Positions 1-64,000 of a DNA stretch of 64,000 nucleotides are shown here, piece by piece. The translations under genes and the position numbers were made by a program. Positions within the stretch are counted from its first letter, which is position 1; every line of letters starts with the position of its first letter. Source of the stretch: Escherichia coli (GTDB lineage: Bacteria > Pseudomonadota > Gammaproteobacteria > Enterobacterales > Enterobacteriaceae); the NCBI RefSeq assembly GCF_016903815.1, contig NZ_CP069973.1; one strand, written 5' to 3'. Under the pieces are notes generated by a model, which searched no databases, was not told the origin of the DNA, and saw only the letters and a program-made list of their open reading frames with translations.

Positions 1-386
1 ACACCAGGCGCGTCAGCCCGAGGATGCGCTTCTATACCCAGTTCAGCCAGGGTATTCACCACTGTTTGCTCAAGCAAGGTCACCAGTTCACGCACACCGA
101 GTTTACGGCGTTTCAGGTTAAGCAACACATACATCACCTGTTGCCCCGGCCCGTGATAAGTCACCTGCCCACCGCGATCGCTCTGAATCACCGGAATATC
201 ACCCGGCATTAAAATGTGCTCCGCTTTTCCTGCCTGCCCTTGGGTAAATACCGGATAGTGCTCGACCAGCCAGATTTCATCAAGGGTACTTTCATCGCGG
301 GTATCGGTGAATTCATGCATAGCCTGGGAGATTGGCTCGTAAGGCTGAAGACCGAGCTGGCGGACAAGAATTTTATCCTGATACAA
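1..386 (-). CDS. lipB: Octanoyltransferase LipB, partial (3' end lies beyond window start); TTG start at 386
   Basis: Manual minus-strand translation from TTG(386..384) gives [51 protein letters not shown]..., matching LipB as recalled. Absent from the ORF track because it runs off the window edge. Confidence 0.8.
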
Positions 387-486
387 AACGGCATCTCCGT
401 GGAGAATGAGTAAAAGTGGGGGAAAAGTATATCACAGCGAGGAGAGGGGAGTTACCCGACCAGGAGCCGGGTAACGGAGAAGCGAG

Positions 487-750
487 TTACAGAACCATGC
501 GGACAATATCGATTTTGCCCAGTTCTTCATACAGTGTTTCAACCTGCTCGATATGAGTAGCGTTGATAGTGATAGATACCGAGTGGTAGTTGCCTTTGCT
601 GCTTGGTTTTACCGTTGGGGTGTAGTCACCTGGCGCATGGCGCTGTACCACTTCAACCACCTGATCAACCAGCTCAGGTAACGCCTGCCCCATAACTTTG
701 TAAGTAAAAGGAGTAGGGAATTCAAGCAGTTCGTTAAGTTTGGTTTTCAT
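487..750 (-). CDS. ybeD: UPF0250 protein YbeD (87 aa)
   Basis: Track ORF of 87 aa; sequence and position between lipB and dacA match YbeD. Confidence 0.85.
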
Positions 751-782
751 GTCAGCTCCGGCGTAACGTAATTAAATAGCAA

Positions 783-808
783 CTCCCGCCAGAAGGCGGG
801 AGTTTTTT
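783..808. terminator. Rho-independent hairpin (ctcccgcc-agaa-ggcgggag) with flanking T/A runs; likely dacA terminator, possibly bidirectional
   Basis: 8-bp GC stem directly visible, followed by T6 on the plus strand. Confidence 0.5.
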
Positions 809-859
809 ACTGATGCTTAGTATATGGGGACGGAAATTACACTTTCAAGTGTTCGATTT

Positions 860-2071
860 TTAACCAAACCAGTGATGGAACATTAATTTAATGTAATCAA
901 TGATTTTGCCGAAGAAGTTGCCTTCCGGGATTTCTTGCAGCACAACCAGCGGGCGTTGTTCGATCGTTTTGCCATCAAGCTGGAAGTTGATAGTACCGAC
1001 GACCTGATTCTTTTGCAGCGGCGCATGCAATTCACTGCTGTTCAGCACATAGCTGGCTTTCAGATCTTTCATGCGGCCACGCGGAATGGTCAGATACACG
1101 TCTTTATCAACACCTAACGAAGCGCGATCAGAATCACCAAACCAAACCGGTTCAGAGGCGAACTCTTTACCTACTTTCAGTGGGTTAACGGTTTCGAAGA
1201 AACGGAAGCCCCAGGTCAGCAGTTTTTTACTTTCGGCTTCACGGCCTTTAAAAGTACGTCCGCCCATCACCGCAGAGATCAAGCGCATCTGGCCTTCAGT
1301 CGCAGAAGCAACAAGGTTGTAACCTGCTTTGTCAGTGTGTCCGGTTTTGATGCCGTCGACATTCAGGCTGTTATCCCATAACAGACCGTTACGGTTCAGC
1401 TGGCGAATACCGTTAAACGTAAATTCTTTTTCTTTATAGATCGAGTATTCATTCGGTACGTCACGGATCAACGCCTGGCCGATCAGCGCCATATCTCGCG
1501 CGGAGCTGTACTGACCATCAGCATCCAGACCATGTACCGTCTGGAAGTGGGTATTTTTCAGTCCCAGTGCGTTAACGTAGCTGTTCATCAAGCCAACAAA
1601 AGCGTCCTGGCTACCAGCGGCAAAATCGGCCATGGCGACACAAGCATCGTTACCCGATTGCAGGTTAATACCGCGGATCAGCTGAGAAACCGGAACCTGC
1701 ATGCCCGGTTTGAGGAACATCAGCGAAGAACCTTTAAACACCGGGTTACCGGTAGCCCATGCGTCGTTACCGATGGTGACTAAATCAGTTTCTTTAAATT
1801 TACCGGCTTTCATTGCCTGGCCGATAACGTAACTGGTCATCATTTTGGTCAGGCTGGCAGGATCGCGGCGGACATCTGCGTTCTGTTCGGCGAGCACTTT
1901 GCCGGAGTTATAGTCAATCAGGATGTAGGACTCCGCATCGATCTGCGGTACACCCGGGATCATAGTTTTGATATTCAGGTCATCGGCATGTGCAGCAGAG
2001 ATAAAGGCTGTGCAAAGAGCCGTGGTGAGCGCCAGGCGCTTCATGATACGAGCGGAAAAAATGGTATTCAT
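860..2071 (-). CDS. dacA: D-alanyl-D-alanine carboxypeptidase PBP5 (403 aa)
   Basis: Track ORF of 403 aa with signal peptide and an SLTK-type active-site serine motif; synteny. Confidence 0.9.
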
Positions 2072-2210
2072 GGTCTGAACTACGACATCCGTGATGGAAT
2101 TAAAAAAAGTGCCCTACTATAGCAAATGCACTACCGGCAGGCATCTGACTTTCCGCGTGACTTTGTTAACGTCATTTACAGAAATTGACACATCAGATGC
2201 CTGCTTTACG

Positions 2211-3299
2211 CTACTGCGCGGTGGTAATAAATGACTGTAATTGGGCTTCGGTTTGCAAACGTTGCTGCAAGGTACTGGCTTCGGCTTTGCTGGCGAATGG
2301 GCCAAGCTGGATCCGCCAGACTGCGCCATTTTGAGTTACGCGACCGGGGACGCCGAACTTCTGTCCCAGTTGCTGTTGGTACTGTTGCGCACGAGCCTGA
2401 TCGCTAACGGCTCCGACTTGCACCATAAAGTTGCCGCTGGCGCTTTGCGAGGTGGCTTGCGGTGTCACCATTGCAGGCGTGGTTGCAGGCGTTGTCGCCG
2501 GAGCTGTAACAACGGGCTGTGGTGCAGGTGTTGGTTCGCTGCCTTCCAGAACACCAGGCGCTAAGGTCGTTGGTGCGCCGAGGAAACCGCTGCTGGTTAC
2601 CGGCGCGCCGGTCGGATCTTCGCTTTTTAGCGTCGAATTACTGACCGGAAGAATGTCACCCTGCGGGCCAGACACTGAATTTGTTCCCGCGCCGCCGCTT
2701 AAATCGGGAGGTGCAGGCAGGGCGTAAGTCTGTTTGGCAACTGTGGTACAGGCCATACCAGGACCAGAAAGCGAACCATCCTGGGCGACAATAATCGGAT
2801 CGATACGAACTTTGGTGTTGTTTGACGTGTTAAGACGGTCAGCTGCCGCGCGAGAAAGCGAAATAACGCGGTCGTTGCCGTAAGGACCGCGATCATTAAT
2901 GCGCACCACGATCATTCGCCCGTTAGCCAGGTTAGTGATTCTGGCGTAGCTGGGGATCGGAAGCGTTGGATGGGCCGCTGTCAGCTGTGTCGGATCGAAT
3001 GCTTCGCCAGAGGCCGTCAGGTTACTGCCGGGTTCGGCATCATAGATTGCCGCCAGTCCCGCCTGGCTAAATCGAGACGGATCCTGCACGATTTTGTAGC
3101 TTTTACCGTCGCGCTGGTAATCCTGATTTGCCGTCGCGTTCAGTGGTTCGAAACGCGGGTCCGCCCCGCTAATTTCAACTATGGGGCCGTTACATACCGC
3201 AGGCTGCGGTACACTTACCGTCTGTTGCTGACCATCATCGCTTGTACATGCCGCGAGCATTCCTGCCGCGATGCAGATCCCGAGCCACTGCTTACGCAT
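2211..3299 (-). CDS. rlpA: Septal ring lytic transglycosylase/lipoprotein RlpA (362 aa)
   Basis: Lipobox (LAACTS), Pro/Thr/Ala-rich linker and C-terminal SPOR-like region; synteny downstream of mrdB. Confidence 0.85.
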   Translation of the reverse strand: MRKQWLGICIAAGMLAACTSDDGQQQTVSVPQPAVCNGPIVEISGADPRFEPLNATANQDYQRDGKSYKIVQDPSRFSQAGLAAIYDAEPGSNLTASGEAFDPTQLTAAHPTLPIPSYARITNLANGRMIVVRINDRGPYGNDRVISLSRAAADRLNTSNNTKVRIDPIIVAQDGSLSGPGMACTTVAKQTYALPAPPDLSGGAGTNSVSGPQGDILPVSNSTLKSEDPTGAPVTSSGFLGAPTTLAPGVLEGSEPTPAPQPVVTAPATTPATTPAMVTPQATSQSASGNFMVQVGAVSDQARAQQYQQQLGQKFGVPGRVTQNGAVWRIQLGPFASKAEASTLQQRLQTEAQLQSFITTAQ

Positions 3300-3309
3300 T
3301 GCGCACCTC

Positions 3310-4422
3310 TTACACGCTTTTCGACAACATTTTCCTGTGGGTGTGGATTGACATTACAATCCCGAACCCAGCCATCAGCACAATTAGCGCCGATCCTCCA
3401 TAACTGACCAGTGGGAGCGGAACCCCTACAACCGGCAGAATACCGCTTACCATACCAATATTTACGAAGACATAAACGAATAATATCAGCATTAAGCCGC
3501 CAGCCATGACGCGACCAAAGGTGGTTTGCGCTCTGGCGGCTATCCACAGCCCGCGCATGATCAGCAGAATGTAGAGAGCGAGCAGAATCAAAATGCCCAC
3601 TAATCCCAGCTCTTCCGCCAGTACCGCGAAGATAAAGTCGGTATGGCGTTCGGGGAGAAATTCAAGTTGTGACTGAGTGCCATGCAGCCAGCCTTTGCCG
3701 CGTAATCCGCCGGAGCCAATAGCAATTTTAGACTGAATAATGTGATAGCCCGCGCCGAGTGGGTCTGATTCCGGGTCCAGGAGCATCATTACGCGCTGGC
3801 GCTGGTAATCATGCATCAGGAAGAACCACAGAATCGGAATGAACGCCGCTACCAGCACTACTGCGACGCCAATCAGACGCCAGCTAAGGCCAGAGAGGAA
3901 CAGTACAAACAGACCGGAAAGCGCAACGAGGATTGATGTCCCCAGGTCAGGCTGTGCAGCCACCAGCAGCGTGGGCATAAATATCAGCACTAGCGCGATG
4001 CCAGTGTTCTTCAACGATGGCGGGCAAACGTCGCGGTTGATAAAGCGCGCAACCATCAGTGGTACGGCTATTTTGGCAATTTCCGACGGCTGAAAACGAA
4101 CAATACCGAGGTCCAGCCAGCGTTGAGCGCCTTTAGAGATGGCACCGAAAGCATCTACCGCCACCAGCAAAATAATACAGATGATATAGAGATAGGGGGC
4201 CCAGCCTTCATAAACGCGTGGAGGAATTTGCGCCATCACCACCATGATGACCAGACCCATCGCGATTTGGCCGATTTTACGCTCCATCATGCCAATATCC
4301 TGACCGCTGGCGCTCCAGATAACCAGGGCGCTGTAAACCAGCAATGCCAGTAAGATCAGCAGCATTGTGGGATCGAGATGGACTTTATCCCAGAATGTTT
4401 TTTTATTCGGATTATCCGTCAT
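3310..4422 (-). CDS. mrdB: Peptidoglycan glycosyltransferase RodA (SEDS family, 370 aa)
   Basis: Polytopic membrane protein of 370 aa, translationally adjacent to mrdA. Confidence 0.9.
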
Positions 4423-4424
4423 GA

Positions 4425-6326
4425 TTAATGGTCCTCCGCTGCGGCAACCGCTGGATTTTCCGCAGGCAGATCGGTGTTGTTATCACCCAGCATAATGTGG
4501 TCGAGGATCTGGCGCATCAGCGTACCAACCGCCGGACCCGCACCGCCGTTCTCCAGAATCATGGCGACAGCGACTTGCGGATTGTTGTATGGCGCAAAGG
4601 CGGTCATCAGTTTGTGGTCACGTAAACGCTCGGCAATTTTGTGCGCATTATAGGTTTCGTTCGCTTTCAGACCGAAGACCTGAGCGGTACCGGATTTCGC
4701 CGCAATTTTGTACGGTGCGCTGGCAAAGTATTTATGCGCCGTACCGTTAGGGCGGTTAGCAACACCGTACATACCGTCTTTCGCCAGCTCCCAGTAACCG
4801 GAATGAATATCGCCGACGGGCGGTTCATGCGGTTGTACCCATGGCACCTGTTTGCCGTCTTCGGCGGTGCTCATCAGCAAATGCGGAACCTTCACGATAC
4901 CGTCATTAATCAGGATCATCAGTGCCTTACTCATCTGGATTGGGGTCGCTGTCCAGTAACCCTGACCGATACCAACCGGAATGGTGTCACCCTGATACCA
5001 CGGTTTTTTAAAGCGTTTCTGTTTCCATTCGCGGGTAGGCATGTTGCCGGAACGTTCTTCCGCCAGGTCGATACCGGTGTAATGACCATAACCGAATTTA
5101 CCCATCCATTCGGAGAGGCGATCGATTCCCATATCGTAGGCCACCTGATAGAAGAAGGTATCCGCAGATTCTTCCAGCGATCTTGTGACATTCAGACGCC
5201 CGTGGCCCCATTTTTTCCAGTCACGATAACGTTTTTCCGAACCTGGCAGTTGCCACCAGCCTGGGTCAAACAGCGTCGTATTGCGCGTGATCACTCCGGC
5301 GCTCAATGCCGAAACCGCCACATAGGGTTTAACTGTAGACGCGGGAGGATAAACCCCCTGTGTAGCGCGGTTCACCAGCGGTGTATTCGGGTCGTTCAGC
5401 AAGGCGGAATAATCTTTGCTGGAGATACCGTCAACAAACAGGTTTGGGTCATAACTAGGCGTGGAAACCAGCGCCAGCACCCCACCTGTACGCGGATCGG
5501 TGACTACCACCGCTGCGCGGCTACCCGCCAGCAGCGTTTCAATATATTGCTGGAGTTTGAGATCCAGCGTCAGGTAAATATCGTGTCCGGCTTGCGGTGG
5601 GACTTCTTTTAACTGGCGGATAACACGCCCACGGTTGTTAACTTCAACCTCTTCATAACCGGTCTGACCGTGCAGCACGTCTTCATAGTAACGCTCAATG
5701 CCCAGCTTACCGATATCATGCGTTGCCGCATAGTTGGCCAGTTTGCCGTCATTATTCAGGCGTTCGACGTCTTTATCGTTGATTTTCGACACATAGCCGA
5801 TGACGTGGGTCAACGCCGAACCGTAAGGATAGTAACGACGTTTATAGCCTTTAACTTCAACACCCGGAAAACGGTACTGATTGACGGCAAAGCGAGCTAC
5901 TTGTACTTCGGTCAGGTTAGTTTTCACCGGAATGGAGGTGAAACGGTGTGAACGTGCGCGCTCTTTTCGGAATGCAGCAATATCGTCATCGGTCAGATCA
6001 ACCACGCTGCGCAAAGCGTCCAGCGTTTGCTGCACGTTATCGACTTTCTCCGGCATCATTTCTATCTGGTAGATAGTGCGGTTGAGGGCCAGAGGGATAC
6101 CGTTACGGTCGTAGATAATGCCGCGGCTGGGCGCGATAGGCACCAGCTTAATGCGGTTTTCATTAGAGCGGGTCTGGTAGTCGGTAAAGCGAACAATTTG
6201 CAGATTATACAGGTTGGCGATAAGCACGCCGGTCAGCAGCAAAATCCCCAAAAAGGCGACCAGCGCCCGGCGCACAAACAGCGCGGACTCTGCCGTATAG
6301 TCGCGAAAAGAGTTCTGTAGTTTCAT
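4425..6326 (-). CDS. mrdA: Peptidoglycan D,D-transpeptidase PBP2 (633 aa)
   Basis: 633 aa with N-terminal TM segment and transpeptidase STVK-type motif; synteny. Confidence 0.9.
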
Positions 6327-6356
6327 CCGCTGCGTTTTCTACTCAAAGCTCCCTTA

Positions 6357-6824
6357 TCACTCACGGTGATAAGGATGGTTGGTGGTGATGCTCCACGCCC
6401 GGTACAGACTCTCTGCGACCAGCACGCGAACCAACGGATGGGGGAGGGTAAGCGCCGACAGCGACCAGCTCTGCTCCGCCGCCGCTTTACAGGCAGGCGA
6501 CAACCCTTCAGGCCCGCCAATCAGTAGACTGACGTCGCGACCATCCAGCTTCCAGCGTTCCAGCTCAGCGGCTAACTGCGGCGTATCCCAGGGCTTGCCT
6601 GGAATATCGAGGGTGACAATGCGGTTTTTGCCTGCGGCCGCCAACATCTGCTCACCCTCTTTGTCGAGTATGCGCTTGATGTCCGCATTCTTGCCGCGTT
6701 TTCCGGCCGGAATTTCAATCAGCTCGAAGGGCATATCTTTCGGAAAACGACGCAGGTACTCGGTAAAACCGGTTTGTACCCAGTCCGGCATTTTCGTTCC
6801 CACGGCGACAAGTTGCAGCTTCAC
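6357..6824 (-). CDS. rlmH: 23S rRNA (pseudouridine1915-N3)-methyltransferase RlmH (155 aa)
   Basis: 155 aa SPOUT-family sequence; synteny. Confidence 0.88.
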
Positions 6825-6827
6825 GCA

Positions 6828-7163
<336 letters not shown>

Positions 7164-7404
7164 TCAAATAGATAAAAATGGTCTGTCAGTATACCTGAAC
7201 CAGAGGCGATTTCGGGACAATTGTCGCCGAATCGGCTTTCGAAAGTGGGCTATCATCCCACCCCGCGCCGCAGATTGCATCGTCATTTTTGTAAAACAAT
7301 TTCTACAAAGTCGTGTCTGGCGAAAAAAGTCTGGCTGCGGAGAATATCAGCCTGCCCGGGGCTGTCAATGGTCGTTGCGGCTTACCCGTAAAAAAACAGA
7401 AAAG

Positions 7405-8016
7405 TCATGCATTCTCGACCCCGATGGCACGGCTATTGAGGACGCGTAGCGTCGCGAATTTTTGGTTGATATCAATGGCGCTCCAACACCCCTGGTCAAC
7501 GCGAAAATGCCACATAGCTTCGGCAGGCATACCAATTAAACGGGCGATTAACAGACTCAGTACACCCTGATGGCTGACGACTAAAATATTCTGATAGTGC
7601 TGAAATTCACTAAGCCTTGCGATAAACCGTTCCACACGTTGTGAAAATGCCTGAAATCCTTCACCGTTCGTGGGGATAGCATGCTGCCAGTCATTGCACC
7701 ACGCGCTATAGTTTTCGGCATCTTCTTGCATGAGGTCGCGATGATGTCGCATCTCCCAGTCGCCAAAAAACATTTCGTTGAGTTCAGGGATGATTTGCAC
7801 GGGGAGCTGGCGATCACTGAGAACCCGTCGCGCGGTATGCTGTGCCCGTTCCAGTTCACTGCATAAAACCAGGTCAAAGGAAACACCATGTAGCAGCGTA
7901 TGCAGATTTTGCGCTTGCTCAATACCGCGCGCAGTCAGGGGGGTGGGCGCATGACCGCTGTAAAGACCATCGATATTCGCTTGCGTTTCATCATGACGAA
8001 TTAACCACAGTCGCAT
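7405..8016 (-). CDS. cobC: Adenosylcobalamin/alpha-ribazole phosphatase CobC (PhpB); start taken at the second Met of the track ORF
   Basis: Histidine phosphatase RHG motif (MRLWLIRHDETQ...); the track ORF begins one codon earlier, at 8019. Confidence 0.8.
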   Translation of the reverse strand: MRLWLIRHDETQANIDGLYSGHAPTPLTARGIEQAQNLHTLLHGVSFDLVLCSELERAQHTARRVLSDRQLPVQIIPELNEMFFGDWEMRHHRDLMQEDAENYSAWCNDWQHAIPTNGEGFQAFSQRVERFIARLSEFQHYQNILVVSHQGVLSLLIARLIGMPAEAMWHFRVDQGCWSAIDINQKFATLRVLNSRAIGVENA

Positions 8017-8039
8017 CATGCCCTCCGTAACGACAGGTA

Positions 8040-8681
8040 TCAGCGATACAAGCCTTGTTGGTTAATGTAAGTCAGTACCGGTTCCGGCAATAAATCCTCA
8101 CACGATTCACCGTTTTGCAAACGTTCGCGGATGATGGTCGCCGAGATGTTAAACCACGGCGTTTCAGCCAGATAAATTTTACCGGCAGGCTGAAGGTGAA
8201 GATCTTCCGGGTTATGTGTCAAATGATCTTCCAGCCATTGCTGGTATTGCGGTTGCGCCATTTCAAGTGGGTAACCTGGACGCCGACAGACGATCAAATG
8301 TGCATTGTCGAGTATCGTTTCGTATTCGTACCAGGTCGGAAAGGTCAGCAGTGAATCCTGACCTATAATAAACGCCAGCGGCACGTCCGGCCCTTGTTCC
8401 TGCCGCCACTCTTTCAGTGTTTGCGCAGTGTAAGAGGGGGCATTGCGCTTTAGCTCGCGTTCATCAAGAGTAAATAATGGCTTGTCGGCAATCGCCAGTT
8501 CAAGCATGTGTTTACGCTGCACGCTGTTCGCTTCCGGCTGGGGACGATGCGGAGGAACATTATTAGGGATGATTGTGACCCGCGTCAGACCAATCAAATT
8601 CGCCAGCGTTTCCACGGGTTTAAGATGACCATAGTGCACCGGATCAAAGGTGCCGCCAAACAGAGCCTGTAAAGATTTCAT
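8040..8681 (-). CDS. nadD: Nicotinate-nucleotide adenylyltransferase NadD (213 aa)
   Basis: [11 protein letters not shown] nucleotidyltransferase motif near the N-terminus. Confidence 0.9.
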
Positions 8682-8682
8682 A

Positions 8683-9714
8683 TCAACCGTCGATAAATAC
8701 GTCCGCCAGGGGTTTATGGCACAACAGAAGAGATAACCCTTCCAGCTCTGCCCACACTGACTGACCGTAATCTTGTTTGAGGGTGAGTTCCGTTCGTGTC
8801 AGGAGTTGCACGGCCTGACGTAACTGCGGCTGGCTTAAGCGATTTAACGCCTCGCCCATCATGCCCCGGCGGTTCTGCCATACCCGATGCTTATCAAACA
8901 ATGCACGCAGTGGCGTATGGGCAGACTGGCGTTTCAGGTTAACCAGTAACAACAGTTCACGTTGTAATGTGCGCAACAAAATAACCGCTTCGCTGCCTTC
9001 CAGACGCAGTTGCTGAAGAATATGCAACGCGCGCTTACTTTTTCCCATCAACAAAGCATCAACCCAATGAAAAGGGGTGAAATGCGCGGCATCATTCACC
9101 GCCTGTTCAACGCGAGGTAATGTCAGTTTGCCGTCTGGCCAGAGTAGCGATAAACGCTCCAGTGCCTGGGCCAGCGCCAGCAGGTTACCTTCATAACAGT
9201 AGCAGAGCACTTGGTTTGCCGCGTCATCCAGTTCTAAGTTGAGCTGTTTTGCACGCGCAGCAACCCAGCGGGGAAGCTGAGCCTGCTCCGGTGTCTGACA
9301 GGTCACCTGCACGCTGCGATTCGCAAGAGCAGTAAACCAGGCGGCATTTTCTTGCGCTTTGCTTAATTTATTACCGCGGACGATCAACAGCAGGTCGTCA
9401 TGCAGAAGTCCGGTGAGTGTGAGAAGTTGTTCATTGATCGCCGCATTCGGTCCGTTTTCGGGTAACAACAGCAATAGCGTTTGTCGACTGGCAAACAGGC
9501 TCATGGCCTGGCATAACGAAAAAATCGCATTCCAGTCGGTGTTGGGATCAATGGAAAAAGTGTGGTGTTCTTCGAACCCTTGCGCCGCAGCGACCTGACG
9601 AATAGCGTCCTGGCTTTCCTGCAATAACAGAGGATCGTTACCAAGTAAAAGATACGCCGCGCGCAGCCCTTCATTGAGCTGCGCGCGGAGTTGTTCCGGG
9701 TACAACCGAATCAT
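8683..9714 (-). CDS. holA: DNA polymerase III delta subunit HolA (343 aa)
   Basis: 343 aa; sequence and synteny between nadD and lptE. Confidence 0.88.
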
Positions 9715-10295
9715 CAGTTACCCAGCGTGGTAGAGACGCGTGCAGGCGTTGCCGGAGTATCCGTTGTGGTCGACGTCTGTTCTTCGTCGGAACGAATATC
9801 CGCAGCACGGATGCTTGGCAGCTTACGAATCAGCTGTTCGGCAGCACGGTCGTACATCTCTTTTACGATCATGTCTTGTTCGTTATCTTTCGCTAACGCC
9901 ATTTGCGGGTTATCGAAGAACGAACGGAAGACTTTGGCGCTAATCGGGTAGATGTCACGGCCGGGGATCAACACGGTCGCATTGACCGTCATGATCATCT
10001 GATACTCTGCTGTTTGACCGTTACGGAATACCGATGCGGTATCTTTCGCGATGCTCACTTTACCCAAACGCAGGGATGGAACGTCCTTACGCGTGGTTTC
10101 TTTATCAAGCAACTCGACACCATTCAGACGTAACTGGTTACGCACCGCACGGCTTAATGGCCCGTTCGGATCGCCTGAGTCCAGGATCATGACCTTCATA
10201 GTGGAAGGAACCTGCGTGGTATCACGCAGATGCCAGCCACACCCGGCGGTGATTAACACCGCCAGAGATAACAACAATGTTGCCAGATATCGCAC
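9714..10295 (-). CDS. lptE: LPS assembly lipoprotein LptE (193 aa)
   Basis: Lipobox (ITAGCGW); 193 aa; immediately downstream of leuS. Confidence 0.88.
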
Positions 10296-10309
10296 GCTTC
10301 CTCCCGCGC

Positions 10310-12892
10310 TTAGCCAACGACCAGATTGAGGAGTTTACCGGGTACGTAAATCACTTTACGCACGGTAACGCCATCAAGATATTTTGCTACCAGATGTTCC
10401 TGGCCAGCACGTTCGCGAACCTGTTCTTCCGTTGCGTCCACCGGAACGGTGATTTTTGCACGGACTTTACCGTTAACCTGCACCACGACCAGCGTGGAGT
10501 CTTCCACCATCGCTTTTTCGTCAGCAACCGGCCACGGTGCGTTGTCGATATCGCCTTCGCCTTTCAGTTCCTGCCACAGCGTGAAGCAGATGTGCGGGGT
10601 GAACGGGTTAAGCATACGGACTACCGCCAGCAGCGCTTCCTGCATTAGGGCGCGGTCCTGCTCGCCATCGGTCGGTGCTTTCGCCAGTTTGTTCATCAGC
10701 TCCATAATCGCCGCAATTGCGGTGTTGAAGGTCTGACGACGGCCGATATCATCGGTCACTTTAGCGATCGTTTTATGCACATCGCGACGCAGCGCTTTCT
10801 GATCTTCAGTCAGCGCATCAACGTTCAGTGCCGCAACATCACCTTTCGCTGTGTGCTCGTAAACCAGTTTCCAGACACGTTTCAGGAAGCGGTTAGCCCC
10901 TTCCACGCCGGATTCCTGCCATTCGAGAGTCATATCAGCCGGAGAAGCAAACATCATAAACAGACGAACGGTGTCCGCGCCGTAACGTTCAACCATCACC
11001 TGCGGGTCGATACCGTTGTTCTTCGACTTGGACATTTTGCTCATGCCGGTATAAACCAGTTCATGGCCTGCCGCATCTTTCGCTTTCACGATACGGCCTT
11101 TCTCGTCACGTTCAACGATAGCATCAACCGGGGAAACCCAGTTACGTTCGCCGTTTTCGCCAACATAGTAGAAGGCATCTGCCAGCACCATACCCTGACA
11201 CAGTAACTGTTTCGCTGGTTCGTCAGAGTTCACCATGCCTGCATCACGCATCAGTTTGTGGAAGAAGCGGAAGTAGAGCAGGTGCATAATGGCGTGTTCG
11301 ATACCACCAATGTAGATATCCACCGGCAGCCAGTAGTTAGCCGCTTTGGAATCCAGCATACCTTCTTTGTACTCCGGGCAAGTGTAGCGCGCATAGTACC
11401 AGGAGGACTCCATAAAGGTGTCGAAAGTGTCGGTTTCACGCAGCGCTGGCATACCGTTAACGGTAGTTTTTGCCCACTCCGGATCTGCTTTAATCGGGCT
11501 GGTAATACCGTCCATCACCACATCTTCCGGCAGGATCACCGGCAGCTGGTCGTCCGGGGTCGGCATTACGGTACCGTCTTCCAGCGTCACCATCGGAATC
11601 GGCGCGCCCCAGTAACGTTGACGGGAAACACCCCAGTCGCGCAGGCGGTAGTTCACTTTACGCTCGCCAACGCCCATCGCAGTCAGTTTATCGGCGATAG
11701 CGTTGAAGGCCGCTTCATGGTCAAGACCGTTGAACTCGCCAGAGTTGAACAGAACGCCTTTTTCAGTCAGGGCTTGCTGAGAAAGATCTGGCTCAGAGCC
11801 GTCAGCTGCCAGGATAACCGGTTTGATGTTCAGGCCGTATTTAGAGGCAAACTCGTAGTCGCGCTGGTCGTGACCCGGAACCGCCATAACTGCGCCCGTG
11901 CCGTACTCCATCAATACGAAGTTTGCTGCCCAAACGGGAATTTCTTCGCCCGTTAATGGGTGAACCGCTTTAAAGCCAGTATCGACGCCTTTTTTCTCCA
12001 TCGTTGCCATTTCAGCTTCGGCAACTTTGGTGTTACGGCATTCGTCAATAAAGGCCGCCAGTTCAGGATTATTTTCCGCCGCTTTCTGCGCCAGCGGATG
12101 ACCCGCCGCTACCGCCAGGTAGGTACAACCCATAAAGGTGTCCGGGCGGGTAGTGTAAACGGTCAGCGTGTTGTCATAGTCGTTAACGTTGAAGGTGATT
12201 TCCACGCCTTCGGAACGACCGATCCAGTTACGCTGCATTGTTTTAACGGTGTCTGGCCAGTGATCCAGTTTATCCAGATCGTTGAGCAGCTCGTCAGCGT
12301 AAGCAGTGATTTTGATAAACCATTGCGGGATCTCTTTACGCTCAACTTTGGTATCGCAGCGCCAGCAGCAGCCGTCGATAACTTGTTCGTTCGCCAGTAC
12401 GGTCTGGTCGTTCGGGCACCAGTTGACTGCAGAAGTCTTCTTATATACCAGGCCTTTTTTATACAGCTCGGTGAAGAATTTCTGTTCCCAACGGTAGTAT
12501 TCCGGTGTACAGGTTGCCAGCTCGCGGCTCCAGTCATAACCAAAGCCCAGCATTTTGAGCTGGTTTTTCATGTACGCGATGTTGTCGTACGTCCACGGTG
12601 CCGGTGCGGTGTTGTTTTTCACCGCCGCGCCTTCCGCAGGAAGACCAAACGCGTCCCAGCCGATCGGCTGCAGGACGTTTTTGCCCAGCATACGCTGGTA
12701 GCGGGCGATCACGTCACCAATGGTGTAGTTACGTACGTGGCCCATGTGTAGTCGACCAGAAGGATAGGGAAGCATAGACAGGCAGTAATACTTCTCTTTG
12801 CTCTCGTCTTCGGTTACTTCAAATGTGCGCTTCTCATCCCAATGAAGCTGTACTTTGGATTCTATCTCTTCCGGGCGGTATTGCTCTTGCAT
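10310..12892 (-). CDS. leuS: Leucine--tRNA ligase (860 aa from ATG at 12892)
   Basis: HMGH and KMSKS class I aaRS motifs present; the track ORF extends 8 codons upstream of [11 protein letters not shown]. Confidence 0.92.
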
Positions 12893-13127
12893 GGCAGCCA
12901 GTGGTCCTGTTTTCATTACGGCTACAAAAGTAGCGTTTGAGGTGGTTTTTCAGATCCGCATAGCATAGCCCAAACGTCCGCGTCAAAACAGCCTTTCGCG
13001 CACTCGACGTTGAAATGATGCCCGGATTATTCATACATTAATTTACAGAGTTTGTGGGCGTATTAGCAAAGCAAGGAACAAAGAACGTCTATTATTATAG
13101 TCAGTTAACGACCCGGGAGATGAAACG

Positions 13128-13610
13128 ATGAACAAGGTTGCTCAATATTACCGTGAACTGGTCGCGTCACTGAGCGAACGCCTGCGCAATGGCGAACGTG
13201 ATATCGACGCACTGGTGGAACAGGCGCGCGAGCGCGTAATAAAAACAGGGGAGTTAACGCGAACCGAAGTCGATGAGCTGACGCGAGCTGTCAGACGTGA
13301 CCTGGAAGAGTTCGCCATGAGCTATGAAGAGAGCCTGAAAGAAGAATCTGACAGCGTCTTTATGCGGGTGATTAAAGAAAGCTTGTGGCAGGAGTTGGCA
13401 GACATCACCGATAAAACGCAGCTTGAATGGCGCGAAGTTTTCCAGGACCTCAATCATCACGGGGTTTATCACAGCGGAGAAGTGGTAGGGCTGGGTAATC
13501 TGGTCTGCGAGAAATGTCATTTCCATCTCCCGATCTATACACCGGAAGTGCTGACGCTATGCCCGAAATGTGGTCATGACCAGTTCCAGAGACGCCCGTT
13601 CGAGCCGTAA
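13128..13610 (+). CDS. ybeL: DUF1451 zinc-ribbon protein YbeL (160 aa)
   Basis: 160 aa with C-terminal CxxC...CxxC pairs (CEKCHFH...CPKCGH). Confidence 0.8.
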   Translation: MNKVAQYYRELVASLSERLRNGERDIDALVEQARERVIKTGELTRTEVDELTRAVRRDLEEFAMSYEESLKEESDSVFMRVIKESLWQELADITDKTQLEWREVFQDLNHHGVYHSGEVVGLGNLVCEKCHFHLPIYTPEVLTLCPKCGHDQFQRRPFEP

Positions 13611-13654
13611 TGAAATGAGTGGTGCCGGATGGCGTGATGTCATCCGGCGAGTGA

Positions 13655-14590
13655 TTAAGCGTAAAATTTCAGACGATCAGCCAGTAAATCAACAAAGCCC
13701 TGACGATCAACATCGACCATTACAGTGGCATTCGGTTTATTGCCGGTCAGATAATAATAATCAACAACCGTCATACCCTGGGTATATTTCCCTTGTGTTT
13801 CCACGCCAACCCAGCGCTCAACAGTGGTAAACAACTCCGGTTTTAACAGCCAGGCGATGGTACATGGGTCATGCAGCGGTGCGCCGACAAAGCCCCATTT
13901 TTCGTCTTTATGATATTCGAGGAAGAAATCCAGCAGTTCGGCAACAATGGTTGAAACAGGGTTGCCAATCGCGCGGAAACGCTCGGTGTCTTCAACGTGG
14001 ATTTGCGCTTTATGAGTAACATCCAGACCGCCCATCACCACCGGGATCCCTGACTGGAAAACAATTTCTGCCGCTTCCGGGTCAACGTAAATATTAAATT
14101 CAGCCGCAGGCGTCCAGTTACCAAGCCCCATTGCGCCGCCCATAATCACGATACGAGCAATTTTGCTATGCAGTTCCGGATGGCTATTGAGCAGCAAGGC
14201 AACGTTAGTTTGCGGCCCGGTAGAAACAATCGTGACAGGTTTCGCACTTTCACGCAGCGTTTTCGCCATCAGCTCCACCGCCGTACAGTTTTGCGGTGCG
14301 AACGTCGGTTCCGGTAATGCCGGGCCGTCGAGACCGCTTTCGCCGTGCACATTGTCCGCGATAATCAACTCACGCATTAACGGTTTTACCGCGCCGCCTG
14401 CTACCGGAATATCGGTGCGATTAAGCAAGGTCAGCATACGCAGAACATTGCGTAAGGTTTTTTCTGGAGTCTGGTTTCCGGCGGAAGACGTAATTGCTTT
14501 GACATCAAGCTCTGGTGAGGCGAGGGCAAGAACTATTGCGATAGCGTCGTCATGACCTGGGTCGCAATCTAACAGAATTGGCAGTGCCAT
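13655..14590 (-). CDS. rihA: Pyrimidine-specific ribonucleoside hydrolase RihA (311 aa from [15 protein letters not shown])
   Basis: DCDPGHDD nucleoside hydrolase motif; the track ORF starts 11 codons upstream. Confidence 0.88.
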
Positions 14591-14707
14591 TGTTGCTCCT
14601 TGTTGTGTGCTTCTTTGCGACAAGGGTAACGCCAGGATGTAACAGATACGAGGAGCGAAACGATAAAGCGTGAGATGGCGCGCACTTGGGTATGCGCGCC
14701 AGAGTGA

Positions 14708-15433
14708 TTAATGCAGGATTTTCGCGAGGAAGTCTTTTGCGCGGTCCGATTTCGGATCATCGAAGAAAGCGTCTTTCGGCGAGTCTTCGACAATTTTACC
14801 CTCGTCCATAAAGATCACCCGATTCGCCACTTTACGGGCAAAGCCCATTTCGTGGGTCACCACCATCATGGTCATTCCTTCGTTCGCCAGTTCGACCATT
14901 ACGTCCAGCACTTCGTTGATCATCTCCGGATCCAGCGCCGATGTCGGTTCGTCGAACAGCATGGCAATAGGATCCATACACAATGCGCGAGCGATCGCCA
15001 CACGCTGTTGCTGACCGCCGGAAAGCTGCGCCGGAAATTTATTGGCATGTGCGGAAAGTCCCACGCGCTCCAGCAATTTCAATGCTTTTTCACGAGCGGG
15101 TGCTTTATCGCGTTTAAGCACTTTCACCTGCGCCAGGGTCAGGTTTTCAATAATCGACAAATGGGGGAACAACTCGAAATGCTGGAACACCATCCCGACG
15201 CGGGAACGCAGCTTTGCCAGATCGGTTTTCTTATCGTTAACCACGATGCCATCGACGGTAATTTCACCTTGCTGCACCGGTTCGAGGCCGTTGACGGTTT
15301 TAATCAGCGTTGATTTGCCGGAACCAGACGGGCCGCAAACCACCACCACTTCGCCTTTTTTCACTTCGGTTGAGCAGTCGGTCAGCACCTGAAAGTGACC
15401 ATACCATTTTGAAACATTTTTCAGGGTAATCAT
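14708..15433 (-). CDS. gltL: Glutamate/aspartate ABC transporter ATP-binding protein GltL
   Basis: Walker A (GPSGSGKST), ABC signature (LSGGQQQR) and Walker B motifs. Confidence 0.9.
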
Positions 15434-16107
15434 TATGCTGTCCTTCTTTTCAAGTAGCTGACCAACAACGACGCGCTAAGGCTAATAACGAAATAAACAA
15501 ATCCGGCAAACAGGATCATCTCAACCTGCGTACCATCACGCTCACCAATGGTTGAGGCGGTACGGAAGAAATCGGCCAGAGATAACACATACACCAGTGA
15601 GGTATCCTGGAACAGTACGATGCCCTGAGTGAGCAGCAGCGGCACCATCGCGCGGAAAGCCTGCGGCAGAATAATCAGTTTCATCGACTGCCAGTGAGTC
15701 ATCCCCAACGCCAGCGCGGCGCTCGACTGACCACGGGAAATACTTTGAATACCGGCACGGATAATCTCTGAATAGTAGGCCGCTTCAAACATCGAAAACG
15801 CCACCATCGCCGAAATTAAACGGATATCATTTTTTGGCGATAATCCCAGCACGTTTTGCAGAAAACCCGGCACAATCAGGTAAAACCACAGCAAAACCAT
15901 AACTAAAGGAATCGAGCGGAATACGTTAACGTAGGCTTTGGCAAACCACGCTACGGGCGCAAAGCTGGACAAGCGCATCACCGCCAGCATGGTGCCCCAC
16001 AAAATACCAATCACGACTGCCGTGACGGTGATTTTCAGGGTGATCACCAGCCCATCCAGCAGATATGGCAGGGAAGGGACAATGGAACTCCAGTCAAACT
16101 CGTACAT
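15433..16107 (-). CDS. gltK: Glutamate/aspartate ABC transporter permease GltK
   Basis: Polar amino-acid permease with multiple TM segments; start overlaps the gltL stop. Confidence 0.88.
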
Positions 16108-16847
16108 TATTTGCCCCCCATGTTGCCGGGCAGGCGAACTTTACGTTCAACCAGCGTCATCACCAGCATGATAAAAGCGTTAATCAACACATACGCAAGC
16201 GTAATGGCGGTAAACGACTCCCAGGCGTGGGCTGAGTAATCAAGCAATTTACCGGCCTGCGCTGCCATATCCACCAGACCGATGGTCGAGGCGATGGCGG
16301 AGTTTTTCACCAGGTTCATCATCTCGGAGGTCATCGGCGGGACGATAACGCGATAAGCATTAGGCAACAGTACATAGCGGTAAGCCTGCGGCAGCGTCAG
16401 ACCCATCGCCAGCGCGGCATTCTTCTGCCCACGCGGCAGCGACTGGATCGCGGCGCGTACCTGTTCGCAAACACGGGCGGCGGTAAACAGCCCCAGGCAA
16501 AGCATGGATGAAAGGAAAAACTGAATATTGGGATCCAGCTCGGCCTTAAACCACATGCCGATTTTCTCCGGCAACAGCTCCGGGATCACCAGATACCAGG
16601 TAAAGAATTGCACAATCAACGGCACGTTGCGGAACAGTTCGACATACAACGTACCCAGACCGGAGAGAAAACGGTTTGGAACGGTACGTAAAATGCCGAA
16701 AAATGAACCGACGAGGAAAGCGATAATCCAGGCGCAGATCGACAAAGCGATCGTCACCTGAAAACCACTCCAGATCCAACCAAGATAGGTGGTGTTGCCG
16801 AACGGGGCTTGTTGTAAAAAAATACCCCAGTTCCAGTCTATAGACAT
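16107..16847 (-). CDS. gltJ: Glutamate/aspartate ABC transporter permease GltJ
   Basis: Permease paralog; overlapping stop/start with gltK. Confidence 0.88.
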
Positions 16848-16849
16848 AA

Positions 16850-17016
16850 ATCTACTCCAGAAAAAAGAGGGTAGCAGCGTTAACTGCTACCCTCGAAGAT
16901 TGTTACCCAGCGTATTGCGGTTTTCAGGCCCGATGGGGAACGACCATCAGGCGTATAGTCTGTCCGTGCTACGTAACAATCGAGAGGGCTGGAATTTCCG
17001 CCCCTGGTTCTTGTAA
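16850..17016 (-). ncRNA. sroC: Candidate SroC sRNA, processed from the gltI–gltJ intergenic part of the gltIJKL mRNA
   Basis: Established knowledge that SroC derives from this intergenic spacer; structured GC-rich segments visible (gggtagcagcgttaactgctaccc); boundaries approximate. Confidence 0.4.
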
Positions 17017-17925
17017 TTAGTTCAGTGCCTTGTCATTCGGTTCTTTGAACAGTGCTTTCATTTCGTCTGACAGTTCGAAATTCATGTTCAGGTTTTTCGG
17101 CGGAATTGGGTTTTTGAACCATTTATCAAACCATTTTTCCGCTTCACCGGAGGTCTGCACCTGAGCGATAGTGTCATCCATCAGCTTTTTGAACTGCGGA
17201 TCGTCTTTACGCAACATGCAACCGTAGGCTTCCTGAGACTGCGGCTTGCCGACGATTTCCCAGTTGTCTGGTTTCTTCGCTTTCGCACGTTCACCAGCCA
17301 GCAGAGCATCATCCATCATAAAGGCAACGGCACGACCGCTTTCCAGGGTGCGGAAAGAGTCACCGTGATCTTTGGCGCTGATAATTCGCATATTCATTTT
17401 TTGCTCTTCATTCAGTTTGTTGAGCAAAACTTCAGAGGTAGTGCCGGAAGTGACGACTACGGCTTTGCCTTTCAGATCGGCGAAATCTTTGATATCGCCA
17501 CCCTTTTTGGTCAACAGGCGCGTACCGACCACGAAAATAGTGTCAGAGAAAGCCGCCTGTTTTTGGCGTTCGACGTTGTTGGTGGTAGAACCACATTCAA
17601 AATCGAAAGTGCCGTTTTGCAGCAGTGGAATACGGTTTTGTGAGGTGATCGGAATCAGTTTCACCTGCAAGTCCGGTTTGTTGAGTTTCTTTTTCACTGC
17701 TTCAACAATGGCGTTGGAGTAATCCTGCGAGTAACCCACCACTTTTTGCTGATTGTCGTAATAAGAGAAAGGTACTGAAGATTCACGGTGACCGACGACA
17801 ATCACACCGTTTTTGGCGATTTTGTCCAGCGTACTGCCCGCTGCCGGGGCGGCGTCATCTGCCTGTGCCAGTCCTGCGGAAAGCGCCAGGGCGAGGATTG
17901 CTGTGGCAGGTTTACGTAATTGCAT
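17017..17925 (-). CDS. gltI: Glutamate/aspartate periplasmic binding protein GltI (from MQLRKPATAIL)
   Basis: Signal peptide followed by a substrate-binding protein fold sequence; the track ORF extends 25 codons upstream. Confidence 0.88.
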   Translation of the reverse strand: MQLRKPATAILALALSAGLAQADDAAPAAGSTLDKIAKNGVIVVGHRESSVPFSYYDNQQKVVGYSQDYSNAIVEAVKKKLNKPDLQVKLIPITSQNRIPLLQNGTFDFECGSTTNNVERQKQAAFSDTIFVVGTRLLTKKGGDIKDFADLKGKAVVVTSGTTSEVLLNKLNEEQKMNMRIISAKDHGDSFRTLESGRAVAFMMDDALLAGERAKAKKPDNWEIVGKPQSQEAYGCMLRKDDPQFKKLMDDTIAQVQTSGEAEKWFDKWFKNPIPPKNLNMNFELSDEMKALFKEPNDKALN

Positions 17926-18321
17926 ATCCAACTCCTTTATCTTCTGCGTTAAGAACGCATGGATACCCGTTGTGAGTGTTTGTGTTGTTATCGTCTGCAA
18001 CTTTATTGTGCAGTGTTGTGCCTGTTAGGTAACATTTAGTTTGGCTAAATGTAAAGATATTGCTGTTTTATTGTTTGTTTTTGCGAGATGCGCCGCACCA
18101 TTCCGAAGCAAAATTCTTAAAATGCACTCTTTTGGTGCTACCCGTGGATTGCTGTGGTGCAACCGGGTTGTACTGATGCTGGTTCAAGCTTTGCCTTGTA
18201 TAACAAAGCAATAGATGTGCCAAAGTTGGATAGGGGAATTTTGTTATCCGGATAACGCACTGATGCCGCATCCGGTGAGCGTGCCGAAATACGGGATGTA
18301 TTCCGGCACGATAAGAAGGGA

Positions 18322-19860
18322 TTATTTACGTCGTTGACGCAGGCTCATCAGCACAGCAGCAAAACCAAACAATGCCGTCAGTACCCACAGCGGCCAGTTG
18401 CCGGTACGTGCGTACGGTGTAAGTCCGGTAGTCGGCGTCACGTTAGTGGTCAACACTTCGCGGGTGAACTGCGGGATCATTGCCTGAATCTCACCCTGCG
18501 GGCCAATCACCGCCGTAATACCGTTGTTGGTGCTACGCAGCAATGGGCGCGCCAGCTCCAGCGCACGCATTCGCGCCATCTGGAAGTGTTGCCATGGACC
18601 AATAGATTTACCAAACCACGCATCGTTGGAGATAGTCAGCAGGTAGTCGGTATCCGGGCGGAAGTTATCGCGCACTTGCTCGCCGAGAATGATCTCATAG
18701 CAAATGGCCGCAGTAAGCTCAATACCATTCACCGACAGCGGCGGCTGGATATATGGCCCACGGCTGAACGACGACATCGGCAGATCAAAGAACGGTGCTA
18801 ACGGACGCAGAATCGACTCCAGCGGGACAAACTCGCCAAACGGCACCAGATGGTTTTTGTTATAGCGATCGGCTGATTCGTAGCTGTACGGTGCACCTTT
18901 ACCCAGCGTGATGATGGTGTTGTAGGTATCGTAGCGGTTCTGCTTATTGAGACGCGCGTCAACAATTCCGGTTACAAGCGTACTCCCTTTATCGCGCAAC
19001 TCACCGTCCAGTGCTTTGAGGAACGGTTGCTGATTAATTTCCAGATCGGTTATCGCCGACTCCGGCCAGATAATCAACGATGATTTGCCCATCAGCGGTG
19101 CCGTCGCGTTGTAATAAATTTTCAGCGTATTAAGAAGCTGGCTTTCGTCCCACTTCAGCGATTGCGGAATATCGCCCTGAACCATCGAAACCTGAATGGT
19201 TTTCTCCGGTTGCGGGGTAAACCACTGGATGTAACGCAGCGGGAAGGGAAGGGCAAACAGCACGACGGCCACTACCAGCGGACGCCAGTTGCGTTTGACC
19301 AACGCCAGTGCCAGCAGGCCACTAACCATCATCAGCAGGAAGTTAATGGCTTCCACGCCCATTATCGGTGCCAGCCCTTTTAACGGGCCATCAATCTGGC
19401 TATAGCCGAACTGTAACCACGGGAAGCCGGTCAGCACCCAACCGCGCAGAAACTCGGTCACTTGCCAGAGAGCAGGGGCGGCAATCGCCACGCGCAGCCA
19501 GGTGGTTTTCGGCCATAGACGCGACAGCACGCCAGCAAACAGTCCGGTATACAGCGACAAATACGCCGCCAGCAGCACCACCAGGAAGATGTTAACCGGG
19601 CCAGGCATTCCGCCAAAAGTCGCGATGCTGACATAGACCCAGTTAATACCGCTGCCAAAGAGGCCAAATCCCCAGCAAAAGCCAATAGCGGCAGACTGGA
19701 GTGGACGGCGGTTAAAGGTCAGCGCCTGAAGCCCCATCAGCGAAATAATCGCCGCAGGCCAGACGTCGTAAGGAGAGAAGGCCAGCGTTCCGCAGGCACC
19801 GAATAATAACGCCAGCAGCAGGCGAATGCGCTGGCGTTCAATTAATGAGGCAAAAGCCAT
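18322..19860 (-). CDS. lnt: Apolipoprotein N-acyltransferase Lnt (512 aa)
   Basis: N-terminal TM region plus C-terminal nitrilase-like domain; 512 aa. Confidence 0.9.
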
Positions 19861-19884
19861 GTAGTTATCTATCCAGTTTCGGTT

Positions 19885-20763
19885 TTATTCATCCAGCTTC
19901 GGCTGGGGTGAGTCATCCGGGATTTTGACATGAACCTGAATAATACGCCGACTGTCGGCCATCGCCACTTTGAACTGGTAACCGTCGATGTCGATGGTTT
20001 CGCCACGCGCCGGAAGATGCCCAAATGCCTGCATCACCAGACCACCGATAGTGTCAACCTCTTCATCGCTAAAGTGGGTGCCGAACGCTTCGTTGAAATC
20101 TTCGATGGAAGCCAGTGCGCGCACGGTCCAGGTGTGGCGGCTAAGTTGACGGAAGTCGATATCATCTTCTTCGTCATACTCGTCTTCAATCTCACCAACA
20201 ATCAGTTCCAGGATGTCTTCAATGGTCACCAGACCGGAAACTCCACCGAATTCGTCAATGACGATCGCCATGTGGTAACGCTGAGAGCGAAACTCTTTCA
20301 GCATCCGGTCTACGCGCTTACTTTCAGGAACGACAACTGCCTGACGTAACACTTTGTCCATGCTGAAGGCTTCAGCATCGCTGCGCATAAACGGCAGCAA
20401 GTCTTTCGCCATCAGAATCCCTTCAATGTGATCTTTGTCTTCGCTAATCACCGGGAAACGTGAGTGGGCGGACTCGATGATGACATCAAGGCATTCGTCC
20501 AGCGTCTGGTTGCGTTTCAGGGTAATCATCTGGGAGCGGGGGATCATGATGTCGCGGACGCGTTGGTCTGCGATGTCCATCACCCCTTCGAGCATATCGC
20601 GCGTATCTTCGTCGATAAGGTCGTTCTGCCCGGAATCACGGATCAGCGCCAGCAGTTCGTCACGGTTTTTCGGTTCACCGTGGAAAAGTTGGCTGAGTAA
20701 CAGGGAGAAAAATCCCTTCTTGTTGCTTATCGTGTCACTACTGTGTGAATTGTCGTCGCTCAT
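19885..20763 (-). CDS. corC: Magnesium/cobalt efflux-associated protein CorC (YbeX), CBS-pair plus CorC_HlyC domains
   Basis: 292 aa; synteny in the ybeZYX–lnt operon. Confidence 0.88.
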
Positions 20764-20852
20764 GGCGTCGTATGGGTTCTCATGTTAGTTAATCAAAACG
20801 CCGTCGTTAATCACCAACGGCGGGGACGTCTGCCAGTCAAATGCCTGGCAAA

Positions 20853-21320
20853 TTATTCTTTCTCGGCAATGTACGGATCCTCATAGCCCAGAGCAAGCAT
20901 AATCTCTGTTTCGAGGGCTTCCATTTCTTCTGCTTCGTCATCTTCGATGTGATCGTAACCTAACAAATGCAGACTGCCGTGCACCACCATATGCGCCCAG
21001 TGCGCCTCCAGTGGTTTGCCTTGCTCCTGAGCTTCCTTCTCAACCACCTGACGGCAGATAACCAGATCGCCCAGTAGCGACATTTCCATGCCAGGCGGCA
21101 CTTCAAACGGGAAGGAGAGCACGTTGGTCGGCTTATCCTTACCGCGATAGGTCAGATTCAGACTGTGGCTTTCGGCGGTATCGACCACGCGAATAGTCAC
21201 TTCCGACTCTTCCTGAAACTGCGGGATCACCGCATTCAGCCATGTTTGAAACTGGCTCTCTTCCGGTAACCCGGAATTATCTTCACATGCCAGTTGTAAA
21301 TCGAGGATCACCTGACTCAT
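20853..21320 (-). CDS. ybeY: Endoribonuclease YbeY (155 aa)
   Basis: [11 protein letters not shown] zinc-binding motif. Confidence 0.9.
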
Positions 21321-22357
21321 TTTTGTTCCTGTTCTTCGCGCTTGCGTTCTGCTGCCAGCGCCGCTTTACGTTTTTGTTCTGCTTCTTCCCAGGCTTCATA
21401 AGCGTTAACGATACGCGCCACCACCGGGTGACGAACCACGTCTTCGCTGTGGAAGAAGTTAAAGCTGATCTCTTCAACATCGGCCAGCACTTCGATGGCG
21501 TGACGCAAGCCTGACTTGGTATTACGCGGCAGGTCGATCTGTGTGACGTCGCCGGTGATAACCGCTTTTGAGTTAAAACCGATACGGGTCAGGAACATCT
21601 TCATCTGTTCGATGGTGGTGTTCTGGCTCTCATCGAGAATGATAAACGCGTCGTTCAGCGTACGACCACGCATATAGGCCAGCGGCGCGACTTCAATAAC
21701 GTTGCGCTCAATCAGTTTCTCGACTTTCTCAAAGCCCAGCATTTCAAACAGCGCGTCGTACAGTGGGCGCAGATACGGGTCTACTTTCTGGCTTAAATCG
21801 CCAGGCAGGAAGCCCAGTTTCTCACCGGCTTCGACCGCCGGACGAGTCAGCAGAATACGGCGAATTTCCTGACGCTCCAGGGCATCAACTGCCGCAGCCA
21901 CTGCCAGGTAGGTTTTACCCGTACCCGCCGGGCCAACGCCGAAGGTGATGTCATGGTCGAGAATATTGGCAATGTACTGCGCCTGGTTTGGCGTGCGCGG
22001 CTTGATTACGCCGCGTTTGGTTTTGATATTGACCGCTTTGCCGTACTCCGGCACGCTCTCCGCGCTTTGCTCCAGTACCCGCGCTTCTTTAATCGCAAGG
22101 TGGATCTGTTCCGGTTCGATATCCTGAATCTGGCCGCGCATCGGGGCGGTATCGACATACAGGCTACGCAGAATGTCTGCCGCAGCGGTGACGCAAATCG
22201 GACGGCCGGTCAGTTTAAAGTGGTTATCGCGGCGATTGATCTCGATGCCGAGACGGCGTTCGAGCTGCTTGATGTTGTCATCAAACGGGCCGCACAGGCT
22301 CAACAGACGCGCATTGTCTGCTGGCTCCAGGGTGATTTCGCGAGTGTCTATGTTCAA
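21317..22357 (-). CDS. ybeZ: PhoH-like ATPase YbeZ; probable TTG start at 22357 (track ORF extends to 22396)
   Basis: Walker A (GPAGTGKT); start choice is from memory of the protein N-terminus ([11 protein letters not shown]) and is uncertain. Confidence 0.82.
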
Positions 22358-22509
22358 ACCGTTCCTCTTATCTGTATGCCGCCGGAAGCTGAACATTCAC
22401 CGGCCTATAAGGAAATTATTCACGCCACAGGAAAAAGGCGCAAGCATTGCGATAAAGATGGGGATAAAGAGAGAAAAAACAAGGCCCACCGGAACGGCGG
22501 GCCTGAGAA

Positions 22510-23934
22510 TTACGGCTGATAATAACCCACGCCAAGGTCGTTTTCTTTGCGGGTACGGGCAATCACCGATTCCGGTGTTTCTGCCACGCGCAGACCCATT
22601 TCATCTTCAGTTCGCACCACTTTACCGCGCAGAGAGTTCGGGTAGACGTCGGTAATTTCTACATCGACGAATTTACCGATCATATCCGGTGTACCTTCGA
22701 AGTTAACCACTCGGTTATTTTCAGTGCGACCGGAAAGCTCCATGATGCTCTTACGCGATGTACCTTCTACCAGAATACGCTGGGTGGTGCCGAGCATTCG
22801 GCGGCTCCATGCCATCGCTTGCTGATTAATGCGTTCTTGCAGAATATACAGACGCTGCTTCTTCTCTTCTTCCGGAACATCATCAACCATATCGGCGGCT
22901 GGTGTACCTGGACGAGCGGAGAAGATAAAGCTGTAGCTCATGTCGAAATTGACGTCGGCAATCAGCTTCATCGTTTTCTCGAAGTCTTCGGTGGTTTCGC
23001 CAGGGAAGCCAACGATGAAGTCAGAACTGATCTGAATATCCGGACGCGCCGCACGCAGCTTACGGATGATCGCTTTGTACTCCAGCGCTGTATGGGTACG
23101 TCCCATCAGGTTCAGAATGCGATCGGAACCGCTCTGTACCGGCAGATGCAGGAAGCTCACCAGCTCCGGCGTGTCGCGGTACACTTCGATGATATCGTCG
23201 GTGAATTCGATCGGATGGCTGGTGGTAAAGCGAATACGATCGATCCCGTCGATCGCAGCAACCAGACGCAGCAGATCGGCAAACGATCCGGTGGTGCCGT
23301 CGTAGTTTTCACCACGCCAGGCGTTCACGTTCTGACCGAGCAGGTTGACTTCACGCACGCCCTGAGCCGCAAGCTGGGCGATCTCAAACAGAATATCGTC
23401 GGACGGACGGCTTACCTCTTCACCACGGGTGTAAGGCACTACGCAGTAGGTGCAATATTTATTGCAGCCTTCCATGATGGAGACAAACGCGGTCGGCCCT
23501 TCGGCACGCGGTTCCGGCAGACGGTCAAACTTCTCGATTTCCGGGAAGCTGATATCTACAACCGGGCTGCGGTCGCCGCGCACGGAGTTGATCATCTCCG
23601 GCAGACGGTGCAGCGTTTGCGGCCCAAAAATAATATCGACATAGTGGGCGCGCTGGCGAATGTGCTCGCCTTCTTGCGATGCCACGCAGCCGCCGACGCC
23701 GATAATCAGGTCTGGATTCTTCTCTTTTAACAGTTTCCAGCGACCCAACTGATGGAAGACTTTTTCCTGAGCCTTCTCGCGGATTGAGCAGGTGTTCAGC
23801 AGCAGCACATCCGCTTCTTCCGCCACGTCGGTCAGTTGATAGCCGTGGGTGGCATCCAGCAGATCGGCCATCTTCGATGAATCGTACTCGTTCATCTGAC
23901 AGCCCCAGGTTTTAATATGGAGTTTTTTGGTCAT
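22510..23934 (-). CDS. miaB: tRNA-2-methylthio-N6-dimethylallyladenosine synthase MiaB (radical SAM, 474 aa)
   Basis: N-terminal Cys triad and radical-SAM CxxxCxxC (CNKYCTYC) motifs. Confidence 0.92.
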
Positions 23935-24079
23935 CGACTTGCTCTTGCGAAATAGTAGCCAGGAATGCAGGGCGCATAGTGTAATGCTTTGCTGCCGTTG
24001 TGACCAGTATGAGCGTTATCAGCCCTTGGGGGTAAAAATCCTGTAAACTTAAAGCATATTGCTAACAGGATGATTGACC

Positions 24080-25255
24080 ATGACAAATCAACCAACGGAA
24101 ATTGCCATTGTCGGCGGAGGAATGGTCGGCGGCGCACTGGCGCTGGGACTGGCTCAGCACGGATTTGCGGTAACGGTGATCGAGCACGCAGAACCTGCAC
24201 CGTTTGTCGCTGATAGCCAACCGGACGTGCGGATCTCGGCGATCAGCGCGGCTTCGGTATCATTGCTTAAAGGATTAGGGGTCTGGGATGCAGTACAGGC
24301 TATGCGTTGCCATCCTTACCGCAGACTGGAAACGTGGGAGTGGGAAACGGCGCATGTGGTATTTGACGCAGCCGAATTAAAGTTGCCGTTGCTTGGCTAT
24401 ATGGTAGAAAACACTGTCCTGCAACAGGCATTGTGGCAGGCGCTGGAAGCGCATCCGAAAGTAACGTTACGTGTGCCAGGCTCGCTGATTGCGCTGCATC
24501 GCCATAATGATCTTCAGGAGCTGGAGCTGAAAGGCGGTGAAGTGATTCGCGCGAAGCTGGTGATTGGTGCCGACGGCGCAAATTCGCAGGTGCGGCAGAT
24601 GGCGGGAATTGGCGTTCATGCATGGCAGTATGCGCAGTCGTGCATGTTGATTAGCGTCCAGTGCGAGAACGATCCCGGCGATAGCACCTGGCAGCAATTT
24701 ACCCCGGATGGACCGCGTGCGTTTCTGCCGTTGTTTGATAACTGGGCATCGCTGGTGTGGTATGACTCTCCGGCGCGCATTCGCCAGTTGCAGAATATGA
24801 ATATGGCGCAGTTACAGGCGGAAATCGCGAAGCATTTCCCGTCGCGTCTGGGTTACGTGACACCGCTTGCCGCTGGCGCGTTTCCGCTGACGCGTCGCCA
24901 TGCGTTGCAGTATGTGCAGCCGGGGCTTGCGCTGGTGGGCGATGCCGCGCATACCATCCATCCGCTGGCGGGGCAGGGGGTGAATCTTGGTTATCGTGAT
25001 GTCGATGCCCTGATTGACGTTCTGGTCAACGCTCGCAGCTATGGCGAAGCGTGGGCCAGTTATCCGATACTCAAGCGTTACCAGATGCGGCGCATGGCGG
25101 ATAACTTCATTATGCAGAGCGGTATGGATCTGTTTTATGCCGGATTCAGCAATAATCTGCCACCACTGCGTTTTGTGCGTAATCTTGGTTTGATGGCGGC
25201 GGAGCGTGCTGGCGTGTTGAAACGTCAGGCGCTGAAATATGCGTTAGGGTTGTAG
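24080..25255 (+). CDS. ubiF: FAD-dependent ubiquinone biosynthesis hydroxylase UbiF (391 aa from ATG at 24080)
   Basis: GGGMVGG FAD-binding motif; the track ORF starts at an upstream TTG (24074). Confidence 0.9.
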   Translation: MTNQPTEIAIVGGGMVGGALALGLAQHGFAVTVIEHAEPAPFVADSQPDVRISAISAASVSLLKGLGVWDAVQAMRCHPYRRLETWEWETAHVVFDAAELKLPLLGYMVENTVLQQALWQALEAHPKVTLRVPGSLIALHRHNDLQELELKGGEVIRAKLVIGADGANSQVRQMAGIGVHAWQYAQSCMLISVQCENDPGDSTWQQFTPDGPRAFLPLFDNWASLVWYDSPARIRQLQNMNMAQLQAEIAKHFPSRLGYVTPLAAGAFPLTRRHALQYVQPGLALVGDAAHTIHPLAGQGVNLGYRDVDALIDVLVNARSYGEAWASYPILKRYQMRRMADNFIMQSGMDLFYAGFSNNLPPLRFVRNLGLMAAERAGVLKRQALKYALGL

Positions 25256-25289
25256 CCTTACAACATTGCCGGATGCATGCCAACCGTAG

Positions 25290-25325
25290 GTCGGATAAGA
25301 CGCGTCAGCGTCGCATCCGACTTTG
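25290..25325. repeat. REP (repetitive extragenic palindromic) element downstream of ubiF
   Basis: gtaggtcggataagacgcgtcagcgtcgcatccgac matches the REP/BIME palindromic-unit pattern. Confidence 0.6.
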
Positions 25326-25375
25326 AAGGATAAGACGTGTCAACATCGCATTCGACATTGAATGAACGCAGAAAA

Positions 25376-25404
25376 GCAAAAAGCTCGCCGAAGCGAGCTT
25401 TTTT
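25376..25404. terminator. Bidirectional rho-independent terminator (aaaagctcgcc-gaa-gcgagctttttt) shared by ubiF and the tRNA operon
   Basis: Perfect 8-bp stem flanked by an A-run and a T-run. Confidence 0.7.
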
Positions 25405-25408
25405 AATG

Positions 25409-25483
25409 TGGCTGGGGTACGAGGATTCGAACCTCGGAATGCCGGAATCAGAATCCGGTGCCTTACCGCTTGGCGATACCCCA
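25409..25483 (-). tRNA. glnX: tRNA-Gln (anticodon CUG)
   Basis: 75-nt cloverleaf ending in CCA; anticodon loop ttCTGat read from the reverse complement. Confidence 0.9.
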
Positions 25484-25520
25484 ACTGGGTGCACTTACGA
25501 TGTAAGCGTCTTGAATAAAT

Positions 25521-25595
25521 TGGCTGGGGTACGAGGATTCGAACCTCGGAATGCCGGAATCAGAATCCGGTGCCTTACCGCTTGGCGATACCCCA
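25521..25595 (-). tRNA. glnV: tRNA-Gln (anticodon CUG)
   Basis: Identical copy of the preceding tRNA-Gln(CUG). Confidence 0.9.
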
Positions 25596-25643
25596 ACAAA
25601 TTGGTTTTTGAATTTGCCGAACATATTCGACACATTCAGAATT

Positions 25644-25720
25644 TGGTGGCTACGACGGGATTCGAACCTGTGACCCCATCATTATGAGTGATGTGCTCTA
25701 ACCAACTGAGCTACGTAGCC
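25644..25720 (-). tRNA. metU: tRNA-Met elongator (anticodon CAU)
   Basis: 77 nt; anticodon loop ctCATaa; ends in CCA. Confidence 0.9.
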
Positions 25721-25735
25721 AGATTGTTTCTTCGA

Positions 25736-25810
25736 TGGCTGGGGTACCTGGATTCGAACCAGGGAATGCCGGTATCAAAAACCGGTGCCTTACCGCTTGG
25801 CGATACCCCA
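25736..25810 (-). tRNA. glnW: tRNA-Gln (anticodon UUG)
   Basis: 75 nt; anticodon loop ttTTGat. Confidence 0.9.
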
Positions 25811-25844
25811 ATAACCGGGCGGTGAACCGCTTACTCGAAGAAGA

Positions 25845-25919
25845 TGGCTGGGGTACCTGGATTCGAACCAGGGAATGCCGGTATCAAAAACCGGTGCCTT
25901 ACCGCTTGGCGATACCCCA
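25845..25919 (-). tRNA. glnU: tRNA-Gln (anticodon UUG)
   Basis: Identical copy of the preceding tRNA-Gln(UUG). Confidence 0.9.
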
Positions 25920-25942
25920 TCCGTACAACGCTTTCTGGTGAA

Positions 25943-26027
25943 TGGTGCGGGAGGCGAGACTTGAACTCGCACACCTTGCGGCGCCAGAACCTAAATCTGG
26001 TGCGTCTACCAATTTCGCCACTCCCGC
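25943..26027 (-). tRNA. leuW: tRNA-Leu (anticodon UAG), long variable arm
   Basis: 85 nt; anticodon loop ttTAGgt; ends in CCA. Confidence 0.9.
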
Positions 26028-26035
26028 AAAAAAGA

Positions 26036-26112
26036 TGGTGGCTACGACGGGATTCGAACCTGTGACCCCATCATTATGAGTGATGTGCTCTAACCAACTG
26101 AGCTACGTAGCC
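26036..26112 (-). tRNA. metT: tRNA-Met elongator (anticodon CAU)
   Basis: Identical to the metU copy. Confidence 0.9.
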
Positions 26113-26151
26113 ATCTTTTTTTCGCGATACCTTATCGGCGTTGCGGGGCGC

Positions 26152-26180
26152 ATTATGCGTATAGAGCCTTGCAGCGTCAA
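26152..26180 (-). promoter_or_regulatory. Candidate sigma70 promoter of the metT tRNA operon (-35 TTGACG, 17-bp spacer, -10 CATAAT, GC-rich discriminator)
   Basis: Hexamers read on the minus strand about 40 bp upstream of metT; the GC-rich discriminator is typical of stringently controlled stable-RNA promoters. Confidence 0.5.
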
Positions 26181-26456
26181 CCTCTTTTTCAAGGAAAATT
26201 GCTCGAAAGTGACTGTTTGGTTAGGTTGCGAACAGCGTGGCGCTATATTCGTCAATTATTGTTTACTTTGTGTTTTTTCCCCACCCTACAGCCATTCTTT
26301 TGTCATACAGGATGAAATTCGGAATTCAACAATAGTGGTGGGAAATTAATCAATGAAATACTGGCCTACAGTGATGAGTTGTCAAACAGTGATGTGGCAA
26401 ACCCGGAACATTTCCTTACTGCATATCAGAATCAACAAGCAGCTCAATAACTGAAA

Positions 26457-26480
26457 CTGCCCCGGATTTCTCCGGGGCAG
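26457..26480 (-). terminator. Hairpin downstream of asnB (ctgccccgga-tttctc-cggggcag)
   Basis: 8-bp GC stem just past the asnB stop codon. Confidence 0.4.
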
Positions 26481-26491
26481 TACCGCATTTC

Positions 26492-28156
26492 TTACTTATA
26501 CGCCGACTGGTGAACACCAACCGCACGACCAGACGGATCGTCCATTTTCTTGAACGCCTCATCCCACTCGATCGCTTTAGCGGAAGAACACGCGACGGAA
26601 GGGCCGCCCGGCACGCACTCAGCGGCGCTCGGAAGCGGGAACAGTTCTTCAAAGATCTCCCGGTACAGATACGCTTCTTTGGACGTCGGCGTGTTGTACG
26701 GGAAGCGGAAGCGGGCAGTTTCCAGCTGTTGATCAGAAACCTGCTGCGCCGCTACTTCTTTCAGGGTGTCGATCCAACTGTAACCGACGCCATCGGAGAA
26801 CTGCTCTTTCTGCCGCCAGGCAACACTTGCAGGCAGATACGCTTCAAAACATTCACGCAGGATGTGTTTTTCCATTTTGCCGTTACCGCACATTTTATCC
26901 TGTGGGTTAATACGCATCGCCACATCAAGGAATTTTTTGTCGAGGAACGGAACGCGTGCTTCCACGCCCCAGGCTGACATCGCTTTGTTGGCACGCGCGC
27001 AGTCATACATATGCAGGGCCAGCAGTTTACGCACCGTCTCTTCATGCAGTTCTTTGGCATTCGGTGCTTTGTGGAAGTAAAGATAACCGCCAAACACTTC
27101 ATCAGAACCTTCACCGGACAGCACCATTTTAATGCCCATCGCCTTGATCTTACGCGACATTAAATACATCGGTGTTGAAGCGCGAATAGTGGTCACATCA
27201 TAGGTTTCGATGTGGTAAATCACGTCGCGGATGGCGTCCAGACCTTCCTGTACAGTGAAGTGAATTTCGTGATGCACAGTGCCCAGATGGTTTGCCACTT
27301 CCTGGGCTGCCTTCAGATCCGGTGAACCCGGCAGACCTACAGCAAAGGAGTGTAACTGCGGCCACCAGGCTTCAGAACGTTCCTGATCTTCCACGCGACG
27401 GGCGGCGTATTTCTTGGTGATCGCGGAAATAATTGAGGAATCCAGACCACCAGAAAGCAGCACACCGTAAGGCACATCAGACATCAAATGGCTTTTAACG
27501 GAATCTTCCAGTGCCTGACGCAGCTCGTTTTTGTCGGTCACGTTATCTTTCACTGCATCAAAGTCGAACCAGTCGCGGTGATAATAAGAACGGATTTCGC
27601 CGTCCTGACTCCACAAATAGCTCCCCGCCGGGAACTCTTTAATCGTGCGGCATACCGGCACCAGGGCTTTCATTTCTGAGGCCACATACAGCTGACCATG
27701 TTCGTCATAGCCCATATACAGTGGGATGATCCCCAGATGGTCGCGACCAATCAGATACGCATCTTTTTCGCTGTCGTACAGGGCAAAGGCAAACATGCCC
27801 TGCAAGTCGTCGAGAAATTCCGGCCCTTTTTCCTGATACAGCGCGAGGATAACTTCACAGTCAGACCCGGTCTGGAACTGGTAACGATCGCCATATTCAG
27901 CGCGCAATGCCTGGTGGTTGTAGATTTCACCGTTTACTGCCAGCACGTGGGTTTTTTGTTGGTTGTAGAGAGGTTGCGCCCCCGCGTTAACGTCAACAAT
28001 GGACAGACGTTCGTGGGCGAGAATGGCGTTATCGCTGGCATAAATACCGGACCAGTCCGGGCCACGATGACGCATCAGGCGTGACAGCTCGAGTGCTTTC
28101 TTGCGCAGCTCAACTGCGTCTGTTTTGATATCGAATACGCCAAAAATTGAACACAT
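26492..28156 (-). CDS. asnB: Asparagine synthetase B, glutamine-hydrolysing (554 aa from MCSIFGV)
   Basis: N-terminal Cys2 (MCSIFG) class-II amidotransferase nucleophile; SGGLDSS PP-loop motif; the track ORF extends 27 codons upstream. Confidence 0.92.
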   Translation of the reverse strand: MCSIFGVFDIKTDAVELRKKALELSRLMRHRGPDWSGIYASDNAILAHERLSIVDVNAGAQPLYNQQKTHVLAVNGEIYNHQALRAEYGDRYQFQTGSDCEVILALYQEKGPEFLDDLQGMFAFALYDSEKDAYLIGRDHLGIIPLYMGYDEHGQLYVASEMKALVPVCRTIKEFPAGSYLWSQDGEIRSYYHRDWFDFDAVKDNVTDKNELRQALEDSVKSHLMSDVPYGVLLSGGLDSSIISAITKKYAARRVEDQERSEAWWPQLHSFAVGLPGSPDLKAAQEVANHLGTVHHEIHFTVQEGLDAIRDVIYHIETYDVTTIRASTPMYLMSRKIKAMGIKMVLSGEGSDEVFGGYLYFHKAPNAKELHEETVRKLLALHMYDCARANKAMSAWGVEARVPFLDKKFLDVAMRINPQDKMCGNGKMEKHILRECFEAYLPASVAWRQKEQFSDGVGYSWIDTLKEVAAQQVSDQQLETARFRFPYNTPTSKEAYLYREIFEELFPLPSAAECVPGGPSVACSSAKAIEWDEAFKKMDDPSGRAVGVHQSAYK

Positions 28157-28370
28157 AACCTTCTCCGTTAACCTGGTATTTGTTGCTTGTTGTGTTTGCT
28201 TGTTTAAAAAAATGCCGCAAAGCAGCACTGTGCGCAAGCGATTTGGCAGGGGGTAAATAAAAAACGTAATGGTGATTGCTGATTAATGAAAAAGGGTAGG
28301 GTGTGGAGGTGTATTTATTGATGAATCGATAATTTTTGGCGGGTTTTATTGAATGGGCGAATTTTAGTGA

Positions 28371-28407
28371 TGGGTAAAAATAAGAAACCACGCCCTGAGG
28401 CGTGGTT
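28371..28407 (-). terminator. Rho-independent terminator after umpH (aaccacgcc-ctgag-ggcgtggtt plus T-run on the minus strand)
   Basis: 9-bp stem with a minus-strand T-tract. Confidence 0.55.
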
Positions 28408-28412
28408 GCTAT

Positions 28413-29165
28413 TCAGATAACGTCGATTTCGGCGACCGATGGGTAAATCCAGCTGGGGCGGAATGGCATACTGTCGATATCGTCGAGCGACGAAACACCG
28501 GAGAGTACCAGAATCGTCTCCAGACCGGCCTGGAAGCCCGCCAGAATATCGGTACGCAGGTTATCGCCAACAATCACCGTTTCTTCCGAATGCGCCTGCA
28601 TTTTGTTTAATGCTGCGCGGATGATCCACGGACTCGGCTTACCAACATAGAACGGTTTACGTCCGGAGATTTTTTCGATCCCCGCGCATAGCGCGCCACA
28701 GGCCGGATAAAAACCGCGCCCGTGGGTGTCCGGGTTGGTGGCGATAAAGCGTGCACCGTTAGCGACGAAATAGGCTGCTTTATGCATCATGTCCCAGTTG
28801 TAGGAACGCGTTTCGCCAACAATCACAAAATCAGGGTTCACATCGGTAATAGTGAAACCGGCTTTGTACAGTTCATGAATCAGTGCGCCTTCGCCCACCA
28901 CATATGCTTTCTTGCCTTCCTGGCGACGCAGGAAATCGGCGGTTGCCATCGCGGAGGTATAAAACACGCTGTCCGGCACATCGACACCCGCAGTGGCAAA
29001 GCGATTCGCCAGATCTTGCCCGGTCTGTGAAGGATAGTTGGTCAGCAACACCAGCGGCAGGCCTTTATCCATAATCCCGTGCAAAAATTCCGCTGCACCC
29101 GGTACGGCGACGTTATCGTGCATCAGCACGCCGTCGATATCGCAAATTACATTTTTAATGGTCAT
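28413..29165 (-). CDS. umpH: UMP phosphatase UmpH (NagD), HAD superfamily (250 aa)
   Basis: HAD motif I (DIDGVL) near the N-terminus; last gene of the nagBACD cluster. Confidence 0.9.
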   Translation of the reverse strand: MTIKNVICDIDGVLMHDNVAVPGAAEFLHGIMDKGLPLVLLTNYPSQTGQDLANRFATAGVDVPDSVFYTSAMATADFLRRQEGKKAYVVGEGALIHELYKAGFTITDVNPDFVIVGETRSYNWDMMHKAAYFVANGARFIATNPDTHGRGFYPACGALCAGIEKISGRKPFYVGKPSPWIIRAALNKMQAHSEETVIVGDNLRTDILAGFQAGLETILVLSGVSSLDDIDSMPFRPSWIYPSVAEIDVI

Positions 29166-29212
29166 GGACTACCCAGAATATTGACAACAATAAGCGCCAC
29201 TATAAAAGCACA

Positions 29213-30433
29213 TTAATTTTCCAGCAAATGCTGGAGCAAAATACCGTTGAGCATGGCGCGTTTTACCAGCGCAAAAGCGCCGATTGCCGAGCGGTGATCC
29301 AGCTCAGAACGTACCACCGGCAGATTAGTGCGAAACGCCTTCAGCGCCTGGGTATTAATGCAGCTTTCAATAGCAGGGAGCAGCACTTTATCGGCTTCGG
29401 TGATTTCTCCGGCAATAACAATTTTTTGCGGGTTAAACAGGTTGATGGCAATGGCGATGGTTTTGCCCAGATGACGACCGACATACTCAATCACTTCCGA
29501 CGCCAGGCTATCGCCTTTGTTCGCAGCTTTGCAGATAGTTTTTATGGTGCAGTCGTCCAGCGGCACGCGGCTCTGGTAGCCCTGCTTTAACAGATTCAAC
29601 ACCCGTTGTTCAATAGCGGCGTTGGCAGCGATAGTTTCCAGGCAGCCAAAGTTGCCGCAGTGGCAGCGTTCACCCAGCGGTTCGACCTGAATATGGCCAA
29701 TTTCACCGACGTTACCGTTGCGGCCAATAAAAATGCGCCCGTTAGAGATAATCCCGGCCCCGGTTCCGCGATGTACACGCACCAGAATGGAGTCTTCGCA
29801 ATCCTGACTTGCACCGAAGTAGTGCTCCGCCAGCGCCAGACTGCGGATATCGTGGCCGACAAAACAGGTCACTTTAAAACGCTCTTCCAGTGCTTCTACA
29901 AGCCCCCAGTTTTCCACCTGAATATGCGGCATGTAATGAATTTTGCCGCTGTCCGGGTCAACAAGCCCCGGCAGGATCACGGAAATGGCGATCAGCTCGC
30001 GCAGCTTGCGCTGGTAGCTATCAATAAACTGAGCAATGGCATTCAGCAGGGCATGTTCCAGCGTCTGCTGGGTACGTTCCGGCAACGGGTAATGTTCTTC
30101 TGCCAGCACTTTGCTGCTGAGATCAAACAGGGTGATGGTGGCGTCGTGACGACCAAGCCGTACGCCGATTGCGTGGAAATTGCGGGTTTCGGTGACGATA
30201 GAGATAGCGCGGCGGCCCCCGGTGGAGGCCTGCTGATCAACTTCTTTAATCAGCCCGCGTTCGATAAGCTGACGCGTAATTTTGGTTACGCTGGCGGGGG
30301 CAAGCTGGCTTTGCTCGGCAATCTGAATCCGCGAGATTGGCCCATACTGGTCAATCAGGCGATAAACCGCCGCGCTGTTAAGCTGTTTTACGAGATCAAC
30401 ATTACCTATCTGAGCTTGTCCGCCTGGTGTCAT
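29213..30433 (-). CDS. nagC: N-acetylglucosamine repressor NagC (ROK family, 406 aa)
   Basis: N-terminal HTH followed by a ROK sugar-kinase-like domain with a Cys/His zinc motif (CHCGNFGC). Confidence 0.92.
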   Translation of the reverse strand: MTPGGQAQIGNVDLVKQLNSAAVYRLIDQYGPISRIQIAEQSQLAPASVTKITRQLIERGLIKEVDQQASTGGRRAISIVTETRNFHAIGVRLGRHDATITLFDLSSKVLAEEHYPLPERTQQTLEHALLNAIAQFIDSYQRKLRELIAISVILPGLVDPDSGKIHYMPHIQVENWGLVEALEERFKVTCFVGHDIRSLALAEHYFGASQDCEDSILVRVHRGTGAGIISNGRIFIGRNGNVGEIGHIQVEPLGERCHCGNFGCLETIAANAAIEQRVLNLLKQGYQSRVPLDDCTIKTICKAANKGDSLASEVIEYVGRHLGKTIAIAINLFNPQKIVIAGEITEADKVLLPAIESCINTQALKAFRTNLPVVRSELDHRSAIGAFALVKRAMLNGILLQHLLEN

Positions 30434-30441
30434 ACTTTCTC

Positions 30442-32450
<2,009 letters not shown>

Positions 32451-32782
32451 TATTCACCTCAATAAGTAAAATGTAAGCCGTTGGCGGATTAGGCATCTTT
32501 AAGCGTAACCTGGATTTGCGCAGACAGGCGTCAATCCGACCTGATTTTTTGAATGATAAAATAAGTTTTCTGGTTTAGCCAGTAAAAGGGAGTGATGATA
32601 ACGATATTTGGTGACAAAACTCACAAAAGACACGCGTTTAATTTGCGATACGAATTAAATTTTCACACACTCTGTAGCAGATGATCTAACAATCTGATTA
32701 CAGAACATCGGCAGTACAATTTGCAGCAAAATAAAAATACGGCTTTAAACGAGCCAAATAGGGTTCTCGTAGGGGGAATAAG
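32451..32782. promoter_or_regulatory. Divergent nagE / nagBACD control region; NagC operators and a CRP site are expected here
   Basis: Established knowledge of the nag regulon; individual operators were not located by eye. Confidence 0.55.
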
Positions 32783-34729
32783 ATGAATATTTTAGGTTTT
32801 TTCCAGCGACTCGGTAGGGCGTTACAGCTCCCTATCGCGGTGCTGCCGGTGGCGGCGCTGTTGCTGCGATTCGGTCAGCCAGATTTACTTAACGTTGCGT
32901 TTATTGCCCAGGCGGGCGGTGCGATTTTTGATAACCTCGCATTAATCTTCGCCATCGGCGTGGCATCCAGCTGGTCGAAAGACAGCGCAGGTGCGGCGGC
33001 ACTGGCGGGTGCGGTAGGTTACTTTGTGTTAACCAAAGCGATGGTGACCATCAACCCGGAAATTAACATGGGTGTACTGGCGGGTATCATTACCGGTCTG
33101 GTCGGTGGTGCAGCCTATAACCGTTGGTCCGATATTAAACTGCCGGACTTCCTGAGCTTCTTCGGCGGCAAACGCTTTGTGCCGATCGCCACCGGCTTCT
33201 TCTGTCTGGTGCTGGCGGCCATTTTTGGTTACGTCTGGCCGCCGGTACAGCACGCTATCCATGCAGGCGGCGAGTGGATCGTTTCTGCGGGCGCGCTGGG
33301 TTCCGGTATCTTTGGTTTCATCAACCGTCTGCTGATCCCAACCGGTCTGCATCAGGTGCTGAACACCATCGCCTGGTTCCAGATTGGTGAATTCACCAAC
33401 GCGGCGGGAACGGTTTTCCACGGTGATATCAACCGCTTCTATGCCGGTGACGGCACCGCGGGGATGTTCATGTCCGGCTTCTTCCCGATTATGATGTTCG
33501 GTCTGCCAGGTGCGGCGCTGGCGATGTACTTCGCAGCACCGAAAGAGCGTCGTCCGATGGTTGGCGGGATGCTGCTTTCTGTTGCTGTTACTGCGTTCCT
33601 GACCGGTGTGACTGAGCCGCTGGAATTCCTGTTCATGTTCCTTGCGCCGCTGCTGTACCTCCTGCACGCACTGCTGACCGGTATCAGCCTGTTTGTGGCA
33701 ACGCTGCTGGGTATCCACGCGGGCTTCTCCTTCTCTGCGGGGGCTATCGACTACGCGTTGATGTATAACCTGCCGGCCGCCAGCCAGAACGTCTGGATGC
33801 TGCTGGTGATGGGTGTTGTCTTCTTCGCTATCTACTTCGTGGTGTTCAGTTTGGTTATCCGCATGTTCAACCTGAAAACGCCGGGTCGTGAAGATAAAGA
33901 AGATGAGATCGTTACTGAAGAAGCCAACAGCAACACTGAAGAAGGCCTCAATCAACTGGCGACCAACTATATTGCTGCGGTTGGCGGCACTGACAACCTG
34001 AAAGCAATTGACGCCTGTATTACTCGTCTGCGCCTGACCGTGGTTGACTCGGCTCGCGTCAACGATGCGATGTGTAAACGGCTGGGTGCTTCTGGGGTAG
34101 TGAAACTGAACAAACAGACTATTCAGGTGATTGTTGGCGCGAAAGCGGAATCCATTGGCGATGCAATGAAGAAAGTTGTTGCCCGTGGTCCGGTAGCCGC
34201 TGCGTCAGCTGAAACTGCGCCTGCAACTGCCGCGCCTGTAGCAAAACCGCAGGCTATACCAAACGCGGTGTCTGTCGCGGAGCTGGTATCGCCGATTACC
34301 GGTGATGTTGTGGCACTGGATCAGGTTCCTGACGAAGCATTCGCCAGCAAAGCGGTGGGTGACGGTGTGGCGGTGAAACCGACAGATAAAATCGTCGTAT
34401 CACCAGCCGCAGGGACAATCGTGAAAATCTTCAACACCAACCACGCGTTCTGTCTGGAAACCGAAAAAGGCGCGGAGATCGTCGTCCATATGGGTATCGA
34501 CACCGTAGCGCTGGAAGGTAAAGGCTTTAAACGTCTGGTGGAAGAGGGCGCGCAAGTAAGCGCAGGGCAACCGATTCTGGAAATGGATCTGGATTACCTG
34601 AACGCTAACGCCCGTTCGATGATTAGCCCGGTGGTTTGCAGCAATATCGACGATTTCAGCGGCTTGATCATTAAAGCTCAGGGCCATGTTGTGGCGGGTC
34701 AAACACCGCTGTATGAAATCAAAAAGTAA
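32783..34729 (+). CDS. nagE: PTS N-acetylglucosamine-specific EIICBA component NagE (648 aa)
   Basis: N-terminal polytopic EIIC, EIIB Cys motif (CITRLR) and C-terminal EIIA domain. Confidence 0.92.
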   Translation: MNILGFFQRLGRALQLPIAVLPVAALLLRFGQPDLLNVAFIAQAGGAIFDNLALIFAIGVASSWSKDSAGAAALAGAVGYFVLTKAMVTINPEINMGVLAGIITGLVGGAAYNRWSDIKLPDFLSFFGGKRFVPIATGFFCLVLAAIFGYVWPPVQHAIHAGGEWIVSAGALGSGIFGFINRLLIPTGLHQVLNTIAWFQIGEFTNAAGTVFHGDINRFYAGDGTAGMFMSGFFPIMMFGLPGAALAMYFAAPKERRPMVGGMLLSVAVTAFLTGVTEPLEFLFMFLAPLLYLLHALLTGISLFVATLLGIHAGFSFSAGAIDYALMYNLPAASQNVWMLLVMGVVFFAIYFVVFSLVIRMFNLKTPGREDKEDEIVTEEANSNTEEGLNQLATNYIAAVGGTDNLKAIDACITRLRLTVVDSARVNDAMCKRLGASGVVKLNKQTIQVIVGAKAESIGDAMKKVVARGPVAAASAETAPATAAPVAKPQAIPNAVSVAELVSPITGDVVALDQVPDEAFASKAVGDGVAVKPTDKIVVSPAAGTIVKIFNTNHAFCLETEKGAEIVVHMGIDTVALEGKGFKRLVEEGAQVSAGQPILEMDLDYLNANARSMISPVVCSNIDDFSGLIIKAQGHVVAGQTPLYEIKK

Positions 34730-34777
34730 TCTGCTTTATACCTGATGCGACACGGCAGCGTCGCATCCAACAATGAC

Positions 34778-34809
34778 AAGCGGTGGAGATCTTCTCTGCC
34801 GCTTTTTTT
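34778..34809 (+). terminator. Probable native nagE terminator (aagcgg...ccgcttttttt), preceded by a REP-like palindrome at 34744..34767
   Basis: 6-bp stem plus T7 run; the palindrome gatgcgacacggcagcgtcgcatc sits immediately upstream. Confidence 0.45.
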
Positions 34810-35518
34810 GTGCACAGAAAACCCCCAGCTAGGCTGGGGGTTCCGGAAAGCTTTCAGCTTTAAGCCAGTTATTAAAACCCCTTTTGATTTGTTAAAACAC
34901 CTTGCGGTCTGGCAACTGCAAGTGTCAAACAAGAAATCAAAAGGGGGTCCCAATGGGGAACGAAAAGAGCTTAGCGCACACCCGATGGAACTGTAAATAT
35001 CACATAGTTTTTGCGCCAAAATACCGAAGACAGGTGTTCTACAGAGAGAAGCGTAGAGCAATAGGCAGTATTTTGAGAAAGCTGTGTGAGTGGAAAAGTG
35101 TACGGATTCTGGAAGCTGAATGCTGTGCAGATCATATCCATATGCTTGTGGAGATCCCGCCCAAAATGAGCGTATCCGGCTTTATGGGATATCTGAAAGG
35201 GAAAAGCAGTCTGATGCTTTACGAGCAGTTTGGTGATTTGAAATTCAAATACAGGAACAGGGAGTTCTGGTGCAGAGGGTACTACGTCGATACGGTGGGT
35301 AAGAACACGGCGAAGATACAGGATTACATAAAGCACCAGCTTGAAGAGGATAAAATGGGAGAGCAGTTATCGATTCCCTATCCGGGCAGCCCGTTTACGG
35401 GCCGTAAGTAACGAAGTTGGATGCAAATGTCAGATCGTGTGCGCCTGTTAGGGCGCGGCTGGTAAGAGAGCCTTATAGGCGCATTTGAAAAACCTCCGGC
35501 TATGCCGGAGGATATTTA
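34808..35518 (+). mobile_element. IS200-family insertion sequence (IS200/IS605 family); boundaries approximate (about ±15 bp)
   Basis: Contains an IS200-type tnpA; left-end hairpin aaaaccccc-agctaggct-gggggtt (34817..34842) and right-end hairpin cctccggc-tatg-ccggagg (35493..35511); length about 710 bp fits IS200; flanked by the nagE terminator and the glnS promoter. Confidence 0.8.
34953..35411 (+). CDS. tnpA: IS200 transposase TnpA (HuH Y1 transposase, 152 aa from MGNEKSLAHTRWNCKYHIVF)
   Basis: HuH motif (HIHMLVEIPP) and catalytic-Tyr region (GYYVDTVG); near-identical to IS200 TnpA as recalled; the track ORF starts 17 codons upstream. Confidence 0.88.
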   Translation: MGNEKSLAHTRWNCKYHIVFAPKYRRQVFYREKRRAIGSILRKLCEWKSVRILEAECCADHIHMLVEIPPKMSVSGFMGYLKGKSSLMLYEQFGDLKFKYRNREFWCRGYYVDTVGKNTAKIQDYIKHQLEEDKMGEQLSIPYPGSPFTGRK

Positions 35519-35559
35519 TTTTTCATCAATCATCCCCATAATCTCAGTGAGATTTTCGA

Positions 35560-35643
35560 TTTTCACTAACTAACAGTTGTCAGCCTGTCCCGCTTATAAG
35601 ATCATACGCCGTTATACGTTGTTTACGCTTTGAGGAATCCACG
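35560..35643 (+). promoter_or_regulatory. glnS promoter and 5' leader, retained downstream of the IS200 right end
   Basis: Sequence ttgtcagcctgtcccgcttataagatcat offers candidate -35/-10 elements about 60 bp upstream of the glnS ATG; inference. Confidence 0.4.
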
Positions 35644-37308
35644 ATGAGTGAGGCAGAAGCCCGCCCGACTAACTTTATTCGTCAGATCATCGATGAAGAT
35701 CTGGCCAGTGGTAAGCACACCACAGTACACACCCGTTTCCCGCCGGAGCCGAATGGCTATCTGCATATTGGCCATGCGAAATCTATCTGCCTGAACTTCG
35801 GGATCGCCCAGGACTATAAAGGCCAGTGCAACCTGCGTTTCGACGACACTAACCCGGTAAAAGAAGATATCGAGTATGTTGAGTCGATCAAAAACGACGT
35901 AGAGTGGTTAGGTTTTCACTGGTCTGGTAACGTCCGTTACTCCTCCGATTATTTTGATCAGCTCCACGCCTATGCGATCGAACTGATCAATAAAGGCCTG
36001 GCGTACGTTGATGAACTGACACCGGAACAGATCCGCGAATACCGCGGCACCCTGACGCAGCCGGGTAAAAACAGCCCGTACCGCGACCGCAGCGTTGAAG
36101 AGAACCTGGCGCTGTTCGAAAAAATGCGTACCGGTGGTTTTGAAGAAGGTAAAGCCTGCCTGCGTGCGAAAATCGACATGGCGTCGCCATTTATCGTAAT
36201 GCGCGATCCGGTGCTGTACCGCATTAAATTTGCTGAACACCACCAGACTGGCAACAAGTGGTGCATCTACCCGATGTACGACTTCACCCATTGCATCAGC
36301 GATGCGCTGGAAGGTATTACGCACTCTCTGTGTACGCTTGAGTTCCAGGACAACCGTCGCCTGTACGACTGGGTGCTGGACAACATCACCATTCCTGTTC
36401 ACCCGCGCCAGTACGAATTCTCGCGCCTGAATCTGGAATACACTGTGATGTCCAAGCGTAAGCTGAACCTGCTGGTGACCGACAAGCACGTTGAAGGCTG
36501 GGATGACCCGCGTATGCCGACCATTTCCGGTCTGCGTCGTCGTGGTTACACTGCGGCTTCTATTCGTGAGTTCTGCAAACGCATCGGTGTGACCAAGCAG
36601 GACAACACCATTGAGATGGCGTCACTGGAATCCTGCATCCGTGAAGATCTCAACGAAAATGCGCCGCGCGCAATGGCGGTTATCGATCCGGTGAAACTGG
36701 TTATCGAAAACTACCATGGCGAAGGCGAAATGGTCACCATGCCGAACCATCCGAACAAACCGGAAATGGGGAGCCGTCAGGTGCCGTTTAGCGGTGAGAT
36801 TTGGATCGATCGCGCCGATTTCCGCGAAGAAGCTAACAAGCAGTACAAACGTCTGGTGCTGGGTAAAGAAGTGCGTCTGCGTAATGCTTACGTCATTAAG
36901 GCTGAACGCGTGGAGAAAGATGCCGAAGGCAATATCACCACCATCTTCTGTACTTATGACGCCGACACCTTAAGCAAAGATCCGGCAGATGGTCGTAAAG
37001 TCAAAGGTGTTATTCACTGGGTGAGCGCGGCACATGCGCTGCCGGTTGAAATCCGCCTGTACGATCGTCTGTTCAGCGTGCCGAACCCAGGTGCTGCGGA
37101 TGATTTCCTGTCGGTGATTAACCCGGAATCGCTGGTGATCAAACAGGGCTTTGCTGAACCGTCTCTGAAAGACGCGGTTGCGGGTAAAGCATTCCAGTTT
37201 GAACGTGAAGGTTATTTCTGCCTCGACAGCCGCCATTCCACTGCCGAAAAACCGGTATTTAACCGCACCGTAGGGCTGCGTGATACCTGGGCGAAAGTAG
37301 GCGAGTAG
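35644..37308 (+). CDS. glnS: Glutamine--tRNA ligase GlnS (554 aa)
   Basis: HIGH (HIGHAKS) and KMSKS-like (VMSKR) class I motifs. Confidence 0.93.
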
Positions 37309-37321
37309 TTTTAAGTTCTAC

Positions 37322-37353
37322 CAGGCCGGGTGAGGTATTCACGCCGCATCCGG
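37322..37353. repeat. REP element downstream of glnS
   Basis: aggccgggtgaggtattcacgccgcatccggc matches the REP pattern. Confidence 0.55.
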
Positions 37354-37374
37354 CAAGAAATATGCAAACAATCC

Positions 37375-37400
37375 AAAACGCCGCGTTCAGCGGCGTTTTT
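37375..37400 (+). terminator. glnS rho-independent terminator (aaacgccgc-gttca-gcggcgtttttt)
   Basis: 7-bp GC stem plus T6. Confidence 0.7.
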
Positions 37401-37755
37401 TCTGCTTTTCTTCGCGAATTAATTCTGCTTCGCAATTTATCCATAAAATAAATTTAAAATCACAAAACATAATTAAATAAAATGTAACCGCTTTCATCTT
37501 GCTGGAAATTCACGCTTTTATTCTTCTGCAAGCCTTTCAACCGCAAACTTAAGCCTTGTAACAAAAATCATCAAAATATGTGCGGTTGCTCATGTTCTTA
37601 CATTCTGGTTACAGAAAGAGATTGATAATTCGCGTCGCGAAAAATAGTCTGTTCCTGTAGTCAGCGAGACTTTTCTCAACGCTACTTTTTTAATTTTTAT
37701 TTTTTTCGCTGTTCACCTTTGGTGCAGCAATTTATACGTCAAAGAGGATTAACCC

Positions 37756-39162
37756 ATGCGTACGTTTAGTGGCAAACGTAGTACGCTGGCGCTGGCTATC
37801 GCCGGTGTTACAGCAATGTCGGGCTTTATGGCAATGCCGGAGGCTCGCGCCGAAGGATTTATCGACGATTCAACCTTAACCGGCGGTATCTATTACTGGC
37901 AGCGTGAACGCGACCGTAAAGATGTTACCGACGGCGACAAATACAAAACCAACCTTTCTCACTCCACCTGGAACGCCAACCTCGATTTTCAGTCTGGTTA
38001 TGCTGCTGATATGTTCGGCCTTGATATTGCTGCGTTTACGGCGATTGAAATGGCGGAAAACGGTGACAGCTCTCACCCGAACGAAATCGCGTTTTCAAAA
38101 AGCAATAAAGCCTATGACGAAGACTGGTCCGGCGACAAAAGCGGTATAAGCCTGTATAAAGCAGCGGCCAAATTTAAATACGGTCCGGTGTGGGCGAGGG
38201 CAGGTTACATTCAGCCAACTGGTCAGACGCTGTTAGCGCCGCACTGGAGCTTTATGCCGGGTACTTATCAGGGGGCGGAAGCCGGGGCGAATTTTGATTA
38301 CGGCGATGCTGGTGCGTTGAGTTTCTCCTACATGTGGACCAACGAATACAAAGCACCGTGGCATCTGGAAATGGATGAGTTTTATCAGAACGATAAAACC
38401 ACCAAAGTTGATTATCTTCACTCCATCGGTGCGAAATACGACTTCAAAAATAACTTCGTACTGGAAGCGGCATTTGGTCAGGCGGAAGGGTATATCGATC
38501 AATATTTTGCCAAAGCCAGCTACAAATTTGATATCGCCGGTAGCCCGTTAACCACCAGTTACCAGTTCTATGGTACGCGCGATAAAGTTGACGATCGCAG
38601 CGTCAACGATCTTTATGACGGCACCGCCTGGCTGCAAGCGTTGACCTTTGGTTACCGGGCGGCTGACGTAGTGGATTTGCGCCTCGAAGGCACCTGGGTT
38701 AAGGCTGACGGTCAGCAGGGATACTTCCTGCAACGTATGACTCCAACCTACGCTTCCTCCAACGGCCGCCTGGATATCTGGTGGGATAACCGTTCCGACT
38801 TCAACGCTAACGGCGAAAAAGCGGTCTTCTTCGGTGCGATGTATGACCTGAAAAACTGGAATCTTCCAGGCTTCGCCATCGGCGCTTCCTACGTTTACGC
38901 ATGGGATGCTAAACCCGCTACCTGGCAGAGCAATCCGGATGCGTACTACGACAAGAACCGGACTATTGAAGAGTCTGCATATAGCCTGGATGCGGTTTAC
39001 ACCATTCAGGACGGCCGCGCCAAAGGCACGATGTTCAAACTGCACTTCACCGAATACGACAACCACTCCGACATCCCAAGCTGGGGCGGTGGTTACGGCA
39101 ACATCTTCCAGGATGAGCGTGACGTGAAATTTATGGTAATCGCACCATTCACCATCTTCTGA
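37756..39162 (+). CDS. chiP: Chitooligosaccharide-specific outer-membrane porin ChiP (468 aa)
   Basis: Signal peptide, beta-barrel sequence with C-terminal aromatic residue; synteny with chiQ. Confidence 0.9.
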
Positions 39163-39211
39163 TGCCCGACGCGGCAGGTTTTGTGCCTGCCGCACGTTTG
39201 AGGAATTTGCT

Positions 39212-39538
39212 ATGAAAAAACTGATTCTCATCGCCATGATGGCATCGGGGCTGGTGGCTTGTGCGCAATCAACCGCGCCACAGGAAGACAGCCGTCTGAA
39301 AGAGGCATACAGCGCCTGTATCAACACCGCACAAGGTTCGCCAGAAAAAATTGAAGCCTGCCAGAGCGTGTTAAACGTGCTGAAGAAAGAGAAACAACAT
39401 CAGCAGTTTGCCGACCAGGAAAGTGTACGCGTACTGGATTATCAGCAGTGTCTGCGCGCAACGCAAACCGGAAATGATCAGGCGGTAAAAGCCGACTGTG
39501 ATAAGGTCTGGCAGGAAATTCGCAGTAATAACAAATAA
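39212..39538 (+). CDS. chiQ: Lipoprotein ChiQ (108 aa)
   Basis: Lipobox (LVACAQ); directly downstream of chiP. Confidence 0.85.
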   Translation: MKKLILIAMMASGLVACAQSTAPQEDSRLKEAYSACINTAQGSPEKIEACQSVLNVLKKEKQHQQFADQESVRVLDYQQCLRATQTGNDQAVKADCDKVWQEIRSNNK

Positions 39539-39540
39539 GT

Positions 39541-39608
39541 GAGAGCTGTAACTCTCGCTTTTCTTATTTCCCGTGTATAAAAAAGCCAACCCGCAGGTTG
39601 GCTTTTCT
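39541..39608. terminator. Convergent terminators between chiQ and fur (gagagctgtaactctc plus T-run; aaaaagccaacc-cgcagg-ttggctttt)
   Basis: Two hairpins with appropriately oriented T-tracts. Confidence 0.6.
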
Positions 39609-39621
39609 CGTTCCGGCTGGC

Positions 39622-40068
39622 TTATTTGCCTTCGTGCGCGTGCTCATCTTCGCGGCAATCGCCTTCGGCACAGTGACCGTAAAGATAGAGACTGTGGTTA
39701 GTCAGGCGAATGCCATGTTTTGCGGCAATTTCACGCTGACGCGCTTCGATGGAATCATCACTAAATTCGATTACCTTGCCGCAGTCGAGGCAGATCAGGT
39801 GATCGTGGTGATGTTGCTGTGTCAGTTCAAATACGGATTTACCGCCTTCAAAATTGTGGCGGGTGACGATACCAGCGTCGTCAAACTGGTTCAGTACGCG
39901 ATATACCGTAGCCAGACCAATTTCTTCACCCATATCGATCAGACGTTTGTATAAATCTTCCGCACTGACGTGATGGTTGTCCGGCTCCTGAAGAACTTCC
40001 AGGATTTTTAAACGAGGAAGCGTTACTTTCAGGCCAGCTTTCTTTAGGGCGGTATTGTTATCAGTCAT
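39622..40068 (-). CDS. fur: Ferric uptake regulator Fur (148 aa)
   Basis: MTDNNTALKKAGLKVTLPRLKILEVL N-terminus; HHDH and CxxC metal sites. Confidence 0.93.
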   Translation of the reverse strand: MTDNNTALKKAGLKVTLPRLKILEVLQEPDNHHVSAEDLYKRLIDMGEEIGLATVYRVLNQFDDAGIVTRHNFEGGKSVFELTQQHHHDHLICLDCGKVIEFSDDSIEARQREIAAKHGIRLTNHSLYLYGHCAEGDCREDEHAHEGK

Positions 40069-40147
40069 GCGGAATCTGTCCTGTTACTAAGCGGTTCACT
40101 TCATTAGGAGAAGTGACAGAATTTGCTCTTGAGATAATGCGTATCAT
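40061..40147 (-). CDS. uof: uof, upstream ORF of fur (28 aa; MIRIISRANSVTSPNEVNRLVTGQIPHD), translationally coupled to fur
   Basis: The 28-codon ORF overlaps the fur start by 8 nt; established leader-peptide arrangement. Confidence 0.7.
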   Translation of the reverse strand: MIRIISRANSVTSPNEVNRLVTGQIPHD

Positions 40148-40356
40148 TATAGAATTGCCACGCCTAAATGAAAACCACAAGTCCCTGGCAAATATTGTTA
40201 ATAAAAACGTGGCACAGCTTACATTTACAACGGCAAGGCCACTTGAACACCGGGACATTGTACAGGTACAACAGCAAAAGTTACAAATTTGTAGCAATTA
40301 TTTTGATTGGCATTATCTATTAATACGGCGTAGACATGAGTCTACGCCGCATCACA
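40148..40356 (-). promoter_or_regulatory. fur promoter region (Fur autoregulation; OxyR and CRP inputs expected)
   Basis: Established knowledge; individual sites not mapped by eye. Confidence 0.4.
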
Positions 40357-40887
40357 TCAGGCATTGAGAATTTCGTCGAGATGCAACTCTTCAGAAATCT
40401 GTTTAACCCATTTTTCTACACGTTCAGCGGTCAGTTCCGGCTGACGGTCTTCGTCGATAGCCAGACCGACAAAGTGGTCGTCATCTGCCAGACCTTTTGA
40501 TGCTTCGAAATGATAGCCCGCAGTTGGCCAGTGACCAACAATGGTTGCACCGCGCGGTTCAATGATGTCGCGGATGGTGCCCAATGCGTCACAGAAGTAT
40601 TCAGCGTAATCTTCCTGGTCACCACAACCAAACAGCGCAACCAGTTTGCCATTGAAATCAATCTCTTCGAGAGTCGGAAAGAAGTCATCCCAGTCACACT
40701 GCGCTTCGCCGTAATACCAGGTTGGGATGCCCAGCAGCAGAATGTCATATGCTTCCAGATCTTCTTTGCTGCTTTTTGCAATGTCATGGACATCGGCAAC
40801 GTCTTTACCAAGCTGTTTTTGAATCATTTTTGCGATATTTTCGGTATTACCGGTGTCGCTGCCGAAAAAGATGCCAGTGATAGCCAT
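40357..40887 (-). CDS. fldA: Flavodoxin 1 FldA (176 aa from [16 protein letters not shown])
   Basis: Flavodoxin FMN-binding signature (GSDTGNTE); the track ORF extends 39 codons upstream. Confidence 0.92.
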
Positions 40888-41026
40888 GAGTGAAATAACC
40901 TCTTGAAACTTATTGAAATGGGGGTGGAAAATTGCCCACGGATAAAGGCAATCATAGCAGAACAGGCAGTCTTGCGGAATCAGCAAACGAGCAGGACTGC
41001 ACACTGTGCTACATGAAAGTGGAAAT

Positions 41027-41320
41027 TTAAACGATGCCCTGACTACGCAGCGCCGCCAGTTGCTGCATTAACATCTCTTCGATCAGTTCGCTACGGCTCA
41101 TATTGCGCGATTCCGCCAGCTCGTTCAGCGCCTCGACAGCTTCCGCGTTCAGCTTCAGTTCGACACGCTTAAGGCCACGTACTTTATCGCGTTTTAGCTG
41201 GTTGCGTTTATTAATACGCAGCTGTTCATCGCGCGAAAGCGGATTAGTTTTCGGTCGTCCCGGTCGACGCTCGTGCGCGAACAGATCTAATGTCGTACGG
41301 TCCGTTTGTTCTTTGGCCAT
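41027..41320 (-). CDS. ybfE: CopG/RHH-family protein YbfE (97 aa from MAKEQTD)
   Basis: C-terminal ribbon-helix-helix-like segment ([11 protein letters not shown]); start chosen by recalled protein length. Confidence 0.7.
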
Positions 41321-41459
41321 GATCTTGGTGACTTCGGGGGAAACAATCAGCCAGGCCTCTGCCCGGATGGATAGCGCGCCATAATACATCAGCGCGATGA
41401 GTCACGCCAACGCCCACGCGCGGAAAGCGACGCGGACGCTGGGTTTTTAATCAGTTGCG

Positions 41460-42224
41460 TTAATCATTGAGATAGCGACGGATAGCGCGTAATACCGCAT
41501 CCGGTTTTTCAGCATGGACCCAGTGACCCGCGCCTGCAATCACATGCGCCCGTGCCTGTGGAAATTGTGCCAGTAAATCATCGCGGTACTGCTCGCTAAC
41601 ATACGGAGAATTGCCGCCAGGGATAAACAGGGCAGGGTGATCCCATGCCGGGATTTTCTCCCAACCCACAATATGCGGATACTGATCCCACAATACCGGC
41701 ACGTTAAAGCGCCACTCCCCGTCAACAAAAGATTTCAGCAGAAACTGAATCACCCCTTCTTCATTAAGATGCTGGCGCATTATTGCCGCTGCTTGCTGGC
41801 GAGTTTGTGCGTCCGATTCACTGACTGCGTTGATGGCCGCGAAAATCTCATCATGCCGGCGAACGTGATAATCGACCGGAGCAATATCAATTGCCACCAG
41901 CTTGTCAATCCGATCGGGGGCCAGTGCAGTAAGTGCCATTACCGCTTTACCGCCCATGGAGTGACCGATAAATGTTGCTTTGTCGATCTGCAGTGCATCC
42001 AGGGTATCAACAAGATCCTGGGCCATCGCCGGGTAATTCATTACCGGATCTCTCGGTGAAAGACCGTGGTTACGCATATCAACCTGGATGATATTGTGAT
42101 CGTTTACCAGATCGCGAGCCAGTACGCCAAGGTTGTCTAGGCTACCAAACAGACCATGGACAAGAACGATGGGAGAATTATTGTGCTGGTTTTGTGCAGT
42201 TTGCGCGCGGATATTCAATTTCAT
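41460..42224 (-). CDS. ybfF: Alpha/beta-hydrolase esterase YbfF (254 aa)
   Basis: GHSMGG nucleophile elbow. Confidence 0.88.
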   Translation of the reverse strand: MKLNIRAQTAQNQHNNSPIVLVHGLFGSLDNLGVLARDLVNDHNIIQVDMRNHGLSPRDPVMNYPAMAQDLVDTLDALQIDKATFIGHSMGGKAVMALTALAPDRIDKLVAIDIAPVDYHVRRHDEIFAAINAVSESDAQTRQQAAAIMRQHLNEEGVIQFLLKSFVDGEWRFNVPVLWDQYPHIVGWEKIPAWDHPALFIPGGNSPYVSEQYRDDLLAQFPQARAHVIAGAGHWVHAEKPDAVLRAIRRYLND

Positions 42225-42408
42225 GGCAAAGTTCTTTTTTTCGCGTTGTCGGGTTAGGGTATTATGTTGACCATTGTGCCACAGGGCTGCAACAAATAAG
42301 GTTTATTCCGAGTTTTTCTGCAAGCCAGGCTTGACGCTATCCGCTGCCGGGATTTATTCATATACTCCTGGCGACTTGTATTCAGCTAAGACACTGCACT
42401 GGATTAAG

Positions 42409-42954
42409 ATGAAAACGATTGAAGTTGATGATGAACTCTACAGCTATATTGCCAGCCACACTAAGCATATCGGCGAGAGCGCATCCGACATTTTACGGCG
42501 TATGTTGAAATTTTCCGCCGCATCACAGCCTGCTGCTCCGGTGACGAAAGAGGTTCGCGTTGCGTCACCTGCTATCGTCGAAGCGAAGCCGGTCAAAACG
42601 ATTAAAGACAAGGTTCGCGCAATGCGTGAACTTCTGCTTTCGGATGAATACGCAGAGCAAAAGCGAGCGGTCAATCGCTTTATGCTGCTGTTGTCTACAC
42701 TATATTCTCTTGACGCCCAGGCGTTTGCCGAAGCAACGGAATCGTTGCACGGTCGTACACGCGTTTACTTTGCGGCAGATGAACAAACGCTGCTGAAAAA
42801 TGGTAATCAGACCAAGCCGAAACATGTGCCAGGCACGCCGTATTGGGTGATCACCAACACCAACACCGGCCGTAAATGCAGCATGATCGAACACATCATG
42901 CAGTCGATGCAATTCCCGGCGGAATTGATTGAGAAGGTTTGCGGAACTATCTAA
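42409..42954 (+). CDS. seqA: Replication-initiation negative regulator SeqA (181 aa from [11 protein letters not shown])
   Basis: Matches SeqA as recalled; the track ORF starts 45 codons upstream. Confidence 0.9.
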
Positions 42955-42979
42955 AACGTTGCAGACAAAGGACAAAGCA

Positions 42980-44620
42980 ATGGCAATCCACAATCGTGCA
43001 GGCCAACCTGCACAACAGAGTGATTTGATTAACGTCGCCCAACTGACGGCGCAATATTATGTACTGAAACCAGAAGCAGGGAATGCGGAGCACGCGGTGA
43101 AATTCGGTACTTCTGGTCACCGTGGCAGTGCAGCGCGCCACAGCTTTAACGAGCCGCACATTCTGGCGATCGCTCAGGCAATTGCTGAAGAACGTGCGAA
43201 AAACGGCATCACTGGCCCTTGCTATGTGGGTAAAGATACTCACGCTCTGTCCGAGCCTGCGTTCATTTCCGTACTGGAAGTGCTGGCAGCGAACGGCGTA
43301 GATGTTATTGTGCAGGAAAACAATGGCTTCACTCCGACGCCTGCCGTTTCCAATGCCATCCTGGTTCACAATAAAAAAGGTGGCCCGCTGGCAGACGGTA
43401 TCGTGATTACACCGTCCCATAACCCGCCGGAAGATGGTGGTATCAAGTACAATCCGCCAAATGGTGGCCCGGCTGATACCAACGTCACCAAAGTGGTGGA
43501 AGACAGGGCCAACGCACTGATGGCCGATGGCCTGAAAGGCGTGAAGCGTATCTCCCTCGACGAAGCGATGGCATCCGGTCATGTGAAAGAGCAGGATCTG
43601 GTGCAGCCGTTCGTGGAAGGGCTGGCCGATATCGTTGATATGGCGGCGATTCAGAAAGCGGGCCTGACGCTGGGCGTTGATCCGTTGGGCGGTTCCGGTA
43701 TCGAATACTGGAAGCGCATTGGCGAGTATTACAACCTCAACCTGACCATCGTTAACGATCAGGTCGATCAAACCTTCCGCTTTATGCACCTCGATAAAGA
43801 CGGTGCGATCCGTATGGACTGCTCCTCCGAGTGTGCGATGGCGGGCCTGCTGGCACTGCGTGATAAGTTCGATCTGGCGTTTGCTAACGACCCGGATTAT
43901 GACCGTCACGGTATCGTCACTCCGGCAGGTTTGATGAATCCGAACCACTACCTGGCGGTGGCGATCAACTACCTGTTCCAGCATCGTCCGCAGTGGGGCA
44001 AAGATGTTGCTGTCGGTAAAACGCTGGTTTCATCTGCGATGATCGACCGTGTGGTCAATGACTTGGGCCGTAAGCTGGTAGAAGTCCCGGTAGGTTTCAA
44101 ATGGTTTGTTGATGGTCTGTTCGACGGCAGCTTCGGCTTTGGCGGCGAAGAGAGCGCAGGGGCTTCCTTCCTGCGTTTCGACGGCACGCCGTGGTCCACC
44201 GACAAAGACGGCATCATCATGTGTCTGCTGGCGGCGGAAATCACCGCTGTCACCGGTAAGAACCCGCAGGAACACTACAACGAACTGGCAAAACGCTTTG
44301 GTGCGCCGAGCTACAACCGTTTGCAGGCAGCTGCGACTTCCGCACAAAAAGCGGCGTTGTCTAAGCTGTCTCCGGAAATGGTGAGCGCCAGCACCCTGGC
44401 AGGTGACCCGATCACCGCGCGCCTGACTGCGGCACCGGGCAATGGTGCTTCTATCGGCGGTCTGAAAGTGATGACTGACAACGGCTGGTTCGCCGCGCGT
44501 CCGTCAGGCACGGAAGACGCGTACAAGATTTATTGCGAAAGCTTCCTCGGTGAAGAGCATCGCAAGCAGATCGAGAAAGAAGCGGTTGAGATTGTTAGCG
44601 AAGTTCTGAAAAACGCGTAA
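42980..44620 (+). CDS. pgm: Phosphoglucomutase Pgm (546 aa from [10 protein letters not shown])
   Basis: Phosphoserine-loop motif (TPSHNP); seqA–pgm operon arrangement. Confidence 0.92.
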
Positions 44621-44635
44621 ACACATTAAATAAGA

Positions 44636-44667
44636 AAAAGGGCGGTCGGAAGATCGCCCTTTTTTGC
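44636..44667. terminator. Bidirectional terminator between the convergent pgm and potE genes
   Basis: aaaaagggcg-gtcggaagatc-gccctttttt. Confidence 0.6.
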
Positions 44668-44676
44668 TTTTCTTAA

Positions 44677-45996
44677 TTAACCGTGTTTATTTTTCAGTTC
44701 AAAGCGTGGTGAGACCAGACCATACAGTGTCCAACCGAGGAAGGTCACGATGGAACCGTATAGCATGGCTTCTTCCCCGGATGAGTACAGCGCATAAAAG
44801 CTGTACATCGCGCCAACAAAAGCAACAAAGTTTGCAACTTTCGCTTTTGAGGGGGGCACATTAGCGACCTTCTGAATAATGACTAATGCCGCCATTGACA
44901 GAATATACGGAATGATATTGGTCACCACGGCCAGGTTAACCAGCACGTTGAACTGACTGTTTAGCGACGGGCTAATCGTCATCAGCGCCAACCCGCTCTG
45001 GATAATCACAATGGTCAACATTCCCTGCACCGGTGCATCCACTTTGGTTACACGGGAGAAAATTTTAGGGAAGTAGCCTTCATCAGATGAAGATTTAAAC
45101 ACCTGGGCAATGGTGAACTGCCAGCCAAGCAGCGAACCGCAGCAGGACATCACCATCAGCGCCATAATGACTTTACCCACTTCTGGCGTGAACATCTGTG
45201 CGAAGGCCAGGCCAAATGGTGCCGTTGAATTTGCCAGCTCCATATTAGGCACAATCCCTGCAATCACGTTGGTGGAGACGATATAAATCACCGCCGCACC
45301 TAACGTACCGCCGAGTACCGCGATTGGCACATTACGTTCCGGGTTTTCCACTACATCAGTATTCGCACACGCAGACTCCAGACCAAGAAAAGCCCACAGC
45401 GTCATAGCGATGGAAGAACCTACCGCACTGAAGAACGGTGCATGATGCGGATTCCAGGAATCAACGTAAAGCGTCGGGCTAAACCAGAACCAGCCGATAA
45501 CGCACAGGCCTACCACCGGAATAATGACCCCCCACACGGTAATGCTACTGATTTGCCCGGTAATGCGCGCACCACCAAAGTTAGCCACGGTACAAATCCA
45601 CAGCACCCCGATGGTCGCAAGACCAATCTGCACTGGCGACAAACTCGCGCCGAGCAGTTCGGTGCCGTAACCAACCGCCGAAATAGCAATCGCGACGTTA
45701 GCAATTAGCAGTGAGACGCCGTAGGTATAGTTCGCCATAAAGTTCCCGGATTTACCGAAAGCATACTCCGCATAACCGCCCATACCGCCTGATTTACGGC
45801 TGAACATACCGCATTTTGCGAATGCCCATGCCAGTGCCATTGAGCCTACGGCTGTCACCAGCCAGGAAATAATTGAGATTGTCCCGACTTCGGCAAGCTT
45901 TGTCGGCAGCATGATGATACCGGAGCCCATCATGTTGACCATCGTCAGTATGGTTAACTGAACGACGCCCATTTTGTTCGATTTAGCCTGACTCAT
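44677..45996 (-). CDS. potE: Putrescine–ornithine antiporter PotE (439 aa)
   Basis: APC-family permease; stop/start overlap with speF. Confidence 0.92.
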   Translation of the reverse strand: MSQAKSNKMGVVQLTILTMVNMMGSGIIMLPTKLAEVGTISIISWLVTAVGSMALAWAFAKCGMFSRKSGGMGGYAEYAFGKSGNFMANYTYGVSLLIANVAIAISAVGYGTELLGASLSPVQIGLATIGVLWICTVANFGGARITGQISSITVWGVIIPVVGLCVIGWFWFSPTLYVDSWNPHHAPFFSAVGSSIAMTLWAFLGLESACANTDVVENPERNVPIAVLGGTLGAAVIYIVSTNVIAGIVPNMELANSTAPFGLAFAQMFTPEVGKVIMALMVMSCCGSLLGWQFTIAQVFKSSSDEGYFPKIFSRVTKVDAPVQGMLTIVIIQSGLALMTISPSLNSQFNVLVNLAVVTNIIPYILSMAALVIIQKVANVPPSKAKVANFVAFVGAMYSFYALYSSGEEAMLYGSIVTFLGWTLYGLVSPRFELKNKHG

Positions 45997-48191
45997 AATT
46001 TTTCCCCTTTCAACAGGGTGCTTTGCGCATCACGAGGCTTGATGACATAGCACCAAACTTGCTTACGACCATCATGTTCTTCGATATAGACACCCTGCAG
46101 CTCCGGTGCAAAACCTGGCAGCAGGTTGATCCCTTCTTCCAGAGCGCTGAAGTAACGCAAAACAGCACCACCCCAGATTTCACCCGGAACAACACACAGC
46201 ACACCCGGAGGATAAGGAAGCGCACCTTCGGCAGCGATACGGCCTTCTGCATCCGGCAGACGAACCAGCTCCACTTCACCGCGTAAATAGGCGTAGTTAG
46301 CTTCTTGCGGATTCATGCTGACGCGTGGGAAGTGTTCCTTACGGAACATCTCTTTTTGCAGTTGTTTCACGTTGTGGCGGGCATACAAATCATGCATTTC
46401 CTGGCACAACTGACGAAGGGTATAACCGGCGTAGCGCTCTTCATGCTGTTTGTAGATGGAAGGTAGCACTTCCGCCAGCGGCGCATCAGATTCCAGCAGT
46501 TTTTCGAAGCGTACCAGCAGGGCAACAAGTTGCTGAAGTTTGGCCATATCCTCCGCCGGAGTCAGCAGGAAGAGGATGGAGTTAAGATCGCATTTTTCCG
46601 GCACTACGCCATTTTCGCGCAGGAAGTTAGCAAGAATCGTCGCGGGTACACCGAATGTTTCATATTCGCCGTTACGTGCATCAATACCTGGGGTTGTCAG
46701 CAACAGTTTGCAAGGATCGACAAAGTATTGATTCTCTGCATAGCCTTCAAAAGAATGCCAGTGTTCCCCTGGTACAAACTGGAAGAAGCGCAGATCAACC
46801 GCAATTTGCGCTGTTTCATACGACTGCCAGGGTTTACCATCCACCAGTTCAGGTACGAACGGACGAATATGCTGACAGTTATCGAGGATCAGTTTGCGGG
46901 CATTAATGCCATTTACCACACAATCCATCCACATATTACGACCGCTGACACCTTCATGCATTTTGGCGTTGATATCCAGTGCGGCAAACAGCGGATAGAA
47001 CGGGCTGGTGGAGGCGTGCATCATAAAGGCGTTGTTCATGCGTTTGTGCGGTACATAACGCTGTTGCCCTTTGATGTGGCTGTCTTTTTTATGGATTTGT
47101 GAAGTTTGAGAAAAACCAGCCTGCTGTTTATGTACGGATTGCGTAACCAGAATACCCGGATCGTTCTCATTAAGATCCAGCAACAGCGGCGAACAGTCAG
47201 CCATCATCGGGATAAATTGCTCATAGCCGACCCATGCGGAGTCAAACAGAATGTAGTCACACAGATGACCAATTTTATCCACCACCTGGCGGGCGTTATA
47301 AATCGTACCGTCGTAGGTGCCTAACTGAATCACAGCGAGGCGGAAAGGACGAGCCTCTTTTGCCCGCTGCGGTGCGACTTCCGCGATCAGCTCACGCAGG
47401 TAACTTTCTTCAAAACAATGCGCATCAATGCCACCGATAAAGCCATACGGGTTACGTGCCGTTTCCAGATAAACCGGTGTTGCACCAGCCTGTAGCAACG
47501 CTCCGTGGTGGTTAGATTTGTGGTTATTGCGATCAAACAGCACCAGATCACCCGGTGTTAGCAGGGCGTTTAAAACCACTTTGTTAGAAGATGAAGTGCC
47601 ATTTAGAACGAAGTATGTTTTATCGGCATTAAACACTTTTGCCGCATGTTGCTGTGCAATGCATGGCGCGCCTTCGTGAATCAGCAGATCGCCCATTGCC
47701 ACATCCGCGTTGCATAAGTCGGAACGGAACAGCGTTTCTCCGAAGTACTCCACGAACTGATTCCCTGCCGGATGACGACGGAAAAACTCACCTCCCTGAT
47801 GACCCGGGCAGTCAAAAGCGCTATTGCCCTGATTGACATAATCGACCAGTGCGCGGAAGAAGGGCGGGCGCAGTTGCGTTTCATAATGGCTAGCAGCGGT
47901 TTCTAACTGACGTCCATAAAACTCTTTCCGTGATTCGCAATGCTCGAAGACACCAGAAATACGTGGCAGATATTCTGCTGGTACACGTTCTTCATTTGCC
48001 GTTGCAATAAAAACAGGAATGCCATAGCCAGTAGCGTCTATTTCATCGAGTTTTCCACGTTCAACATCATTGACTGATAAAATAATGGCGGCAACGTCAA
48101 TATAATTACTTTCGTCAATATTCACGCATGCACGATGAGTGGAAAAACAATCCGGGCAAGAACGGCTAACGGCAATTTTTAATTCTGACAT
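45993..48191 (-). CDS. speF: Inducible ornithine decarboxylase SpeF (start MSELK at 48191 or MNKMSELK at 48200)
   Basis: Fold-III PLP decarboxylase; PLP-lysine region (SVHKQQAGFSQTSQIHKKD). Confidence 0.92.
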   Translation of the reverse strand: MSELKIAVSRSCPDCFSTHRACVNIDESNYIDVAAIILSVNDVERGKLDEIDATGYGIPVFIATANEERVPAEYLPRISGVFEHCESRKEFYGRQLETAASHYETQLRPPFFRALVDYVNQGNSAFDCPGHQGGEFFRRHPAGNQFVEYFGETLFRSDLCNADVAMGDLLIHEGAPCIAQQHAAKVFNADKTYFVLNGTSSSNKVVLNALLTPGDLVLFDRNNHKSNHHGALLQAGATPVYLETARNPYGFIGGIDAHCFEESYLRELIAEVAPQRAKEARPFRLAVIQLGTYDGTIYNARQVVDKIGHLCDYILFDSAWVGYEQFIPMMADCSPLLLDLNENDPGILVTQSVHKQQAGFSQTSQIHKKDSHIKGQQRYVPHKRMNNAFMMHASTSPFYPLFAALDINAKMHEGVSGRNMWMDCVVNGINARKLILDNCQHIRPFVPELVDGKPWQSYETAQIAVDLRFFQFVPGEHWHSFEGYAENQYFVDPCKLLLTTPGIDARNGEYETFGVPATILANFLRENGVVPEKCDLNSILFLLTPAEDMAKLQQLVALLVRFEKLLESDAPLAEVLPSIYKQHEERYAGYTLRQLCQEMHDLYARHNVKQLQKEMFRKEHFPRVSMNPQEANYAYLRGEVELVRLPDAEGRIAAEGALPYPPGVLCVVPGEIWGGAVLRYFSALEEGINLLPGFAPELQGVYIEEHDGRKQVWCYVIKPRDAQSTLLKGEKL

Positions 48192-48500
48192 TTTGTTCAT
48201 CTCTTTATTTCAGGTAATAGCAGGTCCTCAATTTCTCAAAGGAGAAATTGATCACGCCGGAAAAAAGCAAAACCCCACCGCTGATAAATAAATCAGTAGT
48301 TTGCTTTTTGTAGATGCAATAACCCAGACCAGCCCGGTAACTGGCTATACTCGTCATACCTCAAGTTGCAAGTGCTGCGACTCGAATTATTTAGAGTTTA
48401 AAAGGGTTAGCAGTATATGAGCACCGAGGAATACAGGTATTAACCTGTAATGCTTAAAGTCAGGGAGACCTGTACGTTGGGGTGCCCTTTAGTCAGAAGA

Positions 48501-48605
48501 CTAGCGGGCATTAAAGAAATGAAAGTCAAAACTATTACGATGGGCAAACTTCATGATATGGGTTGTCCGCCTTATATGAGGCATTAAGCGGTTATTATTT
48601 TCCAT
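48501..48605 (-). CDS. speFL: speF leader arrest peptide SpeFL (34 aa; MENNNRLMPHIRRTTHIMKFAHRNSFDFHFFNAR)
   Basis: Manual minus-strand translation; matches the ornithine-sensing leader peptide as recalled; sits about 300 nt upstream of speF. Confidence 0.75.
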   Translation of the reverse strand: MENNNRLMPHIRRTTHIMKFAHRNSFDFHFFNAR

Positions 48606-48879
48606 TTACCTTTACCTCTTGCTGTGTCAGTTGAAGGTAGAGTTATTCTATCCATGAAATGGCTATAATCTGTGAAGAAGATCAACAAAAAACGATCATA
48701 CCCCAGATAATAAATCATTAATTATGAATATTGCCATATTAGATGCTGTTTTGTTACTTAAATGTTGTAATTTTGTGTTTTATATTTGCGTTAAGAAATT
48801 AAACCTGCCAAATAATAATATTTGGAGCAGGTTTAATAATAAATTAATCACTATTAAAGCGAATTTATTGAATAACAAT

Positions 48880-49557
48880 TCAAAGCATAAACCGATACCC
48901 AATACCGGTTTCAGTAATGAAATGGCGGGGGCGAGCGGGATCCTGTTCCAGTTTTTGTCGCAGATGTCCCATATAAATACGCAAATAATGACTGTGTTCG
49001 ACCGCGTTTGGCCCCCACACCTGGTTAAGGAGCTGGCGCTGGGTGAGCACTTTTCCGGCATTGTTGAGCAGCACCGCCAGCAGGCGAAACTCAATTGGTG
49101 TGAGATGCACCTCTTCCTCACCGCGATGGATCACGCGGGCGGCTAAATCGACGGTAACATCGGAAAATTTCACCAGCGGATCGGGCGCAGCGGTGGCGGA
49201 GTGGCGACGTAAAGCGACGCGCAGACGGGCCTGCAATTCGCCAATGCCAAACGGCTTACTCAGGTAATCATCCGCTCCGGCATCCAGCGCGGCGATTTTG
49301 TCGCTCTCTTCGCTGCGTGCGGAAAGCACAATCACTGGCACTGCGCTCCACTGGCGCAGGTCGCGGATAAACTCAATCCCATCACCATCGGGCAGGCCGA
49401 GATCGAGAATAATCAAATCTGGCTTACGGGTAGCCGCTTCCAGCAAGCCGCGTTGCAGCGTTTCGGCCTCATAGACGCGCATCCCGTCGCCCTCCAGCGC
49501 CGTGCGCAGAAAGCGACGAATAGCCTGTTCATCTTCAACAATCAGAACGTTTGTCAC
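48880..49557 (-). CDS. kdpE: Response regulator KdpE (OmpR family, 225 aa)
   Basis: Receiver domain (Asp in LIILDLGLPDGDG) plus winged-helix output domain. Confidence 0.93.
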   Translation of the reverse strand: MTNVLIVEDEQAIRRFLRTALEGDGMRVYEAETLQRGLLEAATRKPDLIILDLGLPDGDGIEFIRDLRQWSAVPVIVLSARSEESDKIAALDAGADDYLSKPFGIGELQARLRVALRRHSATAAPDPLVKFSDVTVDLAARVIHRGEEEVHLTPIEFRLLAVLLNNAGKVLTQRQLLNQVWGPNAVEHSHYLRIYMGHLRQKLEQDPARPRHFITETGIGYRFML

Positions 49558-52238
49558 ATATCCTCATGAAATTCTTCAAGTTCAGGGGCTGTTTGCTGGG
49601 GAAGTGTAACACGAAAACAGGCACCACCTTCCGGTCGGTTGAATGCGGTAATGGTGCCGCCGTGTACATCCACTATCGCCCGACAAATTGCCAACCCAAG
49701 CCCTACACCCGGTACCGCCGACTCTTTATTCCCGCGAGCAAACTTATCAAATATCGTCTGCTCCTGGCCTGGTGGAAGACCGGGGCCGTTATCCCAGACA
49801 TCCAGTTGTAGATTTTCGCCCTCAACGTGGGCATTGATACCAATTTCGGCCTGCGCCCCCGCGTATTTCACCGCGTTCTCCAGCAGATTAATCAGCACCC
49901 GTTCAAAGAGTGGCCCGTCAACGTGGATTAAGGTCAGCGGTTCTGGCAGAGAAAGATTGATGGTCGACGATAAACCCGGTTCCAGCATTTGCAGCGCGCT
50001 GCCGACCACTTCTTCCAGCGTTAACCACTCTTTCTTCAAATTAAAGCCGCCGGACTGAATTCGTGCCATATCCAGTAGATTATTCACCAGTCGGGTGGTG
50101 TTCAGCACATGCTGACGAATCTCGCTGGCCTGGCGGGCGTGGGGCGATCCTTCGCTCGCCAGATCGAGCGTTAAGATTTCTGCCTGACCGAACAGCACCG
50201 TGAGCGGAGTGCGTAAATCATGCGAAAGCGCCGCCAGCAGGGCGTTGCGGATCTGTTCACGTTCGCTTGCCATCCGCGCCTGTTCTTCGCTGGCGGTCAG
50301 TGTCAGCCGCTCAAGGGCATTGGCGACTAACAACGTAAATGTCTCCAGCAGGCGCTGCTGTTCCGGGATCATCAACTGGCGCAGATTCCCCGGTTCCACC
50401 ACCACCAGTCCGTAGGTTTTCTCGCCGCTTTTTAGCGGCAAAATCTGGTACGGTACACCGGGTAACGTGTCGGTGCCCGCGCCCGCAGGCAGACCTTTAT
50501 CAAAACTCCACTGCGCGATGGCATCGTCCCACGGGGTCATTCCTTGCGGATGTGTTAACGGCTGCAATTTACCGTTGTCATCGGGTAACAGCACCTGACT
50601 GCGGGCATGAAACGTGGAGGCAATAAACTGTTCGCTGGTGGCGGCGATGTCCTGCGGACTGCGGCCCACCGCCAGAGCTTTCGACATTTCATATAAGTGC
50701 CGTGTGCGTTGCTCGCGGTAACGGGCTACCCGCGCCTGATAACGCACGCCCGCAGTAAGGTTCCCGATCACCAGCCCGACGGTTAACATCACCGCGAAGG
50801 TCAGCAGATATTGCACATCAGAGACGGCAAGCGTGCCGCGTGGGGCGATAAAAAAGAGATCGAAACTCACCACATTAATGACGGTGGCGACCACCGAAGG
50901 CCAGCGCCCATAAAACAGTGCCACCACCACCACGCCAAGCAGATACAGCATCACCAGGTTGGCGGCATCAAACGCCATCAGCCACTGCATGGCAATTAAG
51001 GTGATAACGGCGCATAACGCGGCGGCAACCACGCATCCCTGAATCTGTACCCGCCACTTGTCTTTAAAAGAGCGGCTATCCGGCGCGTTGTTAATCGTGC
51101 GGGCGGGTGGTTCATCAAGCGCGACCAGCACCTGATCGAGATCGGGGGCGATGCGCGCCAGTCGGTCAGCAAACGTTTCCCGACGCCACCAGCGGCGCGA
51201 GGCTGGGCGACCGAGAATAATCTTGCCGAGATTATGTTCACGGGCATAACGCACTACCGCTTTCTCTTCCGCTGGATCAGAAAGTGTTGCCGTCTCTGCG
51301 CCCAGCTCCTGCGCCAGACGTAAGGCGCTGAGAATTGCCCGACGTTTTTTCTCCGGTAAGCGATGCAGGGTAGGGGTTTCAACATACACCGCGTGCCAGA
51401 CGCTACCCAGCCGTGACGCCAGCCGCGCCGCCGCGCGGACCAGTTTCTCACTACCAGTGTTATGGCCGATGCATAAAAGGATCGCGTCGCGCGTGTGCCA
51501 GACTTTCTCTTCGCCAGGATGCCCCCGCCAGGCGCGCATTTGCTCATCTACGCGATCGGCAGTACGGCGCAGTGCCAATTCGCGCAGGGCGATCAGATTA
51601 CCTTTACGAAAAAAATGTTCAATGGCGCGTTCCGCCTGCCCGGCAATATAGACTTTACCTTCTTTCAGCCGTTGACGCAGATCGTCCGGGGGCAAGTCCA
51701 CCAGCACCACGTCGTCGGCGGCATCGAAAAAAGGATCGGGCACGGTTTCTCGTACCTGAATTCCGGTGACGCCACTGACCACATCATTCAGGCTTTCCAG
51801 ATGCTGAACGTTGACGGTAGTGAAAACATCAATGCCCGCTTCCAGCAGTTCTTCGATGTCCTGCCAGCGTTTAGGATGACGAGAACCTGGCGCATTACTG
51901 TGCGCCAGTTCGTCCATTAAGATCAGCGCCGGACGGCGGGCGAGGGCGGCATCGAGATCAAACTCGCTGATATGCCGCCCACGGTACGCCTGGCGTTTGG
52001 GCGGCAGAACAGCCAGCCCTTCCAGCATTGCGGCGGTATCTTTCCGCCCGTGGGTTTCAACCACGCCAACCACAATATCCAGCCCTTGCGCCCGCAGTCG
52101 CTGGGCCTCTGCCAGCATCGCCCAGGTCTTTCCGACGCCTGCGCAGGCACCGAAGAAAACTTTCAGCTTCCCCCGATGCGGCGCGGCAGTTTGTTCCAGC
52201 AGACGATCGGGGTCGGGACGTAAAGGTTCGTTATTCAT
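49554..52238 (-). CDS. kdpD: Sensor histidine kinase KdpD (894 aa from [11 protein letters not shown])
   Basis: N-terminal KdpD/Usp domains, four TM helices, HisKA (HDLRTPL) and HATPase_c; overlaps kdpE by 4 nt and kdpC by 8 nt. Confidence 0.92.
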
Positions 52239-52803
52239 CAAGTTTATCCAGCGCCAGATTGAGTTCGACAATGTTGACGACCGGCTGGCCGATATATTTC
52301 ACCAGCGGTTGTTGGCTGTATTTTGCGATCAGCTGCGTGAGCTGTTCAACGCTGAGATTGCGCGCTTTCGCCACGCGTGGGATCTGCCAGGCTGCCGCTT
52401 GCGGGGTGATGTTATTGTCCAGCCCGCTTGCCGATGCCGTCACCAGTTCAACCGGAACGTTCGCGCTGGCATCCGGGTTAGCGGCCCGTAATGCAGCAAC
52501 GCGTGCGGCTATTAGTTTATCCAGCTCAGGGTTACTGACCGCCAGGTTGCTCCCGCCAGAAGCCTGTGGATTATAGGGCATTTCTGCCGTTGCCGACGGG
52601 CGACCCTGAAAATAGCCGTTGCCGGTAAAATTCTGCCCGATTAATGCCGAACCGCGCACCGTATCACCTTCACGAATCAACGAACCGTTGGCCTGCCAGG
52701 GAAACCACCATTGCCCCAGCACGGTGGTTAGCAGCGGGTAAACGCCGCCAGTAATCAATAACAGAAAGAGAAATGTCGATAATGTCGGACGTAATCCACG
52801 CAT
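52231..52803 (-). CDS. kdpC: Potassium-transporting ATPase subunit KdpC (190 aa from MRGLRPTL)
   Basis: Single N-terminal TM helix followed by a periplasmic domain; synteny. Confidence 0.9.
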
Positions 52804-52811
52804 GGTAAACC

Positions 52812-54860
52812 TCACACCAGACCGCAAACGGTCAGCAGTAAATCAATGACTTTGATACCGATAAACGGCACCAGCAGCCCACCCAGACCGTAAATCCATA
52901 AGTTACGGCGCAACATGGCAGAAGCGGTAAGCGGTTTATAACTCACGCCTTTTAACGCTAGGGGAATCAAAAAGACGATAATCAAGGCGTTGAAAATCAC
53001 CGCACTGAGGATTGCGGAGTCGGGCGAATGCAGGCGCATGATGTTCAGCGCATTTAACTGTGGATACGTTGCCGCGAACGCCGCCGGAATAATGGCGAAG
53101 TATTTCGCCACATCGTTGGCAATGCTGAAGGTGGTCAGCGAGCCACGGGTCATCAGCATCTGTTTGCCAATATGTACCACCTCGATCAACTTGGTCGGGT
53201 TAGAGTCGAGATCCACCATATTGCCCGCTTCTTTCGCCGCCTGAGTACCGGAGTTCATCGCCACCGCGACATCTGCCTGCGCCAGCGCCGGAGCATCGTT
53301 GGTGCCATCGCCGGTCATCGCCACTAAACGGCCTTCTGCCTGATACTGACGAATCAATGCCAGCTTGGCTTCTGGTGTCGCTTCGGCGAGGAAATCATCG
53401 ACGCCCGCTTCCGCAGCAATGGCGGCGGCAGTCAGACGGTTATCGCCGGTAATCATCACCGTTTTAATGCCCATTTTGCGCAGTTGGGCGAAGCGCTCTT
53501 TAATACCGCCTTTGACGATATCTTTTAGCGCAATAACGCCCAACACGCGGGAACCTTCCACCACGACCAGCGGTGTTGCCCCCAGGCGTGCTACTTGATC
53601 GACTTTTTGATCGACGTCGGCAGGGAAGTGACCACCATTAGCCTCAACATGGCGGCGAATGGCATCGACAGAACCTTTACGGATCATGCGGTTGTCGATG
53701 TTGATCCCGCTCATCCGGCTTTGCGCAGTAAACGGTACAAAGGTGGCATGGAGCGACTGCACATCGCGCTCGCGCAGGTTAAAACGCTGCTTGGCGAGGA
53801 TCACAATACTGCGGCCTTCCGGCGTTTCATCAGCCAGTGAAGCCAGTTGTGCGGCGTCAGCCAGCGTTTTTTCATCCACGCCCTGCGCGGGGATAAGCTC
53901 CGACGCCTGACGGTTACCGAGTGTGATGGTGCCGGTTTTATCCAGTAGCAGAACGTCAACGTCACCTGCCGCTTCAACTGCACGTCCGCTGGTGGCAATC
54001 ACATTCGCGCCCAGCATCCGACTCATCCCGGCGACGCCGATCGCTGACAACAGGCCGCCAATAGTGGTTGGGATCAGACAGACCAGCAGCGCCACCAGTA
54101 CCGTTACACTCACTGCATTACCGCCCCACGCGGAAAACGGCCACAGCGTGGCGGTTGCCAGTAAAAAGACGATAGTCAGGGCAATCAGGAGAATGGTCAG
54201 GGCAATCTCGTTCGGCGTTTTGCGTCGCTGTGCGCCTTCCACCATCGCGATCATCCTATCCAGAAATGTCTCGCCGGGGTTAACGCTGCACTCAATCACC
54301 AGCCAGTCAGAAAGAATACGCGTGCCGCCAGTGACGGAGGCAAAATCGCCGCCGGATTCACGGATCACCGGTGCCGATTCCCCGGTGATGGCGCTTTCAT
54401 CGACCGATGCGCCCCCTTCAATGACTTCACCATCGCAGGGGATAATATCGCCAGCTTCTACCAGTACGATATCGCCTTTACGCAGTTGATCGGCGGGAAC
54501 TTTGTCCGCCGCAGCGCCATATTTCGGCTCACACAGCTTGCGGGCAAAGGCAGTTTTTTTCACCCCTTTCAGGCTGTTGGCCTGCGCTTTACTGCGGCCT
54601 TCTGCCAGCGCCTCGGCGAAATTAGCGAACAGTACGGTGATCCACAGCCAGCCGCTAATGGCCGCGCTAAACAGCGCATTGCCAGGCATCGCACCGCTTG
54701 CCATCGCGATGCTAATACAGGTGGTCAGCAGACTGCCGATCCAGACGATAAACATCACCGGATTGCGCCATTGCGCCTGCGGGTTTAATTTTTTCACCGC
54801 TTCTTTCAGCGCCTGAACGACAAGTGTTGGTTCGAATAGCGCCAGTTGTTTACGACTCAT
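52812..54860 (-). CDS. kdpB: Potassium-transporting P-type ATPase catalytic subunit KdpB (682 aa)
   Basis: DKTGTIT phosphorylation motif and [10 protein letters not shown] hinge. Confidence 0.93.
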
Positions 54861-54882
54861 ATTCAGTGCTCACTCAATATCA

Positions 54883-56556
54883 TCAGGAGAGATATTCCGC
54901 CACCGGACCAAGCGCCAGGGCAGGGATAAAGGTCAGTGCGCCAACCAGCAACACGGTGCCGATTAACAGGCCAACAAACAGCGGGCCGTGCGTTGGCAGC
55001 GTGCCGGAGCTGGCGGGTTGGCTCTTTTTACTCACCAACGAACCGGCAATTGCCATCACCGGGATAATCACCCCGAAGCGACCGACAAACATGCAGAACG
55101 CCAGTAAACAGTTCCAGAATGGGGAGTTGGCGCTTAATCCGGCAAAGGCGCTGCCGTTGTTGTTAGCGGCGGACGACACGGCGTACAGCACTTCGCTAAA
55201 ACCATGCGGGCCAGGGTTGAGCATGGCGCTACGTCCGGCGTCGGTCATCATTGCCAGCGCCGCGCCCATCAGCACCAGTGTTGGAGTAACCAGAATCGCC
55301 AGTGCAGTCAGTTTCATCTCGCGTACGTCGATTTTTTTACCCAGATATTCCGGTGTACGACCAATCATCAGCCCGGCAATAAACACCGCCAGCAGAACAA
55401 ACAGCATCATGCCGTAAAGACCAGAACCGACACCGCCGAATACCACTTCACCAATTTGCATCAGCCACATCGGCACCATGCCACCGAGAGCGGTAAACGA
55501 ATCATGCATCGCAATCACCGCGCCACAGGACGCCGCCGTAGTCACGACCGCAAACAGGCTACTGACCAGCACGCCGAAACGGCTCTCTTTACCTTCCATA
55601 TTGATGCTGCTGTCCGCACCCAGCGCCAGCAGATGAGGATTACCCTGAACTTCTGCCCACATCACCACGCCTACGCAGATGACAAAAATCACTGACATCG
55701 CCCACAGCAACATGCGCCCCTGGCGGCGATCGCCCGTCACTTCACCAAAGGCAAAGCACAGCGCTGTTGGGATCAAGAAGATCGCCAGCATCTGCACGAA
55801 GTTGGTCAGTGCGGTTGGGTTTTCAAACGGATGCGACGAGTTGGCATTAAAGAAGCCACCGCCGTTAGTACCGAGCATCTTGATCGCTTCCTGAGAAGCC
55901 ACCGGACCCATGGGTAACAGCTGTTGCGCTCCTTCAACGGTATTCACCGCCTGATAGGGCAGAAAGTTTTGCAGTGCACCTTGTTGAATAAAAAACAGTG
56001 CGATCAACAACGCCACAGGGACTAGCACCCATAACGTGATGCGTAGCAGATCGACCCAGGCATTCCCGAGTGTGCTCATGCTCTGGCGGGTAAATGCACG
56101 GATGAGGGCAAAAATCACCGCAATCCCGCTGGCGGCAGAAAGAAAGTTTTGCACCGTTAAGCCCGCCATCTGGCTGAAATAGCTCAACGTGGTTTCACCG
56201 CTATAAGATTGCCAGTTGGTATTGGTGACAAAGCTGACGGCGGTATTCAGCGCCAGATCCCACGACAGCCCTGGCAACTGCTGTGGATTAAGCGGCAGAT
56301 AGTGCTGACCGAGCAACATAAAAAACAGCACCGCCAGCCCCAGCATGTTCAGGCCGAGAATGGCAGAGAGATACTGCTTCCAGTTCATCTCACTGTCAGA
56401 GACGCCAGGTAAACGAAAAAGTACGCGTTCAACACCCGCTGTACCGGGAAGAGGTATGTCGTTAATCAGCCGCGCCAGCCCGCTGCCTAAAGGACGCGCC
56501 AGCACCATTAACACCAGTAAAAACGTGGCAATCAGTAAGAACCCTTGCGCAGCCAT
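54883..56556 (-). CDS. kdpA: Potassium-transporting ATPase channel subunit KdpA (557 aa from [12 protein letters not shown])
   Basis: SKT-superfamily membrane protein; the track ORF extends 65 codons upstream across kdpF. Confidence 0.9.
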
Positions 56557-56645
56557 CAGAACGCCTCCGCATTGATCAGGGCATAAACCAGATAACCCAG
56601 TAATAAAAACACCAGCAACACGCCGGCTATCACGTCTGCACTCAC
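56556..56645 (-). CDS. kdpF: KdpF small subunit (29 aa; [29 protein letters not shown]), GTG start, stop overlapping the kdpA ATG
   Basis: Manual minus-strand translation; single hydrophobic helix; TGATG overlap with kdpA. Confidence 0.7.
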
Positions 56646-56760
56646 AGTGCACCTCCAGTGGCCTAAAAGTGATACCGGAAGGGTAGAATTCTGGCTGCAA
56701 AGATTTCGCAAAAATCTTCGGGCGGGATGTAAAAAAAGTATAAAATGGCAAAAGCCATGA
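56646..56760 (-). promoter_or_regulatory. kdpFABC promoter with expected KdpE-binding site
   Basis: Established knowledge; AT-rich region upstream of kdpF. Confidence 0.4.
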
Positions 56761-56956
56761 TTTAACTGATGGTTAGTATTAATTTAACTTTTGTGTAACT
56801 TAATTACACGATGAATGTAAATAAACCATCAATAAGCAAAAATAAGTGGTCGGATGAGTAGTAAAATTACACAAAAGGCGGTACTATTTTCATCAGATAA
56901 ACAAATTCATTTTTCCGGTGCCATTCACCGGGTAGATACAAAAGGGGGAGAAAAGT

Positions 56957-57163
56957 ATGGAACTCTACAGAGAATATCCTGCATGGCTTATCTTTTTACG
57001 CCGTACTTATGCGGTTGCAGCGGGCGTTCTGGCGCTGCCTTTCATGCTTTTCTGGAAAGACCGCGCCCGCTTTTACAGCTACCTGCACCGCGTCTGGTCG
57101 AAAACCAGCGAGAAACCGGTGTGGATGGATCAGGCAGAAAAGGCAACTGGTGATTTTTACTGA
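56957..57163 (+). CDS. ybfA: Small membrane protein YbfA (DUF2517, 68 aa)
   Basis: 68 aa with a hydrophobic core segment; conserved position upstream of rhsC. Confidence 0.75.
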
Positions 57164-57192
57164 TTGCTAAATATTACGTTCAAAGAAAAGAA

Positions 57193-57223
57193 AACCGCCA
57201 GCGGAAACGCTGGCGGTTTTTTT
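57193..57223 (+). terminator. ybfA rho-independent terminator (aaaaccgccagcg-gaaa-cgctggcggttttttt)
   Basis: 11-bp stem plus T7. Confidence 0.7.
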
Positions 57224-57410
57224 GTCGGGAAGACGTTCAGGTAAGTATTTATACATCGCATTACCCAACCGAAATATATATTCATGAAATATATATAAAT
57301 ATTTTCCTAATTGTTCTTATCTGACAGATATCTCACTTAAGGCTTTCTTATAAATCTGTAGGGTTTCGCCTGTCAGCAGACAAATAACCCGATAAAACAA
57401 GGATGAGCAG

Positions 57411-60400
57411 ATGAGTGGAAAACCGGCGGCGCGTCAGGGCGACATGACGCAGTATGGCGGTAGCATTGTCCAGGGTTCAGCCGGGGTGCGCATCGGTGCC
57501 CCCACCGGCGTGGCCTGTTCGGTGTGCCCCGGCGGGGTGACGTCCGGCCATCCGGTCAATCCGCTGCTCGGCGCGAAGGTCCTTCCCGGAGAAACCGACC
57601 TTGCCCTGCCCGGCCCGCTGCCGTTCATCCTCTCCCGCACCTACAGCAGTTACCGGACAAAAACGCCCGCGCCGGTGGGGAGCCTCGGCCCCGGCTGGAA
57701 AATGCCTGCGGATATCCGCTTACAGCTGCGCGATAACACACTGATACTCAGTGATAACGGCGGCAGAAGCCTGTATTTTGAGCACCTGTTTCCCGGTGAG
57801 GACGGTTACAGCCGCAGCGAGTCACTCTGGCTGGTGCGCGGCGGTGTCCTGAAACTGGATGAAGGTCACCGGCTGGCCGCACTCTGGCAGGCGCTGCCGG
57901 AAGAACTCCGCTTAAGTCCGCATCGTTATCTGGCGACGAACAGTCCGCAGGGGCCGTGGTGGGTACTCGGCTGGTGTGAGCGGGTGCCGGAGGCGGATGA
58001 GGTGCTGCCTGCGCCGCTGCCGCCGTACCGGGTACTGACCGGGCTGGTGGACCGCTTCGGGCGCACACAGACGTTCCACCGTGAGGCTGGCGGCGAAATC
58101 ACCGGCGTGACGGATGGTGCCGGGCGTCACTTCCGGCTGGTACTGACCACGCAGGCGCAGCGGGCAGAAGAAGCCCGGCAGCAGGCCTCTTCCGGCGGGA
58201 CGGAACCGTCCGCTTTTCCTGATACCCTGCCGGGTTACACCGAATATGGCCGGGACAACGGCATCCGTCTGTCTGCCGTGTGGCTGACGCACGACCCGGA
58301 ATACCCGGAGAATTTACCTGCCGCGCCGCTGGTGCGCTATGGCTGGACGCCACGCGGCGAACTGGCGGCGGTGTATGACCGCAGCAATACACAGGTGCGC
58401 AGCTTTACTTACGATGATAAATACCGGGGCCGGATGGTGGCGCACCGTCACACGGGCCGGCCGGAAATCCGTTACCGTTACGACAGCGACGGGCGGGTGA
58501 CAGAACAGCTAAACCCGGCAGGCTTAAGCTACACGTATCAGTATGAGAAAGACCGCATCACCATCACCGACAGTATGGACCGCCGTGAAGTGCTGCACAC
58601 GCAGGGCGAAGGCGGGCTGAAGCGGGTGGTGAAAAAGGAACACGCGGACGGCAGCGTCACGCAGAGTCAGTTTGATGCGGTGGGCAGGCTTAAGGCACAG
58701 ACGGATGCCGCAGGCCGGACGACTGAGTACAGCCCGGATGTGGTGACGGGACTCATCACGCGCATCACCACACCGGATGGCAGGGCATCGGCATTTTACT
58801 ATAACCACCACAACCAGTTAACGTCAGCCACCGGGCCTGACGGGCTGGAAATACGCCGGGAATATGATGAATCCGGCCGTCTGATTCAGGAAACCGCACA
58901 CAACGGCGATATCACCCGCTACCGTTATGATAATCCACACAGTGACTTACCCTGCGCAACGGAAGATGCCACCGGCAGCCGGAAAACCATGACATGGAGC
59001 CGTTACGGTCAGTTGCTGACCGTCACTGACTGTTCCGGTTATGTAACCCGTTATGACCATGACCGTTTTGGTCAGGTGACGGCGGTGCACCGCGAGGAAG
59101 GGCTGAGTCAGTACCGCGCATACGACAGCCGTGGACAGTTAATTGCGGTGAAAGACACGCAGGGCCATGAAACGCGGTATGAATACAACGCCGCCGGTGA
59201 CCTGACCGCCGTCATTGCCCCGGACGGCAGCAGAAACGGGACACAGTACGATGCGTGGGGAAAGGCCATCCGTACCACACAGGGCGGTCTGACGCGCAGT
59301 ATGGAATACGATGCTGCCGGACGGGTCATCCGCCTGACCAGTGAAAACGGCAGCCACACCACCTTCCGTTACGATGTACTCGACCGGCTGATACAGGAAA
59401 CCGGCTTTGACGGCCGCACACAGCGTTATCACCACGACCTGACCGGCAAACTTATCCGCAGCGAGGATGAGGGGCTGGTCACCCACTGGCACTATGACGA
59501 AGCAGACCGCATCACACAGCGAACGGTGAATGGTGAAACCGCAGAACAGTGGCGGTACGACGAACGCGGCTGGCTGACACAAATCAGCCATCTCAGCGAA
59601 GGCCACCGGGTGACGGTGCATTACGGGTATGATGAGAAAGGCCGCCTGACCGGTGAGCGCCAGACGGTGCATCACCCGCAGACGGAAGCACTGCTCTGGC
59701 AGCATGAAACCAGACACGCTTACAACGCGCAGGGACTGGCGAACCGCTGTATACCGGACAGCCTGCCCGCCGTGGAATGGCTGACTTACGGCAGCGGCTG
59801 GCTGGCAGGCATGAAACTCGGCGACACACCGCTGGTGGATTTCACCCGCGACCGCCTGCACCGGGAAACGCTGCGCAGCTTCGGCCGTTATGAACTCACC
59901 ACCGCTTATACCTCTGCCGGGCAGTTACAGAGCCAGCACCTGAACAGCCTGCAGTATGACCGCGATTACACCTGGAACGACAACGGCGAACTCATCCGCA
60001 TCAGCAGCCCGCGCCAGACCCGGAGTTACAGCTACAGCGACACCGGCAGGCTGACCGGCGTCCACACCACGGCAGCGAACCTTGATATCCGCATCCCGTA
60101 TGCCACGGACCCGGCGGGCAACCGCCTGCCCGACCCGGAGCTGCACCCGGACAGCCCCCTCAGCGCATGGCCGGATAACCGTATCGCCCGTGACGCGCAC
60201 TATCTTTACCGGTATGACCGTCACGGCAGGCTGACGGAGAAAACCGACCTCATCCCGGAAGGGGTTATCCGCACGGATGATGAGCGGACTCACCGGTACC
60301 ATTACGACAGCCGGCACCGGCTGGTGCACTACACGCGGACACAATATGCAGAGCCGCTGGTCGAAAGTCGCTATCTTTACGACCTGCTGGGCCGCAGGGT

Positions 60401-61550
60401 GGCAAAACGGGTATGGCGGCGTGAACGGGACCTGACGGGCTGGATGTCGCTGTCATGGAAACCGGAAGTGCCCTGGTACGGCTGGGACGGCGACCGGCTG
60501 ACCACAATACAGAACGACAGAACCCGCATCCAGACGGTTTATCAGCCGGGGAGCTTCACGCCACTCATCAGAGTTGAAACTGCCACCGGTGAGCTGGCGA
60601 AAACGCAGCGCCGCAGCCTGGCGGATGCGCTTCAGCAGTCCGGCGGTGAAGACGGTGGCAGTGTGGTGTTCCCGCCGGTGCTGGTGCAGATGCTCGACCG
60701 GCTGGAAAGTGAAATCCTGGCTGACCGGGTGAGTGAGGAAAGCCGCCGCTGGCTGGCATCGTGCGGCCTGACGGTGGAGCAGATACAAAACCAGATGGAC
60801 CCGGTGTACACGCCGGCGCGAAAAATCCACCTGTACCACTGCGACCATCGCGGCCTGCCGCTGGCGCTTGTCAGCACGGAAGGGGCAACAGAATGGTGCG
60901 CAGAATACGATGAATGGGGCAACCTGCTGAATGAAGAGAACCCGCATCAGCTGCAGCAGCTCATCCGCCTGCCGGGTCAGCAGTATGATGAGGAGTCCGG
61001 CCTGTATTACAACCGCCACCGCTATTATGACCCGCTGAAGGGGCGGTATATCACTCAGGATCCGATTGGACTGAAGGGGGGATGGAATTTTTATCAGTAT
61101 CCGTTAAATCCGATCTCAGAGATAGACCCACAAGGGTTAAATCCGTTAATTCTTAGTGTTGTAGCACTGATGAGTTGCGGTTTGTTTTCATCAGGTGGTG
61201 TTATCCAAAGTGGGCAACAACGCAGAGATCAATATGGCCGTAAAGTTAATCCAGAAGCCGACAAATTAACAGATGAACATAAGTCAGGTGTAAATCCTGG
61301 TGGTAACTGTAGTCCCCAGAACCTGAGTGACTTACAAAATGAAAAAAACAGATTATGTAACCAGTCTAGAGCTTGCGCTCCTCAGATGCTGAGAAAAGAA
61401 ATATTGAGACGGTACGAGATAAATTTGGCGTGCGCTTCGGTCAGAAAGCAGATTAATAATCAGTGCTTTGGTGGTGGAGATAAGGCCCATATGGAAGAAG
61501 AGAATAAAGCATATAAAACAGCAGCTGATTGCAGTGGCTTAATAAAATGA
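57411..61550 (+). CDS. rhsC: PAAR-domain RHS-repeat polymorphic toxin (RhsC-type, 1379 aa) with a variable low-GC C-terminal toxin tip
   Basis: N-terminal PAAR-like segment ([11 protein letters not shown]...), many YD/RHS repeats ([27 protein letters not shown] and others), core-end motif PxxxxDPxGL (DPIGLKGG...EIDPQGL) at about 61080–61140, then an AT-rich Cys-rich tip of roughly 135 aa. Confidence 0.9.
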
Positions 61551-62050
61551 AAAAAATAATTTTCTCTAACGAGAGTGCAGTCTATGATGAACTTATGATT
61601 CATTTCCCATGCCAGCCATTACCTCATATTTCAAATGATATTACAGGGCTGGAGGAACTGGATATTGTATATAATTTTTTCCAAAAGAAACAATGGAATG
61701 AAATAGCCAACAATTTTAAAATAAAGGATGACTCTTATGCTTTAGAGTTAGGAATTACATTCCTCCCTGAGAAAGTATTCTGCTATTACATCCCTCTGTA
61801 TATTTATGCCTCGTTGTTTAATAAGAATGATTTTTGGGTTTTTGAATCCGATTTTATTCAACAATATTTATGTCCTGAGTATCGGGATCACGATGATTTT
61901 TTGAATTTTGTTTTTAATTTTTCAGATATACAACTATCTATTATTGCACAGTTTATGTCTTATGAATCAGACGCTGGATTCTTTTATGCAAGTAAAGCTT
62001 GTATGGATTTTTGGGAAGATTATTCACCTCTATTACATAAGAAAATTTAA
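61547..62050 (+). CDS. Putative cognate immunity protein for the RhsC C-terminal toxin (167 aa from [10 protein letters not shown]); no family I recognise
   Basis: Start overlaps the rhsC stop (ATGA); strongly AT-rich like the toxin tip; position is canonical for Rhs immunity genes; the track ORF starts 6 codons upstream. Confidence 0.6.
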
Positions 62051-62102
62051 TCGTAAAAGGTATAAATGGTTTAATAAAAAACTTGTCTACTCGTTGGAGT
62101 AG

Positions 62103-62720
62103 ATGAAAAATAAGATGACGTTGGCATATAGATCACTGCGAATAATCCACCTCTACCACTGCGACTATCGCGGCCTGCCGCTGACGCTTATCAGCCCTGA
62201 CGGGGCAACAGAATGGTGCGCAGAATATGATGAATGGGGCAACCTGCTGACTGAAGAGAACCCGCAGCACCTGCAGCAGCTTATCCGTCTGCCGGGGCAG
62301 CAGTATGATGAGGAGTCCGGCCTGTATTACAACCGCCACCGCTATTATGACCCGCTGCAGGGGCGGTGTATCACTCAGGATCCGATTGGGCTGGAAGGCG
62401 GGTGGAATCAGTATGTATATGCTTCCATACATCCAACCTATTCTATTGATCCGCTGGGCTTAATTGATAAACCTGCTCCAGTATTCAATCGAGAACTAAA
62501 TTCAGATGCGTATTATCTTGCCGTAAATAATTGCTATTCATATGCTCTAAATAGGTATGGAAATCCTGGGAGTAGGATTTTTGGCGGCGGAGGATTACAA
62601 CCTGGAGAATTATCTGGAAAAGAGTTTTCTAAACTCACTTGTAGTAGTATTTTTGAAGCGTCAAAAAATGATGGTGCCAAGGACAGGGAAAGATCATCAG
62701 AAGTACACTTTTTGTACTAA
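62103..62720 (+). CDS. Orphan Rhs C-terminal module: conserved core end ([10 protein letters not shown]...DPIGLEGG...DPLGL) plus a distinct short toxin tip of about 85 aa; possibly truncated or pseudogenic
   Basis: About 90% nucleotide identity to the rhsC core end over roughly 260 bp, followed by unrelated AT-rich sequence; lacks the Rhs N-terminus. Confidence 0.65.
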
Positions 62721-62827
62721 ATAATTCGCATTTTATGTTTAAAAATTGAGATATTCCTCATTACCTGAAGCTGTTTTTTATTGCTTATACATGATCAAAT
62801 ACTCCTTACATAATTAAGGAGAACAAA

Positions 62828-63651
62828 ATGGAACTTAAAAAATTGATGGAACATATTTCTATTATCCCCGATTACAGACAAGCCTGGAAAGTGGAACATA
62901 AATTGTCGGATATTCTACTGTTGACTATTTGTGCCGTTATTTCTGGTGCAGAAGGCTGGGAAGATATAGAGGATTTTGGGGAAACACATCTCGATTTTTT
63001 GAAGCAATATGGTGATTTTGAAAATGGTATTCCTGTTCACGATACCATTGCCAGAGTTGTATCCTGTATCAGTCCTGCAAAATTTCACGAGTGCTTTATT
63101 AACTGGATGCGTGACTGCCATTCTTCAGATGATAAAGGCGTCATTGCAATTGATGGAAAAACGCTCCGGCACTCTTATGACTAGAGTCGCCGCAGGGGAG
63201 CGATTCATGTCATTAGTTCGTTCTCAACAATGCACAGTCTGGTCATCGGACAGATCAGGACGGATGAGAAATCCAATGAAATTACAGCTATCCCTGAACT
63301 TCTTAACATGTTGGATATTAAAGGAAAAATTATCACAACTGATGCGATGGGTTGCCAGAAAGATATCGCAGAGAAGATACAAAAACAGGGCGGTGATTAT
63401 TTATTCGCTGTAAAAGGAAACCAGGGGCGGCTAAATAAAGCCTTTGAGGAAAAGTTTCCGCTGAAAGAATTAAATAATCCAGAGCATGGCAGTTACGCAA
63501 TGAGTGAAAAGAGTCACGGCAGAGAAGAAATCCGTCTTCACATTGTTTGCGATGTCCCTGATGAACTTATTGATTTCACGTTTGAATGGAAAGGGCAGCC
63601 ATGGACAGAAACTACCTGACGTCAGTCCTTGCGGGGAGCGGGCTTTCGTAA
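62828..63651 (+). pseudogene. H-repeat-associated (ISAs1-family) transposase remnant with an in-frame TAG and an internal deletion
   Basis: Two track ORFs (62828..63184, 63230..63619) lie in the same frame, separated by TAG at 63182; recalled intact homologs have Lys there. The body ends at ...[11 protein letters not shown] and the conserved C-terminal peptide [16 protein letters not shown] reappears out of frame at 63601..63651. Confidence 0.75.
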
Positions 63652-63736
63652 TCTTGCCCTGCTACAACAGGATTAACTTCACAAATATCATTTCCCAACG
63701 TCTACACTTACTCCTGTAAACCGTTCAGGAGCAGTA

Positions 63737-64000
63737 ATGAATCAGCAACGATTTGATGACAGCACCCTAATCCGTATCTTCGCCCTTCATGAGTTACATC
63801 GACTGAAAGAACATGGCTTAACGCGCGGGGCACTCAACGATTATCACAGCCGCTATAAACTCGTCTTTCTGGCCCATTCCCAGCCCGAGTACCGCAAACT
63901 TGGCCCGTTTGTGGCTGATATTCACCAGTGGCAAAATCTGGATGACTATTACAACCAGTACCGCCAACGCGTAATTGTTTTGCTTTCTCACCCTGCCAAC
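63737..64000 (+). CDS. ybgA: DUF1722-family protein YbgA, 5' portion (runs off the window end)
   Basis: ATG at 63737 preceded by an aggag Shine–Dalgarno; open frame to the window end; identification by synteny and is tentative. Confidence 0.5.
   Translation, partial: MNQQRFDDSTLIRIFALHELHRLKEHGLTRGALNDYHSRYKLVFLAHSQPEYRKLGPFVADIHQWQNLDDYYNQYRQRVIVLLSHPAN

Follow-up and report, generated by a model that had tools for sequence, protein, structure and literature searches.

Which codon starts kdpF, the first gene of the kdp operon, in this Escherichia coli genome, does that start depart from K-12, and is translation of kdpF coupled to that of kdpA, whose start codon it overlaps? These questions were raised by a first-pass annotation of a 64,000-nt stretch of contig NZ_CP069973.1 (assembly GCF_016903815.1), hereafter the window, which described a GTG start, gave ATG as the start in K-12 and proposed coupling across the shared base. 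The features of the locus are as in Table 1.

Table 1. Features of the kdpF-kdpA region in the window
Feature	Position	Strand	Basis or remark
kdpF CDS	56556..56645	-	29 sense codons and TGA; translation, NF011332, RefSeq annotation of identical record
GGAGG, predicted ribosome-binding site of kdpF	56652..56656	-	6 nt upstream of GTG
kdpF GTG start codon	56643..56645	-	sequence; same codon and position in K-12 MG1655
kdpF codon 4, GAC (Asp); GGC (Gly) in nearly all E. coli	56634..56636	-	alignments
GGAGG, predicted ribosome-binding site of kdpA, within kdpF codons Ala26-Glu27-Ala28	56564..56568	-	7 nt upstream of kdpA ATG
kdpF TGA stop	56558-56556	-	sequence
TGATG stop/start overlap of kdpF TGA and kdpA ATG, A at 56556 in common	56554..56558	-	sequence
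kdpA ATG start	56556-56554	-	sequence
kdpA CDS, 557 aa and stop	54883..56556	-	TIGR00680; RefSeq annotation of identical sequence
622-codon mechanical ORF in the kdpA frame, TTG start, not a gene	54883..56751	-	crosses kdpF in another frame

The kdpF gene and its start codon in E. coli

The minus strand through the start of kdpF reads CACTGGAGGTGCACT GTG AGT GCA GAC GTG ATA GCC GGC, and translation of 56645..56556 opened with GTG at 56645-56643 and ran for 29 codons, in agreement with the first-pass annotation. The predicted KdpF protein scored 71.3 bits against NCBIfam NF011332 (cutoff 56) over residues 1-29 of 29, and 31.7 bits against TIGR02115 (cutoff 26.85), which placed it above the cutoffs of both family models and, for NF011332, at full length. 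The position of the gene was that of kdpF, first in the cluster and followed on one strand by kdpA, kdpB, kdpC, kdpD and kdpE. In addition, the KdpF chains of 25 PDB entries (e.g. 6hra_D, 5mrw_D) agreed with it in 27 of the 29 residues. Judged by homology and position, the product of kdpF is predicted to be the KdpF subunit of the potassium pump KdpFABC, which has 29 residues and a single helix. In K-12, KdpF reportedly associates with KdpABC and stabilises it, as found by Gassel et al. in 1999. The PDB entries give Met as residue 1, as initiation at GTG would, a deposited sequence being no proof of the start codon.

Comparison with K-12 MG1655 did not bear out an ATG start. In NC_000913.3, kdpF (b4513, YP_588443.1) lies at 728732-728821 on the complement strand. 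It opens with a GTG that aligns with the GTG of the window and closes with TGATG, kdpA starting from the shared A. The two loci were alike in the GTG, the GGAGG with its 6-nt spacer, the 29 codons, the TGATG and the embedded GGAGG of kdpA. They differed in two KdpF residues, G4D, which is rare, and T7A, which is common, and in the upstream regulatory region, where the window carried a few SNPs and a T-run 1 nt shorter. When the window was aligned with MG1655, C600, O157:H7 SS17 and one further isolate, the GGAGG, spacer, GTG and junction were invariant in all five.

The survey of complete E. coli genomes gave the same picture. A 501-nt region was found in 5423 of 5426 genomes, with kdpF and kdpA annotated under it in every row among the matches listed. 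With a 34-nt query, for which detection requires a 28-base identical stretch that necessarily contains the GTG, an identical stretch of at least 28 bases spanning this codon was found in 5398 of 5426 genomes. Of the 5418 records matched by a 50-nt query covering the leader, GGAGG and GTG, 5125 were exact, and two non-exact examples differed only further upstream in the leader. When ATG was put in place of GTG in the 50-mer, there were no exact matches, and each of the 5405 hits had an identity of 95-99%. For the junction 50-mer, 4199 of the 5416 records matched were exact, and the variant genomes that were aligned had SNPs outside TGATG (GCG/GCA at Ala28; AAT/CAT in O157).

The surveys and the K-12 alignment therefore showed that the GTG is neither a peculiarity of this strain nor a sequencing error. 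A change from an ATG in K-12 to GTG here, or an error at the start codon, had nothing found in its favour beyond the statement on K-12 in the first-pass annotation; it was contradicted by MG1655 itself, by the GTG of at least 5398 of the 5426 complete genomes with the exact ATG version in none, and by the GTG of 115 of 119 related species described below. We give this explanation practically no credence. The region is very probably the usual 5' end of kdpFABC, with GTG as the ancestral, reference-annotated start and not a change in the strain.

The kdpA frame in the window was open upstream of the kdpA ATG, and the mechanical ORF was 65 codons longer than kdpA (622 - 557), as the first-pass annotation had said. 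The further expectation that this extension would mislead automated annotation did not hold, since all RefSeq records inspected gave a 90-nt kdpF and kdpA from the overlapping ATG. Among them was the record that matches the window exactly across the 501-nt region. The extension was rejected as a gene, as no annotated record inspected used the TTG-start form. The misleading item is thus the mechanical ORF track and not the curated annotation.

Conservation of the kdpF start across species

The cross-species set was obtained by one DNA-pattern scan of a one-genome-per-species collection. KdpF residues 17-29 were back-translated into a degenerate pattern, which put no constraint on the start codon, the junction or any third position. 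The scan required the motif G-Y-L-x-Y-A-L-x-x-A-E-A-F, so that the sample is mainly Enterobacterales. It produced 120 loci, mostly from that order (Citrobacter, Salmonella, Enterobacter, Kosakonia, Pantoea, Erwinia, Buttiauxella, Cedecea, Serratia and others). Of these loci, 119 were analysable for the start and the junction. The equivalent start codon, 48 nt upstream of the match, was GTG in 115 of 119 species and ATG in three (Enterobacter cloacae DSM 26481, Erwinia oleae and Leminorella grimontii), with one locus frameshifted. A GGAGG was present upstream of the kdpF start in 110 of 119 species, with a spacer of 5-6 nt in 109 and 4 nt in one.

The frameshifted kdpF was that of Pantoea stewartii CCUG 26359 (locus L014, about 1693-1779), where one base appeared to be missing in the Leu-Leu-Gly region and the equivalent start was out of frame. 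Either a pseudogene or an error of assembly could account for this copy.

Initiation elsewhere in the kdpF frame was also weighed. The frame is open from a TTG at 56711, which would give a 51-aa product, and several in-frame GTG codons lie inside kdpF, codon 5 among them. An alternative in-frame ATG was looked for in the open reading frame list of the window and was absent between the upstream stop and the TGA; the 51-codon ORF (56556..56711) likewise had no internal Met. In 63 of 109 species there was no start codon upstream of the equivalent GTG, and in 39 of those 63 the upstream in-frame stop was only 1-8 codons away. The equivalent codon is thus the most upstream in-frame start in those 63 species, which argues against a longer product. 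Against a shorter one, the conserved GGAGG stands 5-6 nt before the GTG and is too far from codon 5, and initiation at an internal codon would leave a shorter transmembrane helix, the only one in the protein. Finally, the curated 29-position family model matched end to end. Initiation at another codon is very improbable, and the GTG in Table 1 would be the codon used by the ribosome for kdpF.

The start codon was also compared with other sites of the gene. Its first base was G in 115 loci and A in 3, while two-fold synonymous sites were divided at Tyr18 (TAT 90, TAC 28), Asn25 (AAT 80, AAC 27) and Phe13 (TTC 54, TTT 43). In these counts, the GTG looks maintained and not drifting when set against the more variable two-fold sites. 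One reading is that the GTG is actively kept by selection and forms, together with the invariant embedded GGAGG and the conserved one-base overlap, a tuned unit that would set the output of KdpF, a small hydrophobic peptide, relative to that of KdpA. It was suggested because the GTG was kept in 115 of 119 species although a single G-to-A change gives ATG, and because the two-fold sites vary. No study of selection on the kdpF GTG or of such a unit was found in the literature, and we regard the reading as unlikely and put it forward only tentatively.

The kdpF-kdpA junction and translational coupling

The minus strand across the junction reads AAT GCG GAG GCG TTC TGA TGG CTG CGC AAG GG, and the one-base overlap of TGA and ATG described by the first-pass annotation was present, with TGATG identical in K-12. 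KdpA matched TIGR00680 with 1001.9 bits over residues 1-557. Among the 119 species the junction was TGATG in 110, TAATG in 8 and non-overlapping in 1.

The GGAGG of kdpA is embedded in the last codons of kdpF. Ala26 was GCG and Glu27 was GAG in 120 of 120 loci, with third positions free in the search pattern, and the codon of Ala28, the third base of which lies outside the GGAGG, was GCG in 41, GCA in 37, GCC in 25 and GCT in 17. The invariance of GCG GAG suggests a dual constraint, from the protein and from a putative ribosome-binding site. Other kdpF codons were skewed as well (Ala22 GCC in 114 of 120; Leu19 and Leu23 CTG in about 90%). Part of the invariance may be explained by genome relatedness or codon preference, and invariance alone is no proof of such a constraint.

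Stop/start overlaps of the type TGATG, TAATG and ATGA occur in bacterial operons and are linked to translational coupling. The kdpF-kdpA junction resembles these in that the kdpF stop and the kdpA ATG overlap by one base, an arrangement conserved across species, and it has the mark of a coupled pair in a stop that overlaps the next start (TGATG here; TGATG or TAATG in 118 of 119 species). It differs in that kdpA owns a strong predicted ribosome-binding site, and coupling here is read from the sequence. In a strictly coupled pair the downstream gene is without an accessible ribosome-binding site of its own, whereas kdpA has a predicted one in its GGAGG, which was the same in all 120 loci. Translational coupling of kdpF and kdpA is plausible and not necessarily obligatory. 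It need not be the sole route to kdpA translation, because kdpA has a strong GGAGG inside kdpF.

Under the proposed mechanism, ribosomes would start kdpF at the GTG, served by the GGAGG with its 6-nt spacer. A ribosome that ends kdpF at the TGA would then sit on the kdpA ATG and could restart there, while free 30S subunits would also load on kdpA directly through the embedded GGAGG. Termination and reinitiation may in this way contribute to kdpA translation. The literature found on the kdpF start codon and on kdpF-kdpA coupling mentioned KdpF only in passing and held no test of either.

The overlap could instead be mere compact packing, with kdpA translated essentially independently from its own GGAGG. 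The consensus GGAGG of kdpA at an optimal spacing of 7 nt, invariant over 120 loci, is in line with this, and the gaps of 22 nt between kdpA and kdpB and 8 nt between kdpB and kdpC indicate that coupling is no general design of the operon. Retention of the overlap in 118 of 119 species counts against packing in that it is consistent with some benefit, but it is also consistent with the constraint of two coding sequences. Independent translation of this kind is possible, and we are inclined to doubt it. A contribution of coupling alongside direct loading is the reading kept here.

The other junctions of the cluster were of different forms. An overlap of 8 nt was found between kdpC and kdpD (ATGAATAA, 52231-52238), and one of 4 nt (GTGA) between kdpD and kdpE at 49554-49557 on the minus strand. 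As kdpE too starts with GTG, the kdp cluster has a GTG-started gene at each end.

The G4D allele and the surroundings of kdpF

The predicted KdpF of the window aligned over residues 1-29 with the KdpF of the KdpFABC structures (5MRW, 6HRA/6HRB, 7BH1/7BH2, 7NNL and others), from which it differed in Asp for Gly at residue 4 and Ala for Thr at residue 7. T7A was found to be common, O157:H7 being one of many E. coli that have it. Of 5426 complete E. coli genomes, just 2 contained a 50-mer with G4D: CP103521 (strain 2779) and CP103762 (strain 5283). The exact KdpF protein of the window was present in 46 public contigs, all named E. coli, compared with at least 1000 contigs for each of the two common alleles. 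Among the 119 species, residue 4 was Gly in 110, Ala in 6, and Arg, Leu and Glu in one each, with no Asp. By these comparisons G4D is a rare but real lineage allele and the only strain-specific feature of kdpF in the window, and position 4 of KdpF tolerates some variation, one Glu included. That G4D could alter the seating of KdpF in the complex is a separate suggestion, as tentative and unlikely as that of the tuned unit.

The 5' leader of kdpF and its first codons were predicted to fold into a hairpin in which the GGAGG is paired to a U-rich CACUUUUAG stretch lying upstream of it (56646-56680, minus strand). The fold energy was ordinary (z = -1.19), 26 of 200 shuffles folding as well, and the upstream bases were poorly conserved across species; the hairpin was rejected as evidence of regulation. 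A palindrome, GCACT-GTG-AGTGC, which in E. coli places the start codon in its loop, was likewise set aside; it is not retained in Enterobacter, Pantoea and others (GGATT, GGACT or GTTGCT upstream). In 56500-57000, where chance would give 0.7 terminator-like hairpins, two were found, of which one (56627-56611) falls within kdpF, and both were treated as chance matches.

No sigma-70-like promoter was found in a consensus scan of 56500-57000. Since this promoter requires the activator KdpE, a consensus scan says little at kdp. The A/T-rich stretch at 56700-56760 is presumably the KdpE-binding region of the kdp promoter. On the minus strand of this stretch, the window differed from K-12, C600 and O157 in a T-run one base shorter (TTTT instead of TTTTT before TATAC) and in two SNPs (ACACCCC to ACATCCC and CGCAGA to CGAAGA). 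Further along, ybfA was located at 56957-57163 on the plus strand. Just beyond it, next to the kdp operon, a 1379-aa ORF was found at 57411-61550 on the plus strand; the identical RefSeq record names it an RHS element core protein.

Overall, the kdpF-kdpA arrangement of the window is already known, annotated and widely conserved, and it is the norm of the species. The main value of the analysis lies in the correction of a false premise: kdpF of K-12 too starts with GTG, and there is nothing unusual in the start codon of this strain. As by-products, it provided a picture of a highly conserved Enterobacterales site with its GTG, two GGAGG and one-base overlap, and a rare G4D allele that marks the lineage of the strain.

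Follow-up and report, generated by a model that had tools for sequence, protein, structure and literature searches.

A single PAAR-like unit at the N terminus of Escherichia coli RhsC and its probable delivery by a type VI secretion system encoded elsewhere in the genome

Several described Rhs systems resemble the RhsC protein analyzed here. Tse5 of Pseudomonas aeruginosa (RhsP1, PA2684; PDB code 8CP6) possesses, like RhsC, a 47-residue N-terminal segment in front of a plug that starts with Pro-48-Val-Asn-Pro. This 47-amino acid fragment is PAAR-like and required for secretion (PMC10684867; PMC9637101), lacks a P-A-A-R signature (PMC9637101), and belongs to a protein that depends on VgrG1c (PMC4067218). 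The Tse5 chain is cut at Lys-47|Pro-48, with residues 30–47 anchored within the shell, and its counterpart of DUF6531 was named the N-terminal plug (PMC10684867); residues 1–29 are disordered in the cryo-EM map. In canonical PAAR and PAAR-Rhs proteins (V. cholerae VCA0105, PDB code 4JIV; E. coli c1882, 4JIW; P. protegens RhsA, 7Q97), the last PAAR unit corresponds to RhsC residues 2–29. E. coli also harbors "neighbourless" proteins (Rhs-Nb) related to T6SS2-Rhs (Ma et al. 2017, as summarized in PMC6730261), and RhsC, judged by its sequence, probably belongs to the same class. The main rhs product of S. enterica, SPI-6 Rhs, has the same short N terminus and DUF6531 start as RhsC, whereas its gene lies inside a T6SS cluster, downstream of tssBC-hcp-vgrG.

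The window, i.e. the complete 64-kb stretch of E. coli DNA analyzed, is colinear base for base with positions 699796–763795 of NZ_CP023820.1 (E. coli strain 7/2). The two differ by 58 mismatches in 64000 bases, 57 of which fall in the rhs core, at 58793–60925. The annotated gene order of the colinear 7/2 stretch is lipB...kdpFABCDE, ybfA, RHS core, immunity, rhs fragment, ISAs1, and ybgA, and the site of rhsC is the classical ybfA-rhsC locus of E. coli. According to the open reading frame list and the translation, rhsC (57411..61550, + strand) runs from an ATG at 57411 to a stop codon at 61548–61550 and encodes an RHS element core protein of 1379 amino acids with a C-terminal toxin. A longer N terminus is excluded by an in-frame TAA at 57393–57395, six codons 5′ of the ATG. 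The NCBIfam profile NF041261 (RHS_core) matches RhsC over its full length with 2606 bits, above the equivalog cut-off of 2000 bits, residues 1–1243 covering profile positions 1–1261. In agreement with the label "RHS element core protein" in the annotation of colinear genomes, RhsC contains YD/RHS repeats, an Rhs-associated core ending in DPxGL, and a variable tip.

Downstream lies a putative cognate immunity gene (61547..62050, + strand; 167 amino acids), whose start overlaps the stop codon of rhsC in the sequence ATGA; the two genes are translationally coupled. Its product is annotated in the colinear genome as hypothetical protein WP_000720081.1 and shows a weak match to Pfam DUF6714 (23.8 bits, under the cut-off of 27). 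It is followed by an orphan rhs fragment (62136..62720, + strand) that combines an RHS core motif (PF03527, 46.3 bits) with an alternative toxin tip and is missing its N terminus; colinear genomes label it an incomplete RHS repeat-associated core domain protein. An ISAs1 (H-repeat, ybfD) transposase pseudogene (62828..63595, + strand), annotated in the colinear 7/2 and EC2257 records, ends the Rhs element. The locus order kdpF-ybfA-rhsC-immunity-orphan fragment-H-repeat is the same in K-12, whose RhsC (b0700; RhsA–D subfamily) is identical to the window protein over the first 63 residues and 87–99% identical per 100-column block over the core. Differences are found in the tip, which in K-12 is an unrelated 150-amino acid sequence, and in the immunity gene (ybfB in K-12).

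Based on the alignment with Tse5, the linker (residues 30–47; 57498..57551, + strand) is predicted to thread into the shell and to end at a cleavage site, His-47|Pro-48. A PDB search placed Pro-48 opposite the first residue of 8CP6_B, the shell chain of Tse5, and the DUF6531 plug of Tse5 aligns with RhsC from residue 48 (E value 8e-10); by analogy, the N-terminal chain of RhsC may be cut at this position. DUF6531, the N-terminal plug of the cage, comprises residues 46–123 (57546..57779, + strand; PF20148, 66.7 bits) and precedes the RHS/YD-repeat shell (57780..61058, + strand), which is matched by PF05593 in 11 stretches (235.7 bits) and by TIGR01643; PF03527 was also matched in RhsC. The core/toxin boundary is marked by the aspartyl-protease autocleavage motif DPIGL-x17-DPQGL (residues 1217–1243; 61059..61139, + strand; regular expression DPxGx18DPxG), at which TIGR03696 (residues 1166–1243) also ends. 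The autocleavage role of the DPxG motif is known from PMC10684867. The polymorphic C-terminal toxin (residues 1244–1379; 61140..61547, + strand) contains an Ntox16 domain (residues 1297–1376; 61299–61538) that matches PF15523 with 44.2 bits (cut-off 25). The delivery-related parts of RhsC, namely the N-terminal unit, the plug, and the autoprotease motif, are thus intact in sequence. In contrast to rhsC, the Tse5 gene adjoins its vgrG, and the Tse5 tip is pore-forming.

The PAAR likeness of the RhsC N terminus is weak in each match but consistent. Residues 2–29 (57414..57497, + strand) constitute a single PAAR-like unit that corresponds to unit 3, the final one, of a PAAR domain and represents the putative VgrG-docking element. 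Pfam PF05488 matches residues 2–20 with profile positions 51–69 of 70 (17.2 bits; cut-off 27 bits), and NCBIfam NF033420 matches residues 2–29 with profile positions 68–94 of 94 (15.6 bits; cut-off 124 bits), both below threshold. A PDB search with residues 1–47 yielded four matches (9RCE_c, 4JIV, 4JIW, and 8GRA), all PAAR proteins that align via their last repeat (E value 9e-4 for 9RCE_c), and no sequence match to the N-terminal fragment of Tse5. Residues 1–145 align with residues 55–203 of a PAAR-Rhs protein from a Burkholderiaceae MAG (54% identity, E value 4e-50) that carries a complete, three-unit PAAR (PAAR_motif, 63.6 bits). Met-1 of RhsC falls opposite residue 55 of this protein, and the RhsC unit is colinear with its unit 3.

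RhsC and the last unit of canonical PAAR proteins have the motifs P-A-A-R-x-G-D (P5-A6-A7-R8-Q-G-D11 in RhsC) and GxIxxGSxxVxIG in common, whereas units 1 and 2 (∼55 residues) are absent from RhsC and the His position is occupied by Tyr (by Lys, Thr, Val, or Ile in relatives). Instead of three consecutive PAAR units, RhsC has one, with the plug starting from residue 46. Judged by these alignments, RhsC starts with just one PAAR unit, enough for a third of a cone, rather than with a PAAR domain. The PAAR-type spike-tip domain named in a first-pass annotation of this DNA is therefore real as a resemblance but reduced to one unit that scores below the family cut-offs. A unit of 28 residues is unable to build the PAAR cone alone, which counts against reading RhsC as a T6SS effector. 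N termini of the RhsC type are conserved in Salmonella, Citrobacter, Enterobacter, Yokenella, Trabulsiella, Serratia, and some Burkholderiales, and Rhs paralogs with unlike cores and toxins have this N terminus in common. A protein-database search with residues 1–130 revealed no longer N termini, nearly all matches being short fragments of the same family.

The prePAAR effectors classified by Ahmad et al. in 2020 reportedly combine the motif AARxxDxxxH with transmembrane segments, a PAAR domain, and a nearby DUF1795 Eag gene. We rejected a prePAAR assignment for RhsC: Tyr replaces the His of the motif, no transmembrane region or PAAR domain follows, and there is no Eag gene, by which RhsC also differs from canonical PAAR-Rhs proteins with their prePAAR-TMD region and Eag chaperone. 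In the window annotation, no DUF1795 gene was found, and the gene 5′ of rhsC is ybfA.

As the first-pass annotation had stated, the window is devoid of T6SS genes; neither tss nor hcp nor vgrG is annotated in the colinear 7/2 stretch. Its reasoning that a PAAR-like N terminus implies T6SS delivery by a machine encoded elsewhere also holds. The genome search that it proposed for tss, vgrG, and hcp, carried out in strain 7/2, uncovered all 13 core tss genes and two vgrG-rhs pairs. A complete T6SS cluster is located at aspV, ∼490 kb from the rhsC region. It comprises hcp, vasL, tssM, tssA, vasI, an AAA ATPase at the ClpV position, tssL, tssK, tssJ, tagH, tssG, tssF, tssE, tssC, tssB, hcp, and vgrG, and none of these genes is flagged as a pseudogene in the annotation. 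A paralogous RHS core gene starts 76 bp behind the aspV vgrG. No standalone or split PAAR was found in the cluster when we checked the small ORF that separates tssB from tssC, three hypothetical proteins, and the VgrG C terminus. The second vgrG is located at yncH and is followed after 66 bp by an RHS core gene; the encoded Rhs protein is identical to RhsC in 43 of the 47 N-terminal residues and differs within residues 1–40 only by S18P. The two VgrGs are 92% identical overall, being identical up to about residue 519 and divergent from there through the C-terminal tip. The rhsD locus of 7/2 is neighbourless. The search of this genome also listed a third vgrG-like place. The aspV T6SS locus is present in all 12 genomes listed with 100% identity to window positions 1–25000, one of which (FDAARGOS_1279) has an IS3 transposase annotated inside the tssB-tssC match. 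The choice that the first-pass annotation had left between a T6SS elsewhere in the genome and another route thus resolves toward the former in this lineage.

The N termini of short Rhs proteins vary together with the tips of neighboring VgrGs. A scan across genera identified ten short-N-terminus Rhs genes 50–169 bp 3′ of a vgrG. QYGG-type N termini pair with K[IV]HLQGKEQ tips (E. coli and Pseudocitrobacter), RKGLD-type N termini with HIHLEGESD tips (E. coli and E. albertii), and other variants with AINLQG[MV]QT tips (Trabulsiella, C. amalonaticus, and locus L097), a covariation drawn from few and phylogenetically non-independent lineages. The vgrG(QGKEQ)-rhs(QYGG) junction occurs in 2704 of 5426 complete E. 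coli genomes. "YGG"-type homologs in S. salamae, Citrobacter, and Enterobacter have housekeeping neighbors and no vgrG, and an ancestral vgrG linkage is not demonstrable there.

We consider RhsC to be, probably, a neighbourless T6SS Rhs effector that is most likely carried by the yncH-type VgrG, since the short Rhs N terminus varies with the VgrG tip across genera, and fired by the aspV machine. The exposed residues 1–29 would dock on the C-terminal tip of the VgrG trimer, most likely that of the yncH locus (tip ...KIHLQGKEQVNGDSLL...), as suggested indirectly by the vgrG adjacency of paralogs and by the covariation. Residues 30–47 would remain threaded inside the shell, possibly after a cut as in Tse5, and the loaded spike would be launched by the only T6SS, that at aspV. 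Cleavage at DPQGL in the target cell would free the Ntox16 tip, and sibling cells would be protected by the gene downstream of rhsC. Strains devoid of a T6SS, such as K-12, would keep rhsC with T6SS delivery being impossible. Two reports count against this proposal: for EHEC, the identity and even the existence of a VgrG carrier for the rhsA/B/C clade was called unclear (PMC7216683), and the corresponding T6SS of EHEC is repressed in vitro according to the abstract of PMC13141884.

Because the Rhs N terminus amounts to one third of a cone and the aspV cluster has no standalone PAAR, the enterobacterial N terminus might conceivably cap VgrG in an undescribed way, an idea that we regard as speculative and rather improbable. 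Either three Rhs N termini could assemble into a trimeric cone, or a single unit could sit on one VgrG edge, with the C-terminal tails of VgrG (INWNCG...PDMRQF) completing the tip. Specificity would then reside in Rhs residues 13–18 and 27, read against the last ∼40 residues of VgrG.

The incompleteness of the unit, at one third of a PAAR and below every cut-off, and the lack of conservation at the metal-binding His position would also fit an effector whose PAAR-like unit is vestigial and that is loaded via the shell or plug surface, an adaptor, or a PAAR protein encoded elsewhere; our check for a standalone PAAR covered the T6SS cluster, and an A. dhakensis Rhs needs both its N and C terminus for VgrG binding (PMC8636562). 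We consider a vestigial unit unlikely, as residues 1–40 are strongly conserved across genera and covary with the VgrG tip, the same N terminus is found on paralogs with different cores and toxins, and the equivalent Tse5 fragment is necessary for secretion (PMC10684867).

RhsC might instead not be deployed between cells at all and serve as a silent recombination reservoir or act like a toxin-antitoxin system in its producer, independently of a T6SS. K-12 retains an intact rhsC, yet its aspV site lacks the cluster found in the window lineage and contains only yafT-ykfM-yafU′-yafF′-yafV. More broadly, rhs DNA is nearly universal in E. coli (5425 of 5426 genomes), whereas only 2278 genomes (42%) have tssBC of this type, so that many rhs carriers are without this T6SS. 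The rhs core is a mosaic, which points to frequent gene conversion, and in macrophages the rhs elements of Salmonella reportedly act as type II TA modules (abstract of PMC7043789). Against these observations stand the T6SS and matching vgrG genes of this lineage, the intact N-terminal unit, plug, and autoprotease motif, and T6SS2-dependent Rhs killing in E. coli, for which PMC6730261 states that killing by Rhs-CT3 requires ClpV2, so that a lack of deployment appears quite unlikely here. Export by another route, for instance via Sec, as proposed for Gram-positive WapA, or by a Tc-toxin-like complex, is very improbable. It would account for a 64-kb window without T6SS genes, and Rhs/YD proteins of other phyla use other routes (PMC3967940), but the translated N terminus is polar and has no hydrophobic signal-peptide core, no TcA/TcB-like or two-partner genes are annotated near rhsC in the colinear stretch, and close paralogs lie directly behind vgrG.

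Orphan or neighbourless PAAR-Rhs effectors are an already documented class, so that the finding is real but ordinary, and the first-pass annotation overstated the novelty of the delivery puzzle, such proteins of E. coli being in the literature (PMC7216683; PMC6730261, summarizing Ma et al. 2017). Compared with Rhs-Nb as described, our analysis adds the one-unit PAAR motif, whose variant matches that of the yncH-locus vgrG partner. The PAAR of orphan PAAR-Rhs proteins would thus be a single unit, and its variants appear to track those of the VgrG tip. RhsC becomes assignable to the yncH-type VgrG in a testable manner, a pairing that the EHEC study had called unclear (PMC7216683). Because the window lineage encodes both the secretion machine and a spike that matches RhsC, deployment of the toxin is plausible there, whereas it is not in T6SS-less strains such as K-12.

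The rhsC gene of the window (57411–61550, plus strand) translates into a protein of 1379 amino acids. We set its start at the N-terminal methionine because of an upstream in-frame TAA (57393–57395, six codons 5′ of the ATG) and an AAGGA box; in other genera, the homologs likewise begin at the equivalent of RhsC Met-1. RhsC scores 2606 bits against the 2000-bit cut-off of NCBIfam NF041261 ("RHS element core protein"), and Pfam places DUF6531 (residues 46–123), 11 RHS repeats, an RHS core (1139–1175), and Ntox16 (1297–1376) on it; an autoprotease motif, DPIGL-x17-DPQGL, spans residues 1217–1243. The presumed immunity gene, a 167-residue ORF (61547–62050), overlaps the rhsC stop codon as ATGA, and its product matches DUF6714 below threshold (23.8 bits versus 27). 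On its 3′ side lie an orphan rhs fragment (62136–62720), which combines an RHS core motif with another toxin tip, of unassigned family, and an ISAs1 pseudogene (62828–63595); no immunity ORF was obvious between these two. The locus has the kdpF-ybfA-rhsC order of E. coli, and the sequence is a classical rhsC element that differs in its toxin tip, a form found in at least 281 complete genomes.

The resemblance of RhsC to PAAR proteins is confined to residues 2–29 and always concerns the C-terminal third of the domain. RhsC matches positions 51–69 of 70 in Pfam PAAR (17.2 bits, cut-off 27), positions 68–94 of 94 in NF033420 (15.6 bits, cut-off 124), and, as the only PDB hits, four entries that are all PAAR proteins (9RCE_c, 71–98 of 99; 4JIV, 67–93 of 93; 4JIW; and 8GRA). 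The histidine of the AARxxDxxxH motif is a tyrosine in RhsC and variable among relatives. The N-terminal DNA pattern with which the genome collection was scanned also returned full PAAR proteins starting with MSGKPAAR.

Two Rhs proteins of the Burkholderiaceae MAG JAIRRE01 (loci L053 and L054), recovered by the same scan, carry three tandem PAAR units (PAARxxDxxxYGGxIxxGSxxxLxNG). These units are regular, ∼28 residues each with a YGG motif, and lead directly into an RhsC-type linker and the plug (...NPVNP..GAKVL). The three-unit Rhs clears the Pfam PAAR cut-off (63.6 bits), and its residues 55–203 align with RhsC 1–145 at 54% identity (E = 4e-50); RhsC therefore begins at the equivalent of unit 3 of a complete PAAR-Rhs. 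Judged by sequence, what RhsC carries at its N terminus is one PAAR-like unit rather than a PAAR domain. The PAAR-type N terminus proposed by the first-pass annotation thus holds for one unit at residues 2–29 and fails for a full domain, given the scores below both cut-offs. The three-unit form could be the long-form source of the one-unit enterobacterial N terminus. One-unit N termini also occur in Rhs proteins of Paracidovorax, Acidovorax, and Comamonas (loci L039, L045, L067–L069, L073–L075, L110, and L120), so the short form is not limited to Enterobacterales; no vgrG was found within up to 3.5 kb upstream of these genes.

By alignment, RhsC and Pseudomonas aeruginosa Tse5 share a common layout around residue 48. 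Pro-48 of RhsC is matched to residue 1 of the shell chain of Tse5 (8CP6_B, E = 8e-10). Tse5 is cleaved at K47|P48, its residues 30–47 are anchored inside the shell, residues 1–29 are disordered, and its 5-kDa N-terminal fragment has been described as PAAR-like and as required for secretion (PMC10684867; PMC9637101). Delivery of Tse5 requires VgrG1c (PMC4067218). By analogy, we infer that RhsC may be cleaved and docked as Tse5 is. The Rhs of Salmonella SPI-6 shares the short N terminus of RhsC, and its gene sits inside a T6SS cluster.

Over its full length, the window is colinear with the genome of E. coli strain 7/2 (NZ_CP023820.1, 699796–763795), and the alignment contains no indel. Of 58 mismatches in total, 57 cluster at 58793–60925 (∼2.1 kb) in the rhs repeat shell. 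Such clustering is typical of gene conversion between rhs paralogs, although an artefact of assembling repeats could also produce it; the remaining 62 kb contain a single mismatch, at 56635. The annotated gene order of the 7/2 stretch (lipB...leuS...nag...glnS...fur...pgm...speF-potE...kdpFABCDE-ybfA-rhs) includes no tss, hcp, or vgrG gene, which bears out the earlier statement that the window is free of T6SS genes. By colinearity, the same annotation places in the window a seven-tRNA cluster (Gln, Met, Leu) at 25409–26112 and an IS200C transposase gene between nagE and glnS at 34953–35411.

A T6SS encoded elsewhere, the source of delivery for which the first-pass annotation had suggested a search, was indeed found in near-identical genomes. 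At the aspV tRNA (∼242.7–270.9 kb, ∼490 kb from rhsC), strain 7/2 carries a complete cluster that comprises hcp, vasL, tssM, tssA, vasI, an AAA ATPase at the ClpV position, tssL, tssK, tssJ, tagH, tssG, tssF, tssE, tssC, tssB, hcp, and vgrG. The cluster carries no pseudogene flags, and no standalone PAAR was detected within it; an RHS core gene lies 76 bp downstream of its vgrG, followed by its own immunity gene. The aspV locus is present in 12/12 listed genomes with 100% identity to window positions 1–25000. In one of these, FDAARGOS_1279 (NZ_CP069957.1, 2182380–2185978), the tssB-tssC match is broken in two and covers an annotated IS3 family transposase, and T6SS status may thus differ within this otherwise near-clonal lineage. 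Across 5426 complete E. coli genomes, rhs core DNA occurs in 5425, vgrG-like DNA in 3657, and tssBC of the aspV type in 2278. A small conserved ORF lies between tssB and tssC (74 residues in 7/2, L003 47004–47228; 70 residues in Salmonella, L002 420–632). The E. coli ORF weakly resembles the VipB N terminus (17.1 bits) and may be an in-frame piece lying 5′ of tssC or reflect a wrongly placed tssC start.

A second vgrG of strain 7/2 resides at the yncH (rhsE) locus, with an RHS core gene 66 bp downstream whose product differs from RhsC at one of the first 40 positions; the neighborless rhsD-locus protein has an N terminus identical to that of the yncH-locus Rhs. The two VgrGs (L005 1188–3329 and L014 9630–11738; 92% identity) are identical as far as about residue 519 and diverge from there to their C-terminal tips (HIHLEGESDVNGDAPV... 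versus KIHLQGKEQVNGDSLL...), which at the sequence level suggests that the 3′ end of vgrG is exchanged as a cassette along with the start of the rhs gene behind it. Loci of other species show Rhs N-terminal and VgrG tip variants changing together: QYGG with K[IV]HLQGKEQ (E. coli, Pseudocitrobacter), RKGLD with HIHLEGESD (E. coli, E. albertii), and other variants (TGG/IGG) with AINLQG[MV]QT (Trabulsiella, C. amalonaticus, and locus L097). In C. amalonaticus, a single N terminus is common to one vgrG-linked Rhs copy and at least two neighborless copies. The vgrG(QGKEQ)-rhs(QYGG) junction is found in 2704/5426 E. coli genomes; in K-12 derivatives, only its rhs half is matched. Tip tracking, the C. 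amalonaticus copies, and the junction counts support one VgrG probably serving several interchangeable Rhs paralogs, RhsC included, in a sample that is small and phylogenetically non-independent.

We therefore favor, with good though not full confidence, RhsC as an orphan T6SS effector: its PAAR-like unit would dock on a VgrG encoded outside the rhsC locus, probably that at yncH, and the aspV T6SS would fire the loaded spike. A review that summarizes Ma et al. 2017 (PMC6730261) describes "neighborless" Rhs-CTs (Rhs-Nb) as relatives of the Rhs encoded in the T6SS2 cluster of E. coli, and reports that killing by Rhs-CT3 is ClpV2-dependent. Export of RhsC by a route other than the T6SS appears very improbable. 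An in silico study of EHEC found no gene of the rhsA/B/C clade near vgrG and called the carrier unclear (PMC7216683). That the PAAR-like motif is vestigial, with loading through another surface or an adaptor, seems unlikely to us. The first 63 residues are common to RhsC of K-12 and of the window, despite the T6SS-free aspV site of K-12 MG1655 (yafT-ykfM-yafU′-yafF′-yafV). That rhsC is not deployed, or acts inside the cell like a toxin–antitoxin module, is quite unlikely.

A PAAR-like N terminus in a T6SS-free window is thus real, but a known situation. For RhsC as an orphan effector, the sole unusual point is structural, namely the proposed capping of a VgrG trimer by one third of a PAAR cone.

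Follow-up and report, generated by a model that had tools for sequence, protein, structure and literature searches.

The rhsC gene close to the end of the window (the whole 64,000-nucleotide stretch of the Escherichia coli contig NZ_CP069973.1 that was analyzed) is best read as encoding an Rhs polymorphic toxin with an Ntox16 tip, followed by an overlapping gene for its cognate DUF6714 immunity protein. We assign this reading as a whole a probability of about 80%. What we infer are the autocleavage and delivery, the toxicity with its neutralization by binding, and the site of action. A YD-repeat shell would enclose the tip and end in a double DPxGL aspartyl-protease motif, and autoproteolysis at this motif would release the last 136 residues, namely a transmembrane-like hydrophobic linker followed by an Ntox16 domain of ~105 residues. 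The domain is predicted to be a basic four-helix bundle containing six invariant cysteines, with R102 and [DN]114-x-x-H117 (tip numbering) as its probable active site. Our best guess is that the toxin is enzymatic and acts in the target cytoplasm, where the Arg and His would be catalytic and the cysteines would serve as structural staples, either as disulfides or as a metal site. The DUF6714 protein, acidic, cytoplasmic and all-α, would be co-translated with the toxin and presumably neutralizes it by binding, thereby protecting sister cells.

RhsC shell, cleavage motif and locus

The RefSeq annotation places rhsC between kdp/ybfA and ybgA, and the E. coli gene order at the end of the window reads kdpA-kdpF-ybfA-rhsC-...-ybfD-ybgA. 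The main features are as follows.

57411..61550, + strand: rhsC, a single ORF of 1379 aa plus TGA; full-length Rhs polymorphic toxin gene
61059..61139, + strand: double DPxGL motif (27 residues), read from the sequence
61140-61547, + strand: predicted released tip, 136 aa after the second DPxGL
61140..61220, + strand: tip residues 1-27, hydrophobic transmembrane-like linker, poorly conserved
61221..61547, + strand: tip residues 28-136, Ntox16 domain with conserved N-terminal extension (from Pfam, AlphaFold2 (AF2) and homologs)
61547..62050, + strand: predicted cognate immunity gene, 167 aa, DUF6714, acidic, no signal peptide
61547..61550, + strand: ATGA overlap of the immunity ATG with the rhsC TGA, read from the sequence

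RefSeq labels the rhsC product 'RHS element core protein' (WP_048219329.1) and the product of the ORF 3′ of it, which is the same gene as the 167-aa ORF, 'hypothetical protein' (WP_000720081.1). Residues 1-1243 of RhsC match the NCBIfam model NF041261 (RHS_core) with 2606 bits (cutoff 2000), and the match ends exactly at the leucine of DPQGL. TIGR01643 and TIGR03696 also match the protein, which identifies it as a YD-repeat/RHS core, and DUF6531 covers residues 46-123. At the boundary of the shell, DPIGL (61059-61073) and DPQGL (61125-61139) are separated by 17 residues, one of the two arrangements, besides PxxxxDPxGL, expected at an Rhs boundary ahead of a variable tip. Experiments on Photorhabdus laumondii Rhs1 established that a pair of DPxGL motifs with 17 residues between them makes up an aspartyl-protease site, with the cut falling directly after the second motif (PMC8636562). 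By analogy, RhsC is predicted to carry a C-terminal aspartyl-protease signature and to cleave itself after L1243, that is, after base 61139. The composition also changes here. GC content is ~0.61 at 60800-60999, ~0.42 in the tip and lower still, at 0.28-0.34, in the ORF that follows, which is the shift from a GC-rich core to AT-rich sequence that the original prediction had described.

The 955-bp stretch comprising the tip and the downstream ORF is 100% identical to that of E. coli strain 7/2 and occurs at ≥99% identity in 243 of 5426 complete E. coli genomes, being chromosomal in every case; the plasmid collection held no match to the module. Related copies of the cassette are present in Shigella, Salmonella and other Enterobacterales. 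Since homologs of both proteins are found in many genera and so many genomes carry the stretch, the tip and its neighbor are not a product of chance.

No T6SS genes are annotated within ~6 kb on either side of rhsC or in the ~50 kb upstream, and the match to the PAAR motif in RhsC is weak (E = 0.18). By analogy with other Rhs effectors, delivery would probably be by a T6SS encoded elsewhere in the genome. The missing T6SS genes and the weak PAAR match, together with the position of rhsC between kdp/ybfA and ybgA, could be taken to mean that this strain carries the module as an inactive relic, a recombined cassette in a vgrG-less rhs locus that is neither expressed nor delivered and has no current role in competition. 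Consistent with this, the RefSeq annotation shows a truncated orphan RHS fragment 3′ of the 167-aa ORF and then an ISAs1 element (ybfD), both of them pseudogenes, and some of the relatives, among them L004, L011 and L013, are orphan copies in evident decay. However, the present locus retains an uninterrupted 1379-aa ORF, its cleavage motif, each of the conserved toxin residues and an intact immunity ORF, and the near-identity of the module across 243 genomes also speaks for its maintenance, though it perhaps reflects mere recent common ancestry. We consider it improbable that the module is a relic, and a functional toxin-immunity cassette is the reading retained below.

The toxin tip and the Ntox16 family

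The original prediction had described a tip of about 135 aa after the Rhs core-end motif, with a hydrophobic segment at its start and seven cysteines in the remainder, and had called it unclassified. The length is borne out at 136 aa, and the hydrophobic segment is present at tip residues 3-22 (20 residues; best 15-aa Kyte-Doolittle window mean = 2.29), inside a linker (residues 1-27) whose sequence is variable among close homologs. The whole tip does contain seven cysteines (positions 13, 57, 73, 79, 98, 109 and 131), but C13, a nonconserved position, belongs to the hydrophobic segment, so only six are found in the remainder. The tip is not unclassified, however, as it matches Pfam Ntox16 (PF15523) over nearly the full length of the model (E = 1.8e-12, 47.8 bits, model positions 2-84 of 85). 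The match spans tip residues 54-133 (bases 61299-61538), and conservation among close enterobacterial homologs starts upstream of the Pfam model, from D30. UniProt names E. coli and Shigella fragments of the same protein 'Novel toxin 16 domain-containing protein'.

The pair cannot be called undescribed either, because Ntox16 was defined in 2012 by comparative genomics and already noted on RHS proteins (PMC3482391). In that work (Zhang et al. 2012), Ntox16 is a predicted α-helical toxin with a conserved R and [DNE]xxH, occurring in cyanobacteria, β-, γ- and δ-proteobacteria and verrucomicrobia, and it is tied to T2SS, T6SS and PVC secretion as well as to RHS repeats (PMC3482391). The tip has both motifs, as R102 and D114-K-A-H117, and judged by its sequence it is clearly a member of this known family, which is itself defined by sequence only. 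The original prediction had named a match to a characterized family with a known immunity partner as grounds against it, but what the tip matches is a family that has neither an activity nor a partner in the 2012 catalog, whose table enters no immunity family for Ntox16 (PMC3482391). In the literature searched, the name appears only in that catalog, the sole other result being an unrelated Akkermansia preprint, and no functional or experimental study of Ntox16 was found; two surveys of Rhs proteins say nothing of this tip, and neither NCBIfam nor PADLOC returned a match for the tip or the 167-aa protein.

A family search over 1.84 billion cluster representatives yielded 274 relatives at E ≤ 0.001. 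Nearly all of the relatives found from the tip also match Pfam Ntox16 (87/91), and the domain lies ≤20 residues from the C terminus in 128 of the 148 representatives examined. Among 91 longer relatives, 9-15 have RHS domains and 3 have eCIS_core, and many Ntox16 relatives bear Sec signal peptides or lipoboxes. A Gly/Ala/Val-rich hydrophobic stretch ahead of the domain is found in ~32-44% of relatives, and such a segment is recurrent, not universal, in Ntox16. Alignment of 146 domain sequences gave the following conservation counts (tip numbering; totals vary by column).

C57: 143/143
C73: 144/145
C79: 146/146
C98: 144/144
R102 (61443-61445, + strand): 143/144
C109: 143/144
G112: 143/144
G113: 138/144
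Position 114: D in 121 and N in 21 of 144
H117: 142/144
C131: 129/129
61464..61490, + strand: C109-F-G-G-G-D114-K-A-H117, the most conserved motif; family consensus C-[FY]-x-G-G-[DN]-x-x-H

G55, L65, Q66 and R77 are also strongly conserved. Between C57 and C131, exactly six cysteines are present in 79 of 126 full-coverage sequences and seven in another 41, the extra one always being at position 85 and unpaired. A link between this seventh Cys and Asn at position 114 was considered and dropped as too weak (9/43 versus 9/83).

The AF2 model of the tip, built from a 67-sequence alignment, has a mean pLDDT of 90, with ~98 for residues 30-136 and 56-74 for residues 1-27. It consists of four helices (residues 38-49, 59-73, 85-109 and 115-135), in keeping with the α-helical character of Ntox16. 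The GG[DN]xxH motif lies in the loop and first turn ahead of helix 4, with D/N114 at the helix N-cap position. By helical-wheel arithmetic, N95, C98, R102, N106 and C109 lie on one face of helix 3, and H117 and C131 lie on one face of helix 4. The conserved constellation of R102 and [DN]114-x-x-H117 probably forms the active site. The fold itself offers no lead to the activity, because the AFDB50 search returned only other Ntox16 proteins for the tip and the PDB searches found nothing meaningful, either by single sequence (IpaB only, E = 0.35) or by profile.

A small four-helix bundle with a conserved Arg and, where helix 4 begins, a conserved His resembles the HEPN-type toxins, all-α RNases whose last helix opens with an Rx4-6H motif. 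The HEPN assignment was rejected, since no conserved Arg is located 4-6 residues before H117. Secreted phospholipase A2, which is likewise helical and disulfide-rich with His/Asp, was rejected as there is no HD dyad and no fold match; a saposin-like fold, suggested by the six cysteines, was rejected as their spacing of 16-6-19-11-22 does not fit; and a colicin E3-like DxxH...E arrangement was rejected as the Glu is not conserved and the colicin E3 fold is β-rich. The near-invariant Arg and His might instead perform acid-base catalysis on a phosphate-bearing substrate, for example RNA or DNA, a suggestion that we make only tentatively. The cysteines could form three disulfides, which would fit the many Sec-exported relatives, or a metal site, which would fit cytoplasmic action and the seven-Cys subfamily. 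It is also conceivable, if doubtful, that Ntox16 and DUF6714 constitute a mechanistically new class, a Cys-stapled four-helix enzyme whose fold has no solved relative and whose target or chemistry would be new among polymorphic toxins; the cysteines might then provide a redox or metal switch by which the enzyme stays inactive until it reaches the target cell.

The downstream DUF6714 gene

As originally predicted, the 167-aa ORF starts inside the rhsC stop codon, and the resulting ATGA overlap suggests translational coupling. The protein gives a modest match to Pfam DUF6714 (PF20461; E = 3.9e-5, model positions 65-159 of 161), and the same model is matched by 16 of 22 relatives at E ≤ 0.001 and by 19 of 22 at E ≤ 0.1. 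No paper naming DUF6714 or PF15523 was found in the literature searched. AF2 models the protein as all-α with pLDDT >90.

The gene layout had been taken as that of a toxin-immunity pair, and comparison with 17 other Ntox16 loci (L002-L018) backs this pairing strongly. Six of these loci were reached via homologous proteins (Rahnella, Enterobacter cloacae, E. quasimori, a Neisseria-like contig and two metagenome contigs) and eleven by scanning a single genome for each species (Burkholderia, Paraburkholderia, Pseudomonas, Hydrogenophaga, a Hyphomicrobiales MAG, Neisseria and Cardiobacterium). An immunity HMM, trained on enterobacterial immunity homologs plus five downstream ORFs (those of L002-L004, L006 and L007), matches the ORF immediately 3′ of the toxin at E ≤ 1e-11 in 12 of the 17 loci. 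Among the 12 are all 7 α-, β- and γ-proteobacterial loci outside the HMM training (Burkholderia, Paraburkholderia, Pseudomonas, Hydrogenophaga and Hyphomicrobiales). The remaining five loci have a divergent relative downstream; the two identical Neisseria loci give a weak match (1.4e-3 when excluded from the HMM), and the three Cardiobacterium partners resemble the Neisseria partner (BLASTP 5e-22). Precomputed Pfam labels agree with the pairing at three loci, in the Rahnella genome and the metagenome contigs L006 and L007, and an ATG stands at the same -3 (ATGA-type) position in 11/17 of the loci. In Pseudomonas entomophila (L012), three extra DUF6714 paralogs are arrayed downstream, and a paralog array downstream of a toxin is the usual pattern for immunity genes.

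The two partners also differ in charge, with a pI of 9.0 for the toxin domain (family median 8.3) and of 4.5 for the immunity protein (median 4.4). A hydrophobic N terminus or signal peptide is found in none of 16 immunity proteins, among them the partner of the signal-peptide-bearing Cardiobacterium toxin (L017). Taken together, the pairing, the ATGA overlap, the L012 array, the missing export signal and the acidic/basic charge support the prediction that DUF6714 is the cognate cytoplasmic immunity family for Ntox16.

A different role for the downstream ORF, as an accessory factor (a chaperone or adaptor) or an unrelated passenger of the cassette, could draw on the fact that DUF6714 has no assigned function and on our binding model. 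For the latter, tip residues 28-136 were joined to the 167-aa protein through a 30-residue Gly/Ser linker and modeled as one chain with 11 paired rows plus unpaired ones; both parts reached pLDDT >90 but the pTM was only 0.64, and with no inter-domain error map the model counts neither for nor against binding. We regard such a role as highly improbable, because the ORF lies immediately 3′ of the toxin with start/stop overlap across α-, β- and γ-proteobacteria, the pairing holds for Rhs carriers, Sec-exported carriers and orphan cassettes alike, and the P. entomophila locus has its three additional paralogs. For known T6SS chaperones such as EagR, moreover, the gene lies upstream of rhs and the protein binds the N-terminal region (PMC8636562). 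The downstream gene is therefore treated here as the predicted immunity gene.

The cytoplasmic nature of the immunity proteins and the charge pattern are what point to the target cytoplasm as the site of action. Two features of the family sit uneasily with this, as a toxin working in a reducing cytoplasm would not usually have six invariant cysteines, and the Sec signals or lipoboxes of many relatives would fit a disulfide-bonded protein outside the cytoplasm. Ntox16 might thus act in the periplasm or membrane in a disulfide-dependent manner, oxidized by DsbA after delivery, directed at an envelope target and anchored by the hydrophobic segment, while DUF6714 would only silence it in the producer cytoplasm. 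The near-invariance of the cysteines in so small a helical domain, the exported relatives and the transmembrane-like stretch ahead of the domain, both here and in roughly a third or more of relatives (the ~32-44% given above), would all suit such a protein. In T6SS pairs, however, immunity to periplasm-acting effectors normally requires an exported immunity protein, yet none of the 16 DUF6714 partners has a signal peptide, including that of the Sec-exported Cardiobacterium toxin. The unpaired seventh Cys at position 85, present in about a third of sequences, fits a purely disulfide design poorly, and a basic toxin with an acidic immunity protein is more typical of cytoplasm-acting toxins. Action in the envelope is hence unlikely in our judgment, and the target cytoplasm is the preferred site.

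Significance and comparison with known systems

The cassette is otherwise of the ordinary Rhs toxin-immunity type, with a toxin domain that Pfam has already named, but three of its features seem not to have been documented before: the link to DUF6714, the set of invariant cysteines and the conservation of the ATGA coupling. The function proposed for DUF6714, Ntox16 immunity, would fill a slot that was empty in the 2012 catalog. The value of the locus is that it provides an intact, widespread copy, in a tractable organism, of an 'Ntox' family known by sequence. With the very confident predicted fold giving starting points for mutagenesis (R102, H117 and the six cysteines), the cassette is a reasonable place to begin experiments on this unstudied toxin family.

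Compared with Ntox16 as published (PMC3482391), the tip agrees in HMM membership, α-helical fold, motifs, C-terminal position and RHS association, with no conflict. The present analysis adds to the 2012 description the six near-invariant cysteines, the N-terminal extension of enterobacterial members, the frequent hydrophobic pre-segment and the DUF6714 partner.

Other polymorphic toxins are Sec-exported and paired with cytoplasmic immunity proteins (the 'T2SS' class of Zhang 2012), for example MafB/MafI and CdiA-CT/CdiI. Other Ntox16 proteins resemble this class in having signal peptides while their DUF6714 partners have none, which fits toxins that re-enter the cytoplasm of a neighbor; the carrier in this window differs in being an Rhs protein.

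A further comparison is with P. laumondii Rhs1-Tre23, a T6SS Rhs effector with a solved shell (PMC8636562). Tre23 is an ADP-ribosyltransferase to which the RhsC toxin domain is unrelated, and RhsC, unlike Rhs1-Tre23, lacks both a neighboring vgrG or eagR and a clear PAAR domain. The two nonetheless share the YD-repeat shell and the double DPxGL motif with its 17-residue spacer, and in both the composition shifts at the tip and the immunity gene lies directly downstream.

A seventh cysteine and a hydrophobic stretch in the Ntox16 family

An additional, seventh cysteine is found in 41 of the 126 members of the Ntox16 family alignment (about one-third), always at tip position 85, which is Arg in E. 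coli (window 61392-61394). The alignment of these 126 members yielded no covarying partner for this residue. Such an unpartnered cysteine sits awkwardly with a simple three-disulfide model of Ntox16.

A Gly/Ala/Val/Ile-rich, transmembrane-like stretch (window 61140-61220) separates the toxin domain from the predicted Rhs cleavage site, and an equivalent is present in ~32-44% of Ntox16 proteins. One possible role for this pre-domain segment is membrane insertion or translocation.

An orphan rhs fragment 3' of the rhsC cassette

Two features follow the cassette in the window:

62103-62720, + strand: orphan rhs C-terminal fragment (205-aa ORF)
62828-63619: ISAs1 (ybfD) transposase pseudogene, interrupted by an internal stop codon

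The orphan fragment holds a second version of the core's final portion, with DPIGL...DPLGL, and continues into an AT-rich tip that differs from that of rhsC and has no match in Pfam or NCBIfam. An immunity-like ORF is absent 3' of the fragment, where the transposase pseudogene is found instead.

Architectures and orphan cassettes in related loci

Among single proteins, P0105 (460 aa) carries two Ntox16 domains in tandem (265-346 and 357-439), and P0117 (563 aa) combines a partial Ntox16-like stretch with Toprim domains. The metagenome contig L007 encodes two tandem Rhs genes. The first has an AHH nuclease tip, the second carries Ntox16/DUF6714, and ParDE and MazE-type antitoxin genes come next.

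Locus-internal coordinates are as follows:

L007, 1-1881 and 3001-5943: tandem Rhs genes
L004 (Enterobacter quasimori), 4001-4384: orphan Ntox16 cassette with degraded toxin
L012 (Pseudomonas entomophila COR5), 5600-6112, 6603-7196 and 7835-8297: three extra DUF6714 paralogues

The L012 paralogues, located downstream of the cognate Ntox16/DUF6714 pair, look like an orphan immunity array. The L004 toxin has lost its GGDxxH region, and L011 and L013 (Paraburkholderia and Burkholderia) are likewise orphan cassettes, their degraded toxins missing the N-terminal portion. All three loci retain an intact DUF6714 gene, consistent with immunity genes outlasting their toxins.

Follow-up and report, generated by a model that had tools for sequence, protein, structure and literature searches.

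The window analyzed here is a stretch of 64,000 nucleotides of Escherichia coli DNA whose right end carries the rhsC locus, where rhsC lies between ybfA and ybgA in the E. coli gene order kdpFABC-ybfA-rhsC-...-ybgA-phrB. The full-length rhsC gene (57411..61550), as read from its ORF and translation, encodes a protein of 1379 aa composed of a PAAR-like N-terminus, a YD-repeat shell, the core, and an Ntox16 tip. Residues 1-1243 of this protein score 2606 bits against the NCBIfam RHS_core equivalog NF041261 (cut-off 2000). RefSeq names the product 'RHS element core protein' in strain EC2257, whose sequence is 99.9% identical to this one across 3.2 kb. The toxin tip itself (61089..61550; 40% G+C) matches Pfam PF15523, the Ntox16 family, across model positions 2-84 of 85 (E = 3.1e-12), and Rhs proteins with related Ntox16 tips were found by search in Proteus, Citrobacter, Enterobacter, and Salmonella. 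The next ORF (61547..62050; 30% G+C) encodes 167 aa, is listed in RefSeq as WP_000720081.1 'hypothetical protein', and begins with an ATG that overlaps the rhsC stop codon (ATGA). Its product matches the Pfam family DUF6714 (PF20461, E = 3.9e-5), and we presume it, from its position only, to be the immunity gene of the Ntox16 tip.

An AT-rich spacer (62051..62137), which contains a 7-bp hairpin at 62086-62103, separates the presumed immunity gene from an orphan rhs core stub (62138..62408). In EC2257, RefSeq records this stub as a pseudogene, 'RHS repeat-associated core domain-containing protein; missing N-terminus'. The stub runs into a truncated orphan toxin tip (62409..62683) that retains the first 275 of 498 nt. 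An ISEc1-like element of the ISAs1 family, the classical 'H-rpt' with a ybfD pseudogene, follows at 62684..63662, as delimited by alignment to annotated ISEc1 and by RefSeq. The start of ybgA (63738..64000), the conserved right flank of the rhsC locus, closes the window. All of these features, with rhsC, the 167-aa ORF, and the orphan stub among them, are on the + strand.

The first-pass annotation had described a direct repeat of the rhsC core 3′ end upstream of the orphan tip. Such a repeat is indeed present: by repeat search and MAFFT alignment, the final 271 nt of the rhsC core (60818..61088, + strand) recur as the orphan stub (62138-62408), and an ungapped count gives 249/271 identical positions. 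The resulting 92% is slightly above the 'roughly 90%' that had been estimated by eye. The ranges proposed at that stage, 60836-61095 and 62139-62398, were approximately right in placing the two copies but about 17 nt out of mutual register, and the protein motifs quoted for the repeat are encoded by both copies, as their translations confirm. This is the single direct-repeat family that the repeat search reported for the region. Its longest perfect run is 60 nt (60978-61037 = 62298-62357, + strand, by the same ungapped count), and other perfect runs of 26, 22, and 21 nt lie within it. On the 3′ side, identity falls to background at once (10/22, 8/50, and 23/100). On the 5′ side, the adjoining 48 nt (60770-60817 versus 62090-62137) stay in register with 26/48 positions identical, a value as high as which occurred in 0/20,000 shuffles; still farther 5′, identity is at background (4/20 and 10/50). 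The last 48 nt of the spacer thus read as a strongly diverged continuation of the core.

Both repeat copies match the Pfam RHS family PF03527, and the repeat is best described, from its sequence, as homology of conserved protein-coding core rather than a chance resemblance. Chance and assembly artefact are both ruled out as its source by the occurrence of the same arrangement, at at least 99% identity, in 241 independent complete genomes. The two copies are spaced 1320 nt apart from start to start, or 440 codons, and because this spacing is a multiple of 3, any crossover between them would fuse the flanking sequences in frame. With both copies on the same strand, this geometry agrees with the earlier proposal that recombination would delete the Ntox16 tip and its immunity gene, together with the spacer, and would join the orphan tip in frame to the full-length rhsC. 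Homologous recombination in E. coli is efficient only when about 25-30 bp match perfectly, a length known as the minimal efficient processing segment, and mismatch repair penalizes divergence of about 8%. It is plausible that in this strain the repeat is still a substrate for RecA-dependent deletion.

Past the DPxGL boundary, the main tip and the orphan tip are unrelated, the former being Ntox16 and the latter having no Pfam match. The orphan tip, which we call tipO, is cut by the IS element at 62683/62684, so that about 91 of its roughly 166 codons are left. What remains (62409-62683) is 100% identical to the tip on the full-length rhsC of NA3664, ST2747, O158:H23, and to the intact orphan of GF43. 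At the same chromosomal site, NA3664 has a full-length rhsC that ends in tipO (498 nt, 166 aa), followed by a 124-aa gene. This gene, the presumed immunity gene of tipO (immO), encodes a signal-peptide-like N-terminus. The 124-aa gene of NA3664 and GF43 is deleted in the window, where the IS element begins directly at 62684. Homology with NA3664 ends at 62683 and restarts at 63680 (L002 8085), just upstream of ybgA. The 809 nt that are absent relative to NA3664 comprise the 3′ 223 nt of the tip, the 124-aa gene, and about 230 nt of intergenic DNA. The ISEc1-like element is itself rearranged: over 914 nt it aligns with an annotated ISEc1 copy at 96.9% identity, and then it jumps to the last 77 nt of that copy. 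Both of its termini are present, with the inverted repeats CAGGGAAAGAT and ATCTTGCCCTG, and its transposase is a pseudogene in RefSeq, which contains an internal stop codon and has lost about 300 nt internally.

The tipO family comprises 18 homologues, many of which are called RHS repeat-associated proteins by their source. Sequence searches of Pfam, NCBIfam, PADLOC, and the PDB returned no meaningful annotation for the family, and a fold search with tipO gave weak NlpC/P60-like matches only. In the alignment of the 18 homologues, a cysteine motif, NNCYSYA, is nearly invariant; this motif is kept in the truncated tip. An invariant D-Y-H-W-Y-R-Q...W-S-x-K-x-G block (DYHWYRQD) is missing from it, and 7/11 invariant positions of the family lie past the cut (D130, H132, Q136, W142, K145, G147, and Y164). 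As a lead for further work rather than a result, tipO could be a Cys/His peptidase acting in the periplasm. The truncated orphan tip is probably inactive, and to judge from its sequence the downstream orphan tip is a decayed relic, not a stored module. The first-pass annotation had expected recombination to change the toxin that this strain deploys, a consequence that does not follow from a tip of which the IS element has left 275/498 nt and whose immunity gene is deleted.

To place the array among its relatives, we drew on 5,426 complete E. coli genomes, a set of consensus assemblies that is blind to rare subpopulations. At least 80% of the interval 60500-63700 is covered in 241 of the 5,426 genomes surveyed, and the junction between the orphan and the IS element is found in 242. 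Both repeat copies and the Ntox16 cassette are kept in 242/242 genomes with this junction, one of the cassettes having IS21 in its tip. The Ntox16 cassette occurs in 243 genomes, always at at least 99% identity, which are these 242 plus GF43; by type, 241 are standard, one has IS21 in the Ntox16 tip, and one is GF43. GF43 has the same array, with the stub beginning at the same base, but in this genome the orphan tip is intact and followed by its immunity gene, with no IS element. The pair tipO-immO occurs on full-length rhsC at the same locus in 40 complete genomes (NA3664 and 39 others). Approximately 337 K-12-type genomes retain no more of this pair than the 3′ end of immO, which adjoins ybgA and follows H-rpt elements of their own. 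The tipO sequence is 100% identical between lineages with flanks that are 2-8% divergent.

The predicted recombinant junction was used as a synthetic query, against which a true recombinant would rank first. The best 60 matches were all two-piece parental alignments, and no repeat-mediated deletion derivative was found among them. One genome with a partial Ntox16 cassette was considered as a possible recombinant and rejected, the cassette being interrupted by an IS21 insertion in the tip. The earlier annotation had named a fixed architecture among related strains as evidence that would count against switching, and at the level of assemblies this is the pattern observed: the array is kept in 242/242 genomes, with no recombinant in the consensus assemblies. 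Searches of plasmid and phage collections for a reservoir of the cassette returned generic core matches only. Homology seemed to extend further in a 2.3-kb 'Klebsiella plasmid' record, but this was discarded as ordinary core next to yhhH, which we take to be a gene of the E. coli rhsB locus. A search for the cassette donor with a reconstructed donor protein recovered Ntox16 Rhs proteins, none of which has the diagnostic residues of the stub.

Comparison with the single-tip rhsC of NA3664 reveals that the differences between the repeat copies are not evenly distributed. NA3664 rhsC agrees with the main copy at 15/15 two-state informative sites in 60823-60977 and with the orphan copy at 6/7 informative sites in 61038-61082. 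The one exception, 61048 (62368 in the stub), is a Tyr-to-Cys change private to the stub of this lineage; at site 60947, the main, orphan, and NA3664 sequences are all different. Set against NA3664 rhsC, the orphan stub has 15/160 differences 5′ of the 60-nt stretch and 1/386 3′ of it (Fisher p = 7e-8), and this split therefore places a recombination breakpoint in the interval that the identical 60 nt mark out. The same clustering rules out uniform pseudogene decay as the origin of the 22 differences. The first 160 nt of the stub are an outlier, identical at 145-147/160 positions to every rhsC-type core tested; the cores are mutually identical at 152-159/160. By these comparisons, the repeat has recombined at least once in the past.

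The mosaic is reciprocal. On the 5′ side of the breakpoint, the main copy looks resident and the orphan copy foreign; on the 3′ side, the main copy resembles the cassette and the orphan copy the resident. This arrangement fits the prediction for single-crossover integration of a circular 'stub-tip-immunity' intermediate (PMC2935791). The same single-tip product would also result from the reverse event, a deletion in an ancestor of the GF43 kind. GF43 and ST2747, which have identical KdpA and PxpC proteins, were considered as an isogenic pair of two-tip and single-tip genomes, and were ruled out as such by a DNA difference of approximately 3%; none of the single-tip genomes examined is isogenic with GF43. 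Between the window and GF43, there are 92 differences in 57411-60581 and 4 in 60582-62683, and the flanks are 94-97% identical, a distribution in which the composite array moves as a block.

The reading that we favor, to which we assign a probability of about 0.85, is that the repeat is the scar of a C-terminal tip displacement at rhsC, that the orphan tip has since decayed, and that a crossover between the copies would disarm the strain rather than re-arm it. Direct observation covers the repeat itself, truncation by the IS element, absence of the immunity gene, the site's three natural states, and the breakpoint in the mosaic. We infer an order of events in which tipO was first borne on rhsC with its own immO. 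A cassette composed of a core stub, the Ntox16 tip, its immunity gene, and the spacer would then have recombined into the 3′ end of the core, by a crossover within or next to the 60 nt that the two copies now share without a mismatch, and the old tipO would have been left downstream as an orphan behind 271 nt of core. Later, an ISEc1-like element would have inserted into the orphan tip, and an adjacent deletion would have removed the 3′ half of the tip, immO, and about 230 nt downstream. Deletion between the repeats would now be expected to yield rhsC with 91 tip residues and an 11-residue IS-derived tail, and to lose the Ntox16 immunity gene. The recombinant would gain no new toxin, would presumably bear a fitness cost, and should be counter-selected. 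Recombination as a loss of both weapon and shield fits the absence of derivatives in the 242 genomes.

Other explanations account for parts of these observations. If the locus were a live switch, RecA-mediated deletion between the copies would give the strain a new functional toxin. The layout is what such a switch needs: 271-nt copies in direct orientation and in frame, 92% identical, the longest perfect run being 60 nt. The same mechanism has been demonstrated in Salmonella (PMC3967940), and tipO is in use on full-length rhsC in 40 genomes. We nonetheless consider a live switch very unlikely: the orphan tip is cut by the IS element, its D-x-H block is gone, its immunity gene is deleted, and 0 recombinants were found among the 242 complete genomes with the array. 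Deletion would also strip the Ntox16 immunity gene, and in Salmonella, recombinants become sensitive to sibling cells if the locus has not been duplicated beforehand (PMC3967940). A less extreme version, in which the switch worked in nature but not from the IS-cut state, holds that single-tip genomes of the NA3664 type are deletion products of an IS-free, two-tip, GF43-like ancestor. In NA3664, rhsC resembles the main copy 5′ of the 60-nt stretch and the orphan copy 3′ of it, as a deletion crossover would leave it, but cassette integration into a single-tip ancestor yields an identical pattern. GF43 demonstrates that the IS-free two-tip state is real, and the 100% identity of tipO across lineages whose flanks are 2-8% apart would be in keeping with this version; yet the two-tip IS-free state is known from one genome, whereas the single-tip state is known from 40 in several backgrounds. 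The remnant of the immO 3′ end next to ybgA in approximately 337 K-12-type genomes suggests, moreover, that tipO-immO is an old resident, and the 5′ portion of the stub stands apart from every E. coli rhsC-type core tested, as imported DNA should. On balance, an origin of the single-tip genomes by deletion is a minority possibility that we regard as doubtful.

The remaining alternatives concern the expression of the orphan by itself. A 23-nt unit, CACTGCGAATAATCCACCTCTAC, followed by an 8-nt repeat of its start, lies at the 5′ edge of the orphan stub (62134..62164, + strand). The unit is present in 1.35 copies here, 2.3 copies in NMBU_W05E18, and 3.3 copies in NR3736, and among the best 60 matches listed for the recombinant-junction query there are spans of 2601, 2624, and 2647 nt. 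The window has an ATG at 62103 that shares the orphan's frame and opens an ORF of 205 codons. The variation in 23-nt copies falls between this ATG and the stub; therefore, the ATG is out of frame in relatives with 2 or 3 copies, and the start is not conserved. The unit, present in 1, 2, or 3 copies and not a multiple of 3 in length, might be imagined as a slipped-strand phase switch that moves ATG 62103 in and out of the orphan frame, which would make the relic a phase-variable small protein; alternatively, the tract might set the stub homology for capturing incoming tips. We give this idea hardly any credence. Equally hard to credit is that an internal start drives independent expression of the orphan fragment, which would then work intracellularly as a toxin-antitoxin module of the kind reported for Salmonella rhs orphans. 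The in-frame ATG at 62103 with its 205-codon ORF would supply the start, and orphan Rhs toxins of Salmonella are driven by internal promoters and starts (PMC7043789); according to the authors of that study, E. coli and other genera have the same P2 promoter upstream of their Rhs toxins (PMC7043789). Against such a role, no promoter-like site was found in 62051-62137, where the sites returned by the scan were no more numerous than in shuffles. The frame of ATG 62103 is not conserved among relatives, the orphan has no immunity or antitoxin partner, its tip is truncated, and it is a pseudogene in RefSeq.

Under the displacement reading, the site offers one locus in three states: a single tip, two intact tips, and two tips of which the orphan is destroyed. 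The literature already covers the general elements of this account: the existence of orphan rhs tips with core homology, how displacement produces them, and how recombination activates them. What is added here is the relic status of this orphan, the natural series of three states, the breakpoint mapped inside the repeat, and GF43, the sole complete genome found that could gain a working toxin from the proposed switch. The series is convenient material for examining the circular-intermediate model of displacement and the rate at which displaced tips decay. It also carries a caution, in that an orphan tip with core homology alone does not amount to a usable toxin reserve; the integrity of both the tip and its immunity gene should be checked.

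Orphan rhs tips that arise from C-terminal displacement in Enterobacteriaceae were described by Jackson et al. 2009 (PMC2935791), and orphan rhs-CT/rhsI modules by Poole et al. 2011 (PMC3150448). Like the orphans of Jackson et al., the orphan in the window starts with a 3′ fragment of the core that includes the DPxGL boundary and continues into an unrelated, low-G+C tip (PMC2935791). It also shares with them the lack of the N-terminal shell and the presence of the same tip on a full-length Rhs protein elsewhere. Unlike the modules of both studies, the tip here is cut by an IS element and is without its cognate immunity gene, and the stub, at 271 nt plus 48 nt of degraded core, is short in comparison with theirs.

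Recombination of rhs-main with rhs-CT-orphan was shown experimentally in Salmonella Typhimurium LT2 by Koskiniemi et al. 2014 (PMC3967940). As in LT2, a direct core repeat joins the main gene and the orphan here, and a crossover would delete the main tip and its immunity gene to leave a chimeric full-length rhs (PMC3967940). The LT2 repeat is longer and more similar, however, with 522 bp at 95% compared with 271 nt at 92% in the window (PMC3967940). The orphan tip and immunity gene of LT2 are intact and functional, whereas neither is so here, and recombinants were observed in LT2 (PMC3967940), compared with 0/242 assemblies in our survey. Within E. coli, the rhsC locus of K-12 has the order rhsC-ybfB-orphan ybfO-ybfC-H-rpt ybfQ/ybfL/ybfD-ybgA. 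The array in the window resembles it in its site between ybfA and ybgA, in the position of an orphan after the main gene, and in the presence of an ISAs1-family H-rpt element between the rhs array and ybgA. The two differ in the main tip, which is Ntox16 here, in the orphan tip, and in the endpoint of the IS-adjacent deletion: 375 nt comprising the immO 3′ end and DNA downstream of it remain in the K-12 type, and the 5′ half of tipO remains in the window instead.

The two-tip array survives intact, without the IS, in GF43, where it runs rhsC-Ntox16-immunity-stub-tipO-immO (2262–8128 of the GF43 record, L009); tipO denotes the orphan tip, immO its presumed immunity gene and the stub the second copy of the rhsC core 3′ end. 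GF43 was the sole complete E. coli genome found with this array intact. From 60582 onward, the GF43 and window arrays differ at 4 positions in 2.1 kb, whereas their flanks differ by 3 to 6%. Near-identity of the array between divergent flanks indicates that the whole array was transferred as one block.

The 275 nt of orphan tip retained in the window (62409–62683) are 100% identical in NA3664 (L002), in which tipO sits on a full-length rhsC, in GF43, and in two further tipO-carrying genomes (L012 and L013), whereas the flanking chromosomal DNA differs by 2 to 8%. Between GF43 and ST2747, tipO-immO has no differences over ~840 nt, and the flanks are ~3% different. The tip–immunity module has diverged far less than the DNA that surrounds it.

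At its 5′ edge, the orphan stub carries a 23-nt unit, CACTGCGAATAATCCACCTCTAC, bounded by the 8-nt direct repeat CACTGCGA. Copy number varies among otherwise near-identical genomes, with 1.35 copies in the window (62134–62164), 2.3 in NMBU_W05E18 (3335–3388 of record L003), and 3.3 in NR3736 (3335–3411 of record L004). Because 23 nt is not divisible by 3, the unit alters the reading frame of the orphan ORF relative to the ATG at 62103. The spacer that precedes the stub contains a 7-bp hairpin (TCTACTC/GAGTAGA; 62086–62103), which scores as terminator-like on the minus strand only; no gene ends on that strand.

In one relative, WP4-W18-ESBL-09 (L014, 4482–7062), an IS21-family element (istA/istB) lies inside the rhsC Ntox16 tip, and neither the main nor the orphan tip is predicted to work. 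A small circular record of 2294 bp labeled "Klebsiella pneumoniae plasmid" (NZ_CP054971.1, L007) contains an rhs core fragment together with yhhH and a HEAT-repeat gene; in E. coli, yhhH is part of the rhsB locus. The record may represent a piece of chromosome that was either wrongly assigned or excised. It is perhaps of interest because circular rhs intermediates were postulated by Jackson et al. (PMC2935791).

The ISEc1-like (H-rpt) element of the window (62684–63662) keeps both terminal inverted repeats; with an internal stop and a ~300-nt internal deletion near 63596, it should be immobile unless transposase is supplied in trans. The IS-adjacent deletion at the rhsC locus has its right endpoint at L002 position 7726 in K-12-type genomes, but at about L002 position 8085 in the window.

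Follow-up and report, generated by a model that had tools for sequence, protein, structure and literature searches.

The 64-kb stretch of Escherichia coli DNA analyzed here (the window) carries, at positions 62103 to 62720 on the plus strand, an open reading frame (ORF) of 205 amino acids (aa) that is a real, orphan (displaced) Rhs C-terminal module at the rhsC locus and very probably represents a non-functional relic of two successive events at that locus. The original prediction, made from the sequence alone, had offered two alternatives: a truncated or inactive toxin tip, or an immunity gene lost when an H-repeat element inserted. The analysis supports both, as outcomes of a single rearrangement. 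Identity to intact copies of the tip ends at 62683/62684, with 73 toxin residues missing, and the remnant is predicted to be inactive; the immunity gene is present in strain GF43 and the other intact copies and is undetectable in all 242 genomes that share the junction. The ORF is a routine decayed Rhs orphan, an ordinary pseudogene and not a hidden weapon; its RefSeq PGAP label is likewise pseudogene, “missing N-terminus.”

The rhsC locus and the composition of the ORF

The genes of this region come in the chromosomal order kdpA-kdpF-ybfA-rhsC ... ybgA-phrB. The resident full-length rhsC gene (57411 to 61550, plus strand) encodes 1379 aa, is annotated as “RHS element core protein” in strain 7/2, and ends in an Ntox16 tip, with its last 136 aa (61140 to 61550) matching Pfam PF15523 at an E value of 7.7e-13. 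Its stop codon is overlapped by the presumed Ntox16 immunity gene (61547 to 62050, plus strand; WP_000720081.1, 167 aa), which is annotated as hypothetical, has no match to any NCBIfam family, and also comes after rhsC in strain GF43. These two genes lie directly upstream of the ORF, which is the position of an orphan module.

The ORF is a chimera of four parts: a non-Rhs leader, the 3' end of an Rhs core, half of a toxin domain, and read-through into an insertion sequence (IS). The leader (62103 to 62137, plus strand) consists of 12 codons without Rhs homology, homology to the rhsC core beginning only at 62138, and is part of the 3' flank of the incoming Ntox16/immunity cassette. It is followed by 108 codons of Rhs core (62138 to 62462, plus strand; residues 13 to 120), a 3' fragment that carries the PxxxxDPxGL boundary motif and ends in DPLGL (62448 to 62462). 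The Pfam RHS profile (PF03527) matches the N-terminal part of the ORF with an E value of 6e-12, NCBIfam RHS_core (NF041261) covers its last 119 profile positions (1143 to 1261 of 1261) with an E value of 2.9e-56, and Rhs_assc_core (TIGR03696) matches the core part with an E value of 8.4e-23. The same segment forms a direct repeat (D1) of 271 nucleotides (nt) with 92% identity between the orphan (62138 to 62408) and the core 3' segment of the full-length rhsC (60818 to 61088, plus strand). The original prediction had recognized the core, while taking it to be about 90 residues long and to open the ORF.

Two codons set the orphan core apart from intact copies. At 62367 to 62369, TGT in place of TAT puts Cys for Tyr in the conserved GRYITQDP motif, relative to both intact copies, and at 62251, ACT in place of AAT gives Thr for Asn, relative to the intact orphan of the draft genome GCA_044158945.1.

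The third part, residues 1 to 74 of a 147-residue toxin domain (62463 to 62683, plus strand; 221 nt), is identical to the intact copies and then diverges from them. The last base of codon 194 (D194) is the first base of the IS (62684), and from there on the ORF reads CAGGGAAAGATCATCAGAAGTACACTTTTTGTACTAA, the IS inverted repeat. This tail (62684 to 62720, plus strand; the last base of D194, 11 codons, and the stop) was recognized by blastn and aligns to the K-12 ybfL and ybfQ copies from 62684 on. That the ORF carries a different tip, unrelated to the core, was correctly predicted; the 85 aa allotted to that tip resolve into 74 native residues followed by 11 residues and a stop from the IS.

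With a GGAG sequence 3 nt before its ATG, the ORF may be translated to some extent. An inverted repeat, TCTACTC-GTTG-GAGTAGA (62086 to 62103), ends on the first base of the ATG and includes this candidate ribosome-binding GGAG; it was scored as terminator-like on the minus strand only.

The point where toxin-tip identity stops

When positions 62463 to 62827 were compared by blastn with 5426 complete E. coli genomes, more than 5000 of them matched nothing before about 62681; what they share with the query from there on is the left end of ISAs1/H-repeat copies. In strain 23CRST032, by contrast, the match is confined to 62463 to 62683 and lies within a full-length rhsC. Pairwise alignment shows the window tip to be 100% identical to nt 1 to 221 of the intact 23CRST032 tip, with a break at 62683/62684, exactly where the ISAs1 left end starts; the breakpoint is the same against GCA_044158945.1 and against GF43. 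Two components of an orphan Rhs module are missing here, namely a complete toxin domain (74 of 147 residues are present) and a downstream immunity gene. Neither the immunity protein nor tip residues 75 to 147 are encoded anywhere in the 64-kb window, as judged by tblastn, and the statement that no immunity gene lies near the ORF extends, by blastn, to the 242 genomes with the same junction.

The H-repeat element

The element that ends the toxin domain is a defective H-repeat of the ISAs1 family (62684 to 63661, plus strand; 978 bp). Its terminal inverted repeats are CAGGGAAAGATC... on the left, at 62684, and ...GATCTTGCCCTG on the right, which reads CAGGGCAAGATT... as complement at 63661; the two repeats agree at 10 of their first 12 positions, and both element ends align to the ends of K-12 H-repeat copies. 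Compared by blastn with the 1290-bp K-12 ybfL copy, it has an internal deletion of 312 bp, which is also present in K-12 ybfD. The transposase gene starts with an ATG at 62828 and has an in-frame stop at 63182 to 63184; its two ORF fragments match positions 1 to 90 and 108 to 229 of the 314-position profile NF033564 (E values of 1e-35 and 2.1e-39), and PGAP remarks “internal stop; missing C-terminus.” The gap of 108 bp that had been predicted between the ORF and the H-repeat holds true as the distance to the transposase ATG (107 to 108 bp); the element itself begins inside the ORF.

The junction of the right end with the ybgA upstream region is found in 3485 of the 5426 genomes, including K-12, and the left junction with the toxin tip is specific to the 242 genomes; the right junction is therefore the older of the two, and this defective H-repeat copy is old. 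There is no target-site duplication, the flanks being ...CCAAGGA on the left and CTACAAC... on the right. Between the right end and the return of collinearity with GF43 upstream of ybgA, blastn leaves 18 bp (63662 to 63679, plus strand; CTACAACAGGATTAACTT), perhaps from an allele of the ybgA upstream spacer that has diverged and undergone a small deletion.

The RhsC element of K-12 (rhsC-ybfB-ybfO-ybfC-ybfQ-ybfL-ybfD-ybgA) occupies the same site, also has an orphan fragment downstream of rhsC and H-repeat/ISAs1 sequence at the ybgA-proximal end, and its ybfD-type copy shares with the window element both the 312-bp deletion and the right junction. In contrast to the window, K-12 has a different orphan (ybfO) with an intact downstream gene, ybfC, and three H-repeat copies. 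In the window copy the left inverted repeat still has its first 24 nt, which are missing from K-12 ybfD (4129 to 5082 of the K-12 locus).

Intact modules in other strains

Alignment to other E. coli genomes, as proposed with the original prediction, reveals full-length versions with a longer tip (147 aa) and an immunity gene (124 aa). The tip occurs at this locus in three architectures. In 40 complete genomes, including 23CRST032 and ST2747, the tip is attached as the C terminus of rhsC and the gene order is rhsC, immunity gene, ybgA, with no H-repeat; in the two named strains, 147 residues extend beyond DPLGL, a 124-aa ORF overlaps the rhsC stop, and ybgA follows 285 bp further on. The 124-aa immunity protein starts with MFTKLSIAILLAFSAYVHA/ETS, a typical signal peptide. 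Strain GF43 has rhsC, the WP_000720081 immunity gene, an orphan with an intact tip, the 124-aa immunity gene, and ybgA, again with no H-repeat, and the draft GCA_044158945.1 has the same orphan 5' junction as the window together with an intact tip and immunity gene. The third architecture, a half tip set against the H-repeat, is that of the window and 241 other complete genomes, with one such place per genome. Intact copies thus have 73 toxin residues and an overlapping 124-aa immunity gene more than the window copy.

Some match to the tip and immunity DNA is found in 620 genomes, of which 41 have the whole module, 242 have tip nt 1 to 221 only, and 337 retain no more than the final 132 nt of the immunity gene. 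At distant blastn sensitivity, immunity-gene DNA was found in 378 genomes (the 41 full-length copies and the 337 with a 3' remnant) and in none of the 242 window-type genomes. The 5' junction of the orphan (Ntox16-immunity gene, spacer, and orphan start) is present in 243 of the 5426 genomes, namely the 242 truncated ones and GF43. None of the 41 intact-module genomes has an H-repeat at that place.

The remnant in the 337 genomes is of a separate kind. In WCHEC020031 (4001 to 4132) and the other complete genomes of this type, the 132-bp 3' remnant of the immunity gene abuts the right end of a different, ybfL-type H-repeat and is followed by the native spacer and then ybgA, as though the same ancestral tip/immunity module had been worn away independently from its opposite end. 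A single insertion leaving both the left remnant (ending at tip nt 221) and this right remnant (query nt 672 to 803) was considered and rejected, as the two lie 450 bp apart.

In blastn comparisons with the GF43 locus, the window is collinear from 57000 to 62683 (GF43 1030 to 6721, 97.75% identity) and again from 63680 to 64000 (GF43 7531 to 7851, 94.4% identity). Between these segments, GF43 has 809 bp, made up of the immunity gene with 223 bp of tip before it and 227 bp of spacer after it, where the window has 996 bp (the H-repeat and the 18 bp). A simple insertion of the H-repeat into the tip, with the rest of the tip and the immunity gene lying beyond the element, would account for the presence of both IS ends (62684 and 63661) but would leave that DNA to the right of the element, where the ybgA upstream region comes immediately after the IS right end. 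In addition, the 809 bp of the GF43 arrangement are gone and no target duplication is seen, the 3' half of the tip and the immunity gene are absent from the window and from the 242 genomes, and tip nt 222 to 444 with the immunity gene follow the right end of an H-repeat in none of the 620 genomes with any match. No intermediate with an inserted H-repeat and the remainder of the tip and immunity gene retained was found among these 620 genomes either, and we regard a simple insertion as extremely unlikely.

The junction itself could in principle come from misassembly of Rhs or IS repeats. Rhs cores and H-repeat copies number 5 to 10 per genome and often break draft assemblies, and the contig of GCA_044158945.1 ends within the orphan. 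Against this, a 728-nt query spanning the ORF is fully covered in 242 independent complete genomes, with 100% identity in strain 7/2 and many others (all 30 of the 30 records listed), which leaves an artefact with a vanishingly small probability.

The ORF is at or near 100% identity across the 242 genomes, and this conservation could also be taken to mean that the chimera has been kept for a new role, as a regulator, as a decoy for the partner of an incoming toxin, or as a substrate for recombination with rhsC. The 271-nt repeat shared with rhsC could support such recombination, and a passage in PMC3967940 indicates that orphan Rhs modules of Salmonella can be activated in this way. We nevertheless consider a new role very unlikely. 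Recent common descent accounts for the conservation, given that the neighboring defective IS is conserved to the same degree. If the orphan did recombine with rhsC across the repeat, the working Ntox16 tip would be lost along with its immunity gene, and the resulting fusion would be catalytically dead. The orphan core already has the Tyr-to-Cys change in GRYITQDP. Finally, a promoter scan found no sigma-70-like promoter directly upstream of the ORF, and promoter-like sites around it are no more frequent than in shuffled sequences.

The intact parent domain and its immunity protein

Profile searches of the tip against Pfam and NCBIfam, suggested with the original prediction, name no family. The intact tip has no Pfam match even at an E value of ≤10 and no match in NCBIfam or by sequence in PDB, and the same searches assign the remnant, the intact tip, and the immunity protein to no family beyond the Rhs core. 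Among 48 family members, none matches the Pfam families Tox-PL1/Gln_amidase, Tox-PL-2, NlpC/P60, or CHAP. A word-indexed protein search retrieves a single partial Shigella protein with the 85-aa tip and five proteins with the full tip; the toxin family emerged only in an exhaustive search of representative sequences, clustered at 50% identity, which yielded 825 clusters at E values of ≤1e-3. Of 153 hits examined, 78 have the domain no more than 15 residues from the C terminus, and many of these are on Rhs/YD proteins. DUF7689 (PF24738) is matched by 1 of the 48 members at an E value of ≤1e-3 and by 7 of the 48 at ≤0.1, and the E. coli tip itself does not match it; a literature search on DUF7689 found no paper.

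Only Cys24 and His104 are strictly invariant in an alignment of 131 sequences. In a 48-sequence alignment, the invariant residues are Cys24 (in NNCYxYA), His104 (in DYHWYRQD), Arg107, Pro47, and Gly112; Asp102, Asp109, Trp114, Ser115, and Lys117 are nearly invariant, and Cys60 and Cys80 are conserved. The AlphaFold2 model of the intact tip (pLDDT 92.3, pTM 0.87) places Cys24 at the N terminus of a helix and His104 on a strand, with all five strands beyond residue 74. Tae3, Tse1, and NlpC/P60 proteins are among its fold matches, and a Foldseek search against PDB returned nothing significant. On the strength of the invariant Cys24 and His104 and of this confident model, the intact domain appears to belong to a large uncharacterised papain-fold family. 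It resembles the papain-fold toxins Tox-PL1/2/3 and Tox-NlpC/P60 (Zhang et al. 2012, PMC3482391) and the type VI secretion amidases Tae1 to Tae4 in its location at an Rhs C terminus, an N-C...H signature with Cys at a helix N terminus and His on a strand, and a small neighboring immunity gene whose product has a signal peptide.

The intact parent domain is accordingly modeled as a Cys-His hydrolase, and it is predicted to act in the periplasm; a cell-wall amidase or peptidase is the most plausible activity. Action outside the cytoplasm is suggested by the signal peptide of the immunity protein, by a homologue of that protein, encoded beside a distant family member, that also has a signal peptide, by the multi-pass membrane protein that neighbors another family member, and by the conserved cysteine pair (Cys60/Cys80). 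Periplasmic action would be unusual for Rhs tips.

Among the structural relatives of the model in AFDB50 are cnidarian proteins, viral-metagenome entries, and eukaryotic proteins that bear the label “insoluble matrix shell protein 1” (Foldseek probability 1.00, TM-score about 0.7), which hints at a wider distribution of the fold. In addition, on a metagenome contig (125 to 6603) a distant member of the toxin family belongs to a row of three Rhs C-terminal fragments whose tips all differ, one being GH-E. This array, a classic case of the orphan/poly-immunity type, includes small downstream ORFs and is flanked by immunity genes of the Imm44 and SUFU types.

State of the window copy and proposed history

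The window remnant retains four helices, Cys24 (in NNCYSYA), and Cys60, and lacks Cys80, Asp102, His104, Arg107, Asp109, and all five beta-strands. With one half of the Cys-His pair absent, it does not qualify as a papain-fold enzyme, and the absence of His104 and of the whole beta-sheet means that, by the model, it should be inactive as a Cys-His hydrolase. The further suggestion that orphan tips are a reservoir of toxin diversity does not apply to this orphan, which is half-length and lacks His104.

Could the 85-residue tip nonetheless be a complete short toxin, with its immunity gene elsewhere in the genome? The ORF is open for 205 codons behind an ATG preceded by GGAG, and no Pfam family sets an expected length for the tip. 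Yet the intact copies have 147 residues, are identical to the window copy up to residue 74, and diverge exactly at the IS end; the last 11 residues come from IS sequence that over 5000 genomes contain; neither the invariant His104 nor any beta-strand is left; and blastn, even when set to distant sensitivity, detects immunity-gene DNA in 0 of the 242 genomes. We give a short toxin next to no probability. Both readings against which the original prediction was to be judged, an intact full-length tip with its immunity gene elsewhere and an assembly artefact, were looked at, and neither is borne out.

Truncation of a displaced module remains the preferred reading, and the three extant architectures suggest how it may have come about. 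An ancestral rhsC would have carried the papain-fold tip and its periplasmic immunity gene directly upstream of ybgA. An Ntox16-tip/immunity cassette would then have recombined into the conserved 3' end of the core, displacing the old tip with 108 core codons downstream as an orphan. For this first step, C-terminal displacement, the architecture is observed and we infer the direction of change. In a second step, decay, a rearrangement linked to the defective ISAs1/H-repeat would have removed 809 bp (73 toxin codons, the immunity gene, and 227 bp of spacer), joining the IS left end to toxin codon 74, so that translation would run 11 codons into the IS inverted repeat and stop. The endpoints of this step are observed, and an IS-associated deletion is its likely mechanism. 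With the right junction older than the left, GF43, which has no H-repeat, may be a cousin rather than a direct ancestor. Candidate routes are deletion of DNA adjacent to a resident IS, recombination of one H-repeat copy with another, and import of an H-repeat-ybgA segment by recombination. Losing the catalytic half of a toxin and its immunity gene in one and the same deletion does the cell no harm.

Relation to known systems and implications

Dissociated Rhs tips formed by C-terminal displacement have been described previously (Jackson et al. 2009, PMC2935791; Poole et al. 2011, PMC3150448). Like those, the window orphan consists of a core 3' fragment with DPxGL and a different tip, which is the attached tip at the same locus in other strains. 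It differs in that its tip has been halved by an IS-associated deletion and its immunity gene is gone, leaving a relic rather than a usable toxin/immunity cassette. The attached, displaced, and truncated states fit the C-terminal displacement model, with decay afterwards, and decay of other dissociated Rhs fragments was also described by Jackson et al. (2009, PMC2935791). According to the same work, clade I E. coli loci generally lack dissociated tips.

Little depends on the window copy as such, a dead fragment that RefSeq already treats as a pseudogene. What it provides is a dated, base-pair-resolved life cycle of an Rhs tip, with all stages extant: attached to rhsC, orphaned through the Ntox16 cassette, and destroyed in association with an H-repeat. 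It also points to an uncharacterised papain-fold toxin/immunity pair and corrects the expectation that all orphan tips are a usable reserve of toxin diversity. Finally, the remnant may mark the loss of an uncharacterised, very widespread family of periplasm-acting papain-fold toxins, borne by other secreted proteins as well as by Rhs C termini, and this loss may have left the 242-genome lineage specifically killable by strains with the intact toxin, a reading to which we assign somewhat less than an even chance. If true, this lineage, having lost both weapon and shield, would be susceptible to the roughly 41 E. coli strains that carry the intact toxin.

Follow-up and report, generated by a model that had tools for sequence, protein, structure and literature searches.

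The window analysed here, a 64,000-nucleotide stretch of an Escherichia coli chromosome, ends within the RhsC region, where the genes follow one another in the order kdpFAB-ybfA, Rhs core protein, small ORF, orphan Rhs tip, H-repeat remnant and ybgA-phrB. The H-repeat is a long-known component of the E. coli Rhs elements, and the H-repeats of RhsC were reportedly first described by Zhao et al. in 1993. The Rhs core protein (57411-61550) consists of 1379 amino acids, and the end of its gene is overlapped by a small ORF (61529-62050) that presumably encodes the immunity protein of the main rhs; PGAP annotates its product as hypothetical (WP_000720081.1), and its match to DUF6714 is sub-threshold (Pfam, 23.8 bits with a cutoff of 27). 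The orphan Rhs C-terminal tip (62136..62720, plus strand), a pseudogene according to PGAP, and the H-repeat remnant come next, and the window closes with the 5' part of ybgA (63738..64000, plus strand), the conserved chromosomal gene that bounds the RhsC element. A scan of the region 61000-64000 with Rfam yielded no matches. At least 30 complete RefSeq chromosomes contain the 1021-bp segment 62700-63720 without a single difference; one of them is that of strain 7/2 (NZ_CP023820.1), where PGAP labels the counterpart of 62136-62720 a partial ‘RHS repeat-associated core domain-containing protein' (pseudogene) and that of 62828-63595 ‘ybfD, ISAs1 family transposase; internal stop; incomplete; missing C-terminus'. 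The feature under study is already annotated and known, namely, as the ybfD pseudogene; intact copies go under the PGAP name ‘ISAs1-like element ISEc1 family transposase'.

The extent of the element can be gleaned from comparison of copies with unrelated flanks. Among the remnant, yhhI, ydcC and the O157 copies, homology begins at CAGGGAAAGATC (62684) and stops after TCGTAATCTTGCCCTG (63661), which delimits an H-repeat (H-rpt or ISEc1, ISAs1 family) remnant of 978 bp on the plus strand at 62684..63661, that is, the 1291 bp of the intact copies minus 313 bp. The sequence-only reading had placed the decayed transposase at 62828-63651, a span that holds, although the whole element, with both ends included, is wider. 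The terminal repeat of the left end (IRL, CAGGGAAAGATCATCAGAAG, 62684..62703, plus strand) falls within the ORF of the orphan Rhs tip, and that of the right end (IRR, with the reverse complement CAGGGCAAGATTACGAAAGC) occupies 63642..63661 on the minus strand. Direct comparison shows that this terminal inverted repeat is weak, with 10 of the first 11 positions of the left end matching the reverse complement of the right end, followed by scattered matches; an automated repeat search did not report it, and the two ends have no exact 6-mer seed in common. Both ends are co-linear with those of the 1291-bp copies, and the remnant, at 978 bp, is shorter than the ~1.2-1.5 kb expected of a member of the family. 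A target-site duplication is absent at the remnant (flanks ...CCAAGGA / CTACAAC...) and also at yhhI and ydcC, so that the insertion history of the examined copies is unreadable from the flanks. Between IRR and the conserved sequence upstream of ybgA, there is an 18-bp spacer, CTACAACAGGATTAACTT (63662..63679), found in each of the five ybfD remnants examined but not in strain GPEC1337, which has no H-repeat at this site.

Within the element, the transposase ORF (ORF-H, plus strand) carries two lesions. The two separate ORFs found here, 62828-63184 and 63230-63619, had been proposed to represent one frame split only by a TAG codon at a position where intact homologs carry lysine, and both translation and comparison with homologs bear this out: the two starts are both 2 mod 3, and continuous translation of 62828-63619 encounters a single internal stop, the amber codon TAG at 63182-63184 (plus strand), in place of AAG for Lys119. 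Codon 119 is AAG in yhhI and ydcC (378 amino acids each), in the K-12 ybfD and in strain KKa019. Codons 1-118 (62828..63181, plus strand) encode the complete N-terminal DDE_Tnp_1_assoc domain (PF13808, residues 8-94, E=4.5e-34 in the Pfam search) and the start of the DDE domain with the candidate catalytic residue D109, and codons 120 to about 256 (63185..63594, plus strand) continue in the unchanged frame and include the candidate D172. The protein with the amber codon repaired matches the NCBIfam ISAs1 transposase profile NF033564 with a score of 291 bits (cutoff 70; E=8e-87) across profile positions 1-229 of 314, compared with 1-314 for the intact YhhI (378 amino acids), and the Pfam DDE_Tnp_1 profile across positions 3-139 of 200, compared with 3-200 for YhhI. 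By analogy with the IS4-like DDE_Tnp_1 transposases, the catalytic triad would consist of D109 (AIDGK), D172 (TTDAMG) and E306; a search of PDB sequences found no solved structure of an ISAs1 transposase. Because the TAG codon separates D109 from D172 and the deletion described next removes E306, a product with the full D-D-E triad, as tentatively assigned, cannot be made.

The second lesion was mapped against the intact K-12 yhhI (RhsB) and ydcC (RhsE), both 1291 bp long, with the K-12 ortholog ybfD as an additional reference. In global alignments, the sequence from 62679/62683 to 63594 corresponds to the 5' 912-916 bp of yhhI/ydcC, and 63595-63661 corresponds to their last 67 bp, with 97% identity in each part; 313 bp of the intact copies (ORF nucleotides 768-1080, amino acids 256-360) have no counterpart in the remnant. 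The loss amounts to 104 codons plus one nucleotide and hence changes the frame: the body frame terminates at 63619, and the last codons of ORF-H are moved to another frame (63595..63651, plus strand), such that the right end is preserved, with the last 17 codons and the stop out of frame. The C-terminal peptide encoded at 63601-63651 (63601 is 1 mod 3) is identical to the last 16 residues of YhhI in 15 of the 16 positions. The sequence-only reading had noticed this peptide in another frame and estimated the loss at roughly 100 codons, or about 300 bp, both of which agree with the translation and with the alignment; the same alignment leaves no full-length ORF in a single frame, and the remnant lacks a single uninterrupted ORF of ~378 amino acids with a complete DDE domain. 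The lost peptide includes RNHWHVENKLHWRLDV, the HWHVEN...LDV block with the presumed catalytic glutamate, E306.

The deletion junction, 63594|63595 (63593..63596 on the plus strand, given the 2-nt ambiguity caused by the GC microhomology), has the sequence GAATGGAAAGGGC|AGCCATGG. The two breakpoints in the intact element fall into the imperfect direct repeats GAATGGAAAGGGC and GATGCGAAAAGC, with 2 nt of GC microhomology, an arrangement that is consistent with slippage or illegitimate recombination. Over the retained 978 bp, yhhI and ydcC are 97% identical to the remnant at the nucleotide level, with the same ends and with the ORF starting at the same distance, 144 bp, from the left end. The differences are that these copies are 1291 bp long, with a 378-amino acid ORF that spans the whole ISAs1 profile, whereas the remnant lacks the ORF nucleotides 768-1080 and, in addition, has the amber codon. 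The combination of the amber codon with a frame-shifting 313-bp deletion makes this ORF a pseudogene of the ISAs1 family, not a functional member; the alignments to the intact copies and the profile coverage thus uphold the original description of an H-repeat transposase that decayed through an amber codon and an internal deletion.

The distribution of both lesions was assessed in a set of 5426 genomes. The amber codon was traced with a 41-mer centred on TAG, where a base mismatch prevents megablast seeding, and this 41-mer was found in 96 of the 5426 genomes, in one copy each and always under ybfD. A 40-mer across the deletion junction, in the allele of this stretch, is present in 275 genomes, again single-copy and always at ybfD. 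A longer query of 221 bp, which runs across the junction and the right end into the ybgA flank, is matched over at least 80% of its length in 3436 of the 5426 genomes, roughly 60%, and in an evenly spaced sample of the rows with such coverage, 23 of 25 consist of one contiguous piece. The counts of the two k-mers, together with the 100% identity of the 1021-bp segment across at least 30 complete genomes that were assembled independently, refute the notion that the amber codon and/or the frame change are sequencing or assembly errors in an intact transposase gene, which has practically no probability given that the TAG allele recurs in 96 genomes and the junction in hundreds to thousands, including K-12 MG1655. 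Hardly more probable is a simple 3' truncation, without any internal deletion, which is what the PGAP note ‘missing C-terminus' implies: it is refuted by the alignment of 63595-63661, at 97% identity, to the final 67 bp of the intact copies, which hold the last 17 codons as well as the stop and the right terminal repeat.

The deletion can be placed in time, at least relative to other lesions, by comparison of the ybfD copies. The K-12 ybfD (b0706, ‘H repeat-associated putative transposase YbfD') occupies the orthologous position, with the right flank and the 313-bp junction identical to those of the remnant, and is 95% identical to it over 1053 bp; unlike the remnant, it has AAG at codon 119, ends at a TAG at codon 254 to give 253 amino acids, and is preceded by ybfQ and ybfL instead of the orphan tip. 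The identical junction and right flank (CTACAACAGGATTAACTT, then CACAAAT...) are found in the K-12 ybfD and in strains KKa019, FDAARGOS_1286 and S19-651, and each of these copies has its own private lesion, namely, TAA at codon 65 in KKa019, a stop at codon 18 in S19-651, an early frameshift in FDAARGOS_1286 and the TAG at codon 254 in K-12. Given that copies with different private lesions have the junction and the right flank in common, we infer that the H-repeat next to ybgA lost the 313 bp only once, long ago, and that most E. coli have inherited this deletion. The amber codon is more recent and specific to one clone. Of the two lesions singled out by the sequence-only reading, then, only the amber codon is lineage-specific; the deletion is not peculiar to the present sequence but common to the K-12 ybfD and most E. 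coli. An undeleted H-repeat with the identical right junction was not found, and deletion in place is thus not demonstrated. The full-length H-repeat upstream of ybgA in O157:H7, which has its own stop at codon 20, was considered as the undeleted ancestor and rejected since its right flank differs.

Comparison of two strains with the same architecture offers a view of the rate at which the element changes. Between the remnant and its counterpart in KKa019 (L007:7245-8222), there are 32 differences in the 978 positions of the H-repeat body, compared with 3 in the 889 positions of the tip and ybgA flanks (Fisher p=1e-6), so that the body diverges ~10 times faster than the flanks, and many of the KKa019 differences are clustered. 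This clustered excess of divergence suggests either gene conversion from divergent paralogous H-repeats or a locally raised divergence.

Two further explanations concern what the remnant might still do. Although the H-repeat is listed as an insertion sequence (ISEc1), its transposition has not been observed (PMC3032704), which already speaks against the idea that intact ISEc1 copies still mobilise the 978-bp element in trans, as a non-autonomous derivative similar to a MITE. Both terminal repeats of the element are intact, and the genomes hold a median of 5 H-repeat places, some of them with intact 378-amino acid ORFs; nevertheless, the junction allele with the 313-bp deletion is strictly single-copy in the 275 genomes that have it, always at ybfD, and all strains examined have one and the same right flank, which makes mobilisation in trans extremely improbable. 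Somewhat less improbable, albeit still very unlikely, is a function of the truncated product, either the 118-amino acid DDE_Tnp_1_assoc protein or the 253-amino acid YbfD of K-12, which might, for instance, regulate or inhibit other H-repeat copies in trans. The 118-codon ORF retains the complete PF13808 domain along with the native start and upstream region, and the remnant has been kept at one site in most E. coli. Moreover, the substitutions private to the present copy comprise 4 non-synonymous and 5 synonymous changes, below the rough neutral expectation (binomial P=0.049), although with only 9 sites this is a weak signal. Against such a function, stops and frameshifts occur at codons 18, about 22, 65, 119 and 254, depending on the lineage, and these independent knockouts indicate that there is no single conserved product; the accelerated divergence of the element body relative to the flanks points in the same direction. 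By far the most probable reading, in which we have high confidence, is that 62684-63661 is the ybfD H-repeat, a non-functional, immobile ISEc1 fossil that marks the distal boundary of RhsC adjoining ybgA.

The remnant also bears on the fate of the neighboring toxin gene. Orphan Rhs tips and their turnover have been described by Jackson et al. 2009 (PMC2935791), who refer to ‘C-terminal displacement', whereby a partial core with a toxin tip lies downstream of the main rhs, as is the case here; unlike those orphans, however, the present tip is truncated inside the toxin domain by the H-repeat and has no downstream immunity gene. The fragment of the core is recognizable in the tip (RHS core profile TIGR03696, E=8e-23). 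The tip ORF (62103-62720) extends 37 nt into the H-repeat, with codon 194 spanning 62683|62684, where the left end of the H-repeat cuts the tip short, and the last 11 codons and the stop of this ORF are provided by H-repeat sequence. This junction of the tip with IRL occurs in 242 genomes. The sequence-only reading had the remnant directly abutting the orphan tip, which is correct, but the remnant does more than that: its left end lies within the tip ORF, and the toxin domain is short by 74 codons.

The full form of this cassette is found in GPEC1337, where a tip that is 100% identical to the present one up to exactly 62683 extends 74 codons further and forms the C-terminal end of a full-length Rhs core protein encoded at this locus. 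The tip is followed in GPEC1337 by an overlapping ORF of 124 amino acids (L005:7452-7826) with a signal-peptide-like N-terminus, MFTKLSIAILLAFSAYVHA, which, judging by its position, is a candidate immunity gene, and there is no H-repeat before ybgA. Compared with GPEC1337, the present stretch lacks 809 bp (L005:7245-8053) and instead contains the 978-bp remnant and the 18-bp spacer. The shortened tip keeps the NNCYSYA motif and, with the 74 last codons of the GPEC1337 allele missing, loses the DYHWY region and does not have a complete C-terminal toxin domain. In the intact form (L005:7001-7826 in GPEC1337, with the 124-amino acid ORF included; compare 62440-62683 here), the toxin domain comprises ~150 amino acids, and the NNCYSYA ... 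DYHWY motifs may form a Cys/His pair. No homolog of the GPEC1337 toxin tail or of the 124-amino acid ORF was found anywhere in the 64-kb window (the best tblastn match for the ORF has E=0.07), and neither the intact toxin tip nor the immunity candidate gave meaningful matches to Pfam or to PDB sequences.

That the remnant may have removed the immunity gene of the tip had also been suggested. The loss itself is supported by the comparison with GPEC1337, whereas the H-repeat may have caused it, a part of the suggestion for which no intermediate was found. In particular, a search with an 869-bp query for an intermediate in which IRR is followed by the rest of the tip gave no match starting at the breakpoint, and the matches to this query fall into three classes only: full (41 genomes), the 3' 359 bp only and the first 60 bp only. 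Likewise, a tip joined to a full-length H-repeat was not found, the chimeric query being at most 87% covered in any record. Of the 809-bp segment, nothing but the last 359 bp (L005:7695-8053) is left in roughly 337 genomes; these 359 bp include the 3' end of the immunity candidate and the spacer before ybgA. This remainder carries no annotated feature and looks like a further state of decay that the cassette reached independently.

The order of events that we infer would start with the H-repeat settling next to ybgA. Slippage or illegitimate recombination between short imperfect direct repeats would then, long ago, have removed 313 bp at once, and with them amino acids 256-360, and shifted the frame. 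Subsequently, the upstream half of the element would have been repeatedly re-joined to differing Rhs-tip and H-repeat sequences; in the present lineage, the complete left end would have become fused inside the orphan toxin tip, with the rest of the toxin and the immunity candidate gone. Finally, one clone (96 of the 5426 genomes) would have gained the AAG to TAG change at codon 119, a further knockout.

The proposed re-joining refers to the left side of the element. Among the five ybfD copies examined, the present one included, there are four kinds of left junctions, and such varied left junctions on a constant right half suggest, as a hypothesis, homologous recombination between H-repeat copies. 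A more far-reaching possibility, which we put forward only tentatively and consider rather unlikely to hold, is that the deleted H-repeat adjoining ybgA serves as a fixed recombination anchor of the RhsC locus. If so, exchange within the 5' part of H-repeat copies would fuse new Rhs tip cassettes to the locus and delete the intervening DNA, the deleted part in this case being the toxin end and the immunity gene, and the excess divergence of the H-repeat body would reflect gene conversion among paralogous copies.

The overall importance of these findings is small, given that they confirm a routine pseudogene call. What is new is the exact map of the deletion, by which the description is corrected from ‘missing C-terminus' to a deletion within the gene, the frequency of either lesion among genomes, and the demonstration that the element truncates a neighboring orphan toxin, the immunity candidate of which is absent. 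The deletion can serve as an ancient marker that the present copy has in common with the K-12 ybfD, and the amber codon as a clone-specific marker (96 of 5426 genomes); the truncated tip with its absent immunity candidate is an example of the involvement of H-repeats in the decay and turnover of Rhs toxin cassettes.

Several observations on the left side of the other ybfD copies complement this picture. In the K-12 ybfD (L002:10960-11095), the first 24 bp of the left end are missing, and the remainder is joined directly to the right end of ybfL. A variant left end, CAGGGAAAGATCACGTAACGCT(G/A)CTTTTTTGTAC, is found in FDAARGOS_1286 (L008:4085-4285) and S19-651 (L009:4087-4287); in S19-651, it comes directly after a ybfQ fragment. 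In the distal RhsC region of FDAARGOS_1286 (L008:855-2472), there is an intact ISEc1 copy adjoining a SymE-family type I toxin gene, and the ybfD remnant with the same 313-bp deletion is preceded by an orphan toxin of the HNH/EndoVII fold, itself followed by an ORF.
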